Positions 1-64,000 of a DNA stretch of 64,000 nucleotides are shown piece by piece (positions within the stretch are counted from its first letter, which is position 1; each line of letters opens with the position of its first letter). The notes under the pieces were generated by a model. It searched no databases, was not told where the DNA came from, and was given only the letters and a program-made list of their open reading frames with translations. Both the position numbers and the translations under genes were made by a program. Source of the DNA: Schizochytrium sp. TIO01 (Eukaryota; Protista; Bigyra: Labyrinthulomycetes); contig SMSO01000025.1 in assembly GCA_004764695.1 (NCBI GenBank), forward strand, positions 3,224,001 to 3,288,000, given 5' to 3'.

Positions 1-645
1 GGTATCATGGCAACTCCATTCGGTTTGACCCAGGATGGCTACGAGCAGCAATTTGGCGTAAATCACGTGGGTCACTACGCTTTGACCTTGCGTTTGATGC
101 CACTGCTAGAGTCTGGCGCACCTTCCCGTGTTGTTGCGGTAGCAAGTATGGGTCACAGTTTTGCCCCAGCAGACTCTTTCGACTTCGACAAACTCAATGA
201 CAAACAATCGTACGATCCGAATGCCGCATACGGCCGCAGCAAGCTGGCAAACATTCTCTTTGCTCGCTCCCTTGCTCGCCGCGTATATAAGAAGCAGATC
301 TACGTGAATAGTGCGCACCCTGGTTTGGTTACTACTGAGCTTACTCGTTACGTGAAGGATGATCTGACGGGTTTCTTTAGCAAGGAGACCATTGAATACA
401 TGCTAAACACATTCTTCAACAGCTTAGCCATGTCACCAAAGGATGGCGCAACTACTCAGTTATTCTTGGCCATGCCTTTCATTTCTGATCGCAACATTAC
501 TGGCGAATATTACGTCCCAACTGCACGTAGACATGACTCCAATCCACTCGCTCTTAGTATCCCATTGTCTGCGATGGGACAGGATGATGCTCTTGCTGAA
601 AAGCTTTGGTCCTGGACAGCCAGAGAAACAGGTCTCGACATTTAG
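1..645 (+). CDS. Short-chain dehydrogenase/reductase (RDH12/WWOX-like), copy 1, 5' end outside window
   Basis: GIMATP...EQQFGVNHVGH, YxxxK catalytic motif (AYGRSK), HPGLVTTEL; a diverged paralog of the next two genes. Confidence 0.9.
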   Translation, partial: GIMATPFGLTQDGYEQQFGVNHVGHYALTLRLMPLLESGAPSRVVAVASMGHSFAPADSFDFDKLNDKQSYDPNAAYGRSKLANILFARSLARRVYKKQIYVNSAHPGLVTTELTRYVKDDLTGFFSKETIEYMLNTFFNSLAMSPKDGATTQLFLAMPFISDRNITGEYYVPTARRHDSNPLALSIPLSAMGQDDALAEKLWSWTARETGLDI

Positions 646-1147
646 ATGGCGAACGCTTCTCTACTAATGGACTGCGAGACTAGCTTGTTACTACATTTCG
701 GCTTTGACTCTTGGCTTTTATCTTCACTACAACGAGATTCCGCCTCGATAGAAAATGATTTTTATCTCACTGACTCGAAATTGTCTGCAAGCCAAAATTC
801 TTCTATTTCTCTACCTTGTATGCGTTGCGAGTACAAAAGGACTACTAAATTCGAATCACTAGTATCAGCATGTGCCGAAATTCCTCGTGCTTCCTATTCG
901 AAAGAAGTTCCCTGTTCTAATATTTCTCTCATCTTTCCATCTCTCATACATCACATAGAGCGATCGTTAGTGACAAAATATATTAAATGTCACATAGACA
1001 ACGACAGCGCTACAAGATGAATGACAATATTTGTTGCTTCTGGGTAGGATGACAAATGTTTTTAGTCCTTAGCTTATCGACGATTCGAATAATGTCTTCA
1101 AACTCCTAATATTGACATTTAAGGTTTTAGTATATCTCAACTAAAAG

Positions 1148-2221
1148 ATGCCGAGTTGTGCTTCGTGCTCCATCTTTGTTGTGGTCCTGGCCATTCTCGC
1201 CATGGGCCTCTTTAACGTGGTCAGTGACGGCAAGTCACGCATGTACTGGCCACCTCCGCAATGGTCAATCGAGGATATCCCATCCCTCGAGGGCCAAACT
1301 GCTCTAGTTACAGGCGCCAATGTGGGTCTCGGATACGCCAGCTCTCTGGAGCTCCTTAAGAAGGGCTGTGTCGTTATCGTTGCAACTCGATCCCCTGCCA
1401 AGAACGTTGACACCGCCAAAAAGCTCCAGGCAGAGGCCAGCCTCCCTGAAAAGTACCGCAGCAATGTGGTTGCCCCCAAGGTTGGTCTCGAGCTCAACTC
1501 TTTAGCATCTGTTGAGAAGTTTGCTGACAGCATCCTTGAGGACCACAAGAGCCTAAACGTTCTTCTTAACAACGCTGGCATCATGATGACTCCGTATGGT
1601 CTGACCAAGGATGGGTATGAGCAGCAGTTTGGCGTAAACCACGTTGGTCACTACGCATTGACTCTTCGTCTGATGCCTTTGTTGGAGGCTGGTGCGCCAT
1701 CTCGGGTTGTTGCTGTGACAAGTCTTGGTCACCGTTTTGCGTCTTCGGATGCCCTCGATTTTGACAAGTTGAACGACGAAGCATCTTACAGCCCTACAGC
1801 GGCTTATGGGCGTAGCAAGCTTGCAAACATTTTGTTTGCTCGTGCTCTTGCTCGGCGCGTGAATGATAAGCAGATCTATGTGAACGCTGCGCATCCTGGG
1901 TTTGTTGCGACCGAACTTGCTCGGCATGTTAAAGACTCCATGTTCCAATTTCTCAGCAAGGACAATATCGAGTACTTCATGCAGACTCTCACCAATATGG
2001 TTGCGATGACACCGACAGAAGGTGCAACCACTCAGCTCTATCTATGCATGCCTGAGATTGCAAAGCGGAATATCACTGGCGAGTATTACGTGCCGACTGC
2101 TCGCAAGCATGACTCTCATCCCTTGGCTCTGAGCGGTCCAATGTCTGATATGGCTAAGGACGATGTTCTTGCTGAGAAGCTCTGGGCATGGACGGCCAAG
2201 GAAAGTGGCCTTGACCTTTGA
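1148..2221 (+). CDS. Short-chain dehydrogenase/reductase (RDH12/WWOX-like) with N-terminal membrane anchor, copy 2
   Basis: TGANVGLG Rossmann motif, NNAG, YGRSK; hydrophobic N-terminus. Confidence 0.93.
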   Translation: MPSCASCSIFVVVLAILAMGLFNVVSDGKSRMYWPPPQWSIEDIPSLEGQTALVTGANVGLGYASSLELLKKGCVVIVATRSPAKNVDTAKKLQAEASLPEKYRSNVVAPKVGLELNSLASVEKFADSILEDHKSLNVLLNNAGIMMTPYGLTKDGYEQQFGVNHVGHYALTLRLMPLLEAGAPSRVVAVTSLGHRFASSDALDFDKLNDEASYSPTAAYGRSKLANILFARALARRVNDKQIYVNAAHPGFVATELARHVKDSMFQFLSKDNIEYFMQTLTNMVAMTPTEGATTQLYLCMPEIAKRNITGEYYVPTARKHDSHPLALSGPMSDMAKDDVLAEKLWAWTAKESGLDL

Positions 2222-3194
2222 GCGATTTAGAGCAATGGATCTTGAGTTGGAATGTAGCAATCATAGTTGGCACGCCGCTCTCTTCATTACCAGGTACTAC
2301 AAATCTACAGTTTAAAACTTCTAAAACTATCCACAAGCTATTGGATTTCCTGTTCAAGTTTCCTAAGCCTTTTCTAGGCCCTTACTTTTTAACTCTCAAC
2401 ATACATTGTTTAATCATATGCCTTCATTTTACACAAACCCGGGAAGACTATAGCCATCCCTCATTCTCTGTATGATTCATTTTCGAGAGTAGGATTGTTC
2501 GAAAGGATACAACAAACTAAAATAATCTGAATGGTGCCAATGTAAAACCTCACTCGGATAAGCGTTTAGGCGGTCATCATCATGATATCACCTTCCGTTT
2601 TTGTTATATTAATTGAACTTTGGTAAGAGCTTCATGATGGCATTCCTTCAGGTTGTGGCTTCGCATTTGTTTTGGTTCCGAAGAGTGAATCTGTTTTGTA
2701 TCTACGCTCTTAAACACCCAGGCGGAAAAAGCTAATGCAGGATATTATGGACTTGGTATTTTCTTTTTTCTGTTAAGAAGGTACCTTGTACCCCTAACTA
2801 CCGACATTCTAACGACATATCCAGATCTTTCTATGTATTCTTGCGTATCAAGTCACGGCTTCCTCGAGTGGCCAAGACATTCTTCTTTGCTCTTGGCTAC
2901 CCAAAACATTACCCTCCTTTTAGACTTTCATTTAATCAATTAGAATTGACAAACCATAATATACGTCTGTTCGTGCCTAACGATCTGTACGGGTACCTAA
3001 CACATGATCAGAACAAAGAAGAGAGAGGTAGTAGTATATCTTTCAGGGGCCTCTAGCTCTGAGCTTGCAGACTTTCTAAGATTCAGAACCTTAACGAATA
3101 GGACACCCTGTGTCACAGGGTGACTATATACGAGGACAACCTTAGAAAATAGACTCAACAATAGCGAAGCTGTGTTGATACTAAAGTAATCAAC

Positions 3195-4268
3195 ATGCCG
3201 AGTTGTGCTTCGTGCTCCATCTTTGTTGTGGTCCTGGCCATTCTCGCCATGGGCCTCTTTAACGTGGTCAGTGACGGCAAGTCACGCATGTACTGGCCAC
3301 CTCCGCAATGGTCAATCGAGGATATCCCATCCCTCGAGGGCCAAACTGCTCTAGTTACAGGCGCCAATGTGGGTCTCGGATACGCCAGCTCTCTGGAGCT
3401 CCTTAAGAAGGGCTGTGTCGTTATCGTTGCAACTCGATCCCCTGCCAAGAACGTTGACACCGCCAAAAAGCTCCAGGCAGAGGCCAGCCTCCCTGAAAAG
3501 TACCGCAGCAATGTGGTTGCCCCCAAGGTTGGTCTCGAGCTCAACTCCTTAGCATCTGTTGAGAAGTTTGCTGACAGCATCCTTGAGGACCACAAGAGCC
3601 TAAACATTCTTCTTAACAACGCTGGCATCATGATGACTCCGTATGGTCTGACCAAGGATGGGTATGAGCAGCAGTTTGGCGTAAACCACGTTGGTCACTA
3701 CGCATTGACTCTTCGTCTGATGCCTTTGTTGGAGGCTGGTGCGCCATCTCGGGTCGTTGCTGTGACAAGTCTTGGTCACCGTTTTGCGTCTTCGGATGCC
3801 CTCGATTTTGACAAGTTGAACGACGAAGCATCTTACAGCCCTACAGCGGCTTATGGGCGTAGCAAGCTTGCAAACATTTTGTTTGCTCGTGCTCTTGCTC
3901 GGCGCGTGAATGATAAGCAGATCTATGTGAACGCTGCGCATCCTGGGTTTGTTGCGACCGAACTTGCTCGGCATGTTAAAGACTCCATGTTCCAATTTCT
4001 CAGCAAGGACAATATCGAGTACTTCATGCAGACTCTCACCAATATGGTTGCGATGACACCGACAGAAGGTGCAACCACTCAGCTCTATCTATGCATGCCT
4101 GAGATTGCAAAGCGGAATATCACTGGCGAGTATTACGTGCCGACTGCTCGCAAGCATGACTCTCATCCCTTGGCTCTGAGCGGTCCAATGTCTGATATGG
4201 CTAAGGACGATGTTCTTGCTGAGAAGCTCTGGGCATGGACGGCCAAGGAAACTGGCCTTGACCTTTAA
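3195..4268 (+). CDS. Short-chain dehydrogenase/reductase, copy 3 (nearly identical to copy 2)
   Basis: Same motifs; only V/I and S/T amino-acid differences from copy 2 in the ORF track. Confidence 0.93.
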   Translation: MPSCASCSIFVVVLAILAMGLFNVVSDGKSRMYWPPPQWSIEDIPSLEGQTALVTGANVGLGYASSLELLKKGCVVIVATRSPAKNVDTAKKLQAEASLPEKYRSNVVAPKVGLELNSLASVEKFADSILEDHKSLNILLNNAGIMMTPYGLTKDGYEQQFGVNHVGHYALTLRLMPLLEAGAPSRVVAVTSLGHRFASSDALDFDKLNDEASYSPTAAYGRSKLANILFARALARRVNDKQIYVNAAHPGFVATELARHVKDSMFQFLSKDNIEYFMQTLTNMVAMTPTEGATTQLYLCMPEIAKRNITGEYYVPTARKHDSHPLALSGPMSDMAKDDVLAEKLWAWTAKETGLDL

Positions 4269-4420
4269 GTGATTTAGAAAAATCAAACATTTAAACACAC
4301 GCCAATCGATTCGTTCGAAACAAAAATACAAAAAATAAGATTTAACTGTTTTCATGTTCATTCTCAATTGTTTCATTTAAGTATCTAACTTTGCGGAAAA
4401 CTGCATTCGAGAAGAACTTT

Positions 4421-7400
4421 CTACTGCGCAGATGTGAGTATACGCCTACTGCAACCATATTGAATTACTACCAATGGTGGGGGTGCATACCCTTTATGCA
4501 CTGCCCAGTCCTCAGTAGGTGGCATAGTTTCCTTTCCGTGCAGAGAGTTGAAGTAATAGACTATGTTAGGTTCTGTGGAAGATGGAGTAATGCGAACAAT
4601 GACCCAGAGCTGTGCAGAACCATGAACGACGCGTCGAAGGTGAATATTGGGATCACGATTTGAACGATACGCTGGCACTCCATCAGCGACGCCATGTTCT
4701 TCGAAGCGCCCGTGCACTATTAGTGAACCAGCGTCTGCTACTACCACTGCATTTTTGTACTTATCTTTTATTCGGTGTGCTTGGCGTAGTTCACGCTTCG
4801 AGACCGAATGACCTAAAGCTTTGCCAGACTTTGTCTTCCCATCTTGACTCACTTGAATTATTTCGTCGTCCTCATCCTCATAATCGAGTTCACTCGCTTG
4901 ATCTTGTGTAAACCAGTCTAATCGAGGGCTCGCAACATACTTTGTATTTGACGCCTTCCACCCAAGTCTTGGCGGAATAAGCGCATGCCCATTTGCCTTA
5001 TTAAAGTAAATGATGTCTGGAACACCAGTCTGGCCTTGAATGCGCATGACAGCCCACATCGTTCCATCTCGGATTCGCTCAATAACAAACCATTCTTCCG
5101 AGGAAGCTGACTCCAGAACATAAGTCATTGTTGAAGACCCAGTGCTCTTGGAGGTTTGAGAGATTGTAGAACACTTGTAGATACCCTTGGCTTGAGGCAT
5201 GCCACAATCTGATAACTTAACAGCCACAATGCTGCTTAGTTCTTTCAGTGTGTAGCTTGCTGAAGCAATATGTACGAGCATATGGGCTCGGTAGGCTCGT
5301 TGAATGATACATGCTGCTTTATGCTTTTCATCATCAAATGTTGTAGCCTGCATTCGTTTTTTGAATGAAGTAAGTTCTGGATTAGAAGTAGAGGGACTAG
5401 TTGAACCTTGCTGCTGCAACCGACGTGCTGACTCATTCTGCCAAACCATAATAGGAACAGGAACTTTTCCATTTATACCTTGAACCCAGCTGTGTGCAGA
5501 AAAGGTATCAGGTGGTTGTTCAGTATTTGCTTTATTGACGTAAAAAATCTTTGTGTCCTCCACAGTAGAAGGTTTAAGCAAATTTGTCGTGCTACTCCGC
5601 TGATCAGTAACTTGCCTGCAGACAACCCATAGATTTTGATTATTCAGATAGGAAACCCTTCTGATCGTATAGTTGTATCGTCCTGTTGACTCCCGCTTCA
5701 TGTACAAGGGTGCCCCATTGGCACTGCCAACAACAATGTAAAGACCGTTCACTTCTGGAGAGCCTGCATCAGCTACTCGAATACTTTCACTATCTCGACA
5801 TTGTCTTTCAAGCAAAGCAAGCTCTTCATCATCATCGTCAGGTGCTTCAGAACCATCCTCTAAAGTCTTTTTCAATGAGAGAACAGGCGCAGGCAATGGT
5901 GGTCCAAAGGTTTGCAGGGTTTTCCATCCTTCTTTGGGCGGAAAGAGGGATATCGTTCGATTAGCATATAGCGTCTCCACGGATCCTGTAGCATGTTGAA
6001 TTCTAAAAAGGTGCCAAACACGATCCTGACGCTCAATCATGTAGTCTACATCTTTTGGCGGCTGTTCTAACACATACTTCGCCGTTCCAACATCGGTTCC
6101 AGAGCCCATGAGAACATACGCACCACAACAGCTTGTTAGTCCGCACTCTACGACGCGAAGGCGTGTAAGACGAAGTGTATGGAAATTTTTTACTGAAGCA
6201 CTACGAACCAGTGCGATGCCGAGTGCTGCAAAACGTTTCTGTGCCATGTAGCGTCTGAAATGTTTTTGAACCATAATACAACATTCTTCAAGCTTAGCTT
6301 GTCTTAATGCGCACATGCGGCGGTAGAACTTTTGTAGAATAGCAGCAGAGCGAATAAATGTATAATTTTGTTTGATCCGTTCAACGCGCATCAAGCCATT
6401 GCGAAGCTTTCGAGCCTGATAACAGCGAAACATTAATTGAATTTTCAGAGCAGCTTCATGTTCTAGATCGCCCACTCTTAATTGAATATTCTCCCTTCCA
6501 TAACGATCGATATTTTCTATCTCTTCGTCCTCCTCCATTACTCCAACTACTTCATTTTCTCCATTTTGGTTTTGTTCTCTTGCTTCAGTTGCAGGCAAAA
6601 CATCATCCAGAGATGCAGAATCACAATTTTCTTCTTCATTATTTGGTTGCGCTTCTTCATTAGCGTCGTCCTCACCTGATAGATGGTCATTTCTATCCTC
6701 TTGGGTATCGTAATAAAACTCGGTCGTGGCCTCCGGAGTTTTGGTCTCATTGACAGGTTCGAGTGTTTCGTCTTCACCTTCGAAGGTGGTGATGTTGATC
6801 AGATTTGTCTCTGATTTTTTAGCAAACTGTAGCTCGGTAGATCTTGTCATTCTATACTTCGTCAAGGTGATCTTGGACTTTCGTTGCGCCGAGTTTCCTC
6901 TTTTGTGCAACTTGATAGAAGTTCTGCGAGAGGGTGGTGATTTACGGCCATCCGTTGTATATACCACCGATGCTACTCTCACTCGATGTGAGAGAGGAAT
7001 CACTGTTTCAACAACAGATGGAGTTGCACGTCGTGATCTCCTTTGTGTGTCTTTTGGGCGCATTTTTTCATGCCACTCATTATCAAGCCAACTACCTTGA
7101 TCTAAAAGTAATGCAAGATTTGAAAATGCAGGCCACAGACGTTTTGCATCCTGCATTAATTTCGTCACACATGCCCCGGCAAGGTAAAGTTTGCGATTTC
7201 GTCTAAGATCGACTCTTCGAACTGTATGATTGCGGCATAGTGCATCATACAACGCTTGCCACGCGCGAAGGCCGGCATTGCAATCTTGGAGATCAAGCTG
7301 CTCGATCGTTTCGTTATAGTAAAGCGCTCGTGCAAGCATGCGGAAACCGTCTTTACCGAGTTTGTTTCCTTGCAAGCTCAGTGATGTAATTCTTGTGTCG

Positions 7401-8032
7401 CTAGCGATAAGCTGAGCAATGTAGCCTACAGAAGCGCCTTTGATATTCTGACGAGCTAAATTGCGTTTTAGGGTGAGTTCTTTTCCACCATGGAAAGATA
7501 CAAAGATCCTCCGAGGTTGCTGTGTTACCCACGTACCCAATGCAGTGCCACTTCGTGCTGAGAGTTCTTCATTTCCAGAGAAGTCGAGTGAAGTTATTGT
7601 GCAGGCATTCCCAGCTTTTCGCATTGCTTGCAACAATAACTCGATAGAGTTATCGCTAATGTTTTGAGAGCGTACTACAAGTTTGTCTACCTTGAGGCTG
7701 AGTTCTTCGAGCGGAAGTTTCGCAAATTTATTGTCATCAAGTTCATTTCTTATCAAAGCAATCGTTCCAAGAGGGACATCTTCATCAAGCAACTTTCGTA
7801 GCATAGCAAATTCTTCGTCCGTAATGTCACGATGAAGCACCTCAAATCGAAACCGGTTACGGACACCTGTTCCTCGTACATTGTCTGCTCTACCTTTTAT
7901 CGAGCGCTTGGGTTTATAAGACCGCGTGCTTCCTTGAGATGGCCTGTGCGGACTTGTCTTAGAGATCAACATTCTAGCACCGCCAGAGGTTCGAAAACCT
8001 TTTCGCGCTTGTACCCTTTCAAGCGCAAGCAA
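4421..8032 (-). CDS. Leucine-rich-repeat (RNI-like) + IQ-motif protein with four copies of an unnamed C-terminal module; start uncertain
   Basis: LRRs (ITSLDFSGN, ITSLSLQGNKLG, IEQLDLQDCN); IQ motifs (AALKIQLMFRCY, AAILQKFYRR, IMVQKHFRRY, AACIIQRAYRAH). First ATG in the ORF is 7972; an in-frame ATG at 8131 is cut off by TAA at 8041-8039. Confidence 0.8.
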   Translation of the reverse strand: MLALERVQARKGFRTSGGARMLISKTSPHRPSQGSTRSYKPKRSIKGRADNVRGTGVRNRFRFEVLHRDITDEEFAMLRKLLDEDVPLGTIALIRNELDDNKFAKLPLEELSLKVDKLVVRSQNISDNSIELLLQAMRKAGNACTITSLDFSGNEELSARSGTALGTWVTQQPRRIFVSFHGGKELTLKRNLARQNIKGASVGYIAQLIASDTRITSLSLQGNKLGKDGFRMLARALYYNETIEQLDLQDCNAGLRAWQALYDALCRNHTVRRVDLRRNRKLYLAGACVTKLMQDAKRLWPAFSNLALLLDQGSWLDNEWHEKMRPKDTQRRSRRATPSVVETVIPLSHRVRVASVVYTTDGRKSPPSRRTSIKLHKRGNSAQRKSKITLTKYRMTRSTELQFAKKSETNLINITTFEGEDETLEPVNETKTPEATTEFYYDTQEDRNDHLSGEDDANEEAQPNNEEENCDSASLDDVLPATEAREQNQNGENEVVGVMEEDEEIENIDRYGRENIQLRVGDLEHEAALKIQLMFRCYQARKLRNGLMRVERIKQNYTFIRSAAILQKFYRRMCALRQAKLEECCIMVQKHFRRYMAQKRFAALGIALVRSASVKNFHTLRLTRLRVVECGLTSCCGAYVLMGSGTDVGTAKYVLEQPPKDVDYMIERQDRVWHLFRIQHATGSVETLYANRTISLFPPKEGWKTLQTFGPPLPAPVLSLKKTLEDGSEAPDDDDEELALLERQCRDSESIRVADAGSPEVNGLYIVVGSANGAPLYMKRESTGRYNYTIRRVSYLNNQNLWVVCRQVTDQRSSTTNLLKPSTVEDTKIFYVNKANTEQPPDTFSAHSWVQGINGKVPVPIMVWQNESARRLQQQGSTSPSTSNPELTSFKKRMQATTFDDEKHKAACIIQRAYRAHMLVHIASASYTLKELSSIVAVKLSDCGMPQAKGIYKCSTISQTSKSTGSSTMTYVLESASSEEWFVIERIRDGTMWAVMRIQGQTGVPDIIYFNKANGHALIPPRLGWKASNTKYVASPRLDWFTQDQASELDYEDEDDEIIQVSQDGKTKSGKALGHSVSKRELRQAHRIKDKYKNAVVVADAGSLIVHGRFEEHGVADGVPAYRSNRDPNIHLRRVVHGSAQLWVIVRITPSSTEPNIVYYFNSLHGKETMPPTEDWAVHKGYAPPPLVVIQYGCSRRILTSAQ

Positions 8033-8906
8033 GAGACTTTACTTTTCTCTGAAACGAGCGGTGCTCTTCAAGACTGATATCTCCACTCCTGCACAGCAGT
8101 TAGCGCGGACCACCTTCATGAGCTCATCCATCCTGGATTGTCTCGAGATTCACAAATTACAAAGTGTTAAAGAACCTAGTATACAATAGTCTATACGAAC
8201 CCGCGCGGATATTAAAGTTCAAGTACCAAATGAAAAGCCAAGGTGTGTACTGCATGGTCCGTTCTGACCATAAGTAAATTCATACACAATTTGATTCCTA
8301 GTCAATCTTTATCGTCAACAGTACGTAAGAATGACATGTCTTCCATTACTTCTTTTCGAGAAAGCAAGAAAGTGCCCCAAAGAATGTTATAGGCGAAGAA
8401 GGTAAATACGTTCCAAATAGGCATGCATAGAATATATGACATATTAAGTTCGGCATAAACACTCAAAGATACATTATTTTGCCATCAATGAGAGATTTGG
8501 TCTGGAGAATTTCTGTCACTTTCATTTTCGAATATAGAGAGAGATTTGGGCAATAACGGTTTTCTTCAAATTAGCTTCAATGGTAAAAGAATTGAAAAAG
8601 AGAGAGAGAAGAAAAAGAGAAAACATGGAAAAGCCCAATGTACAGCAAACTGCTTGCAAACTGCTAAAAAGAAAACACGGAATCATTATCGAAATTTTGG
8701 TATCTATAGGTCAACATATGTAAGTGATAATAATATATTTGGCAACATTACCAAAGGCATAGATAAGCTTTTGCTTAAGTAAATGGTAGTGTCCTATTTG
8801 CGAGCAGACGATGTGAATACAAATTAGGTTGTGAGCAGAATAAAGAAAAGTAGTGCTAGACGTAAGCCCCATGTTCGGAAGGGAAAATGAACAACTGATG
8901 AATCTT

Positions 8907-10010
8907 CTATTCTCTAGCAGATCCATAAGTTGACCAATCCTGGGTAGAGTTTCCTCCGTTACGCATGGCTTCTTCTTCTTGACGTTCACGTTCTCGCTGG
9001 ACGCGTATGATTTGACTAGCTGTTGAGACAATAGATCCCATTGTTGCCAGGTGCCGAGCCCATGTTTGTAGCCGTGAGGGTGGATTTGACTCCTCTTCAG
9101 TTGCTGCATTTTGGCCAGCCCCAGTAGAATCGCTTGCAGATTGTGATGTCGCTGGATTACCTTGCGAATCCGAACCTTGGGAATCATTGCCCCGCTGCGC
9201 GCTTCGATTCACTTGAGGATTAATCCAACCATCCACGAAAAGAAATGCCGAAGCCAAGTGGTCAAAAATAGTTGTCTGTCGTTCGTGTTCAATTCCATGT
9301 TCCTCAGCATACTGTTTGCACAAATGTCAATTATATGATATGGGTTAGTCATCTCAGTTATATGTTTGATCTTCTAGGCTTTGCCAGGAAGACGTTTTGA
9401 TCACATACCTGGTCCATTGCTTGAGCGAACATGTCAAATGCTTGCTCAGCAGTCATTTCCATCACGACTGTATCTCCATGCTGGGACATATTGTATGGCT
9501 GGCGCTCATACTGTCTTCGTGTATCGTACTGGGCTCGCTTGAGTCCGTCGCTCAACGTATCGTAAGCCTCGGCAACCCGCTGTATTTGGTAAATTTTGAA
9601 TTAATTCCATGTCAGTCTTCTCCGTTTCGGGAAATCAGCAACAGCAACAGAGCATTTAGCTGAGATATAGAAGCATAACACCCGAATTAGTGTCGATATC
9701 CAGCTTCATCACCTGAGGTTTCATAATGATCATACGACGTTACTGCATTGCTATCGCATGAGTGTGGACTTACCTGGAATGCTTCCGTAGCCCTTGGGTG
9801 CGAACTTTTATCAGGGTGACACTGCATACTACGTTTCAGGTACGCCTTGCGCAGGACGGCTGCTGAGAGGTCATCAGTTTTTTTCACTTGCAAAACCTCG
9901 TACAGAGTCTCGGCCTCAAGGATGCTGTCGATTACAGCATCACGAGCTGCCTGTGAGTCAACAGATCTCGTCGAAGTTGGGCGCCCTGCAGAAGCCGAAG
10001 CCCCATTCAT
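8907..10010 (-). CDS. DnaJ-domain protein, 3 exons (10010-9774, 9579-9409, 9311-8907)
   Basis: J-domain LYEVL...HPDK...EAFQ|RVAEAYDTLSD is rebuilt across phase-0 GT-AG introns (CAG|GTAAGT..TACAG| and CAG|GTATGT..AACAG|). Confidence 0.85.
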
Positions 10011-11058
10011 CGTGAAATGACCAATTAACTGAGGCACCCCTGGGTCTTGTGGATCCGGACAGGTCTGGCTGCGTTGTGAAGAGCACCTTTGTTGAAAAAA
10101 TTGAAGCGAAAACGTCAGCCAAGCGGGGTGTCTTTGGCAATCAAATAGTTCAGAATGTTGCTGGTGTTGTTGCAGGCGACCTCGTTGTTGTTGCACTGGG
10201 TCTGCGTCTGATCTGCTTGCTTTGTTATTACTAGGTAGGTACCTACTATCTTAATAAAAACTAGTTTACTAAACTAGAAGAAAAAAAAGAAAAAGAAAAA
10301 AGTAAAGTTTAGGAAACATTTCATGCTCTACTTTTGCTCAACAGCGCTTTTTTTAAAAACTAACTTGCCTCAGCGTAGAATACTCACGATTTCATTCTCT
10401 CAAGTTTCGTGTTACTACAATATTTGTTTTATCTGCTCAAGTTTGATCATGCTTGGTTATGTGTGTTGGGTGTATCATTTCTTACAAACCAAAATGAAGA
10501 ATAATTTACCACGACACAATTAATTGCAACCCAAGCTTTAGCAACTCTCCCATTATAAATCGATTACCAAAGCATTCTCACAGTTTAGGTTTCATCTTTC
10601 TAAAAGACTTGTGGCCATACGACAACTCGAGGTTTTGCCAGGAGATGGTGAGTTGTTCCATAACTCAATTTATTTTTGCGATTGCAAGAAGGACTATTAT
10701 TTACTAGTAAAGATGAATGATACATTATCATAGGGAGGCTCAGCAAACTCGCAATTTCTGCGTTTGCTGCAACTCGCTGAGGCCTCATTGCACTCCTCGC
10801 ACCTTGCCCTGCAAGCTGCGCAGGCCCACAACAACTACGTTGTGTGGGGGCGCTTGCACTTGAGCTAGAAAAGCTGTGTCTAACTGCGTTTTCCATCGGA
10901 AGATAGCCAAGCTCATTGCGAAGTCGCCACATTGCAACTCTAGCTGCTCTGCATAGACCTACGTTCCGAGGCCAAGAAATTTGATCGACATATCTCGTTC
11001 AAGCATTACTGGTGTTGTTTGATCTTCGTTGGTCTCTTATAAATTGATCTAGACCGCT

Positions 11059-14000
11059 ATGGGCAAGGCTAAGAGCGGTAGCAACGCGCCAAAACGTGGC
11101 AATGCTCCAATTAACTTTGTTGACGAGTCGTACAAGATCCGAATTGACAGGCTGGTGGATGACTTCAAGAAATCTGGTGAAGCAGAGTTTAGATTTCCCA
11201 GCAACCTTAACAACACCGAGCGCCGATATGTGCACGAGCTGTGCCGCAAAGAGGGCCTTGCATCCAAATCTAGAGGTAAAGGCGATGACAGATACCTTAC
11301 CGTGAGCCGTAAGGTTGCCTCTAAGAATGCAGATGCGATAGTGCCACGGCTCGGCTTGGGATTGCCAAGCGAACGTCTTCTTCAGGACTACTTTACAAGA
11401 TTTGCTATCTCCGATGCAGAGTCCAAGCTTGCCGCCACTCGTTCCTGGCAAGATGAGGATACTCTCTTTCCCACCGATGATTTAAGTAGTGAAGGTGTTG
11501 ACGGCAACGTGCAAGGAACTGGCCCCGCTCGCTATATTGAACCAAGTCCAATGCAGAAGATTGAACGTTGGGATGAACATCTTTCGCATGTTCCTCAATC
11601 GCGAAGACAGCTACCAGTTTGGGACAAGCGAGACGAGATTCTTAGCGCAATTAACGCTTGTGACGTAACAGTGATCACTGGTGAGACAGGATGTGGTAAG
11701 AGTACGCAAATCCCGCAGTATCTTTTGGAGATGGAGAGTCTTAAATTCAATATCGTTTGCACTCAGCCGCGTCGTCTTTCTGCAGTAGCACTTGCAGACC
11801 GCGTTGCGTCAGAAAATGGGCAAGGCGAGGTAGGTGATGAAGTGGGTTACAGCGTTAGACTGGAGCGGAAAAGGTCTGACCGCACGCGCCTTATGTACTG
11901 CACGACTGGTGTCTTACTTCGTGAATTGGCTCATAGCCCCAAGGCCCTGGGTGATGTAACTCATCTAGTGATTGATGAGGTGCATGAGCGTGATATCAAC
12001 TCGGATTTTCTCCTCGTTATTGTTCGTGAGCTCCTGCTACAGCAAAAGAAATCGTCCGCTGAGCGTAAGCTGAAGTTGATTCTCATGAGTGCGACTATGC
12101 AGGTGAACTCTTTCTTAGAGTATTTTAGTAACACGCACTACCCTCTGGCTTGTCAGTATGTGAAGGTTCCTGGTAAACTCTTTAGTGTTCACAAACTTTT
12201 CCTCGAGGACATTCTTTCGCGCACAAGTTATGTTGACCAGCTTATGGAAAGAAACAAACGAATTGCAAATGCACTTGCTTCTATAGCTGACCGCGGAGAA
12301 AGCCAAGTAGGCACACAAGCTGAAGGCGAGCCAGGTGTTGACTTGGAGGATTTGAAAGAAGCCCAGGAAGAATTTGTTTGTCAGCTTTGCCGTGCTAAGT
12401 TTACGTCCCCGGGTGAATTTGGAGCTCATGCAGCGTTCTGCACAGGCGGAAACGCGCAATTTGAAAACGCCTGGGGAGAAGAGGACGGAGTTGACAACGG
12501 TGGCTCTGGAGATCAAGCAAACGGACAGGACGGCTTGGGCTTTGTGACAACCTGGCATTCTGAATGGGACCAGGCCGATGCTGATGATGATGCAACCACA
12601 AATCATGTAGATGTAGGTAGTGAGTCGTCTGCTGATCATGATAGTGAGGAGGAAAACGATGATGACGGATTGCTTTTAGGGTACGGAATCGGCTCAGGTG
12701 CTGCAAAAGGAATCGCTAACTTGCCTGGATCTTCTAGCCACTCAGATGAGATAGACACTGTGGAAGATGAAGGACCCAAAATGTCTGCTCAAGCGGTCCA
12801 GACCTTGCTTGATCAGTACCAGTACGCACGCCAACTGACTGGACTTGATGACGATACCCAGCTCGACATTGACTTGGTCGTTGAAGTTCTTCAGCAAATT
12901 GAACAATCTCATGACGATTTGACCAGTTTTGCAGGTCGTAAGCGCAAAGCTAGTGAGGAGGGGTTTGGCCGTCTTGCTGATAAAGGCTCTGTTCTGATTT
13001 TTCTTTCTGGTTGGGACGAAATTGCAAAGTTATGTGATGCTCTGCAAGAGCATCCTCTCTTTGGTGACGAGTCTCGTTACCAAGTGCTTCCTCTTCACTC
13101 AGGAGTCTCACCGTCAAGTCAGCGACAAGTGTTCAAACGTGCTCCGCGCGGTGTGCGCAAGGTTATCTGCTCCACCAACATCGCAGAAACCTCTGTGACA
13201 ATTGATGATGTTGTTTATGTGATCGATGCAGGAACATCCAAAACAAAGAGATATGATCCTCATACAAAGGTCTCCAGTTTGACCAATGGGATTATTGCAA
13301 AGGCGAATGCTATTCAGCGAAGCGGACGTGCTGGACGTGTGCGCTCTGGAATTTGCTTTCGTCTTTATTCTAGAACCCGATATGAGGCTATGCTTGATGA
13401 AGAAGCCCCTGAGATGCAGCGAACTGCTCTTGAGGAGGTGTGCCTACAAAGTTGTGTACTTTTAGAAAAACGCACTTTTACGGTAACATCGAAAGGATCT
13501 AAACGGGTATTTGTGCGCAATTTTCTTGCCCGTGCGCCAGATCCTCCGCAAGACATATCCGTTCGGAATGCTCTGAACCTACTCTTTGAGCTGGGCGCCA
13601 TCAATGTGGACGAGAAATTGACTCCACTAGGACATGCTTTAGCGCGCCTTCCCTTAGACCCACGCCTCGGAAAAATGGTACTTATTGGTACAATGCTAGG
13701 CCTAAAGGAGGAAGCAGTGACCTTGAGCGCTTTTTTTGCAACAGGACGAGATCCGTTTGTGATCCCAATGACTGCAGTAGATCGCAAGCGCTTTGAAATA
13801 TCGCGTAGGCAGCTTACTGGTGGGGTGGAAAGTGACTTTGTAGCGTGCTTTCGTGCTTACGAGGAGTATGCACGCATTGGACGCTCTGCTTGTACGCAGT
13901 ATTTTCTATCCCCGTCTATCATGAACACTGTTGTGCAGACTCGGAAGCAAATTCTGCGACTCTTACCAAACATGCCTGTGATTGAGTTCAAACAACGCTC

Positions 14001-14841
14001 TCTCTCTCTAGTTACTGTGATAGAAGTTCTTGCCGCGATTGGGACGTTTCCCAACGTCGCAGTGCAACTTCCTCAAACTAAATCATTACGTTCTGGTGCA
14101 GAACGGAAAATCTTGCCTCATAAGAGCTCCGTGCTTAGGGTCGGGGCAAATGAATCTTTGGATCATCACTTATGGGTAGTGTTCGACGAGATGACCCGCT
14201 CCCGAGTACACTGCAATATTCGTGGATGTATGGAGGTTCTACCTCTCTTGATAACTCTTTTCCGTGGGGTCTACACGATTGTGCACGAAGAAGAGGACTC
14301 GTCGACGCAAATCCACCTTAATGAGTGGATTGAATTTCGTACAAATCATTCGCGAATTGCGCTTCAAGTAGCTGTTTTGCGAGACCGCCTAGAAGCACTC
14401 TTTGCGCGCAGTCTTGTGGATGGCAAAGAGTTTTCGCAAGAGGAGGAGGCTACAGCAAGCGCCTTGCTACGGCTTATATCTACTGAAAGGACAGGGAAGA
14501 GGCTTGAAGAGTCTCAATTTGGCGCAGCAAGCGTCCGAGGCAACATCCGCGGCCGTGGTCGCGGAGGTCGGGGCGGTCGCGGTGGACGCGGTCGGGGCGA
14601 CAACCACAACGGCCATCAACACCAAAGGCAGCAACAAGCGCAAAATCAAGAGCATCAACAGCAACAGCAACATCCGCGAGGAGGTCGTGGTGGTGGCCGG
14701 GGTGGCAGCTACCGTGGCCGTGGTAATGGTAATGGCAATAATAATAGCAATGACAATGGCCATGGCAACCGCGGAGGAAGTAAGAAACGTGGTAGCAGCT
14801 ACCGTGGCCGTGGAAATGGTCAGAATAACAAGAGCTCCTGA
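11059..14841 (+). CDS. DEAH/RHA RNA helicase with N-terminal R3H domain (YTHDC2/DHX36-like) and C-terminal RGG tail
   Basis: R3H (LNNTERRYVHELC), GETGCGKST, TQPRRLSA, DEVHER, MSAT, STNIAETSVTIDDV, QRSGRAGR, HA2 (LTPLGHALARLPLDPRLGKM). Confidence 0.93.
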   Translation: MGKAKSGSNAPKRGNAPINFVDESYKIRIDRLVDDFKKSGEAEFRFPSNLNNTERRYVHELCRKEGLASKSRGKGDDRYLTVSRKVASKNADAIVPRLGLGLPSERLLQDYFTRFAISDAESKLAATRSWQDEDTLFPTDDLSSEGVDGNVQGTGPARYIEPSPMQKIERWDEHLSHVPQSRRQLPVWDKRDEILSAINACDVTVITGETGCGKSTQIPQYLLEMESLKFNIVCTQPRRLSAVALADRVASENGQGEVGDEVGYSVRLERKRSDRTRLMYCTTGVLLRELAHSPKALGDVTHLVIDEVHERDINSDFLLVIVRELLLQQKKSSAERKLKLILMSATMQVNSFLEYFSNTHYPLACQYVKVPGKLFSVHKLFLEDILSRTSYVDQLMERNKRIANALASIADRGESQVGTQAEGEPGVDLEDLKEAQEEFVCQLCRAKFTSPGEFGAHAAFCTGGNAQFENAWGEEDGVDNGGSGDQANGQDGLGFVTTWHSEWDQADADDDATTNHVDVGSESSADHDSEEENDDDGLLLGYGIGSGAAKGIANLPGSSSHSDEIDTVEDEGPKMSAQAVQTLLDQYQYARQLTGLDDDTQLDIDLVVEVLQQIEQSHDDLTSFAGRKRKASEEGFGRLADKGSVLIFLSGWDEIAKLCDALQEHPLFGDESRYQVLPLHSGVSPSSQRQVFKRAPRGVRKVICSTNIAETSVTIDDVVYVIDAGTSKTKRYDPHTKVSSLTNGIIAKANAIQRSGRAGRVRSGICFRLYSRTRYEAMLDEEAPEMQRTALEEVCLQSCVLLEKRTFTVTSKGSKRVFVRNFLARAPDPPQDISVRNALNLLFELGAINVDEKLTPLGHALARLPLDPRLGKMVLIGTMLGLKEEAVTLSAFFATGRDPFVIPMTAVDRKRFEISRRQLTGGVESDFVACFRAYEEYARIGRSACTQYFLSPSIMNTVVQTRKQILRLLPNMPVIEFKQRSLSLVTVIEVLAAIGTFPNVAVQLPQTKSLRSGAERKILPHKSSVLRVGANESLDHHLWVVFDEMTRSRVHCNIRGCMEVLPLLITLFRGVYTIVHEEEDSSTQIHLNEWIEFRTNHSRIALQVAVLRDRLEALFARSLVDGKEFSQEEEATASALLRLISTERTGKRLEESQFGAASVRGNIRGRGRGGRGGRGGRGRGDNHNGHQHQRQQQAQNQEHQQQQQHPRGGRGGGRGGSYRGRGNGNGNNNSNDNGHGNRGGSKKRGSSYRGRGNGQNNKSS

Positions 14842-15318
14842 AGTGTTGCTATATTTGATTACGACACTAAAAGTAGATAATATTTTCATCTTCTGAATCT
14901 TCTTGAGCTTAAAAGAAGCAATTCGAAATATTAAATTCATAAACTTTGGTCTGGTACTTTTCTTGATTTGATTCCAATGTTCCTAAATGTTTCTTATATG
15001 AATGGGAAATTCGTAAGTGAATGAGCATTATCGCTACTTGTCAAATTTGCTCAAGACCCACTCAAATACCAGAGGTGATCTTAGTGGATGAATTGAAAAA
15101 CAAAGAAGAACGGAAAGAAGAGTAGTAGATAAGTTAAATGTTTTGGTCTGTTTCTTTTGAATTGCGTGAGAGTGTTTTAATCTTGGGTTTTGGTAAAGTG
15201 TTTTTTATTATTATAAAAGAAAGCGAGTGAATCTGTTTTTCTTGGCAAGCGGGCGATTGGTGGGCAAATTGAGTTGACTATATTGAATACAGCCACCAAG
15301 GCGAGGCTATTGCTGGAG

Positions 15319-16347
15319 TTAATTTTCGACAGCAGGAGGCTTGTTGATTTCCTGCATGATCTCATCCTGGCGTTTTTTGTTGAACGTCCAAAGACCATCA
15401 AGCATATGTACGCATGCTTGATTGTTTTCTACCCACTGCAAGAATTTGACGATTTGCTTTGGGGAGATGATCTTCAAGATCTTGTCCATATGGCTCTGAC
15501 GATTGATCATATTCTTCTCAATGTCTTTCTCAAACTTATTGAGTGAAATCAGACAACGCTTCATTGATGAGCTTTGCATACCAAGTTGACCACGCTGGGA
15601 CTTTAACTCAGCCTTTTGCTTCTCATCAAGCTGAAGTTCTTTACACAAGACACTCCACATGCTATCCGGGTTGTCATCCGAGTAAAAGTCATCGTCTTGC
15701 TTGAGAACCCATAGAAGCATCTTACTAATCTGTGTTGGCAGTAGCAGTTGCTCGAGTTGGTTGATATGGACCTTGACGAGCTTCTTACGCTCCTCTCCAA
15801 AATCGGAGTAAACCTCTGTGTAATTTTGTAGGCGCTGCACGATATCCTCATCACTGCACTTCTGCTCGAGCATCTGGTTCATAGACTTGACTTCGTGCAG
15901 ACGGCGTTCTTCCTCGTCTTTACCACGGTTTCCTCGTCCGCTTGTAGCCTTGCCAAGCTTATTCATGCACATTTTCAGCTTCAGCTCGAGACGGCGATTT
16001 GTCTCACGAAGCATGGTCACCTCCTCTGCAAGTGCCTCCACGCGCTCGCGCTTCCGCTTACGACAGTTGCGAGCAATTTCGCGGTTCCTCTCAAGGCGCT
16101 CCTCGCGCTTCTTTTGTTTTTCTGCGTCTGTAAGCGTGTTATCGTCGTCAATATCATCAAGGCCATCATCATCGTCATCATCGTTTAGAAAGGGGTCATA
16201 TGATTCGCCCTTCAGGTCAAAGAGATCATCTAGCGGGCCCGTAAGTCCGGTACCCATCGAAGGTGGGCCCATGTAAGAGCTGTTTCCCCCCATATTGGGC
16301 ATAGCCCCCATGCCATTTGAAAATTGATGCGGTTGTTGGTGCGACAT
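15319..16347 (-). CDS. bZIP transcription factor
   Basis: Basic region RLERNREIARNCRKRKRERV followed by a leucine heptad (LAEEVTMLRETNRRL). Confidence 0.88.
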   Translation of the reverse strand: MSHQQPHQFSNGMGAMPNMGGNSSYMGPPSMGTGLTGPLDDLFDLKGESYDPFLNDDDDDDGLDDIDDDNTLTDAEKQKKREERLERNREIARNCRKRKRERVEALAEEVTMLRETNRRLELKLKMCMNKLGKATSGRGNRGKDEEERRLHEVKSMNQMLEQKCSDEDIVQRLQNYTEVYSDFGEERKKLVKVHINQLEQLLLPTQISKMLLWVLKQDDDFYSDDNPDSMWSVLCKELQLDEKQKAELKSQRGQLGMQSSSMKRCLISLNKFEKDIEKNMINRQSHMDKILKIISPKQIVKFLQWVENNQACVHMLDGLWTFNKKRQDEIMQEINKPPAVEN

Positions 16348-16980
16348 TCTGCCTTTTCTCTAAGCTTTCTTGAAAATCAATTTAAATTCGCCCTCTGCCA
16401 CTATTGACTCCTTTGTTGATGTGTCCTAGCTCGAATTTCCCACGACAATTTAGCAGCAGACCAACACCTACAGCAAAAGAGACCGATATACCCCTGTTTC
16501 AATAGAGGGTGAGTTGTAGAGATTTACGAAATGTATGATCCGTCAATAAATCAATTGATTCTCGTCGTAATAAACCAACGAAACTTCCGCCCGTAACTTC
16601 CGCTTCTTCGACAACTCCTTGTACGTTCTCTTCTTTTCGCCTACTTCTCGTAAATCCAGACGAGATCAATGAGCTGGTGCCTGCTTTCCACACGCAAGCA
16701 AACCACAGCAAGCCTAGTAAGCGCAAATGACGACTACGGAGCTTCTTCGAGAGCAAAGCAGCAAAGATCTTTCTCGCTGCTACTTCCCTTGCACTCCCCT
16801 AAAGCGGCGTTGTTGAAGCCGTCTTCTGTAGGTCAGACGTGGACAGCGGGGTTGCCCGCGACGCCCTTTCCTCGCGGTGCCCTTGAGCGCGACTCGAAGC
16901 GTGCGCTTGTTCTCAGGGTCTGCCGTCTCAATCAATCAGGCTTTGATTGAGTTAATGACTGACTAAACGAGTTACTAGAA

Positions 16981-17032
16981 GAATGACTCAATACACGAAT
17001 GACTTAATACACGAATGACTCAGTACACGAAT
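16981..17032. promoter_or_regulatory. Three 16-bp tandem repeats, each carrying an AP-1/GCN4-like site, upstream of the bZIP gene
   Basis: gaaTGACTCAatacac gaaTGACTTAatacac gaaTGACTCAgtacac. Confidence 0.45.
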
Positions 17033-17315
17033 GAATGAAATGATTGATTGTTGTAGTTGTTATTAGTTATAGTGCCCATTCTTCTCTTTTTCTTTCGTTT
17101 TCTAGCTAGCCTGAGAGGAAAAGGAGAGGGATGGAAGAAGATGCCCATCGTAAGGAAAGAATGCATCAGTGCGGATGCCAGGGCACAGAACTCAGGCGCA
17201 AATATAGCGGACCTGAGTCGAGCTGGTCGCAACGACGTAGGGTTTCCGCGAGCTCTTCGATTTCGAGCAACTGCGCACTCCCACGACGAAAGAGCAATTG
17301 ACAGCAAAGGAGATC

Positions 17316-17316
17316 T

Positions 17317-17375
<59 letters not shown>
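17316..17375. repeat. (TTTC)n microsatellite
   Basis: Direct reading. Confidence 0.95.
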
Positions 17376-18196
17376 GATTTCACGGATCAAAGAGCGCTCG
17401 GGAGAACTTACCTATCGTCTATCATGTCACTGGTACTGATTTACCATATGTACAAATAGAGTCGCTATCTCCCCGGCGAGTTAGCTGGAGGGTATTTATC
17501 CGAGAGTGGAGCCTCTCATGGTTCTTCGCCATCGCAGGTCCACGGTGGAGCCTTAGGAAATAGCCTTTAATTGCGCAAACGCTTCAACAAGAAGAGCTGA
17601 GCTGCCACGGAGGAGAGAGAAGCACCTCAATCCCGAAGGTGGCTCGGGCCTCTGCCTGCATTTCACGCAGAGCCTTTCGAGCTAGACAGAACTCGGAAAG
17701 GAACGTCGGGGAAACCCATCATCTCAGCCATTTCTCTCTCTACCATCGTTCCAAAATCTGGTTGATCCTTTTTCTTTTCTTTGCAATTTAAGTTGACTTC
17801 GAAATTCTGACTACTACATTACACCTAGCTTTAACCATAGCAATGTGTACCTTTTCAGGGCGTTCTGTTATTTTTTATCCCTACCTACCCTAGGTAATAC
17901 TTATATGCGTTTGAAGATCAAGAGGGTTTTACTTTTATATTCAAAGATGATATGAAATATAGTCTACAACAATAATAATAGTATGATAACAATTAACGGA
18001 GTTTCTTCTTTTGGTCAGGGCGTGGATCAAATCGTTTATCCTGAGCGGCATTTCTAGGTACTAGCGATTGCCCCCCCCCTGAAAGCCATGGCTTGCCTGT
18101 AAACTTCATCATGATGGAGGTACCTGAATGGCAATTCCTATAGGCAGCTAGTTTGCTTCATCACTCAAGTTTTCTCACTAAAAATACTACTGCTCG

Positions 18197-19318
18197 ATGG
18201 TAAATTATGCGTGGGATCGGAGAATCTTGAAGGTGCCTACCTACGTTCATCAATTTGACGTGAGTGTGACGCTCATACAACCACAAAGTACTGTGAACTA
18301 TATAGAGGCCTATAAATCGAAGGCAAATCCTCAGTTGCTTGCCTTCTTCGCCATCATGAGTACTACTACACCAACACTTGTACAGAAGCTGGTGAAGGAA
18401 AGGGAAGAAATAGATACGAATGACGCTGATTGATTTTGTAATGTCACGCATTTGAGGATCCCAAGCTGGGGCGTTGCTGATATCTTATTTGCCAGGAGAT
18501 GATGATGTAAGGAAGCATTTCCTGATGGGTCAACCTAACGCCCTCGATTCCTATAAAGAGAGTGAAAAAAAACAAAACATAAATACGCTTCGTCCTTTGG
18601 CGAACTCGCGCCGCTGGAAAAAGATACTCGTAACAATGCAGCGGACATCCTCATAAAGTATGGAGGGTTCACGTGGACTGACACGGGCGGTTTTATCGAA
18701 GCCAATGGAAAGCTTGGTCTCGGGGCAGTCCTTAATTTTCAGCATCAAATTTTGGACATGCTGGGTTTCCTACAAGTCCTCACGATGGTGAGGTTCACCA
18801 CAGGTCTACACGTTGAGTCCTGTGAGTTCTATGGCACACCGTTCTTGGAGGTGAGCAGCCTTCATTTATCATCTATAAATCCAGAGACGGTGAAGCAGTT
18901 TGTCATTTTCATTCCAAGTTTGGTAATGCACGGCTTCATCTTGCTCAGCATTGGTGAATCTGACAACTTACCTCTTGGGCTTGTACCTTCATTTTAAAGG
19001 TCTATGGTTGACTTCTCGCCTCGATGTTTGTTTAAGTTGACTATTTCAATTGGCAATGCCGTCATCGATGTGGATTTTGCCAAAGTCATTTGTGAAGTCG
19101 GCGCACAAATACTGACGATAAAGGGTCCGGAGAATAAGTCAATCATGCAACACATTGGTGCGTTTGCAAAGAATGAAATAATTGAGTTTCCGACTGACTG
19201 GGATCTCACAACTTTCCTCGAGAGTTATCGCACAAATATCTATGCACGCAGACGCAGCCTGATCCTCACTGACGAAAAGCAAGCATTAATATTCCAAGGC
19301 ATGCGAAATACGACTTAG
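18197..19318 (+). pseudogene. Decayed ORF of unknown function
   Basis: ORFs 18197-18433, 18752-18997 and 19004-19318 share one frame (the last two split by a single TAA); 18474-18656 is a frameshifted middle piece. Confidence 0.5.
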
Positions 19319-19493
19319 CGCAGATTATCACTTCGGTTTATGGTGTCGGCGATATGAAGCAAATGTGGATGAGGTCATGTGCATTAATACCCTCAAATTC
19401 ATTAACGACCACAACATCGTACATTCAAGCATTGTGTGCTCTCGCGTTAAAAAATAATAATATATATATATCTTATACGCTTTTATAATTATG

Positions 19494-19751
19494 CTATAGG
19501 AAGATAGGAAGTACAACTACGAAAATGGCAACGTTTTCTCCAATTAGCTCCAGACGACCCATCAAAGTACCCAGCTCTTCAAGTTCGCTGGTTGTAAAAC
19601 CATCGAATGTTTCCTCGTCACTGTCTTCGCCGCCACTTTCTTCATCGCTGTCTGTGTCGTTGTCTGTATCGCCGTGACCATCAGTGCCAGTGGCGAGATT
19701 AACCGGGCTTGATTCTTCGTCATCCAGAACTTGGTTGCGCAGCAAAACCAA
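19494..19751 (-). pseudogene. Acidic gene remnant without a clear start
   Basis: D/E-rich reading frame (DTDNDTDSDEESGGEDSDEE); no ATG at its 5' end. Confidence 0.3.
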
Positions 19752-19954
19752 AACTGCAAGTAGGTGGGTGACAGCTTACTACCTTTGGGGGATTCCATCA
19801 TGCCCAGGGTCCCGCCGCTATCCCTCGAGGAAGCACATAACTTACCCGACGAAGATGCAGCTAGCGAGATAAATCCTACCCGCATCATTTCGGCACCACT
19901 CCAAGTCTCGACGAATCTGGAAAGAAGTCTTGGTTTGATGAGCCAACACAAGAA

Positions 19955-21607
19955 ATGATTGAACTACGCCTAAGTGATCTGGCCGAAGGTCGCGCCAAAG
20001 GTCGCGCCGAAGGTGTCGTCCAAGGCGTTGCTGCGATCCGTGCCGAGTACGTTGAAACCCTCTCCGAGGGGCTTAGAAAGCCCCTGTTTCGCGCACTTAC
20101 GCGCGGTCTTTATCCATCAACTGCTGCAACACCTTCGGCATGGGGTATTGAGTACAAAAGCCTTACACTATGGTGTGGTTTCAGAAGGGAAATGATAAGC
20201 CCGTTTATCAGGGCAAATTTACTCAACATGCAAATACGCAATACTACGTTTCGAACCTCGCTCTATCCACTAAACATTAGCGGAAACACCAATGCAATGG
20301 CTAGTTTGTTTAATAATTGGTGCTGCAGGCCATTTGCTGGACTTCACACTGAGGTTGCAAATTTTCCTAAAGTCATCGTACGCATAGAAGACGATATCGG
20401 CCTTTCAGCCAAGCCTGATCTCACCTTGGTCAAAATTGATGATGAAAGAAATGAGACTGTCTTCTGTGTTGTTGAAACTAAACGTCCTAATCAGTTTTTG
20501 AGCTTGCCCCAGGACCTCAATTGGACCGAAAGGCGAGACGCCGCTGCAGCTGCGGGAATGGAGATTTTTGATAAAGTCCAAGCGCAACAAGCTCTTCGAC
20601 AATTACATGGTTATATGGTTGTCCACGGGGTCAAATACTCAATTCTCACGTCAGGAGAGCTCGCCTTTTTTGTTAAGCGGGACGACAAGGGTAACATGTG
20701 GGTCACCCGTGGTTTCTATGGTGCTGAAACTGGGCGCCCAAGAGTATTAAGCACCAACGAGGCAATGGCTGCTTTTATATATACTGCGTCCAGGAATCCT
20801 AAGAATGGAAAGTTTCTACCAAGATCAAATAGCTCGAGCCCGGGAGTCAGGGCTTATTATGAACATATTAAGACAAGTTTTGGGGCTAACTTAACCGATA
20901 GAGCTGCAGAGAAGTTCAAAGATAAGGTGAGCGAAACAGCCTTACAATTCATGTTAGGTCTAAGATTACCCGCAGGAAATATAGAGGAGCTACGCAGCAA
21001 TCTCATTGAGCTTTTACCTTTCAAGGAGGAAGCATACCTTTTCATGCCGCTGCCGTGGTCCAAAGACTACCGAGTTGTTACAAGTTATGTGGTTCGGATT
21101 CCCTGGGTTTCAGACAAAGACTTCAACTGGGATATCTTTGTGAAGACCATGCCAGTCTCTAAAGACTGGACGAGAGAGACATATGAGTTCAAAAAATCAG
21201 TTTTTCTCAACGAAGTTAAGCTGTACCTTGGCCCCCTGCGCCCGCTCCAGGGTAAACACGTTCCCTTTTTGGTGTACGGCGGCACATATCATAAACGAAT
21301 CATCATTGCCACAACCTCCTCTGGGGAGACCGCAACAAAAGAACTTATTCTTGCTAACAGTAGCTGGGCAATTACAGCCATTCGAGCATCACTTTCCGCG
21401 CTGCACCGAGCCGGTGTGCTCCATGGCGACATCGCGCTGCGTAATATCGCCATCGACACCAATACCAAGACCGCCCACTTGATCGATTTTGGCCGCTCCT
21501 CACAAGACAAAACCACCAAGATAAACAAGGACAAAGAAATGAAAGAACTGAACACACTACTGGGGTTTTCTAGTAATCGCAAGCGAATCCGAGACTCCTT
21601 TAAATGA
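19955..21607 (+). CDS. PD-(D/E)xK nuclease-fold + protein-kinase-like fusion (Crinkler-type REase+kinase); N-terminus probably extends to about 19800 across a frameshift
   Basis: KPDLTL...VVETKRP, QLHGYMVVHGVKYSILTS (REase-like); FVK, NEVKLY..LRPLQGKHVP, LHRAGVLHGDIALRNI, LIDFGRS (kinase). Confidence 0.8.
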   Translation: MIELRLSDLAEGRAKGRAEGVVQGVAAIRAEYVETLSEGLRKPLFRALTRGLYPSTAATPSAWGIEYKSLTLWCGFRREMISPFIRANLLNMQIRNTTFRTSLYPLNISGNTNAMASLFNNWCCRPFAGLHTEVANFPKVIVRIEDDIGLSAKPDLTLVKIDDERNETVFCVVETKRPNQFLSLPQDLNWTERRDAAAAAGMEIFDKVQAQQALRQLHGYMVVHGVKYSILTSGELAFFVKRDDKGNMWVTRGFYGAETGRPRVLSTNEAMAAFIYTASRNPKNGKFLPRSNSSSPGVRAYYEHIKTSFGANLTDRAAEKFKDKVSETALQFMLGLRLPAGNIEELRSNLIELLPFKEEAYLFMPLPWSKDYRVVTSYVVRIPWVSDKDFNWDIFVKTMPVSKDWTRETYEFKKSVFLNEVKLYLGPLRPLQGKHVPFLVYGGTYHKRIIIATTSSGETATKELILANSSWAITAIRASLSALHRAGVLHGDIALRNIAIDTNTKTAHLIDFGRSSQDKTTKINKDKEMKELNTLLGFSSNRKRIRDSFK

Positions 21608-21663
21608 CCTTCTGAACGAGTAAACAAATAAATTTGAAAAAAAAGACTTCAAATTTCTTACAC

Positions 21664-22277
21664 TCAAAATTCAGCAAAGAAGGTCTTCTCACTGAAAGGA
21701 GTATCTGGCATTGTGTCATAGTTCCCGGCCAAGTTAATGAAAAGTGCCATCATTTCGTCATAATCTCCTAGACGATGTATGACATGATCTAAATCGACGG
21801 GTTTATTATCAAGTGTAAAGGGAACCAAGCTGAATTTTTCTTCATCTTCTGCTCAAACTGGTGAAGAATCTCTTTGAACAGGTCCGCCCGAGCCTGAAAT
21901 CTCTCGAGACCACGCGATTCATAGATATAGAGAACACCAAGTGTAGATGATTCGACCAGGTTATACACGTATATAGCCTTTTGCATCTCATCCATCAAAA
22001 GAGTAAACCTCTCCAGATTAATTCCAACAGAACAGAGATCTTGAAGATCAGCAACGATCATTTCAATCTCATTCATCTCTCTGTCGCTAGGCTTGTTCTT
22101 ACAAAGCTCAGCAAGGCGCAGGCAACAACCTTCAAAACGGGGAGAGATATGACTCCAGACATTGGTTTCAAAGGGGCTTAGGTAGCCGCGAAGCTTCGAA
22201 TTTTCGCGCGCAACCTTGAAATCAGTAACAAGCTTCTTCACCTTGGTAAGAGGTTGACCCCGAACTGAAAAGGGCAT
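21664..22277 (-). pseudogene. Hypothetical protein, probably frameshifted near 21855
   Basis: ATG at 22277 (MPFSVRG); an alternative frame continues AEDEEKFSLVPFTLDNKPVDLDHV...FFAEF to TGA at 21666-21664. Confidence 0.5.
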
Positions 22278-22459
22278 GGTTGAGTGCAGAGATATAGTTT
22301 TTTTTAATCGGTTCGCTGCACCTACCCTGGAGTGGACAAAAGAAGAGCTGGCCAAGGAGTGAAAGCAGACAAATACCTTTCTCGACCACGTATTTGTCGC
22401 GAGAAGAGAAGCGTGCGCTGCTCCACAAGATGGATGGTTAAAACTCGCTGTAGCCGGCT

Positions 22460-23332
22460 ATGGCTCAAAAGCATATCGTGGCCGCTTCGTCGGGCAATAG
22501 CGTCGCCTGTAGTGAAATCAAAACAATGGGAGAGAGCTCTTCGTATTGCGCCGACGATTGAGCTGACGAGAGTGCGTATGTATCGACTTACTCCAAAGGA
22601 AAGTTTTCTACCGAAACCTTGCAAGGACCAAAGAGAAAGAGGAGGGGCATAGAACTCCCTCATCACATCCAAGAAGCAAGATCTCGTTTGGAAAAACTTA
22701 TAAAGACAGACAACGAAAGTATGCCTCACAAAAGTTTTTTAGAAGCCTTTTTCAAACCCCAAGTTGAACTCATGAAGGAAAATGAAGAACTTAAGCAGAA
22801 GAACCTGAGGTACGAGTTTTTTGAAAGATGGAACGACACAATTCGTGAATCATATACGATTATTCGACACTCTTTGCAAGGAGAATACATGAAGCAAACA
22901 GGGAGGGACAAAGACATTACTTCTGTGTTTAGAGATTTCTCAAACCAGCGCGCAGACGAGGTGGATAACAGATTTGCGCTAGACATTAGTCAGAAAACAC
23001 GTCAGACCCCTGATACCATCCGCAATTTTATGGAAAGACCAGATAAAGATTGGGTTACCACTTCCGAGGGTAGAAAATTCATGGACCAACGAAGTATTCA
23101 TGTCCATCTACAACCCGTATACGACTTGAAGAAATTGGCAGGCAAAGAAGTCAACAAAGATGATGTAGCGCAACTTTTCTTTGAAAAAAAGCAAGAAGCA
23201 TTAGAAAAATACAGGGAGCTCTACAACAAGGAAAAGGACGTACAATTCAAGGTATTGGAAATGCAAGTCGATTCTTTTAAAAAATCAGGAATTGAAGTTC
23301 TCGACTGCAACCCCTCACCTAATAACACATAA
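22460..23332 (+). pseudogene. Hypothetical helical/coiled-coil protein, with an in-frame TGA at 22559 if started from ATG 22460
   Basis: ATG 22460 is in frame with ORF 22619-23332; K/E-rich protein. Confidence 0.5.
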
Positions 23333-23346
23333 TCAATTTCTATCTT

Positions 23347-23655
23347 TCAAGATTTCCAGCTTACGTGCAATTTGTCTTCATTGCGCATGACCACAAAGCC
23401 CTTTGCTACAAGTGTGCGCTTGATAGCCTTTGCAAGCACAATTGGGTCTGTGCAAGATCCATCCAAGACCAGGCTTGGAGCAGTAAAGCTTAGTTCATTA
23501 TAACCTTGTCTCGCAAGAGATCGGATGAGTCGGTAAACTCGTCGCATGGTAAGGGTGTAATTAATGTCGACTCCCGACCGGTTCTCCGGGACCATGGCAC
23601 GAGCCATCGAAGCAGACAACTCGGAATCTTCATTTTCTAAAGCTCCGCGAATCAT
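23347..23655 (-). CDS. Small giant-virus-type protein, DUF5759-like
   Basis: Y..TMRRVYRLIR...ELSFTAPSLV...D...LAKAIKRTLVAKGFVV....KLHVSW matches the remembered NCLDV pattern I...IK...F.VP......D......I...L...GF.V......L.ISW. Confidence 0.6.
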   Translation of the reverse strand: MIRGALENEDSELSASMARAMVPENRSGVDINYTLTMRRVYRLIRSLARQGYNELSFTAPSLVLDGSCTDPIVLAKAIKRTLVAKGFVVMRNEDKLHVSWKS

Positions 23656-23748
23656 GAATTGTTTTTTTAGTTACACTAACCCAAATGATATTTTTTAAAC
23701 AGAAAGACTTTCTAAACTCCAAGTACGAGGTTTTTTAGTGAGTGTAAA

Positions 23749-24755
23749 ATGTCTTTCAGTGCTTCGGAAATTGAAGAACGCCTGCGTACAGCAGGTTTGA
23801 TTAAAAATCATGAAAAAATGCTTGTGTCTATGTCTAATCTCTCAGACTTCCTGAAATACATTGTGATTAGCCAACAATCTGCCGTAGCGCTGATTCCGTG
23901 CGCCTAAACATTGCTTTCTTTCACGCAGAACCAACGGCCCGTATGTTGCACGACGTTATATTCATTCGAGGCTCAATTCGGATGGACGCAGAGAACACAC
24001 GCAGTAGGAAAAGCCCCCTGCCAGCATGTGTAGTTCGTCTAGGTGCACCACGCGAGGAAGCCCCTAAAGCACACTTTTTTAGCACCAGCGAAGCCTCTGA
24101 AGTTATGATTAAAAACTGGGGAGGGGCGGCATCGTTCGCATACCTGATTATGCGCGAAATGGCACCCACCACAGAGAATGATAGAGAAGATATACCAATC
24201 ACAGACGGAGGAGCTTCCAGCTCTTACTCGTCTTGCATGACAGGAAGCGGCGACCAAGTTATCGAAACGCATCCAGTGCTTTATAGCAAATTGCACGAGC
24301 TTTTTCAATTTGATTCAGACCCCTGTCCTGTATTCCCTAAGCAAGACGCAATGACAAGCTCCTGGGGGAAACGGGCTTATTTAAACGCACCCTTCAACTA
24401 TGCAGCGGGTTTCGCCTCTCGAGCAGCCAACCTAGCCAAAGAAGAGGGTACAGTTACATTCATGCTAGCACCTGCTCGCACCGGTACCTTTTGGGTTAGA
24501 CACCTTTCTCAAAGTGGCATGCTACGTGCTATTGTATCACTTTACGGACATGCTCCATTTAAAGGACATAAAAATGGAATGATGCACGCCCTTATGCTTC
24601 TTATTATCGCGCCGCCTTGCCTGGGAGACACACAAACACTATTCCTTACCTGGGACCCCAACATTACCAACGCCCGGCGCAAAACCAAAATGAGGGACAC
24701 CTTCCCCCAGGCTCTTAATGGGTTGCTTCAGACGACGACACAGCAGCAGAAGTAG
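23749..24755 (+). pseudogene. Phage-Dam-like DNA N6-adenine methyltransferase (PF05869-like) with an extra N-terminal half-domain; one frameshift at about 23897
   Basis: FQFDSDPCP...DAMTSSWG.RAYLNAPF...MLAPARTGTFW...FKG...MLLI; ATG 23749 frame ends ...VALIPCA*, and one added base gives VALIPVRLNIAFFH. Confidence 0.65.
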
Positions 24756-25158
24756 TCGACGAATCGGTAAACTGAGACCAAGGGAATTTGGCGTCATCGG
24801 CACTACGCAGAAGCGTAAGACTCGAATTCAGAGTAACAAGGTGAAACAATGCTGCAGCGGTCTGAGAAGACAGCGGGGACTGCTTATACTTGTCCTGGTC
24901 TCCTTTGATTGCATGTTTGACTAGACGTGCAATTGCAATGGCTCCTTCAAACATCACAAAAATTGCTTGAATTCCTACCATCAACTGAATTGCAGACTTG
25001 ACTTCTTCTCCTTGAAGCAAATGTGTAAACACAAGCGTACTCATAAGCACCAATAACATTGAATACGCAACGAAGGTCATACGAAGAACAAATAAATGAT
25101 CATGATTAGAGTTCTTTCTTTCGCAAGTATAAAACAAACTTGTTCTTATGAGGTGCAT
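24715..25158 (-). CDS. Hypothetical membrane protein (2-3 TM segments)
   Basis: Hydrophobic stretches FVAYSMLLVLMSTLVF and LMVGIQAIFVMFEGAIAIA. Confidence 0.5.
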   Translation of the reverse strand: MHLIRTSLFYTCERKNSNHDHLFVLRMTFVAYSMLLVLMSTLVFTHLLQGEEVKSAIQLMVGIQAIFVMFEGAIAIARLVKHAIKGDQDKYKQSPLSSQTAAALFHLVTLNSSLTLLRSADDAKFPWSQFTDSSTTSAAVSSSEATH

Positions 25159-25170
25159 CTGAAAAAAACT

Positions 25171-25806
25171 TCATTGAGGCAGTGCTAGCGGGCGAGGGCA
25201 AGACACGGACTCCAGCCGCTCCAGGGCCTCACTGCAGATCTCTGCCGGGGACCGATTTGCCATACACGCTTGGACCGGATCAAAAGATCGATACAATTCT
25301 CCGCGGAGGCGGGCAGCGGCTCCAACATCTTCCGCCTTGCACGCAACAAGATACTGCTTGTAAGCATCTGTACGTTTCATACCCTTTTCAAATCCAAACG
25401 TCTCACAAGCACTGAGCGTTGTGCGATTACTTACGAGCTTGTAATGCCGGAAGAAACCATCTAAATTGTCCATAAGTAAAAGTCCAGCTAGGATGGATAA
25501 AAGCAAACGAACATGCACATCTCCCCACAGCAACGCAAAAAATAGTATGCTTGCGTCTAGGGAAATGCTTAATTGAATCGGGAAAACGACAGACCAAAAA
25601 GAAAGATAGTCTCGGTTAACCTGTACAACCCCCACAGCAACGAAACCAGCTATAATCAACAAGGAACCAAGCATAAATTGATTGACACGATCAGACAAGA
25701 TAAATGAAGGTCTGCTTTGATGCGCAGTACCCCTGCGAGACCGCGAAAAATACTCCAACAAGTTTGAGGGTGACTTTGATTCGCTATTATTTTGATCAAT
25801 TGACAT
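25171..25806 (-). CDS. Hypothetical membrane protein (3 TM segments, Cys-containing C-terminus)
   Basis: Intact 211-aa ORF with an A-rich ATG context and three hydrophobic segments. Confidence 0.6.
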   Translation of the reverse strand: MSIDQNNSESKSPSNLLEYFSRSRRGTAHQSRPSFILSDRVNQFMLGSLLIIAGFVAVGVVQVNRDYLSFWSVVFPIQLSISLDASILFFALLWGDVHVRLLLSILAGLLLMDNLDGFFRHYKLVSNRTTLSACETFGFEKGMKRTDAYKQYLVACKAEDVGAAARLRGELYRSFDPVQACMANRSPAEICSEALERLESVSCPRPLALPQ

Positions 25807-25848
25807 CTTTATGTTTTACTTGCTTACTTAGGAAGTCTAAAAAACCTT

Positions 25849-26949
25849 TCATTTTGGGTTCTTAGAAGCCGGGGTCTTAGGAGCATTCAAGACAAGCTCA
25901 TCACCACTCCTTTCACCCCCCTCTTCGTCAGACGCTTCGTTGCTAGACGCTTTGTCGCCGGGCCGTTCGTTATCACTTACTAACGTGGCATCTTCTGCTT
26001 GTCTTTCTTGTGGTGAATCCACTACGCTGGAACTGCTTTCTAAGGCATCTTCCCGTGGTGCCCTCTTTTCCTTAGAAACAATCTCGATCATATCTTCCCA
26101 TTCTTTCTGCAGTGAACCAACATGTTTCTTGACGACTGTGTCCCGAATTGAATTTTTCAGGTTATTCTTAAAGAGAGTGTAAACATTGAATACCCCCGAA
26201 ACAATAGACTCACTAGAAGCGAAGTCGAAGTCATTCGGAATACCCCCAGGGACCTTGAAACTCACGTAATCTTGAAGCATTTTTCGATTTCGAATGAATT
26301 ACGCGTCGGATTAAAGTACGCTCTCAAGAAGGCCAAGCGCTGTTCCTTGTTTTTGTCGCGACGATTTGTCGAGCGATAATGAAACGGACGAGGATTCATA
26401 TTCTTAAAATCCAGATGTATAAAGACTTTATTGGCTCGGTTCTTTTCGATCATCACATCAATGATCTTTTGGTGAAGTTCCTCTAGGTTTGCATCAGCAG
26501 CAGGACTGTTGTGAGGCAACACAGAGGAAGGATCGCGACCTTCATCTTCATCACTTTCGTTATCACTGGCAACCCCTGGTACGCATTGCACACACTTGTA
26601 CAATGTAGAGACCAGTAAAATGTTGATATCATTGCAGCAATCACACACAAAACACCAGGGGTTACAATGTGCCTGATGTTCTTAAAAATCAGTCCCGAAA
26701 AATCGCGCATGCTTATGAAATGGCGAATTAAAAGATGGGATTTCGGAATTCAAAGCCCTGTAAAAGAATCAAACTAAAAGTATTCATTGGGTGTACGATA
26801 TTCTTTTCTGGGTAGTGAATCTTCGCGTCACAGTCTCCAAGTAGATCAATAGAGACTTCGTTACCAATTCTGCCATAGCTGATTTCCTTGAATGAAAAGG
26901 GCCAAAGCGTAAATCGCAGGTCTATGCAAATGGTACACTGGTGGTAAAA
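25849..26949 (-). pseudogene. 5'-truncated, multiply frameshifted Cys-rich (CxxC) protein with acidic tail
   Basis: Successive frames: FYHQCTICIDLRF...(from 26949), MRDFSGLIFKNIRHIVTPGV, CDCCND...KCVQC..., MLQDYVSF...SNEASDEEGG. Confidence 0.5.
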
Positions 26950-27049
26950 TCACGAAAAACAAAATATCAAGTTGTTTTATTTTGTTTTAGATACAAAGGA
27001 CACTAATCTTGAAATACAATCTCAACATCTCAGCGCACGCGTGGTAGTC

Positions 27050-28389
27050 ATGGCGGATCAGAGTGAACACGGGCATTCTCATGGGGACGACATGGACCTT
27101 GCAAGAGCCGAGGCCATTGAAGAGGAAGATGCGCACTTCAACGAAGTTTTGCACGGGTTCATGACATATGAAATGGACATGCTGGAGGTGCTGGGCCGTC
27201 GTGAGCGCAACGTGAAGCGTGTCCCCGAGCTAGTGCAGATGTTGCCTGGTGGTAAAGATGGCCTTGAACAGAAATACAACGATCTCCGGACGGCTGTTCG
27301 TAAAAACCAAAACTTTTTCAACGAGGTCGTTGAGAACTGCAAGGGGCGTGCGAAACTAGCCCGCTTGCCCAGTCTCTCGACACAAATTAGAAATCTCACC
27401 AAGGTCCGGAGCACGCTTCACCAATGCGCCCGGGAGTGGTCTGCCGAAGGCCAAGAGGAGCGCGATAAGTGTTTCGCACCGCTTCTAAAGTGGCTTCAGG
27501 AGTACGTTGAGGCTGGTACTGAAGGCAATAAACGCGTTCTCGTGCCAGGCGCTGGCCTTGGCAGACTTCTTGCAGAGGTAGTCGGTCTTGGGTACAGCTG
27601 CGAGGGCAATGAGTTCTCCTATCAGATGCTCGTAACGAGTGAGTATATTTTAAATGTGATGCAGAGCTCCGACCCTTCACGGCAGCTCCAAATTCATCCT
27701 TGTAAGTTCATAAATGTTGATATCAATATCCCATTATGTTAGTTAATGGTTGATGTTCAATTAAATGTTTCTATTGCGCGAAATCATGTCCTCTAACCTT
27801 CAACATACCCAAATGCTTCTGCCGATTGCACGCTATTTTTTTTAACGGGCTGTTTCTCATAAATATAGGGATTCATAACCCTTCGAATGTGGTGAAGAAC
27901 GAGGATGCATGCAGAACAGTTAGCATACCTGATATCGCAGCAACAGAAATTCTCTACCGCAACCCAAACAACAAGGCAGAGATGAGCATGTGTGCCGGTG
28001 AGTTCTTGCTTGTGTATGGCAAGGATGTAGAAAAATGGGACTCTGTTGTCACGTGTTTCTTCATTGACACTGCCCCAAATGTTCTTGAATATCTCAAGGT
28101 TATTCACCGCTGCTTGAAACCTGGTGGTGTTTGGATCAATGGTGGACCTCTTCTGTGGCACTGGCAAAACAGTGGTCCACGTTCTGCCAGCGAGGGTGCT
28201 TCTGAAGGTCAAGATGAGCGTTACGAGACCTCAATTGAACTTTCGTGGGAGGAAGTTAAGGCTGTTGCAGAACGAGTTGGCTTCGAATTCCGCGATGAAC
28301 TCAGACAAGTTATTGGTTACAACACCAACGCCTCGAGCATGTCGCAGTCCGTCTATCATATTGTGCAGTCTGTGGCGGTGAAAAAGTAG
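27050..28389 (+). CDS. CARNMT1: Carnosine N-methyltransferase / N2227-like SAM methyltransferase, 2 exons (27050-27701, 27869-28389)
   Basis: KVRSTLHQCAREWSAEG, VLVPGAGLGRL, GNEFSYQM, VVTCFFIDTAPN, WINGGPLLWH; GT-AG intron restores IHP-W-IHN. Confidence 0.88.
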
Positions 28390-29221
28390 ATTTTTCGCTC
28401 TCGATTGGTTTGCTCTTATTTGAAGAATGAAGCAAATATTTGGATGGTAGCTTGGTTAATTCGAACTTATTATAAGAAAAGCGATAGCAGATTTACGAAA
28501 AATATGACTCTGGCACTGTTTTTCTTTCTTGATTTGAAGCTTTCATGTATGTTTCTTTTGAGGGCTTAAAGCCTAGCTGTCTTTTCCAGTTTTTCTTATA
28601 GTAGTTTTAAAAGCAAGCGTTTTGAAATTCATTCTTGAAGGAACTTCACTAAAACAACATCAATTTATTCTTTTTATTTCTTTTCTCTAAAGTTGAATAA
28701 TCTTCCTGACCCAAGTCAGGAAGAAATCATTGAAAATGCCAAAAACGAAATTCTCAGCATAATTTTATTTCTAAACAGCGTGAGTTACGATACTTGAGGA
28801 TTCCGCAAAACAAAAGAAAGACCTTTACTTTAGAAGGGCCAGAAAACAATTGTTAGAGCGTCATCGTATTTGTCAAATGACCGCTGGAAAGAAGCTGAAT
28901 ACCACTTTTTTTTCCTTTTATAAATGATTAAAATCAGTATAATTTGATATTGTAATGAAGACGCAAGTGCCCAGCGAGGCTTTTAAATCTTTAAAATATA
29001 TATAGAAGAAAGAGAGTTTTACGTAATAAGAGGGTAAATAACACAGAGAAATCTCTTTGACATCCACTTATGTTTCTTATTCATCATCATCGACAACAGC
29101 ACCACTATTATCGTCATCGTCGTTTCTATGGCCCTAAAGAAGCAGGAAGAAAAGCGAAGGAGCCTGCATCATGATTCTATTTTGCTGAACTGAAAAAAGA
29201 GTGCGAATAGGGTCTTCTCTC

Positions 29222-32098
29222 TTACTGATAGTAAGGACTTCCGCCGTAGCGTGCCTCCGGAGTACCTTGTTCACGGAAATGGCGAATAAGATCTGTCAAG
29301 GTGGTTGCTGGGGGTAAAAGAATAAGACCAGTCCGGAATTCTTCAAAGTGGATTTTGCCGTCCATATAAGCGTCTTCGAGGGTATCCATCCATTCGAGGA
29401 GCGCTTGGAGCTCCTCATCTGAAGCAGTCTGTTCTAATTTGCCCTCATCTCGAGCCCACTTGAGATCACGCAGAGAAATCACACCGTCGCGATCACGGTC
29501 AATAGAATCAAACATTTGTTTGAGCTCCTCCTCGCGTCGTTTGAGAAAGTTGAGAAACTCTGGCATTGACACACGGCCATTGTTGTTCACATCAGCAGCC
29601 TGAAGGGTAGCACGGACAATACTGCTTGCTGCCGGAATACGCAGCGAGGTCATGGCATTTGCAAGTTCCTCCTCACTAAACCCATCTGTATTAGGGGGAG
29701 CAAGACGCAAGAAGAGACCCTCATGGCTCAGATGACAACCTACAATGATTGGCATTTTACCCCCTGTTTCATTGGTGTCAAAGTCTTCCAAGTCAAAGAG
29801 ATTACCCATGGCGATACCTGAATCACTAAAGCTACCAATTGAATACGAATCGAATGCCTGATAATGGTCAGAGTCTGAGGCAGCAGCGTTCGATGCAGCT
29901 GACGAAGGCACAGCACTCTTCCCTAGATGTTTGCCAAGACCAAATACACCATTCAGACCAAAGCCACCTGCACCAGCGTCTGGGCCGGTGCTATGCAGTG
30001 CTTGATGGTGGTTCTGTATTCCGTTTGCAGAGGCATGATGGGACGCATTGCTGTCAGGAGGCAAGCCTGAGCGTAGCGGATGAGAATTGAGCGGAATTTG
30101 AGTGCTGTTTTGGTTTCGCAAAGTAGATCCAAACAAATGAGAATGAGACGTTTGTTGTTGAGGATGAGATGTTTTGCCCGGAAGACCACCAAGATTGGTG
30201 CCCCTATCAATATTTGACACACCTGGTCCAATACTGTTTGGATGGGTTGACGCTTCATTGCCAGAATGAGCGTGTAATGAGCCAACGTTATGCTGACCTT
30301 GTGTCCGGTGCGTATTCCCATGAGAACCTGCGTAAAAGTTGTTTGTTGATGTGTGGTACGGTGTGGTGTTGGTATTATTACTCGACGTTGATGAAGTATC
30401 GTATTGGTTTGCGTGATGGTGGCCTCCAAGGTTTGTTTCATGAGCAGACGTGGTGTAGATTCGTTTCTGTAATGGTCCAGATGATGCAGCGCTCACCTCG
30501 GAACCATCATCAGTGCTTGTACGACGTCGTTTGGATGCGCTGCGCACCATCAACTCTCGCTTGATTTCTTTCAGCATACTAAGCACGCGGCGTGTTGTTT
30601 GTGGATCTACATCCTCCATTCCTTGCATAATGGAAGCAGCAGCATGCTCTTCCTCTGTGATATTACTTGACTTGAGCTGTGAGAGAACAGACTGCAAGAC
30701 ATCTTCAATACTCTGCAAACCACCAGTTGAATTCATGTTCCCCGAGTTGGCAATGTGAAGCAACTTGTGTCCACCATCAGCCATTGCACGCTTCCGGTTC
30801 TCTTCGGCTTTTTGAGCTTCCATCCCAGCACCAGGCACGCCAAGAGCTCGATTACGGTTTCCCATGAGCTTCGGTGGTGGCATGGAACCGGTTGCGGACG
30901 CCGAGGAGAGTGAGGAAACAGATGCAGAGGCAGCTGACGAAGAGAGGGACGATGATGACGACGACGGATGCATAGCAGCCTTATTTGGCATGCCAGAGGG
31001 GGGCTCTGCTTTGATACCCGAGCTCTTGAGGGAGCTAAAGCCAGAATGTGGTCTTACGGCCGATCCTGACGTAAGAGCATCAACAATTGGATCATTAGGC
31101 CAAAGATGACCGCTATTCGTGTGAGCTGCAGATGTTCCACCAATAGTCTTAGCAGAGTTTGATGTAGAATTGGCATTAGAATTATTGCTTGCAGGAGGCG
31201 GTGCTCCAAGGCCCGGTCTTCCTGAGATTGAACCATTTTGATTAACCTGAGAAGCTACCCTATTAAATTGCGACTGTGCAGGCCCCGGAGGAGAATGTGT
31301 TGCATGGTTTTGTGCTGAGCCAGGGATAACTACATTGTTAGTATTAGAGTCTGATGATGGAGCTCGCATAGCAGCGGGCGGTGCTGCCAGGGGTTTCGCA
31401 GAAAGTGGATTGATGGTTTGACCTGGACCGCTGTTTCTTGGCGAGGCTGCAGCAATGGAAGCAGCGTTACCTCCACCAAGCCATTCGCGAACACTACCAC
31501 GCATGTTTGTATCAACGCGATGAGGTTCGTCGCGCAATATTTCCATGAGTGCGTTCTGCACCGCTGGGTAAAAAATTCCAAGGTAGAGGCGGCCATTTGG
31601 TCGGTGCTGCTCCTTTTGCAAGTCACCATTGAGCATGCCGAGAGCGCGGCGGAATGCAGCAGAAATATTGTCGAGCCATCCACTGCCAGGGTGCTGCAGG
31701 TTGCCGTCCGGACGAACAGGATAAACTTGAAACATAGGAACATCAGTTGCTTGCATACCAGGAGTAGAGAACTGCACCTCTGCGATCCACACATAGTTGC
31801 TTGCTTCAAAGACAACTTTGAATCCATTTGGCACGAGTTTAACAGCGCCCTTTTCGTTTTGAAAGTTGTGCATGCCGGTGACGCGGCCCCAATCGAGAAC
31901 ATAGGTTACTTTGCGGCAACCACGAACGGGAACACGAGCCTTTTCCAAGGTAGTGCCGTGTCTTTGGCAAGCTCGTTCAAGGCGATCTTTGAAGTCCCGC
32001 TTAGCCGCTCGACCTTTGCGCAAGTCGTTCGACGGGGATCTCTGTTGCATAAAAACACCCCCCGAGGGCGATGTTGCGGGATAGCCAATGCCATACAT
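29222..32098 (-). CDS. FYR-like domain + long low-complexity region + C-terminal EF-hand domain protein
   Basis: N-terminal VLDWGRV..FQN..LVPNGF...PMFQV...NGRLYLGIFYPAVQNALMEI (FYRN/FYRC-like); EF-hands DVNNNGRVSMPEF, DRDRDGVISLRDL, DGKIHFEEF; KRRR. Confidence 0.75.
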   Translation of the reverse strand: MYGIGYPATSPSGGVFMQQRSPSNDLRKGRAAKRDFKDRLERACQRHGTTLEKARVPVRGCRKVTYVLDWGRVTGMHNFQNEKGAVKLVPNGFKVVFEASNYVWIAEVQFSTPGMQATDVPMFQVYPVRPDGNLQHPGSGWLDNISAAFRRALGMLNGDLQKEQHRPNGRLYLGIFYPAVQNALMEILRDEPHRVDTNMRGSVREWLGGGNAASIAAASPRNSGPGQTINPLSAKPLAAPPAAMRAPSSDSNTNNVVIPGSAQNHATHSPPGPAQSQFNRVASQVNQNGSISGRPGLGAPPPASNNSNANSTSNSAKTIGGTSAAHTNSGHLWPNDPIVDALTSGSAVRPHSGFSSLKSSGIKAEPPSGMPNKAAMHPSSSSSSLSSSAASASVSSLSSASATGSMPPPKLMGNRNRALGVPGAGMEAQKAEENRKRAMADGGHKLLHIANSGNMNSTGGLQSIEDVLQSVLSQLKSSNITEEEHAAASIMQGMEDVDPQTTRRVLSMLKEIKRELMVRSASKRRRTSTDDGSEVSAASSGPLQKRIYTTSAHETNLGGHHHANQYDTSSTSSNNTNTTPYHTSTNNFYAGSHGNTHRTQGQHNVGSLHAHSGNEASTHPNSIGPGVSNIDRGTNLGGLPGKTSHPQQQTSHSHLFGSTLRNQNSTQIPLNSHPLRSGLPPDSNASHHASANGIQNHHQALHSTGPDAGAGGFGLNGVFGLGKHLGKSAVPSSAASNAAASDSDHYQAFDSYSIGSFSDSGIAMGNLFDLEDFDTNETGGKMPIIVGCHLSHEGLFLRLAPPNTDGFSEEELANAMTSLRIPAASSIVRATLQAADVNNNGRVSMPEFLNFLKRREEELKQMFDSIDRDRDGVISLRDLKWARDEGKLEQTASDEELQALLEWMDTLEDAYMDGKIHFEEFRTGLILLPPATTLTDLIRHFREQGTPEARYGGSPYYQ

Positions 32099-33023
32099 TT
32101 TAATGCCAATGCTCTCAAACCCACTTCAAGTGTAGTTCTTTTTTGTTAGTTATGTGAATCGATCTTGTGTGCTCCCTGAGACCTGTGTGACAAGCCTGTC
32201 TCACTGTGCAATTAAGATTCAATAAGTTTGCGACTTAAGTACAAAGTATCGTCTAGATTGTTTGCCAATGTCCAAAATCTTTTGAACCTGAAGCCAGAAT
32301 TAGAACAAATAACTCGCCTGCGCGAATTCAGATAGATTGCTTTCTATCTTCAATCAGACTAGACTAGGCAGTGAAGTCTTCAGATGTCGAAGCCACTTCG
32401 AAGTGGTCTACGTAAGTTTGCTTTTGCTTTGTTTTGTCTATCGTTTTGCTCTTTCCCCTCGATGGATGAAATCTGCTCCGTTCAGATCAGTCAGCTCAGA
32501 GATACGTTCTTTCAAGATACGTTGTATAGCTTTCTCCACGCCGACCTTAGTCCACGTACCCTCCAACACGAGCGATGTTTCCCCGCTTGTAGAGGCGAGC
32601 GGAGTTGAGCTCGAGTCGATCGAGGAACGAGACTAAGAGAGAGGGAGTATGTATGTATATAAATGAAAGAAAAAAAAAAGAGGGTCACCAGCGATCGATC
32701 GCAATGGAGCACTCTGATCCCCAAGGTATCGCGCGTGGGTAGACCTTGGCGGAGTCCTTCGCCTCAGTGAAAGGTTCACTCTCCGCGAGGAAGTTTTCCT
32801 CTATCCAGCGAGCCCGTGCCAGCCTTCGCGGCGCGCAGGGCCTGAGCGAGGTCAAGAAGGGCGACTACTGCGCTCCTGCCTTCCGAATTACTCTTAGTGC
32901 ACTCCTACAGGAAGCCAAGTAGGGAGCAGAGTCGCTAAGAGCTGGATATCCGTCACTAAGAGTTTAAAAAGGAGGGAAAATGTGGAAAGAGAGAGTAATG
33001 AAAGAAACATTTACTTTCAAAAC

Positions 33024-33024
<1 letters not shown>

Positions 33025-33059
<35 letters not shown>

Positions 33060-33100
33060 AACAAATAAACAAAGAAAGAAAGAAAGAAAGAAAGAAAGAA
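33025..33100. repeat. (GAAA)n microsatellite, imperfect
   Basis: Direct reading. Confidence 0.9.
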
Positions 33101-33667
33101 ATTGATCAAAACAAAATGAGGAAAAGGGCACGGTCGTCTCCAGATCAAGAAGTAAGCGTGGCTGTTTCCAGTGGCCGCTCGCACTGGCTTCGCGAAGAGG
33201 CAGTACAAGCACCACCATTAGAGCTCCCTTTTTATCCTTCGAATTCGGCCTCGCCCTCCGCTCAGGCCACTTCGAATGACGGCGTTGATTTCCTGAAGCT
33301 TGAATTTCGAATCGATCATAATAACGACGATGCGTGAATCGCTTTCTTCCTGATCCGCCTCGCCCTTCTACCGTTTACCCTATCTGGACGTACCTAAAAG
33401 AAAGCCCCAACTCATTTCGCAGTCCAACTTCGATAAACGTTCCTCCCTACCCCCTTTTATCCTCTGCAACACAGCTTGATCTTGGCCAATGGGGGGTATG
33501 TAGGGACCTTGTGCTAAGAGGCAAACCAGCAGTAGAGAGGCACTAGTGCTCCTTAGGCCTACAGAAGGAGGAAGCGAAAGAGAGAGAGAACGAGAGAGAG
33601 AGAGTTGGTCACCAATAGTAGAAAAGCAAGAGAAAGAGAAGAAAAGGACAGAGTGAAAGAAAGTGCA

Positions 33668-34625
33668 AGCTAACTAACCAACTAGCTAACTAACTAACTA
33701 ACTAACTAGGTACGTAGGTAGCGTGTGTAAGGAGATTGCTTCCTTGTTTGTTTCTTTGTTTCTTTGTTTCTTTGTTTCTTTGTTTCTTTGTTTCTTTGTT
33801 TCTTCTCTTTCTTGAAATGTGCGGAAGGACTCGAATGGAAACAAAGCCCCTTGTGCATGCATTGTTATTGCCTTTGGCCATTCATTCACAGACCGACAGA
33901 CACAGAGCGGCAGAGAGCCACAAAGAGACAGAGAGACAAACACAGAGACATACAGACAGACAGACAGGCAGACAGACAGAGACAGAGAGCCACAAAGAGA
34001 GCTCAATCCCAGGAAGAAGGAACGACCGCTTTCTTTCCTGAGTAGATAGATAGATAGACAGATAGATAGATAGATACCTAGTGCTAGGTAGGGCCTAGCT
34101 AGTGTCTCTGCACGAGTAGTTAAGTTCAAGTTCTTCCTTTGCACTTTCTCTCCGTGTCTGTTTCCTACAACTCAGCTAGTGCCAGGTAGGCGGCCGCTAG
34201 AAGCTGCCTAGCTAGCTGTGATAACTAGGAGTGCCTACTACCTGCTAGGCACCTATTATTACCAGGCCCGTAGCAGTCTGCCTTCTTTGCCTCTTTCTTC
34301 TTTCGGTCCCTTTGTTTGCTTTGCCTGTCAGTCAGGTATCATCTTGTGATGTACAGAAGGAGTAGTAGTGGTAGCTAGTGGTGGTGGTAGCAGCAGAGGA
34401 AAAGTGCTTTGATTCATTGATTGATTCACAATGATTTCTCTTCGGTTTTCACGGATTATTTATTGTTGGAGCTCTCTCACTCATTCAAAGTTCAAGTTCA
34501 AAATTCAAAGTTCATTTTGCTTTTTATCACTCCCTTTTGGACTGACAAGTCGATCCATGGACACCCCTACGCGGACCCTTGCCAGCCAGCAAGGCAGATA
34601 GACAGACGGAGAGATAGACTGGCAG

Positions 34626-34657
<32 letters not shown>

Positions 34658-34890
34658 TTCTGCGACGAGGCTCTCTCTCATTCTGCTCGCGCCCATCCAG
34701 CACGGTCGCCTCTTCACCAGCCAGCTAGACATATAGACATATAGACAGATAGAGAGATAGACATATAGACAGATAGAGAGACAGAGAGATAGACATATAG
34801 ACAGATAGAGAGACAGAGAGATAGACAGATAGGAGATAGACAGATAGACAGATAGACAGATAGACAGATAGACAGATAGACAGATAGATG
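33668..34890. repeat. Cluster of simple repeats: (CTAA)n, (TTTGTTTC)n, (AGAC/AGAT)n
   Basis: Direct reading at about 33668-33708, 33745-33802, 33890-34076, 34596-34660 and 34727-34889. Confidence 0.9.
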
Positions 34891-35626
34891 GTCCTTTGTA
34901 CCTCACTATTCTTGGTTAAAGTCACAAGTTGATCTCACTCCATGTTCTTTCATTCATTCATTCAATCATCGATTCGTTCACTCATCGATTTATTGATTGA
35001 TCGATTGATTGATCGATTTATTCACTAAATGAATCATTGATTCATTCATGATTCATTTGTTATTTTTGATTGATTGTCTCATTGATGGATTCGCCATTGC
35101 AGGTGTTGTAATTTATGGAGGCTTTGGAAGTACATAGGCAGTACTTACTACCATAGCTAGCTAGCTAGATAGATTCAAACTACGAAAAGAGTAAAGAGCT
35201 AGCTATAGCTAGCAAGTACATAGATAGCTATTTAGGAAAGTTTTCAGAAGAAGATTAGATCTCCGTGCGATCCACTCTATTCGGAAATAATGTGATTTGA
35301 TTTTAACTTTTCAATTAAAAAAGAATCCTCAACAAAAGATCACTCTCACGTAGTTTAGTAGCTGAGGTAGGTACACAGGTACGGTAGCAGCTAGCTAGCT
35401 AGCTAGAAATTAGGCAAGGGAAAAAAATGAACGAGAGGAGAAAGGCGACGAAAGAAAGCCTGAGACTTGATCGAGTGAAATGACGTCGGCGCTTGTTGTT
35501 TATCCGTGGAGAATGCCACTTCGATGGCTTTGGAATCGCTTATTGCCCGCCCTGTCAAATTACCTGAAGAGAATCTTCTCCGGCCAAATTACACCACTCA
35601 CGCAGGGTTGCAGGTACGTGGCCCAA

Positions 35627-35681
35627 GCACTATCAGCAAGCAAGCACTATCAGCAAGCAAGCACTATCAGCAAGCAAGCAA
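35627..35681. repeat. 17-bp tandem repeat (GCACTATCAGCAAGCAA) x3
   Basis: Direct reading. Confidence 0.85.
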
Positions 35682-36019
35682 GACTAGTGCTCATATAGCT
35701 AGCCAGGTAGGCCTCGAGAAACATCAGCGTAATTAAAAAATAAAAATTAAGGCAAAAAATTGTCACTTTGTATTTTCTTGAGAGAAGAAGAAAGTATGAC
35801 GATCAGAATTCAGAATTCAGAATTCTATTCTGAATTCTGAACTCAAATACCTAGCTAGATACCTAGGCAAATAATTATTCGATCGTGCTACGACGATCTA
35901 TGGAGGTACACCCACCTATACTTCTTCCGCTTGCTTGATTGTGTGTCTGTCTGTCCTGCCTATGAAATGGTTCGGAGCTTGGGCTCCTTAGTATCCGAGT
36001 CATCAAAAGAAGAACTTTC

Positions 36020-36041
36020 ACCAACCAATCAACCAACCAAC

Positions 36042-36116
<75 letters not shown>
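36020..36116. repeat. (ACCA)n/(ATCA)n microsatellite
   Basis: Direct reading. Confidence 0.95.
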
Positions 36117-36117
<1 letters not shown>

Positions 36118-37640
36118 GATGAAGATCTCCCAAGACGTAGACAAATTGTTCCAAGCGCTGCGGTCTTCTGAAGTATAAAAGACAAAAGCTAGCTACAGAA
36201 CGGTTTCAGCTTTGTTCGCATCGGTTCCTCTCTGCGCACGCATTGAAGAGTTCTTGGTACCGATCGCGATGTCGTCATTGCTGCGTTTTCTTCGAGCTGT
36301 CACTGCACTCCTCTCCTGCGCTCTTACCTGGGAATCCTCACACATGTTCTCATCGTGCCATCGTGCATCGTGGCCTGTGTTGTTCCAAGGATGGTAAAGG
36401 TTTTATATCGGAAGTCTTGCAGATAGCAATGGGGTTGCCTGGAGATTAGAATAATAATAATTGACATGAGTTGTGAGAGTGGCAGAGTGCATTTGTTGTG
36501 GGTTTAGACGGGGTAGATAGTAGATAGTAGTGGCAATAGTAATCGTAACAATAGTATTTCGAAGAGTAACCTTGGAGTTTGTCGATGACTTACATTACAC
36601 AGTTCTTTTCAGCGTTTCCCTATTCCTGAAACGTGGCTCATGTTCGCAGCTTTGGCATTCGTAACAAACATGCAGGCTGCACATTTCCCATCCAGCAGAA
36701 GCGGCTCCATTAGATTCCTCAAACCATCAGAAATTTGCAGCCAAAGTAAAGCTATTGTTGGTTTTGCAATGCTACGCTGTGACAATCTCGAGGGATTCAC
36801 TGGTTCATTGATAGATTAAACTTACACGTACATAAGTCGGAACCTGCGATTGTCATTCTTTATGAATAAAGTAGACAGAAGCGCGATCGTTGAAAAGTGT
36901 ATTCGCGTCACATGTTCCAGGTTCTAATGACATTCGCGGAGCCAACAACAGCTAACTCCTATGTTTATAGATTTGCTGTCAATGTTTTACAACGTGTAAG
37001 TGATGTTGATGTTCTCCTACCATCCCCGTATGATAGAGAATCGCTGGGTTAGTGATGTTTCAGATAGCTGATAGAGTCATGATCAAGTTTGACGATGATC
37101 GTTTGAAAAGAGAAATTCGGATGAATGCAATATGTATACAGGCCGTGGCGAAGTAAATTCAAAGCACCTTGAAATTAATGTAGCGCTGAGATTCGTTTTT
37201 CTTTTCCATAAAACAATATATACGTAAGCGCCAAGGGTTTTAAATATCGAGAAATAGTTCAGGTGATTGGGCAGTCTGGTGGGTGAGTGATCCCATAACC
37301 AAAGGGCTTGTGGTTACGTCCTGTGTCAATGGTCACTCTATGTAAATCTAAAATAGCGGCTAAATTCCTATCAATCATGTCACTTTGACTTAATGACAAA
37401 GGTATACTTTGCATCACAGAGTCACGGTCATCGTCATGGTCATCGTCTGTTGAAATGGAATCATACTCCTACATCTTTGATATGAGTGCTTGCCGCAGAA
37501 CAGTAGGTCATCTATATCACTTTCAAGCCCCAGTTCAATGTAGCCAGTGTAGCCAGACATTATCTTGAAAGCTTTATATTGATGATTTGCTGCAGTATGA
37601 ATGAATTCAAGGCACAATGTGGAAGAGATCATACATAAAG

Positions 37641-40040
37641 TCATGTGTCTATGACAGAGATAGAAACAACAAAAACATTTAAATCAATAAAAATAGAGAA
37701 AGGAAAAGACAGGAAAGGTAACGAGAGATTGCGATTCAGTGATTGATTACACAAACTCAGTGCGACGAGCGGGGTTGGTGTTTGTACGTACTTTGGAACT
37801 GCGAAGTGTCGCCAATGGGTGTTAGGTAGTAACCAATGACTTGCGAAGTTGTTTGTCAATTTTTCATTGAACTCCGCGAGAACTTCATTGGTGCGGTGCC
37901 TATAGAAGTATGCCACATCAAAGATAAACCACGTCCTTAAATCGATAAGCTTCTTGAACATGTTCTTGTCCAAAGAATAGTTAATATCTTCTATGAGCTC
38001 TTGGATACTACGATTCTCGGGTAGATGAAATGAAAGACACACGAGAAAGGACAACTTCGAAAAGTCAAGATCATAATCATCGATTTGGGCTCGAATATCG
38101 GTGCGAACAACACTAAATACTGATATACCTTCAAAAACTGTAATGTCGGATGAAATGCTGCATACCATGGGGGTATTGTTATGGTCGAAAAGAGGTTTTG
38201 AGTTTCTACGATCCACCTAGACAGTATAAGAAGAAGGATCACCCTTTGAAAGGTCTCTATACCTACGAATTTCGAGAAGTCCATAGTCAAGTACATCATT
38301 GATTATGACCAATCGATTACGCTCTGTAAGCAATTTCAAGTCGTCACTATCGAGAGGTGTGAAATCTCTTCGAAGTTTGTCAAAATCAGAGTAAGCAAAG
38401 TTCTGATCTACCGCTTTCGAGATAACAAAAGCGCACAATCGAATGTAAAGAGTGTCAATTAGGTCACGGTTTGCGCCAAAGTTTGGAATGCATGTTAAAA
38501 CCGAGCTGCTCATCAACCCACAACTTTCGTTCAATGTTGCAATTAGAATAGGAGCCATTTGAGCATGATACATTGACCGCGACTTGTGGGGCCTGCCTTG
38601 ACAACACTGAATATGCCGGAATGCTCAGCTGATTCAATCGTTAGGTCAAAGTGACAATTCTGGTTATTGGTAGAACCAAGTGCTGAATTGAAATTCCAGT
38701 TCGCTTGGAAAGGCATCTCAGTGATTGTTAAGATCAAAAGAACCTTTAGTGCCCTGACCGAGTAACTTCTAATGCTATGTTTACGTTCACGTCCAGATGG
38801 TTGCGCACCCTCCAAAGTCAACGGACTATGCTACTTGCGATTCCCACGTGGCGAGAGAAAAAACACCCCCGAGAAAATCAATCAGAGTACATCTAACCCT
38901 GAAAGTATCCTCGAGTATATTGGGTGGATCGCCCAAAGCCTCCATTGCAGCCTTTGCCTTTTTGTCGTTAGGGTTATTACGCAGAATATCAGTGTAAACA
39001 TCGACATCATGCGCCTTGCAACAAAAGTCAAGCAGCTTTTCATTGTATGACATGGGGAAAATTGCTCTCATGGCGATCGTATAAAATCGTAGATGGCCAC
39101 CCAATTCAGACATAAGCCCTGAGAAGTATTCATTGTACATTAGATAATGCCAATAGTCCAATCTAGGATCACCGACCGAGCTATTATTGTGATTTGATTG
39201 TCGAATGGCCTGAAACAGAACCCCCTTCATGAATTGGAGTTCAAGGTCCTCAAGTGCTTCTTTATAACCGATAAGGCTCCCCAGGGTAATGACAGCCGTG
39301 CTATTTAGACTACTCACGGTATGTGCACGACCGTGATCACCTTCACTAGCTTCGATATAGCTTGTCATACCTGTGACGATGGGGTAGACGCGCAGAGCAT
39401 CATTTCTTTTCAACAAAAGTGTCTCAGTGCATGCCTCAATAAGCATCCTTGAGCCCAACATATCTTCTCTGTAATCGTCTATATGAAGAAACAAGATCAA
39501 CATGATGAGAAAATCTACTAGACTGAGGTTGTATGCGTGTTGCATTAAGCACTGTGCCTCTCGACCATCTAACCCTTTACGATTACTGGCGGCGTAAAGC
39601 AGAACAGCAATAAGATATGCTGTCATATTCTTGGAGTTGTCACCATCATTGTCAATGTTGGCAAAATATAGAGCAGAGCGCAACTTGCCAACTTTACCCA
39701 TACGTAGACAAAAATAAGACGCATTGTTATTATATTTTGCACGGGTTTGTTTGCACATGGCCCATGCGATTTCAAATCCTAAGCGTGTCTTACCACATCC
39801 ACTTGGACCCTTGATGATTGGAAATCCAAAGTACTGTGGATTGACATTTTTTTCGAAAACCTTTTCTAAACGAAGCTCGAGGGCATTTAACAATGATCTA
39901 GTCATATCCCAAACCACATATTCAAATGCGTAGTTGATCATAGGGGCCTGGTCTTCGATCGTATCGATGTATTCAACTAAGCTTGCCAACTCGTCTAAAG
40001 TCGCGTGTGATTCGAGTGAAGGGCTGATGAAGCGATCCAT
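37641..40040 (-). pseudogene. Disrupted P-loop NTPase gene (Crinkler/CR-NTPase-like)
   Basis: Walker A IIKGPSGCGKTRL, Walker B LFLHIDDY; ORFs 38826-40040, 38217-38573 and 37641-38216 share one frame, and 38543-38821 is a frameshifted bridge. Confidence 0.6.
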
Positions 40041-40489
40041 GACAACTTAATTGTGGAGGGATGCTTTAAAAAAGTTTGCAGAAACAACTACATCTTCGAG
40101 ATGAATCTGAACATTGATGCAAATCAGGCACGTGCGCGAATCAAAGTGACAAAACGACTGCTCACAAAAATTGAAGCCTCCTAAAAGTTCCTCCCTAAAG
40201 TAGGTTTCGCTTCAGTTGATCCGGATTCCTGCTTGTGCCTTGTCTACTAGCAGGGAACACATATAAACTAAAATAGCAATACTTATTCAAACAGTATATG
40301 ACGAAGTTGAAGTCTCCAAGAGGTGTTGCACCCCCTTTTTCAAAAACAGGTCAAATGACCTAGTGCAACTAAGAATAAAGACACAGTATCTAAATGCCAT
40401 GTTAATTTAAAGTCCAATATAGAGGAGTATGATAAAGAGTATGTATTTAAATTAGTTACATAGACGCAGACATATGCACGAGATACAGT

Positions 40490-41542
40490 TTATTTGAGGG
40501 AAAGCTTGAACGGGCGTGCACCGACAGCCGAAAAGGGGGCGCCCTTCTCGGAAACGGGGGCATCAATGGTGAGCTCAAGTCGTCCCCATTGAAAGAATTC
40601 GACAGTGACTGAGCTTGGCAGGCTCGTAGGTGGAAATGACAAGTTACCATTAGCTGCTCCACTAAGAATAACGTCCCCTGCATGAAGAACAGAACGGTTA
40701 GTTTTGTTTGCAAGCCACAATAGTCCCTCAAGGGGGTGGCCAAGCACCTGCGAGCCATCTCCCTCACACTTCAACTCATTGCCTAAGTAAGTCTTCACAG
40801 GAAGTGAGTCAGCGCGCAGCACCTCCGGATCGTTCACATCTCTCCACAGCGACTTTGCCCCAAGGATAACCGACCCATTACCAGCTCCATCTGCCAGAAA
40901 CAGCCACTTCGCCGCAGGTGACTTAAATCGAGTCCCCGTGACCTCAATACTGGGCGCAACTGCGTGAACAAACTTGCTTACGTCCTCACGTGTGAAAAGC
41001 TTCTCACCCTCCTTCCGCACAGGGATGTCTTTAGATAAGATAAATGCCCACTCTGCCTCAATTCCACGAGTACAGAGAGCGCTGTGGGAAATGGGTTTGT
41101 CAGAGTCTGCAAGCAAGACGGTCTTTCTATACAGTGGGCCGAAAAAAGGCTCTGTGAGGCCAAGTCGTTTTTGCCCTGCGGCATTAGTAGCGCCAACTTT
41201 GGCGCCTGCAAGCTCAAAGTCGGGGTCAAGCTTCTTCAGGGCCTCCGTGACTTTAGGCTGCAGCCAGTAGCCCTTTTCAACCCCAAGGTCTGTGAGAAGA
41301 GCATCCCCGCCCCAAAGGAAAGGCCTTCCGGTGCGGGTATCGTCAATGCGAGCCTGTGCGAGCATCTTGGCCACTGCGGCGGCTTCGCGGTCGTCGCCGT
41401 TCGCGAGCTTGGTCACAGACTCCTCAAGAGGTCCCATCGGAGCATCGTTAGACGTAGAGCCCAGGGATCTGCTGCTGAGGCTGCCGCTGCTGCTACGAAG
41501 GGACGAAAGCACGCGGCTCTTCCCAAGGCTACGAGAAAGCAT
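40490..41542 (-). CDS. 2-keto-4-pentenoate hydratase (MhpD)-like FAH-superfamily protein with probable mitochondrial presequence
   Basis: GAKVGATNAAGQKRLGLTEPFFG, IEAEWAFIL, APSIEV, ADGAG, VLGHPL..L.WLAN, AGDVILSG; R/S-rich N-terminus. Confidence 0.85.
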   Translation of the reverse strand: MLSRSLGKSRVLSSLRSSSGSLSSRSLGSTSNDAPMGPLEESVTKLANGDDREAAAVAKMLAQARIDDTRTGRPFLWGGDALLTDLGVEKGYWLQPKVTEALKKLDPDFELAGAKVGATNAAGQKRLGLTEPFFGPLYRKTVLLADSDKPISHSALCTRGIEAEWAFILSKDIPVRKEGEKLFTREDVSKFVHAVAPSIEVTGTRFKSPAAKWLFLADGAGNGSVILGAKSLWRDVNDPEVLRADSLPVKTYLGNELKCEGDGSQVLGHPLEGLLWLANKTNRSVLHAGDVILSGAANGNLSFPPTSLPSSVTVEFFQWGRLELTIDAPVSEKGAPFSAVGARPFKLSLK

Positions 41543-42061
41543 CGTATTGTTGCTGCAAGTATTCGCGTCGAGGATCCAGGCGCTTCTAATTTCAATTCTA
41601 TCACAGTTTAATTGCTTTGTGCGTTGCGTGCCTCACTACTCTTCTTTGTATACTATTATGCGAAGTTTACACGGGATCGTAGTAGTGCCTACTAGCGCCT
41701 AGCTACACAAGTCTTACGAAGCACGCTATGGACTAGAAGTTACTACGCAGTTGTTACTGGCAGGAGTAGGCGTAGAAGTAGCTAGCGCAGTTGCTAATCG
41801 CATTAAATGGATGCACAATAGGTCGAATCCAAGTGGCAGAACGATGAGGCCAAACGAAGTGAGCGGATATTGAGATTGAGGTTTAGAGAAGCAAGGTAAT
41901 GCCTCAGGAAGCTGCGTAAGGCGCATTGGCACTGGGTTGCCAGGGACCGTGAAGAAGGTCATCCGGAGATAGTGAAGTAATCGCAGTGCTAGTACCGGAG
42001 TTTGCATTGCATTTCAGTTGGAATTTTTGGCGCTGCTCGGAGTACTTTCCTTAATTTGTAA

Positions 42062-42092
42062 AGAAGAAGAAGAAGAAGAAGAAGAAGAAGAA
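42062..42092. repeat. (GAA)n microsatellite
   Basis: Direct reading. Confidence 0.9.
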
Positions 42093-42769
42093 GGGAGAAG
42101 TAATTTGCGTGGCGGTATCTTTTGTATATTTTGGGGATCGCATTCTATGTCTTGCTCCTTACACACCTGCAAGAACTAATAGTCACTTGATTCGGACATG
42201 TGACAAAACAACACTAGTTCTCCCCAAATCTAAAAACACTCTTTCAACACCAGCAGGATAGGATATACCACACTGTACGTGCTCGTTTTCTTTGTCAGTC
42301 ATACATTTCAGTGGCCTTGGAGTAGGCAATGCAGCATCGGATTGACGCAAATATTCCGCGACAAGGTATCTTTGGTTGTCTTGCGACATAAGCATGATAA
42401 TGCAAAAACAACAACAAAAGCACCTTTTTTTATTCGTTTCTACTAGTCTCTTCGTAACCTAATCTATAATGAATGACTATGAAAAAAATATTCATTTTTG
42501 GTGTTGGACTAAGAACTAATTAAAAAACAGAACTGCACTCAAAGATCGGAAACGCACTCGACAACTTTCCTCAAGGCATCTCACAGCAAGATCTTGCAGA
42601 CCTTCTACTGAGCACACTCTATTACATCATCCTTTGACTGTGTTGTCCTTACAGCGCAGGCATCGCTCGCAGCGTTATACGCAAACCTTTATCGTGCGGG
42701 ATTCTTGGATTTGTTACCCGGTATCCTTTTGTTTCCAAAACAAGTTGTTTCCTCTTTTCTCATCGCTCC

Positions 42770-43834
42770 ATGACAGCAGATCCGAAGCGCCAGAAGACGA
42801 CCACCTCCACAAGCTCTCCTAACGACAAAATGAGCATCCAATCCGCCGCCGGCCGCCTCGGCAAGAACACTCTGTTCATGGTCTGTGATGTCCAAGGTAA
42901 GTACCTTCACGCGCCCAGCCTAAAGCTCAAGCTCGATGCTCGCATTCGCGGGGTGGGGTCATGAGTTGAGTAAAACAAACCTGCAGAGTTTCTTAGACTT
43001 TCTGCTAAGAGGTACTAGTGCTTTACAGCACCGCGTTTTAGACGCCGTGGTCCTTTGCCAAGCACAGGCGCTGTTTTGTCGAGCGTGGCGCTAGACTTGA
43101 GAGTGCTATTGCTAGGCATTGGCATGCCGGCAGCAGAATGCTTGATCCCAGGTTTGACTCAAGTCATGTATGGGATAGAACTCCAACTAACCATCTTGCT
43201 TGATGTTGTGATTTATGTGAAAACAATCATTGCTTTATAATGGAAACCTTGTGATTGTGTTGTTTCTCATGTTGACTACGGGTATTGGCTGGATGTTACA
43301 GATGTTTTCCGCAAGGCTATCTACAACATGGACCACATCATTGCCACCTCTTCTTTCTTGGTTGATGCTGCCAAGATCCTTGACATCAAGTGCGTCGCGA
43401 CTGAGCAGAACCCGGACAAGCTTGGTGCTACCTGCTCAGAGATCGATCTGAAGGATATTCCCGTCTACCCGAAGACTCAATTCTCTATGCTCACCCCTGA
43501 GGTTCGCAAGGTGATGGCCGACGTTCCTGGCCCCAACCGTGCTTGTGTTCTCTTCGGAATTGAGTCTCATGTGTGCGTTTTTCAGACTGCCATGGATCTC
43601 CTTGCCGAGAAGGAGTTCGACGTGCACATTGTCACTGACGGTGTCTCCAGCTCCCGTGCCCTCTTCCGCGACACCGCTCTTCAGCGCCTCAAGCAAGAGG
43701 GTGCCTACCTGACTACCTCTGAGACCGTGCTCTTTGACATCATGAAGGACTCCACCCACCCTCAGTTCCGCCAGGTCAGCAAGCTTATTAAGGCCCACAA
43801 CTCCAAGCTCTCCGTAATCCCGAGCACCCTCTAA
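42770..43834 (+). CDS. Isochorismatase-domain protein (ISOC1/2-like), 2 exons (42770-42896, 43302-43834)
   Basis: GT-AG splice gives FMVCDVQDVFRKAI; TEQNPDKLGAT, KTQFSM, GIESHVCVFQT, DGVSS, TSETVLF. Confidence 0.9.
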
Positions 43835-44724
43835 TTTAAGTCATTTTTTTTTCTTTTCGTATGTGCAAAAATTAAACGAGCAACATTTCGTGGCGACAAG
43901 GGAGTATTTGTTATCTATATCCTTCTTGCTAAGATTCTAAACCTTGCACAAACATCAGGTGCACGTGCGCTTTCTACATGATTCTTCTTAGCTCCTTACA
44001 GCTTGCCATCATGAGAACATACCAGCTTCATCGAAATCTACTTTTTTGTTTGCGTATTTTACGTCTTCTTCTTTTGAATACTTTGTAAGAGATATATATG
44101 AAACAAATAATTGTTGATACTTGGCCCTTTGCTTCTTTACTAACTGTCGCGACCTAGGTCACTTTAGACCTTTAAAGAACTGTTGATCAGAGAGCTTCAG
44201 CTTTGTCAGATAGAGTATTGTTCGGGTCGCACATGGAAGTTTTTTTGTTTTTTTTGAAAGGGGGGAATGCTATTCTCACACAAATTGCTGGATTTTCTAT
44301 CACGTCTTGCTTAGTCGCGCATACCTCGTTTTCTCACGATTCCACGGACGCGAAGTCACGCACATGCGTAAGTATCTGCTCTATAGCAGATGCTTATTTG
44401 CATTTCGTAATTATTCTACTAGTAGATAGCCTTCATTCATTCCACTATCATGTTCTCCTCTTCGTGTTTCTACTAGGTTCCACTAATCGTCTTGTTGACT
44501 ATCATTGCAGTATCCATCCTAAGCATACCCTATTTCCAAGCATCTCATAGCGCCTCCTTCTATCCTGATGACCGGCCATGCAGATTTTGGTAGCAACATA
44601 TTCAATTACTGGGCAAAAGAATCTCAAGATTCCTTCTTATTTTCCCTTTTAGTGAGGTCTCTAACTACAAGAAACGGCGCAAAACAAGAATGGGGGCCGG
44701 TCAAAGAAGATACAGAGATCCACT

Positions 44725-45921
44725 TCACTCCACAGTGACTTCGGCAGAACCCGTGGATACATCAGCAGAGACAGGAGATTGTGGAGGGTACCCTGGTGGC
44801 GTTTGAGGCGGTTGCGGCAAGACTTCTTCGAATGTGCGACGTTTAAAGTCTTTGAAGCGAAATCGGCGTTGAAGGTCATAATACTCTCGCCGCGGGTCAA
44901 TCTTAAATCGCTGATAGAATGATGATTGCCCTGCAAAGGCTTGCTGGGGTCTGGTGTGTTCAACAGGCGTGGCGTCAATAACCGCGATTCCTTGAAATCG
45001 TAGCTCATTTGGCCAAAGCATGTCTAGGCCCCATCCTGATTTGGCGTCGTTTGAGTCGAAGGTATGCGCCAGAAAGCTCAAGGTGTCCACGCGGAAAAAC
45101 GGACACATGATTTCCACAAAGTTTGAATAATGAAGCAGGACACCAGGACGCTCGCGTATAATATTTCTGTATTGAGGTTGGATATTCACATCAAGCAATG
45201 CTGGCTGGCCCATATTAAGATCTTGCTCCTCAGCAATCTGAAACATGCGAACAATGTTGGCAGTGCTTACTCGAAGGTCATCGTCTGGCATCCAGATAAC
45301 AGAGTACTCCCTCCACGGGAGTTCTTGAAGCGCGCACCGCATAAGTTGCCATTTAGGACCCTCTTTTTGCATGAAGAACTTAGCCTGTGCCTTAAATCTT
45401 GCCGCCTTCTCCTCATTACTGCCATAGTAAACAACAGCAAGATCAAACCTTCGATCTTTGTACCACTCCAGCCCTTCTTCATCGTGCAAAGAGTTGTCGC
45501 CTGCAGCGATGATAACCAAATATCTTCCGGCCACATCTTCGAGTCTTCCTCGTGACCATGTCCACGACTCCTTCCGGCGTACATGAGACCTGTTCTCCGG
45601 ACCGCCTCGGTGCGAGTGTGAATTTTGTGCACCATATCTTCTGTCATCACGTCTCCTGTCTCTGTCATCTCTTCTATTCAAGTCACGATCAGAACCATTG
45701 TTTCTGCGTCTATCATCGCCACCGTGGGAGCGCGTTTCCGCGCCGTTTTCACGCTCATGCCGATTCCTACCGCGACCGCCTCTTCGCCGCCGCCGTTTTC
45801 CAGCACCATTATCGGAAGGCGAGGCCGGACGCTTCTCACCGCGAGACGACTTTTCTCCTCCGCCATCCGTGTTTCCTTCGTCCTTGGTTGTGTGAAGGTT
45901 GAGGAGTGAGTCGAAGTCCAT
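44725..45921 (-). CDS. DUF707-family (glycosyltransferase-like) protein with R/D-rich N-terminus
   Basis: FDLAVVYYG, GPKW, IWMPDDDL, QPAL, NFVEIMCPFF, GWGLD, VIDATPVEHTRP. Confidence 0.75.
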   Translation of the reverse strand: MDFDSLLNLHTTKDEGNTDGGGEKSSRGEKRPASPSDNGAGKRRRRRGGRGRNRHERENGAETRSHGGDDRRRNNGSDRDLNRRDDRDRRRDDRRYGAQNSHSHRGGPENRSHVRRKESWTWSRGRLEDVAGRYLVIIAAGDNSLHDEEGLEWYKDRRFDLAVVYYGSNEEKAARFKAQAKFFMQKEGPKWQLMRCALQELPWREYSVIWMPDDDLRVSTANIVRMFQIAEEQDLNMGQPALLDVNIQPQYRNIIRERPGVLLHYSNFVEIMCPFFRVDTLSFLAHTFDSNDAKSGWGLDMLWPNELRFQGIAVIDATPVEHTRPQQAFAGQSSFYQRFKIDPRREYYDLQRRFRFKDFKRRTFEEVLPQPPQTPPGYPPQSPVSADVSTGSAEVTVE

Positions 45922-46717
45922 GGTGCTTGGACTCTGCTCTTCACTCGTTCTTTGTTTGCTTCTTTTATGGTTTTTGCTGTTTATTCTTTAGTACTAGATG
46001 GTATGTGGGTTCTAAAGTTGTCATTACAGTGAGTTATCTGGTGATAATTCACTTGTGGGTAGCACATTCCTATTTAAGCAACGAACAAGAGCTTTTAAAA
46101 CAAACCAAGCGACAACAAAGCAAAGGCTGCCTTCTGTATATTTTGTGCTGATAGCCAAATGGCTTTTGGAAATGTTAGACAAGAGCAGAAGCAAAGAGGA
46201 TTAGAATCATAAGGGGAACGGCGAGTAAAACGAGTTTGGAAAAGTTTTAAAGGTGAATGAATAATGTTGGGACGTGCTGCTAACACCAGAAACACTGGGC
46301 CAAAGAGATCGCTGACCACAATGATTCGTGAGAACAAATAAACATGTACGGCGATGAACGCAAAATAGGGAATGAGAGAAGTACTTCTATCCAATAATGT
46401 TGAGCGGATAAGTCTTCGATCTCATTTTTTTGGTGTGTGTAATGTGGTTTTATAGATGTGTTATTGTCTTTGCTGATGACGATACACTTGTGTGTGTGAT
46501 GAGTGGATAACGAAGGGCTGTTCTTTTTTTCTTTTTTTGACTGGCAGTTTACCGGTCAATAAATGCACGAATCTCGTGCGAAAACTCTTCTGCCAGGGTC
46601 CGACCGTGTTCTGATGATGTCAGCTATATAATCCTTTTCTCTACAACTACTTCTTTTGGTGTATAAGTATGTGCGGCATGGGACGGTTCGCAAAATATAC
46701 GCATAGACGGTCCAGAT

Positions 46718-48142
46718 CTACTGGAGGATGCATCCGTACTCTTCTCCATCGCCCTTCTTGTTACCAGTAACGTTCTGGAGAATCTTGCGCTGCTCATCAT
46801 TGGCATTATAAGTGGTAAGAACATCGGCGTCAACCTGGCCAAGAGCAATTTCCTCCACAAGGGACGCGTCTGCGACAGAGGCATATGCAGCAACCAACTG
46901 AGGAATGCGGTCAGAAAGGATGACCGGGAGCTGTGCATCTACAGCAGGTCCGTGGTCAGGGTCATCATTGCTATCCGCTGCAGACGGGTTTGTAGACGGC
47001 ACTGCGCAGATAGCGTTGACCTGCTCCTGGAGTACATAGGTCAAATAGATAACCTCAAGGTCATTGCTGTGCTTGAGAACAAGGTTCACGTTAGCGACAC
47101 CGTCCTCAATGCGACCCTTCTCAGTGTCAATAGCATGGATCTGGTTGTTCAAGACCTTCTCCTTGGAGTCGTGAAGGGCCTGGAGCGCCTCGAGTGTTTC
47201 CTGCTCTCTCTGGTTAAGCGCCTTTCTGATCTCAGCGAAGTTGTTTGATACAGCCTCCTTCTGCTCAGCAAGCATTTCGTGGAGTTCCTTGAGGACTGCT
47301 TCGTTTTCCTTGCGACCTTCAATGAGGGATGCTCTTTGGATAAGAGCCTCACTGATGCCACGCTCGACCTCCTTCTGACGCTCTGAACGAACGTCCGTCA
47401 CGAGGGCGTAGTCCTTTCCTTTGAACTCACCCTTGAGAAGGCATACCTGACAGCATCCGAGCTCTTCTTCTGTGCAGAAGTATTCGATATCATTAATGGG
47501 ATGGCTTTCACACTTGGGCGGTGCTGTCATCTCGCTGTGCGTGAGCGGCTCCGGCTTGTGACCTCTGAAGATTGGCGCTGCATGAGTGATATCCCAGCAG
47601 GCTTTGCATGTGTATGCATCGCATACAGTGCATCTAAACTCACTCGAGGATTGTTCGCAGTTTTGGCACAGGATCTTGGACTCGTGCAGAAGTCGAACAA
47701 TCCGCGCCATGCGATCGTTCGGGAAGGGCTCAGAGTAGTGCTCAGCATGAGCAAGGTGAAGTTCGTCCTTGCAAATAGGGCACTGCACAGGCTTCACCTT
47801 CTTTTTCTTCGGGCGAGGAGCAGATTCTGTTCCGTTGGACTCCGGGGTCTCTTCGTCTTCATCCTCCTCTTCCTCGAAAACCTGCTGTCCAAAAGTACGA
47901 CCGTTGTAAGTCTCGAGACACTTCTTGCAAAAGGTGTGCAAGCACGGCAGGGTCACAGGCTCGGTGAAGTAGGTGTTGCACACAAAACAGGTGAGGCTTG
48001 AGAGCGGGGGAAGCGCATCTTGCTCGTCGTGGGTCACTACAGGAGGCTTTTGAGGGCTGGCGATGGAGGCCACAGGCTCTGCGACGGGGGCAGGTACTTC
48101 GTTAGAAACGACCTCAACGTTCTCCTCTACAACGTCAGTCAT
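46718..48142 (-). CDS. RING + B-box + coiled-coil (TRIM-like) E3 ligase with C-terminal CaaX (CILQ)
   Basis: RING CFVC..LPCLHTFCKKC..CPIC split by an acidic insert; B-box1 CQNC..CTVC..CKAC..H..H; B-box2 CESH..FC..CQVC; first ATG at 48142. Confidence 0.85.
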   Translation of the reverse strand: MTDVVEENVEVVSNEVPAPVAEPVASIASPQKPPVVTHDEQDALPPLSSLTCFVCNTYFTEPVTLPCLHTFCKKCLETYNGRTFGQQVFEEEEDEDEETPESNGTESAPRPKKKKVKPVQCPICKDELHLAHAEHYSEPFPNDRMARIVRLLHESKILCQNCEQSSSEFRCTVCDAYTCKACWDITHAAPIFRGHKPEPLTHSEMTAPPKCESHPINDIEYFCTEEELGCCQVCLLKGEFKGKDYALVTDVRSERQKEVERGISEALIQRASLIEGRKENEAVLKELHEMLAEQKEAVSNNFAEIRKALNQREQETLEALQALHDSKEKVLNNQIHAIDTEKGRIEDGVANVNLVLKHSNDLEVIYLTYVLQEQVNAICAVPSTNPSAADSNDDPDHGPAVDAQLPVILSDRIPQLVAAYASVADASLVEEIALGQVDADVLTTYNANDEQRKILQNVTGNKKGDGEEYGCILQ

Positions 48143-49638
48143 GGTAGGGCTTGTTTGTGCTATCGGCACGCCTCGGTCCTCGTGCAGGTCTCAAGACCTG
48201 GAGATTCGGGTTTTGGTTTTGGTTTTGTTTTTTATGTGTTTGCAGTTGAACGAAGGCAGGCAGATCTTGAGCGCCAAGCTGTCCTCAGCCTTGGACCTCG
48301 AACGATACTGAAGCAACAAATAATCAAACCCGAGAGAATATCCTCGGAGATACACTCAAATATTCAAGATTTACTGTCTTTACGTGGTCGGCTTGCGTGC
48401 TTTCGAGGCAGCTGTCAAATCCGGTCGCGCTCCTCTAAACCGCCCAATCGGTTAGACTAATCAATCTCGCGGATCTTGGCAGCAATCGGCTCGATTCTGT
48501 ATCCTCCACTTGTTTCTTATTAGGATTCACAAGTAACAAGTGACTTATACGTAAATAATTCACTTTACACCCCTATAACCTACTGTATATGCGCGCGCGT
48601 CCCTGGCCCTTGCACGTTTCGAGCCGCACAAGTGTGTTATGCGCTCCGCGGCAAGTAGGTTATCCAAAGGAATCAAGTGAGTTATAGTGACGGCTCAAGT
48701 GAACTATATGACCACTGTGGGGGAGCTGCGGGCGAAGGCAAGTAGGTTATAGCCCTTGTGCAAGTAGAGAATGGCAGCTCAGGAAAGTGGAGTATTCAAG
48801 CACTAAAGTAGAGCAAATCGCTCGGACAAAGGGCGGCAGGAAGAGACTTCCTGCCGACTTTTGCTTCCACTTTAAGGCGACGCGCCTTCTTCGTGTCTGC
48901 CTAAAACCCAAAGAAATAAAGACTGTGAGCATTGTTTATGACGTCGCGAAGTCAGCTTGCTTTCTTCCGGGACCTCCTCTCTGAAGGCTAATGAGAAACT
49001 CAGTAGGCAGCAGCTCAAGTTGGGAAGCAACTTGCACGATGGCAGTTTCGTCAAACTTGAGGTCATGCAGGTCTCGTGAGATGATGATCATCCTCACAAG
49101 AGTTGTAAATGACTTCCTTTTCTTTTGCCAATTCTTCATTATTTGCGCATTCCCACAGAAAGGAAAGGGCCTTGCAGTTCTCTTCATTCATATCTTTTAA
49201 TGGGCGCTGGATGCTGGAGACTGTCTAAACACCTAGTTCTATGCATCAACAAAGGTTCCATCGTTACGCCATTTGAGTCTCGCTTTCCGATGGGCCTTCT
49301 CCGATCTTCAAGAAGGACTTTGTGTCCTCACCGATCGATGTCTTCAATGAAATCATTGAACTCTACTCTTATCGAATTCTATAAGTAGGCAGTAGTAGTC
49401 TTTGCCAATTGATCGTGAACAATGGTCTTCCCAAATCCTATGAGCTGCTAGGAGGGGGTTAGTGAAAAAGCATTAATCCCCTGTTAATTTATATATGTAT
49501 TTTTATGAAATAAAATGAGAAAAGAAAGTCGCGTTTACAAGAAGATCAAGAGCTCCAAAAGCTTCGTGAAATTGTGCGGTCAAATCGCAAACTCTTTGCA
49601 GCCTTCGTCGATCCTTGACTTTAATTTCACAGAAAAAC

Positions 49639-50151
49639 ATGTCGCACTCTGTGGTGAAGGGCCTCAAGGCCGCTGCTGCCCCCGTGAACGGCGCTGGTCT
49701 CCGCGTGGGCATCGTGTACACGCGTTGGAATGACGAGGTCATCGAGGGCCTTCGCCAGGGCTGCGTTGAGGAGCTCAAGAAGCTCGGCGTAGAGGAGATC
49801 AAGGAGAAGCAGGTGCCTGGTGCCTACGAGCTCCCGTACGCCGCCAAGTGCATGATCGCTAGCTCCGATGTGGATGCAGTTGTCTGTATTGGCTGCCTCA
49901 TTAAGGGATCCACTATGCACTTTGAGTACATCTGTGAAGCCACCTCCCAGGGCATCATGCGCGTGGGCCTCGACACCGGAATCCCTGTCATCTTTGGTGT
50001 GCTCACCTGCCTCAACGATGAGCAGGCTCTCTACCGCGCAGGTCTCACCGAGGACGGCGGCCACAACCACGGACCGGAATGGGCCACCACCGCTGTCGAG
50101 ATGGCGCTCCTTGGCAAAGAGAGCGGCGTTTCGCGCTCTCGCTCCGTATAA
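49639..50151 (+). CDS. RIB4: 6,7-dimethyl-8-ribityllumazine synthase (riboflavin biosynthesis)
   Basis: VGIVYTRWN, VPGAYELP, IGCLIKGSTMHFEYI, PVIFGVLTC, HNHGPEWATTAVEM; ATG at 49639. Confidence 0.95.
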   Translation: MSHSVVKGLKAAAAPVNGAGLRVGIVYTRWNDEVIEGLRQGCVEELKKLGVEEIKEKQVPGAYELPYAAKCMIASSDVDAVVCIGCLIKGSTMHFEYICEATSQGIMRVGLDTGIPVIFGVLTCLNDEQALYRAGLTEDGGHNHGPEWATTAVEMALLGKESGVSRSRSV

Positions 50152-51028
50152 TTAGTTCAATCTGCAGCTTTATATCCTCAACTTTATATCTATCTATGCC
50201 TAACCGTCGCTTTTATATTTTTCTCTACATGCATCCCTGTCACTAGAAGTTGTAAATCGGTCATGAATTGACTTGCTTGACTTGGATCGCTTAACTTTGC
50301 CAACTTGATTTTGCCTGCTTCATGTTGCCTGCTATATTCAATTTAATTGCCAATGGTATTCGAAGTGGAATCATCTTTCCATGGACTTAGGGTCACAGGT
50401 TTAAGCTAAACAAATTATAATATCTACTGCTAATCTTGATGAGTCTTGCTGCTAGCCTAGGCTAGCCTGTGGAATTTTAATCCTCTTGATGTTTTCATGC
50501 TTTTAGCTATGAGTGAATGCCTTTCATAATTAGATAAGCGCTGGGTTAAACGGCGTTTCAGGAATTGTCGGAGTTAGCGTATTATATTTTAAAAGTGAAA
50601 TTCGCGTCCTTCAACACAAGTAACATCTTGATTATACTAAAAGGTTTGCTGTGCGTTTGGAGTTTCATCCATTAGGGCCCACCTTTCATTCTTGCTTGCT
50701 ATTAATAATACAACGGCTGAAATATTCTTTCCACTTCAACACAGGGAAGGGCGAACTAATTAGAAAGCCAAACACGGACAGTAATAGAAGGACTTTATAT
50801 GATTGTTCTATATAATTGTTCTATCGTTAAAGTTTGTAGAAAAGTAGAAAAGAACGGTCCATGCAATAATGGCGGATGCTTTTCCTTATTGGTCCATTCT
50901 GAAATTGTGTCAGTATTCTTGAGAAACAGATAAGAAAGTGAACGTCACAAAGACCAGATTTGAAGCAGCATAAATACGAAAAGAGAAAAGAAAAAACGGA
51001 GCCTACAAGAAAATGCGTAGATGGGCCC

Positions 51029-51781
51029 TTAGACATTGGTTGCAAGGCGAGGGTCGCGCGTGGGATCATCATCCTGCATCTCGCTAATACGTGCATTGTC
51101 ACCAAGCTCAAACTCAGCTCCGAAACCATTGCTTTGGCTAGAGTGATGCGAGCGTCCAAGCCCATGCTGGGAAGAATTGTTATTGCGTACATGCTCAATG
51201 TGAAATGTGACTTGCTCAGTAAGATAACTTCCCCATTTCAGATGCACAGAAAGCCAGTAGCAGATGGCAGTAGCACAAATAACAGTGTTCACAGCTGCAA
51301 TAAACATGTGGTCAAAAAACAAGACCCAGCTAGCCAGTGCCAGATTTGTAAGAAAAAGTGGCACTCCCATTGTAAAGAACCAAAAAGCGCGCATCCAATC
51401 TTCTTCGCATCTCAAGACCCAAAACTGCTGGAATGGCATTTTTACGCGCTCAAGGTCAAATGCCTTGAGCACACCAACGAGCATAAGCGTACATATCACA
51501 AATGACATACTCATGATGCAAACTGTTAAGGCTGTGCAAAATCCCCAAAGTGCCAGTACTACTGTGGACACGTCATCAGGGATATTGATCTCTACAAGAA
51601 TGCTCATGCTAAAGCCTGCGAGCAGCGCCGCAAGACTGGCCGTTGATCTAAGCTGCTCACATTTCTCATCAATTTGCCGCCGCAGGATCTCGAGCTTTCT
51701 ATACTTGATCTCCTCCTCGCGCCATTTGGTTGCCAAGTGAACGTCGGCAAGCGCCAACCCTGCGTTGAAAAGCTCTGCCAT
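51029..51781 (-). CDS. Orai (CRAC) family calcium-channel protein
   Basis: QLRSTASLAALLAGFSMSILVEINI matches Orai TM1 ([24 protein letters not shown]) with the selectivity Glu; four TM segments; FTMGVPLFL. Confidence 0.8.
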   Translation of the reverse strand: MAELFNAGLALADVHLATKWREEEIKYRKLEILRRQIDEKCEQLRSTASLAALLAGFSMSILVEINIPDDVSTVVLALWGFCTALTVCIMSMSFVICTLMLVGVLKAFDLERVKMPFQQFWVLRCEEDWMRAFWFFTMGVPLFLTNLALASWVLFFDHMFIAAVNTVICATAICYWLSVHLKWGSYLTEQVTFHIEHVRNNNSSQHGLGRSHHSSQSNGFGAEFELGDNARISEMQDDDPTRDPRLATNV

Positions 51782-52459
51782 GGGCTCTGCTGGATGTCGG
51801 TTCCAAGCTCTCCCTCTGCCTCACCAAGATTTTCCAAGAAACACGTCAAGAGTTTTGCTATCCCAGCAATAAATACAGAAGCCGTTCACCACTCCTCAGC
51901 GGCGCTTAGTCTCTTTTAAGGTTGTGTCTTTGTCTCTCTCCACAATGTCACGGACTGCCTCGAGTGGCCAATCACTTTGCGTTGCTGACCAATTGGGATC
52001 AACAACGAAATAGGTAGGTTCGAGAGATGAACTTTTTTTCTTTTTCATTTTTTTCCTTTAATTTCAAGACCTCGAGCACCAACAATGTAATTCAAACAGC
52101 TGAGTAGTTGCGCAACATCAAATTTAGTCAGAGGGAGAAAGCAGGTGGCAAGCCTAGGTTGCTGCAAAACGCCAACTAATGCATAGGAGTAACGATTCGA
52201 CGCACGGTTCACTGAAGATAGCAAATATCGATAAAAATAAAAATAAAAATAATTGAGTACTCGAAATACGTATATGCCTTCGTGAGTTCCTGCAAATTAC
52301 CTCAATCTTGGAAAAATGCCACATGGATTGATGACTTGGGGCTGTTGTAACGTGAGATGGAAATGATAAAGGCCTGAGGTCTCCTCAATTTGGGGAACCA
52401 CACCTACTAATACTCTACGTCTTAGATTGTTAGTGTGAGCTACCAAATGAATTCCCCAA

Positions 52460-55400
52460 TAAATTTGATTTCCTTGATGCTGTGGCTGACTAGTTCGTGC
52501 CTCTCTTTTCTAATACCATTGAATCAAAACTTATCTATAAATTCATTATAAAGATACATTGAGTTCGTTGGGAGTTACAATCTTATTCATGCCAATTTTT
52601 CTCATTTGAAACCTTCGTCTTCTTCGCTCTCTTCTGGTGTTTTCGATTTAAGTAAATGGTTGAATTTTTGGACATGGGACGATGAAACCAGTACATCAGG
52701 ATCTTGGGTTTCGATCTGGTTGTTTTTCTATTCAAAGTTGAACTTTTAAACCGCGACCTTTGACTGATAAAAAGATGCTCGTAAGTCTTGAGAGTATGAA
52801 CAAAAGACTTTTTTGAGTTTGTTCTTATGACTTTGTGATCGGTTCATCTTGCAAAGAATTCTTCAAATTAAGTATCATTCCAAAAAGCACATGAAGGAAT
52901 CGACTCTTGATATACATGTTTTTTAAAAATGCAAATTTCCATTCATTAGTTTCACTCTTAGTGCACTTGGGTTCATCATTTTCTTATGCATGCATGTTAA
53001 AGCAATTCTTGAGTTCCGGCCAAAACCGTCCTGCATTTTCTTTAACGGGAGGAGGCATTGTATTACTAGAGCTTTTAGCAGGTTGTTGTAAGGCCTCAAG
53101 GGATTAGAAATGGCATAGAATCAGAATTAGTCAACAACCAGATGCGTATGTGCATCAAGGAAGTAAGAAACTGGAACTGCACGTGCACATACAATAGAAT
53201 GAGCAGGGTGAAAGTTTATTTATTTAAATATAATTTTGAAGCAGAGGATTAACTCAAACATTTCAATGGCGTCTCAAGCCTAGATCAAATTCGACGTACC
53301 GCCTAATTCTAACATGAATTAGCCTGCCATTAAAAGGACAACAGATCAATAAATTTTAAACCAAAGTTTATCAAGCAACCCTTTGCCTTCGTCAAGCCTT
53401 CTTTAAAGTTCCTTGCTTTGACAGCTTCAGACTGGCAAGATTCATCCTTCAAGCCGCCTACATCATGTAAAAATACTTTGTGATTATTAATATATTATCC
53501 GAGAATTACGTATATGAATAGCTTTCGCAGATTCCGAGAGGTTAGAATCTTCGGTCTTCTCAACTATCGAGTCAGATCTCTACAGCCAGCACGCAGCTAG
53601 AACTTCAGCATATGACGGGAGGCATTTAAATGAACAATATGATTAGACACCATATTGACATAAGCCAATACGTAGAATATTATGTGCAATGGAATTGTGC
53701 TAAACCAGAATTGGTACTAGTATCATCACCAAGTCGATGCAATATTTTAAAGCCAAGGCTTGTGAAGCATTACGTTCTAAACGCTATAATATAATGGATC
53801 AATTGCAGCTTGTCAACAAGAACAAACAACTTAGAAAATGGCTAAAATTTTCATTACTTCGTGGTGTTTCTCGAGTTCATTCTAATAGATTAATCTTCAA
53901 CATTGATGTTCTGCGATGGGGGGAACTTGGGAGTAGCTCTTACTTAGTCTTGCCAGTAATAAGAAACAGGCTTAAAGTCTCTGCTGATAGGGTTTACACA
54001 GATGCTTGTTGTAATTCTTTCTCTATGTACCCCGGTTGAAGAAGTTAATTGACAGATTTACGAAACCATTAAATCTCTGCAATGACGTTCCGGGTCCCTA
54101 ACAAGCAGGCTAACGGGTATTCCGCTTTATGCGAAGAATATTGATTTGTGCCCACGAATGAGCTTGTTTTGCAATAGGGTTGTCCTTATTTTGGTATAAT
54201 TAATGTGGTAGTTGGGACTCTTAAATATTCTTGATGTGTGCTAGACAAATCTGAGGAAGTATGGCCGTCTCTCATATTAAAATTCTATCATACTTGATTC
54301 TAACGAATGCGTATGTACACGTTTGAATGTTAACTCCACAGCGATGCAAATCAAATTCCCAGGCTCAGAGTTCGCTCGACTGATTGCTGATGAGCAAAAA
54401 ACAGCTCGAAGAAAGTCTCAAATCCTCGAAGGCTTCCAATATAGCGTTTAGAACTCTGGCAATGTCGTCTTTATTGGTTCCTTTTGTTAGAGACTTCAGC
54501 AATATTCCATAGATCCTCTCCTTTGATGTCTTGAAGACCATTAAATGCAACTTTGGGGCATTTACTAGTGTTTCTTGCCTTCCTATTTCTTGCCGAGCTT
54601 TGTTTATAGTTATCTTATTTTACAACATTAATGGCCTCTCTACGTGAACATATTAGCAGAGTCATATGACCGAGATTTATCAGGCAAAGGTAAAAGAAAG
54701 TAAGATCTGCGGGCTACAGACTTGAAGTGAATATGTAACTGTTCTCATTACCTATTCTGCTTTATTCTATCCACAGGTTTGAACATGTGGCCCAACGATC
54801 AGAAATTCCTTAATTTCTTTAAAACGTTTCGTTTAAATCCTTTTTGACACAATTTTAGCCTTACATGGCATACAGTGTTTTGTTCATACAATCAAATCAT
54901 CCGATTGATGAACTAAACAATTGTAAAGAAAATTTGATCAATAAATTCTGCTAGTGTGATGCAGGTTCAGAATTATTTATCCGTATGCTCCGGCGATATG
55001 TAAACAAGATTTAGGACCTTTTGTAGTAAAAGTAGAGACAAATTTCAGGGCCTTAAATGTTCATTTTACTACAAAAAGATATATGCAAAATTTTGAGCTG
55101 TATTGTGAATGGTAAAAAACTTCAAATCTTCATTTTTGATCTCGAATTTCAAGGGAGAATTCTTTGCGTATTCTTCGAAAGAGGTGAAGTTTGCTTCTGT
55201 TTTACCTCTCATGGATTTGAGTAGAGTTTTGATGCTTGGTGGAGATCTCAGCTCTGAACATGAATATAAAAGATTTACATAGTTCGAATTATGAACTATT
55301 CTTCTCTCGAATTTTGGCTTTGGTTATTCTGACTATCATATTTGAACCCTAGGTTTTATAGAATAGGACTGCACACTCAAAGTAAATGGGCGACCTCCTA

Positions 55401-55850
55401 TTAGGATGCAACGAATTGCATTTTCAGAAATAGTAGTAGGGTTATCGGCTAGAAGACTGTCTCCAAATCGCACGTGAGCACGAATTGATGTTGTGAATTA
55501 TCCCATTGGGTTACTAACGTTTCCCAATTTTTTCAGCTACAGGCAATGCACCTCTGTTGTAATGGTAGAAGGCTTCTTTGCTGGTGTGCAATGTCCATTC
55601 CAATTTTTCTATACTCGTGTCATAGAGGCTTTGAACATGAATGTTATGCAAGTTTAGGAACAAGAACTTTTCTTTTGCAAATCTATCAGAATATAGTACA
55701 TTTCAAAGGCGTCGGCCAATACCTGTTTCGCGAAACTTTGGTCGAGATCTCTCTGCCACAACTTGCTATTTATCATTCTAAAATGGTTTCTAAAGGATTC
55801 TTCAATTCAGGAGCGAAGCATTAACTATTCAACTTTTAATTTTCTTTGAC
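52460..55850 (-). pseudogene. Possible heavily decayed long ORF
   Basis: Microsatellite-free sequence with short protein-like minus-strand frames (e.g. 54365-54550; RDLDQSFAKQVLADAFEMYYILIDLQK near 55750). Confidence 0.3.
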
Positions 55851-58800
55851 AAGGGAACATGTTCGTAAAAAATGAGGCGACAGTTTCATAGTGGTGCTGG
55901 CGGTGACGAGCGATCCTTTGGCCAGCACAGCAAGTTGTGTCTTATTTATTTGCACGTAAATTTGTACATTTTAAAGTAATGATACATCATTCATTGTATG
56001 CTTTTAATTGAAAAAGAAGATCATATCAAGAAGATCATATAGAAAAAAAAAAAAGTTTCTCAGCAAAAGAAAAGAAGAAAAAAGAAAAAAGAAAAAAGAA
56101 AAATACAACCTCTTTAAAAATAATTTCAAAGTAGAAAAAATTGGTGTGGGAAGAAGGCTTATAGTTTGAAAAGGAAAGAACAATCTTTAAGAAGGGTACA
56201 AAAGTAAAACTAATGTAATACTTTCTGCCATTCGGTACTTGCTAGCTTTAAAAGAATAGAGCAAAACTTTACAATAACCAAGCCAGGCAAGTCCGTTCGC
56301 TTGTCTGTCCTGTCTGAAGCCGTTAAGATCTTACTCGAACGTCTCTGCAGGAAATCTGTGATAGCACAGCAACAACAATCTGAACATCATCCGAATTAGT
56401 TGCCCTGGTATCATCGTTCCTCCAGGGCCTTCCCAAGAGATAGGTACCTACAAAGAAAGAAACGAAGTAACAACAAATAATACAATAAAAAGTTCTGCAG
56501 CACAATAAATCAAACGGCACACAAGTGCACAGCAATCGCACAGCTTTCTGCCGTGAAGGATAGATTCCTCCGCATCTTCTGCCCAGCCCAAAGCTTGGCC
56601 AAATACACTCGAAGAAGAGTTTCTGCTTCAGCTAAACATCATCAGAATATGAGATGCCGAGATATAGCTCCTCTAAAGTTGATCTTGGCGCATCGATCAG
56701 TCTACCCTAGGTATGTATCCAATTCCATAAACAACCATTGCATTACGTACCTACTTCTTCGTATGCGTGCCAGCCGCGCTGAGTGTAATGAGTGAGTAAT
56801 CGAGTGCATGCGATCGACTCGGACTTCGAGTGCCAGTTAAGCGCTCACTTCGAGGAGCCTCAAAGATTTCGAACAAGCCATCCTGAACTTCAGGCTACGA
56901 TGGGCTTTAGCATTCGCCTTCGGCATCATTTCCCTCGGCGTGTGATGTAAATCTATCAATCAATCAATCCAGCTGTAAATCCTGCATGTATTCTTCAAGT
57001 TGCTAGTACAGAAGAGCGATCTTCGCAGCAACAGCAGCAGTAGCAGCAGCAGCAGCGACGATAGATAGCCCGGAGAAGGGTGACAGTGAGCCACTCCAAG
57101 CGAGGAGAGCGAACTCGAAGGACCAGCTATCAATCTGGCATTCTCTCCATTACTTCGCCACAACGGCCACGCGCCGCCAGCTCATAGAAGACGCTGTAAA
57201 TAAAACTGATCGATCGTAGAGGCACCGTGGTCCTCCCTTCGCCGCTACATCAATCGAAGAATCAAGCGAGCCAGCCAACAAGCAAGCAAGCCAGCGAGCC
57301 AGCCAACAACATGCGCAAGCTATCTTGAATGATCAAAACCAACACGCAAGTTGAGCAAACGGCGTCACAAGAATCTTGGGTTCTTGCTGCGGAAGAAGAC
57401 GAATATGACCCTCTCTCTGCCGGCGTTTCGAGCGACCCAGCTACTCGTAGTTCTTTCTTTCTTTCTTTCTTAGTTAGTTAGTTCGTTAGTTAGTTAGTAC
57501 AGGCGGGCACTTGCAAACGACCGTGAAGTTTTCCCTTCCTGGTGTTCCCAAGAAAAGGTTTTTACTGTCTTCTGTTTGAGTTTAACTTTTAAAAAGAGAT
57601 GTGCCTCTGATACACTGACAGAGAGAGATACCTACTACTTACTGCCTCTTACAGTTGAGCAGGCGGTTGCTTGCTGAGGCTCTTCTCGATGGGTCTGCGG
57701 CATCACATATCTATCGTTCTGGCGAACCTGGTTCCTTTTTAGTTTCACGCGACCTTCTTCTTCCTGCAGATTTATCTTCGCTTCGTACAAAAGTAATTAC
57801 TAAAAGAAAAGAAAAGAAAAGAAAGTTGGTTTGCAGTTATTTGTTGTAAATGATACATAATAGCACGTAGAAAGAAGTTCCAACCAACTTGAACCATCTG
57901 CAGTGATTCCTTTTGCCAAGCGAGCTCGATTGCTCCTGCTACCAACGATAAAAGCCCAGTGCTCGGGTTCTTGCTCGCACCAGAAAGGAGGTCACGCCTA
58001 TCCATCTACTCATCCAAATGCCATCTAGTATTATGAATGCAAGAGTGGATGCCACGACCCGATCTATTCTCGAGCTCAAAATAGCAAAATAAAGCGAAAC
58101 CAGATATTCTACGTGTTTTGATTTAAACATTTAAATAAAAAATTTCATAGGGCGTGTCGATAAAAACTTGAGCTGTTTGTTTGTTGCTTGTTTCAATCGT
58201 CACCCAGCAAACCTGAAGAATAAAGCCCCGCGCAAAGAAACTGTCGCTTCTTCAATTATGTTGTTATTTTATTGTTCTGTGTATAACATTTCATTTATTT
58301 TAAATTTAAAAACAATGAAAAGAAAAATATTCTTTCACAACTTCCCATATCTCTGGAGTGAAATCCAAAAGCTTCATTGAAAGCTTAATATTAGCAGAAA
58401 ATGTTCTTTAGAGCAATGTGTGGGTTTGTTTAATTTAAAAGAAAAAGAAAAGAAAAGAAAACAATATATGTGTATTTTGATTACTTTCTTTTCAGAGTCT
58501 AGAGTGTGTTGAGTAGCGATAGGCATTTATTTTTTAGTTCCTACGTACTTTTTCCCTTTCACATGAAAAGGAAAAAAAAGCGAGCAAAGCCAACGATGGT
58601 GCTGGTGGCTCGATTGCCCGTAGGCCCTGAGGTGGCCAGCGGGCTAGCTAGCTCAACGCCAAATGACGCGACCCAGGGCTTCATCTGAGCCGGGTTCTCC
58701 AAGCCCTGGCAGTTCTTCATTGAACCCTCAAATTAAAGTCATACCTCGCACGCGAAGAAGTCCTGTTTTCACGTGATGATAATTTCCGAGGGGTGCCACC

Positions 58801-61800
58801 GGCACGTGCTTAATTAAATTCGAAGCCGCCGCGAGCTGGCACCATGCACTCGTTTTAATTTTACCTTGCTTAGCAAAGATTTCCCGCCGCTACGAACTAA
58901 CTACCTCTCGAACTCGAACTCAAGCTCGGGCATCTCGTCTTCGTTGCGTGGAAACAAATGTCTCTTCGGCCAAGATCTTCGTGATGTGCGAGAACGCCTT
59001 CAGCTCGGTATGCTTTCGTGAAATTGCAAGAACTTGAAGAGGCCCAAACTTCGATTCATCGAGGCCCCGATTCGGAAATCCTGCTACGAAGCCAATCAGC
59101 ACAAATGGTGGGTAAGTTCGCCGCAATCGACAGCCAAGACGGACATGAATGACATTCATTTCCTGCTGACAGACTGACTGACTGACTGACTGACTGAGGA
59201 GCTGCCATTTTACAAACAACTCGCAACGGAGCGAAGATTTGCGCGGTATTGCAACAGCACAACGACTCCAACGGTCACGCGAGCTCGAGCTTCACAAAAC
59301 GAGAGCCCGAAAGTCTTTTCCCGTAATGGCCACAACGGCGCTATCAGCAGCGAATTACGCGTTGTGAATTGTAGCACCTTCATTTTCAACTTCTACAATG
59401 CAAGATCGCGCTGTGCATTGAATTCCAAGGGCCGTCGCTCAACTGCCGCCGCCACCGCGACGATCGATCCTCATGGACCCGGAGGTTTCCCATTTGGCCA
59501 CGGGCCGTGAGCTTTCTTCAGCGCCTTCCATTCCGGCTGGACTTTGAGTTGTAGCACGTTCACCGGTCTTTATCTATCACTCGAAAAGGATCTCTCTCTT
59601 TCGCAGGCGCTGCTACGAGCACTTTCGGTTTTCCGTGAGGGAACTTGTGCGGCGCGTGCCGTGAGGCACATTGTTATTATCATACAGACAGGCAGACAGA
59701 CATTCCGTCGTGACCGAGAAGAAGACTATGCGTGTTCTGGTTCTTCATTTCAAGTTGATTATCTGTAGACAGGCGTGTTTATTTCATTTCATTTCATTTT
59801 GCTTTGCTTTACTTCGTTTTTTGTTTTGTTTTGTTTTGTTTTCGAGATGGGTTTTGCGGGAAGCTGCACGAGGGTACTTTACTACTTTGTTGATCTCGGA
59901 AACAGCAGCAGGGACCATGCATCCACCACCGCCGTCGTCGCAGCACTGGCGTGAAATCAAATCTCTCTTGGACCGAGCACATATTCTGTCGCGACTTGCT
60001 TACTGAGGAACGCTGAGAGAGCTCAGCAGCTGAGTCTACAAAGCAGCAGAATAAATATACAAACAAGTAGCTTCAAAGTGAGAAATACAGCGTTTGCTCT
60101 TTCCAAAAACATAACAAAGAAAGAAACAAAGAGACAAAATCTTCTATAAATCTTTAGAAAAAATCGAAGAGGGTGTGCATGATAGATAGGACAAATCAGG
60201 CCTTGGTTGTCCAGCTGACGATTCTAATCAGATTGATTGCAAGTACTGAGTGGGCCAAGTGGCCACCAGCACTCCCTCGCTCTCGGCCAAAGGGCAATGG
60301 ATTCGGGACAACTTGGCCGCGGGTTACCGATAGACTGATTCCCCCCTACAACTTTTCCACAACTGTCCAATGGAGAACCGCTTCCTCATTCAGGTTGCTT
60401 TAATTTCGATGCGAAATTGTCATAATTTATGATGACCGCGCTCTTTGTAATCTGAGAGTCGAGGTTCCTCGATAATGGAGTTTAGACCATCCTCATTGCG
60501 AACCTTTGGGGTCCTTTTCGGAATCATCCGCTGCGTAATTAATGCCTCAAGTGACCTTCCAGCAATCAGGATCGAGTTACGAATAACGGAGGGTGTGCGA
60601 GATTTGAGTGCACTTGAATATTTTTAGGCCTCACGAACGACAATGTACTACAGAAAAACCAACTAAACTATGAATAGGTAGTTAGATAGTGGTAAGTTTA
60701 ATCATAACTTGGAGGAGTTTGTCAATATGGGGATTGTGTGCACGGGTGACTGATATTTCTTCGTCAGTTTTGTCCTTTTCAACCTGCAAAGAGGCAACGA
60801 AAGTTTGGGAGGGGAATTCGGGATTAGGGTTCAGAGTTGTTGACTTGCTCGTCTTGTTCGTCAGAGACAAAGTAAAATGACTATTACATTTCAAAAAATA
60901 ATAGAATAAGAATTGTTTAAAGAGTAATAAGAAGAAATTATATTTCAAAAAAAAAGAAGAAGAAAAAAAGAGGATGGAACTACATCGTTAGTTCTATGTG
61001 TAATGATTTGAAATTTGACATATGAGGTCGTCGCTGAGATGTTTTTGAACACATGGAGCTTGAAATGTTCAACTTGAAGTTGATGACGACGCATCTCTTC
61101 TTCTACTTTGTGAAGATACAAAGCGTTTCTGTTAACAAGAACCAAAAAAGAAAAGAAGCTTGAACAGAATAGGTAGAAATAGCTGTTCCCAACTTACAAG
61201 AGGGAAACGGTAGTAGCGGAAAGAGCCTCGTGATCGTCACATTTCAAGTATGTACCTAGGTACCCTTTTCTTTTTTCTCAGTCTCAAACTTATCTTGCAT
61301 CTTTGTCCATGGTTTTAGCTTTCCAGGTGGGTGGGTGCTGATACTTAAATACCTGCCTGCTAGTAGTACGTATTGTTAAATTTTCAACTTTCAATTCTAT
61401 TCTCAAAGTTTTCAAGTTGTAAAAGAAGAAAAGAAGAGGAAGGAGAGCAAGCCCAGTAGTACTTGCTACGAGCGACATAATCGTTCGGGCTCAGATAGGC
61501 TGGACCATGCTCAGATCCTGAGATGGCACCGCAGCTCGATTGAGTGCGCGAGACCTCTTTACAACCACGCTCGATCTTTTTTGCTTGTTTTTTGTTTCTT
61601 TCAGAGTTTGCAGAACCACACGCCTTAATTTTCTCGAACTGAGCAACGACTCTTTTTACTTTGCCACCCTCTTTGAATCATTCTCTGCAATCGCTGCAAC
61701 AAACAAACAAAGTTATAGACCATGCTTACTTAAAGTCTTGTTCTGCTCAAAGGTAACGCATGACTAATTTGACATATCCATGGCGAGTTATTTGCACTCA

Positions 61801-62597
61801 TCCACCAACACCATCTCTGAAGAAACTAGCGTTACCTACCTTCGCCTAGGCCGGAAAACAGCAATTTCTCAAAGTTGTTCGTTGCTGTCGTCGTTGTTGT
61901 TGAGAAAAGAAAAAGACCTAAATGTCTCAAATAATACGACCTGAACGACTCGCTCGATCGTCTCCCTCCCAGGAGCGACAATAGTCCACGCGCCCATCAC
62001 GATGTCTACTACTCCAGAATAAGACGAGCACATCTTTCATTTCGCTCTTGGGCTGGGTACCACGATAAAACATTTGGTGCTCTGCCCATCCCCATCTGAG
62101 ATTGATTACAAACAAAGCACCTGCTGCTCGGAGAACTCGGGAAAAGTCTGGGGATTCGTGAGTATAATTGTATGCGCGTAGGCAGGCCCCGCCAAGCTCA
62201 AGTTCAACTCGAGCGTTTAGGCGTGCGAACCCGAGCAGGTTTCGAGCCAGGCTTTGTTTGTTTGGCCCCTTCTCCTTGAGGGGGCAACTCCGTCGAAGCC
62301 GTCGCTTGGCATGACCAGCCCTTCGCAGCCTACTGACCTCGAGTTGGCAACCAAGCTTCGAAGGCCTCTTCCGAGCAACCTGGAGCTTGCTTGACCTGCG
62401 AACACAAGGCAGCCGAGCATCTGCGCGCGTGGAAAAGTCCCCGTCTGTGTCCTGTTTCTTCGACCTCGAGCACCTCGTGTGCCCGAGAACCATGATCGCG
62501 AACCTGAAGAGATCCGAGCCGAGGAAGACCTGCGGATTCTCGTGAAACTGGATTCTGTGCCTCCAACCTTGTGCTGGTTCGCCACAGCCAGCTTCTT

Positions 62598-62659
62598 CTA
62601 GCTAGCTAGCTAGCTAGCTAGCCAAGTGTGCGATGGCAGAACCAGCGCGGGCCGAGTCT

Positions 62660-62688
<29 letters not shown>
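62598..62688. repeat. (GCTA)n and (CT)n microsatellites
   Basis: Direct reading. Confidence 0.9.
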
Positions 62689-62691
<3 letters not shown>

Positions 62692-63359
62692 CGCGGAGCA
62701 GCTCAAGCTGGCTGCGCTGCCTGGCGCCGCCCATCGCGAGCGCGCCGAAGTCCAAATGCATTTTGCTCCCTCAATTTGAATTCCCTCAAGGCGGCGATGG
62801 TGCTCCTCTGATTTTGCGTTGCGCAAAAGATAGGAACTGGCTCACTCGTGTGGATCTTCGCGGCGCTCTCGAGATCCCTTGGGGTTCTTTCGCAAGAACT
62901 CTGCCCGGAGTGTCTGGAGGTTCGCCAGCGCCCCGCTGCGAGGCGGCTTGACGGGTCTCTGGTGCCTCGGAGGCGGCTGCTCTGCCAGGGCGGTCTTGGC
63001 GGCGGTACGCAAGGTCGAGGGAACCCGTGCGTTGCCTGCATGCACGTATCCATGCAAGATCTCCTTGGCGGTGGTGGGTGCTGCGGCGTTGTTTCCAAGC
63101 GAACAAACAGTCTACGCGGTTGAGAAACCGGGTGGTGCCGTGATCGCCTTCCGTCACTCAGCGCGATTCCTTGAGCGCGACCAGCCAGCAGCCACGAAGC
63201 CCAAGTCGGTCCCACCTCCTCGGTTGGTCTCGCCTGCTTGTGCTTTCTTTCTCAGTTCCGTCGAATTCCTCGAGTTCTTCTTCAATTCGCGACTTTCTCT
63301 GTGCACGTACCGCTTAAACCGCCTATCCGTTCTGTCCTTTTGGTATCCTCTCTTTTATT

Positions 63360-63530
63360 CATACATAGATATATAGATACATAGATACATTACAATACAA
63401 CATACTTAAATACATTACAACATAATACAATTCAAAGCAATAAAATGCATCACAATACACTACGAAACAATCAAATCCATCGCACTACACTACACTACAA
63501 TACAATACAATACAATACATACATGCATAC
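63360..63530. repeat. Degenerate (TACAA/TACA)n simple repeat
   Basis: Direct reading. Confidence 0.8.
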
Positions 63531-63781
63531 TCCCGATTACACGTTGTGTTGGCGAGCGAGGGCTGCGACCTCGTCACGGCGGCACCTGAACTGGCTTCGA
63601 ACTGGACTGGACCAACTCGAGCGATCGCGGCGGTGCGTCTGCTCTGTCCCGTAAACGGTCAGTCTCGGATACTTCTGCCTGCACTCTGGACAACGGAGCG
63701 GCGGCACAAATCCGTCCAACTAGTACCTCTGCGGCTCCTTCGTGCATTGCAACAGCGCGTCTTCGATGCGGATTCATTCCA

Positions 63782-63872
63782 CCAAACCCGAAGGAGTTCT
63801 CCAAACTCAAAGGAATTCTCCAAACTCGAAGGAGTTCTCCAAACTCGAAGGAGTTCTCCAAACTCGAAGGAG
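63782..63872. repeat. 19-bp tandem repeat (GAAGGAGTTCTCCAAACTC), about 4.7 copies
   Basis: Direct reading; units abut with no spacers. Confidence 0.9.
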
Positions 63873-64000
63873 AACTCACTGCTGCACGTGCGCAGAGTTA
63901 GGTTTGTCTGCCTTCACATCAAGCTCCGCCCCTTCGAGGCTGGCACCAACCAGGGACTCTCCAGAGACTCCGCGAGTGAGTTAGCTCGTCCGTTCTCTCC

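What the first reader, a model, noticed from the sequence alone, without database searches (positions are those of the whole stretch)
21664..26950. Decaying endogenous large-DNA-virus-like gene block inside host chromosome
Seen in sequence: about 7 intronless ORFs packed head-to-head and tail-to-tail with spacers of roughly 10-200 bp or short overlaps, and no microsatellites. Four of them carry frameshifts or stops, whereas the flanking host genes (bZIP, CARNMT1) are intact. The last gene has no start and begins about 100 bp from the CARNMT1 ATG. Knowledge: DUF5759-like and phage-Dam-like genes are typical of large DNA viruses, and thraustochytrids are known to carry mirusvirus-like endogenous elements. 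Inference: this is a fragment of an NCLDV/mirusvirus-type genome, possibly from an undescribed lineage, since I recognise none of the other ORFs.
Basis: partly seen in the sequence, partly recalled or inferred. Interest (0 to 1): 0.85.

Follow-up and report, generated by a model that had tools for sequence, protein, structure and literature searches.

The report
Duplicated, transcribed skiavirus-like endogenous gene cassette
A marine protist carries several divergent, partly transcribed copies of a roughly 7-kb block of tightly packed genes that likely came from an old insertion of a recently described giant-virus group (skiaviruses) and was likely copied around the genome afterwards, so it is a repeated viral relic rather than the single dying insert first proposed.

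Summary
The packed, intronless block is real and joined to host DNA in 4 of 4 DNA runs laid. Viral origin is supported for one gene. The 102-aa ORF (23347-23655) belongs to a DUF5759-like family whose only organism-named member is from SmDNAV, the prototype skiavirus. Its other placed relatives lie in contigs with nucleocytovirus capsid or A32 genes. A phage-type Dam-like gene lies beside it, and Dam is a reported core skiavirus gene. This points to Nucleocytoviricota, not mirusvirus. The block is one copy of a repeat family with contigs 85-100% alike. The repeat also covers a nuclease+kinase gene to the left (19955-21607). Copies are covered by spliced-RNA runs. Of the four 'lesions', one stop is probably a normal gene end, two frameshifts are absent from other contigs (assembly error or private damage), and the last gene is truly broken here. 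No integrase, transposase, terminal repeat or empty site was found. Best reading: an old skiavirus-type fragment, later duplicated, with intact and eroding copies. Five ORFs remain orphans. It is a new member of a known kind.

The parts
19555..26570 (.). Approximate repeated unit: the stretch matched by other copies at 85% identity or more. The true ends may lie further out.
   Evidence: contigs break up and summed depth rises to about 1.1-4.6 times the flank level over 19.6-26.7 kb in 4 of 4 DNA runs. Loose ends of other copies lie at 19555, 19600, 19737, 26568 and 26571.
19494..19775 (-). Acidic ORF, 3' part. This copy lacks 358 bases at 19736/19737 that one RNA run carries there.
   Evidence: T-run loose end before 19447 in X17 (poly(A)-like, 47 nt past the stop); X17 joint with 358 letters between. 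X1, X3 and X10 contigs run across the junction to 19766.
19955..21607 (+). PD-(D/E)XK-type nuclease plus C-terminal kinase (550 aa from the first Met; frame open from 19865). Crinkler C-terminal/Spok-like architecture. No viral homologue found.
   Evidence: kinase, Kdo E 3.7e-5; weak HSDR_N_2/VRR_NUC hits; the homologue P0051 hits HSDR_N at E 0.003. Motifs PD..ETK, QLHGYM, HGDIALRN and DFG read from the sequence..
21664..22277 (-). Orphan ORF A (about 200 aa), split at about 21848 in the window only
   Evidence: the extra base is in all covering contigs of 8 of 8 runs. No Pfam, PHROG, NCBIfam or IMG/VR hit.
22562..23332 (+). Orphan ORF B (charged, helical-looking; Met at 22721 or 22772), missing from some copies
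   Evidence: only a weak Baculo_VP91_N hit below the cut-off; joints 22249>23346 and 22196>23619.
23347..23655 (-). Intact 102-aa DUF5759-like gene of nucleocytovirus (skiavirus-type) affinity
   Evidence: model and fold searches.
23749..24755 (+). Phage-type DNA N6-adenine methyltransferase-like gene (PF05869 type; DPC and NAPF motifs), preceded by a degenerate second Dam-like domain; split at about 23900 in the window
   Evidence: phrog_111, E 3.9e-7; Dam E 7.6e-5 for intact P0002, below the cut-off.
24715..25080 (-). Orphan membrane ORF 2 (two hydrophobic segments; frame open from 25170)
25171..25806 (-). Orphan membrane ORF 1 (211 aa, about three hydrophobic segments), intact
25849..26949 (-). 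Last orphan gene, really broken in this copy: frame break at about 26273; stops and frame changes upstream of 26681; no start
   Evidence: the window's form is in contigs 25827-26400, while another copy in X1 and X13 has one more base at 26273.
27050..28389 (+). Host carnosine N-methyltransferase (CARNMT1), intact, one intron (27702-27868); right flank, single copy
   Evidence: CARME E 1e-31 and 8e-46. GT..AG joint in 4 of 4 RNA runs.
18182..19318 (+). Broken orphan reading frames left of the repeat, single copy; membership in the cassette unknown
   Evidence: (unique contig; a 42-bp stretch at 19036-19077 matches elsewhere).

Best explanation
This is one partly broken copy of a roughly 7-kb gene cassette found in several divergent, partly transcribed copies in this thraustochytrid-like genome, likely derived from an old insertion of a skiavirus-type (SmDNAV-like) nucleocytovirus and likely multiplied afterwards by host duplication. 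Steps: (1) Inferred: a stretch of a persistently infecting, nucleus-dependent skiavirus integrated before the sampled strains diverged. (2) Shown: the stretch is now linked to a nuclease+kinase gene and repeated, with the same gene order, in copies 85-99% alike. (3) Inferred: copying went by segmental duplication or ectopic recombination, since no integrase, transposase or terminal repeat is seen. (4) Shown: copies lose different parts (ORF B, half of Dam, most of the block in one strain; the last gene here). (5) Partly shown: some copies are transcribed, and the Dam-like and DUF5759-like genes look constrained at the protein level. It cannot make a virus: no capsid, ATPase or replication gene is in the block.
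For: Viral gene: 41 hits among 1.84 billion proteins. I dropped the sister copy P0001 and two repeat-protein artefacts (P0003, P0013); 15 of the 39 aligned rows hit DUF5759, best E 2.8e-5. Of 20 hits looked up, only one cluster names an organism: SmDNAV BCU09190.1, 34% identity, E 2.8e-7. The one IMG/VR locus found is IMGVR_UViG_3300020185_000043, which Latimer et al. name as holding skiavirus gene hits. That record encodes MCP, YqaJ, PCNA and DUF5832. L007 and L012 place the gene next to WLM and A32. Dam is called a core skiavirus gene in the same preprint. Repeat family: 111-127 contigs per DNA run over 11.2 kb, with 30-54 per run under 95% identity, against single near-identical contigs on both flanks. 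Collinear paralogous contigs of 1.4-3.2 kb link neighbouring genes. Transcription: the nuclease+kinase gene and ORFs A and B are covered in 4 of 4 spliced-RNA runs, and DUF5759, Dam and the membrane ORFs in 2 of 4, while bin 17400-17773 has depth 0-1.4. Constraint: Dam domains 89-92% identical between copies, linker 50%; 6 of 8 listed changes in ORF A and DUF5759 are synonymous against about 23-28% expected, p 0.003-0.008. Precedent: partial duplicated viral insertions at 85-95% identity in Acanthamoeba (PMC12210455).
Against: Only 1 of the 7 ORFs has a viral sequence homologue, and the query itself does not hit DUF5759 in Pfam. The tree of that gene is unresolved and gives no supported group with SmDNAV. 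No other window ORF matches the 67-kb skiavirus-like record or L007/L012, and synteny is not shared. The Dam-like gene could not be compared with any skiavirus Dam; its best matches were phage genes at about 30%, and such genes also occur in mirusviruses. There is no compositional sign of foreign DNA. No empty site was seen in 8 runs. Summed contig depth is not a copy number. The synonymous count rests on 8 changes from truncated tables and may include window errors.
Confidence: 0.62

Rival explanations
1. The block is a non-autonomous piece of a larger mobile element (a Starship/Helitron-like cargo carrier or a Polinton-like virus) that captured nucleocytovirus genes; its mobility genes sit in other copies.
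For: Several dispersed, collinear copies with modular gene loss. Nuclease+kinase genes of this architecture are tied to transposon-rich regions in oomycetes (PMC5289972) and to a large mobile block in Podospora (PMC6660238). Phage-type Dam genes are common in Polinton-like viruses (recalled).
Against: No transposase, integrase, recombinase, pPolB or capsid hit in Pfam, PHROGs or NCBIfam. No terminal inverted or direct repeat above chance level in 17400-27100. This copy is at the same place in 4 of 4 DNA runs.
Confidence: 0.15
2. The cassette is kept and spread as a selfish unit. The nuclease+kinase gene would act as a Spok-like poison-antidote (nuclease kills, kinase protects), with the viral genes, including the Dam-like methyltransferase, carried along or helping.
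For: Same domain order as Spok and Crinkler REase+kinase proteins; catalytic motifs intact in the sequence. The gene has the highest summed depth of the block and is covered in 4 of 4 RNA runs. 39 of 47 listed changes are non-synonymous, while residues 381-530 stay 94-98% identical to P0050, against 2 of 8 in the viral ORFs (Fisher p 0.002).
Against: No sequence test against Spok was possible and no activity is shown. 8 of 47 synonymous does not differ from neutral (p 0.10-0.39). No cysteine cluster was noted before the kinase. A meiotic stage in which drive could act is not established here.
Confidence: 0.1
3. It is a cluster of lineage-specific host genes in a segmental duplication, with one or two genes acquired singly from viruses.
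For: Host-like GC and CpG, transcription, presence in all strains, five orphans without viral hits. Single-gene exchange between skiaviruses and thraustochytrid nuclei is reported.
Against: Spacers of 14-93 bp, unlike the host spacing in this window. Two virus-type genes are adjacent, head to head. A shared GT6-8A motif sits near four or five starts (post hoc). No named eukaryotic homologue appeared in three homology searches.
Confidence: 0.1
4. One reading: a single decaying fragment of a mirusvirus or unknown large DNA virus.
For: The last gene and the left end are damaged in this copy.
Against: The block is multi-copy, transcribed and has intact sister copies. Its DUF5759-like relatives lie in contigs with nucleocytovirus capsid or A32 genes. 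Six motifs from the block were found 0 times in the AurliV supplementary files.
Confidence: 0.03

Closest known systems
Fragmentary, duplicated giant-virus insertions of Acanthamoeba str. Neff (PMC12210455; passages read)
   Same: Partial chunks of a larger virus, duplicated at 85-95% identity, without terminal inverted repeats, showing deletion and recombination between copies.
   Different: Those are described as methylated, heterochromatic, subtelomere-biased and poorly conserved between strains. This copy is at one place in 4 of 4 DNA runs, lies among ordinary host genes, and its family is covered by RNA runs. Methylation was not tested here.
Skiavirales / 'Ariadnavirales' (SmDNAV and relatives; bioRxiv 10.64898/2026.07.28.741200 and 10.64898/2026.08.29.747986)
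   Same: Thraustochytrid hosts; a DUF5759-like gene with an SmDNAV homologue (BCU09190.1); a Dam methyltransferase; dense intronless genes.
   Different: Known members are 190-252 kb episomal or lytic genomes with MCP, A32 and VLTF3. This is a 7-kb chromosomal fragment with none of these, and five ORFs have no match in the viral contigs I could test.
AurliV-2 / LE-Chr15 and AurliV-1 mirusviruses of Aurantiochytrium limacinum (bioRxiv 10.1101/2023.06.15.545109; PMC12606086)
   Same: Virus-derived DNA in what is probably the same or a closely related host.
   Different: Different realm. Those are near-complete ~270-300 kb genomes tied to rDNA or episomal. No DUF5759 annotation and none of six block motifs in their supplementary files.
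Crinkler-type REase+kinase C-termini and Podospora Spok proteins (PMC5289972, PMC6660238; passages read)
   Same: PD-(D/E)XK-type nuclease followed by an atypical (Kdo/Bud32-like) kinase in one protein, multi-copy.
   Different: No Crinkler header domain, coiled coil or cysteine cluster was identified. Homology was not tested by sequence, and here the gene is linked to virus-type genes.

Membership tests
Endogenous Nucleocytoviricota fragment | Joined to host chromosomal DNA | tested here: met
   unique flank contigs run into the block on both sides in 4 of 4 DNA runs; contig 26386-28600 spans the last gene and the spliced host CARNMT1.
Endogenous Nucleocytoviricota fragment | Genes whose closest relatives are nucleocytovirus genes | tested here: met
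   Met for 1 of 7 ORFs. The Dam-like gene is compatible; five ORFs are orphans.
Endogenous Nucleocytoviricota fragment | Empty site in a related genome | tested here: inconclusive
   None in the 8 runs laid. One contig in X13 joins 19524 to 25692 with only 30 letters on the short side, and it cuts inside a gene, so it is a deletion and not an empty site. Other genera could not be searched.
Giant endogenous viral element (near-complete provirus) | Hallmark genes (MCP, A32 ATPase, VLTF3, PolB) over tens to hundreds of kb | tested here: not met
   No hallmark hit among the block's ORFs; the unit is about 7 kb.
Skiavirales / Ariadnavirales | Placement in the MCP-A32-VLTF3 tree | not testable with these tools
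   The block has none of these genes.
Skiavirales / Ariadnavirales | Shared genes group with skiavirus homologues | tested here: inconclusive
   The named homologue is SmDNAV and the nearest row by path is the skiavirus-hit contig, but the 43-row tree has no supported group joining them.
Mirusviricota (AurliV-1/-2) | HK97 capsid, terminase or portal genes, or identity with AurliV genes | tested here: not met
   No such family hit; 0 occurrences of 6 block motifs in 7 supplementary files. Exact motifs only, and cells are cut at 400 characters, so distant homologues are not excluded.
Polinton-like virus / DNA transposon | Integrase, recombinase or transposase gene and terminal repeats | tested here: not met
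   for this copy only; other copies were not seen whole.
DUF5759 (PF19063) | Score above the Pfam gathering cut-off | tested here: inconclusive
   The query has no hit. 15 of 39 aligned rows hit at E up to 1, best 2.8e-5. The L001 homologue scores 17 bits against a cut-off of 25. DUF5759-like by transitive homology.
Phage-type Dam (PF05869) | Family score and motifs I (DPC) and IV (NPPY/F) | tested here: inconclusive
   22.9 bits against a cut-off of 28.1. It aligns with two phage adenine methyltransferases across the motifs, but motif IV reads NAPF in both copies, so activity is uncertain. The structure model failed (pLDDT 33).
Spok-like single-gene poison-antidote | Nuclease domain kills and kinase domain gives resistance | not testable with these tools
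   Only the architecture matches.

The most novel reading that the evidence does not exclude
A domesticated or selfish cassette: skiavirus-derived genes, including a DNA adenine methyltransferase, fused into one unit with a Spok/Crinkler-like nuclease+kinase. The unit would spread and persist in a thraustochytrid genome as a poison-antidote element, or act as an antiviral module, in a host with no known skiavirus infection.
Probability: 0.12. Interest if true: 0.85.

Novelty: new member of a known kind. Interest (0 to 1): 0.5.

Why it matters
Skiaviruses were described in 2026 as episomal or lytic viruses of thraustochytrids. In the parts of both preprints I read, no integrated fragment is characterised. 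If the assignment holds, this block is a fossil showing that skiavirus DNA enters the nucleus and chromosomes, as their predicted nuclear dependence implies. It would also show that a host known only for mirusviruses met a skiavirus in the past. Intact, transcribed sister copies make retention of viral genes testable in a genetically tractable, industrially used protist. A practical lesson: apparent decay in an assembly can be an artefact or a single-copy feature when the region is a repeat.

Tried and rejected
No whole genome was held, so copies could not be counted or mapped. No listed run is on record as RNA; four 'RNA?' runs were judged to be RNA from the spliced CARNMT1 intron. Bins without RNA cover in X19 and X20 (23384-25253) are not read as silence. 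The ESM Atlas gave no answer. IMG/VR scans with the window's DUF5759-like ORF, intact Dam (P0002), ORF A, the SmDNAV homologue and the nuclease+kinase alignment found nothing; the metagenome scan with the Dam-like ORF found nothing. These scans need near-exact peptides. The A32 scan returned only the record already held. No Dam match in that 67-kb record (18% complete). No NCLDV capsid or block match in the MAG holding L012. PDB sequence searches were blank. Fold searches of the DUF5759-like model (pLDDT 66) gave no match at E 0.001 or better: BFVD rows mix nucleocytovirus and phage proteins, and PDB rows are Smr/IF3-C-like folds at Z up to 6.3, within the common range. The Dam model was unusable. 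Composition gave no boundary. A bacterial promoter scan was uninformative. Earlier scan notes held no look-alike. Rejected: assembly chimera (junction contigs in 4 of 4 DNA runs); LORE-TEAR or subtelomeric repeat (no such tandem array in the window); high-copy episome as the source of the extra depth (ratios stay at or below about 4.6 in four strains).


Full report
WHAT IS THERE. Seven ORFs lie in 21664-26950, in mixed orientation, mostly with spacers of -41 to 93 bp. Host genes in the window are mostly 0.5-2 kb apart. Right of the block is an intact CARNMT1 with one intron. Left of it is not bZIP but a 550-aa nuclease+kinase gene (19955-21607), an acidic ORF and a broken orphan gene. GC, CpG, lack of introns and lack of microsatellites do not separate the block from host DNA. 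The host is inferred to be an Aurantiochytrium-like thraustochytrid.

IT IS A REPEAT FAMILY. 20 of 24 listed runs, from 13 studies, hold the stretch; 14 hold half or more of its words. I laid 4 DNA runs. Both flanks are single contigs with 0-11 differing letters (17400-19065; 26386-28600), so the junctions are real. Between about 19.6 and 26.6 kb the contigs shatter: 111-127 are laid per run, 30-54 of them under 95% identity. Summed depth there is about 1.1-4.6 times the flank level. Depth is not a copy number, but together with the divergent contigs it shows several other copies. The repeat includes the nuclease+kinase gene. Contigs of 1.4-3.2 kb from the RNA runs, about 92-98% alike, keep the same gene order. 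Copies differ in content: joints skip ORF B (22249>23346, 22196>23619), 49 bases of the DUF5759-like gene, or 702 bases including the start of Dam. One contig of one strain skips 19525-25691, on weak support (30 letters on the short side). No empty site was seen.

DECAY IS COPY-SPECIFIC AND PARTLY DOUBTFUL. At 21848 all covering contigs in 8 of 8 runs carry one more base than the window. At 23900 so do all contigs in 5 of the 6 covering runs, and 798 of 1216 depth in the sixth. An intact 329-aa protein (P0002, 83% identical) joins both halves of the Dam-like gene. These two breaks are either errors in a hard-to-polish repeat or lesions private to this copy; contigs drop variants, so I cannot decide. 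The stop at 25171 is probably the end of a separate gene, since other copies have a 1-base deletion at 25135, upstream of the next likely start (25080). The last gene is truly broken here: the X1 contig 25827-26400 matches the window with no difference or gap, while another copy differs at 26273, and the 5' part has stops. This copy also lacks 358 bases at 19736/7 that X17 carries, and all 4 RNA runs show a 10-base insertion at 19906.

TRANSCRIPTION AND CONSTRAINT. The four 'RNA?' runs all skip the CARNMT1 intron (GT..AG), so they are RNA. The nuclease+kinase gene and ORFs A and B are covered in 4 of 4 runs; the DUF5759-like, Dam-like and membrane ORFs in 2 of 4. Most of these contigs come from sister copies. 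Between the window and P0002 the two Dam-like domains are 92% and 89% identical and the linker 50%. Among the substitutions printed (about 80 of over 1100; the tables are cut), 6 of 8 in ORF A and the DUF5759-like ORF are synonymous, against 22-29% expected (p 0.003-0.008). In the nuclease+kinase gene 8 of 47 are, which does not differ from neutral. The sample is small.

VIRAL ORIGIN. The 102-aa ORF found 41 proteins among 1.84 billion: its sister copy, two repeat artefacts that I dropped, and 38 true homologues. 15 of the 39 aligned rows hit DUF5759; the query itself does not. I looked up 20 of the hits. One cluster names an organism: Sicyoidochytrium minutum DNA virus, BCU09190.1. The family led to five distinct loci. 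L001 lies in IMGVR_UViG_3300020185_000043, named by Latimer et al. as carrying skiavirus gene hits; that record encodes a nucleocytovirus capsid, YqaJ, PCNA and DUF5832. L006 is a short near-copy of it. L007 and L012 (92% alike) have the gene next to WLM, with A32 nearby. L008 is too short to tell. The tree is unresolved. The neighbouring gene is Dam-like: phrog_111 E 3.9e-7, Pfam Dam E 7.6e-5 below the cut-off, weak tblastn matches mostly to annotated phage methyltransferases. It has DPC and NAPF motifs and a degenerate second Dam-like domain in front (weak, three-sequence database). Latimer et al. call Dam a core skiavirus gene, but I could not obtain a skiavirus Dam to compare. No other ORF matched the viral loci. 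Six block motifs were absent from the AurliV-1/-2 supplementary files.

HOW IT MOST LIKELY WORKS. A piece of a skiavirus-type genome was inserted before these strains diverged (inferred). It became linked to a nuclease+kinase gene of Crinkler/Spok-like architecture, for which no viral homologue was found. The unit was duplicated a few times, probably by host recombination, because no mobility gene or terminal repeat is seen (inferred). Copies now erode independently while some stay open and transcribed (shown). It cannot form a virus. Rivals are cargo of a larger mobile element (0.15), a poison-antidote cassette (0.10), host gene duplication with single viral genes (0.10) and the single decaying mirusvirus fragment (0.03).

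COMPARISON AND NOVELTY. Duplicated partial viral insertions at 85-95% identity are known from Acanthamoeba (PMC12210455), so the kind is known. What appears new is a skiavirus-affiliated chromosomal fragment, fixed across strains and transcribed. Searches, and term look-ups, found no description of this locus. [quoted passage not shown] Supplements of these three bioRxiv preprints are closed and could already list these genes. What I read: Latimer et al., parts 1-3 of 6, the first part of the Discussion and passages; Yutin et al., parts 1-3 of 4 and one passage; Collier et al., parts 1-3 of 4; PMC12606086, search listing and term searches in its supplements; PMC6660238, PMC5289972 and PMC12210455, passages only. 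The statement that Polinton-like viruses often carry Dam, and the motif numbering for methyltransferases, are recalled.

VERDICT. Observation partly confirmed; interpretation partly supported. New member of a known kind; interest 0.5.

Noticed in passing
window 22297, 22734, 23661, 23729 (+) and 25846 (-): A G-T(6-8)-A motif occurs 5 times in 5.35 kb of the block against 5 times in 56.4 kb of the rest of the window; with a following G, 4 against 0. The hits lie within about 6-40 nt of likely start codons. Found post hoc; it may be a shared promoter element.
   Followed up: partly
window 23749-24100: The N-terminal third of the Dam-like protein resembles the C-terminal half of a second, degenerate Dam domain, so the gene looks like a tandem duplication. 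Motif IV of the full domain reads NAPF in both copies.
   Followed up: partly
window 18182-19318 (+): Single-copy run of broken orphan reading frames with RNA cover; a 42-bp stretch (19036-19077) matches another place in the genome. May be an older, more diverged part of the cassette.
   Followed up: partly
window 37644-40046 (-): Three in-line orphan ORFs (406, 135, 191 aa) separated by stops, with no Pfam or PHROG hit; possibly another broken gene.
   Followed up: partly
window 1-4268: Tandem short-chain dehydrogenase-like genes; two copies about 2047 bp apart are 100% identical over the 300-nt reference stretch.
   Followed up: no
L012 (JAAETO010000075.1, 15.5 kb): A contig filed in an Arcobacter MAG is nucleocytovirus-like (A32, WLM, DUF5759-like genes) and 92% identical to metagenome locus L007; probably a mis-binned skiavirus-like virus.
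   Followed up: partly
L001 4863-6725: In the skiavirus-like record the A32 ATPase gene is interrupted by a stretch carrying an endonuclease-like ORF on the opposite strand, which suggests a mobile intron.
   Followed up: no
window 22275-22278: The first Met codons of ORF A (-) and of an upstream + strand frame overlap in one CATG, an exact head-to-head arrangement.
   Followed up: no
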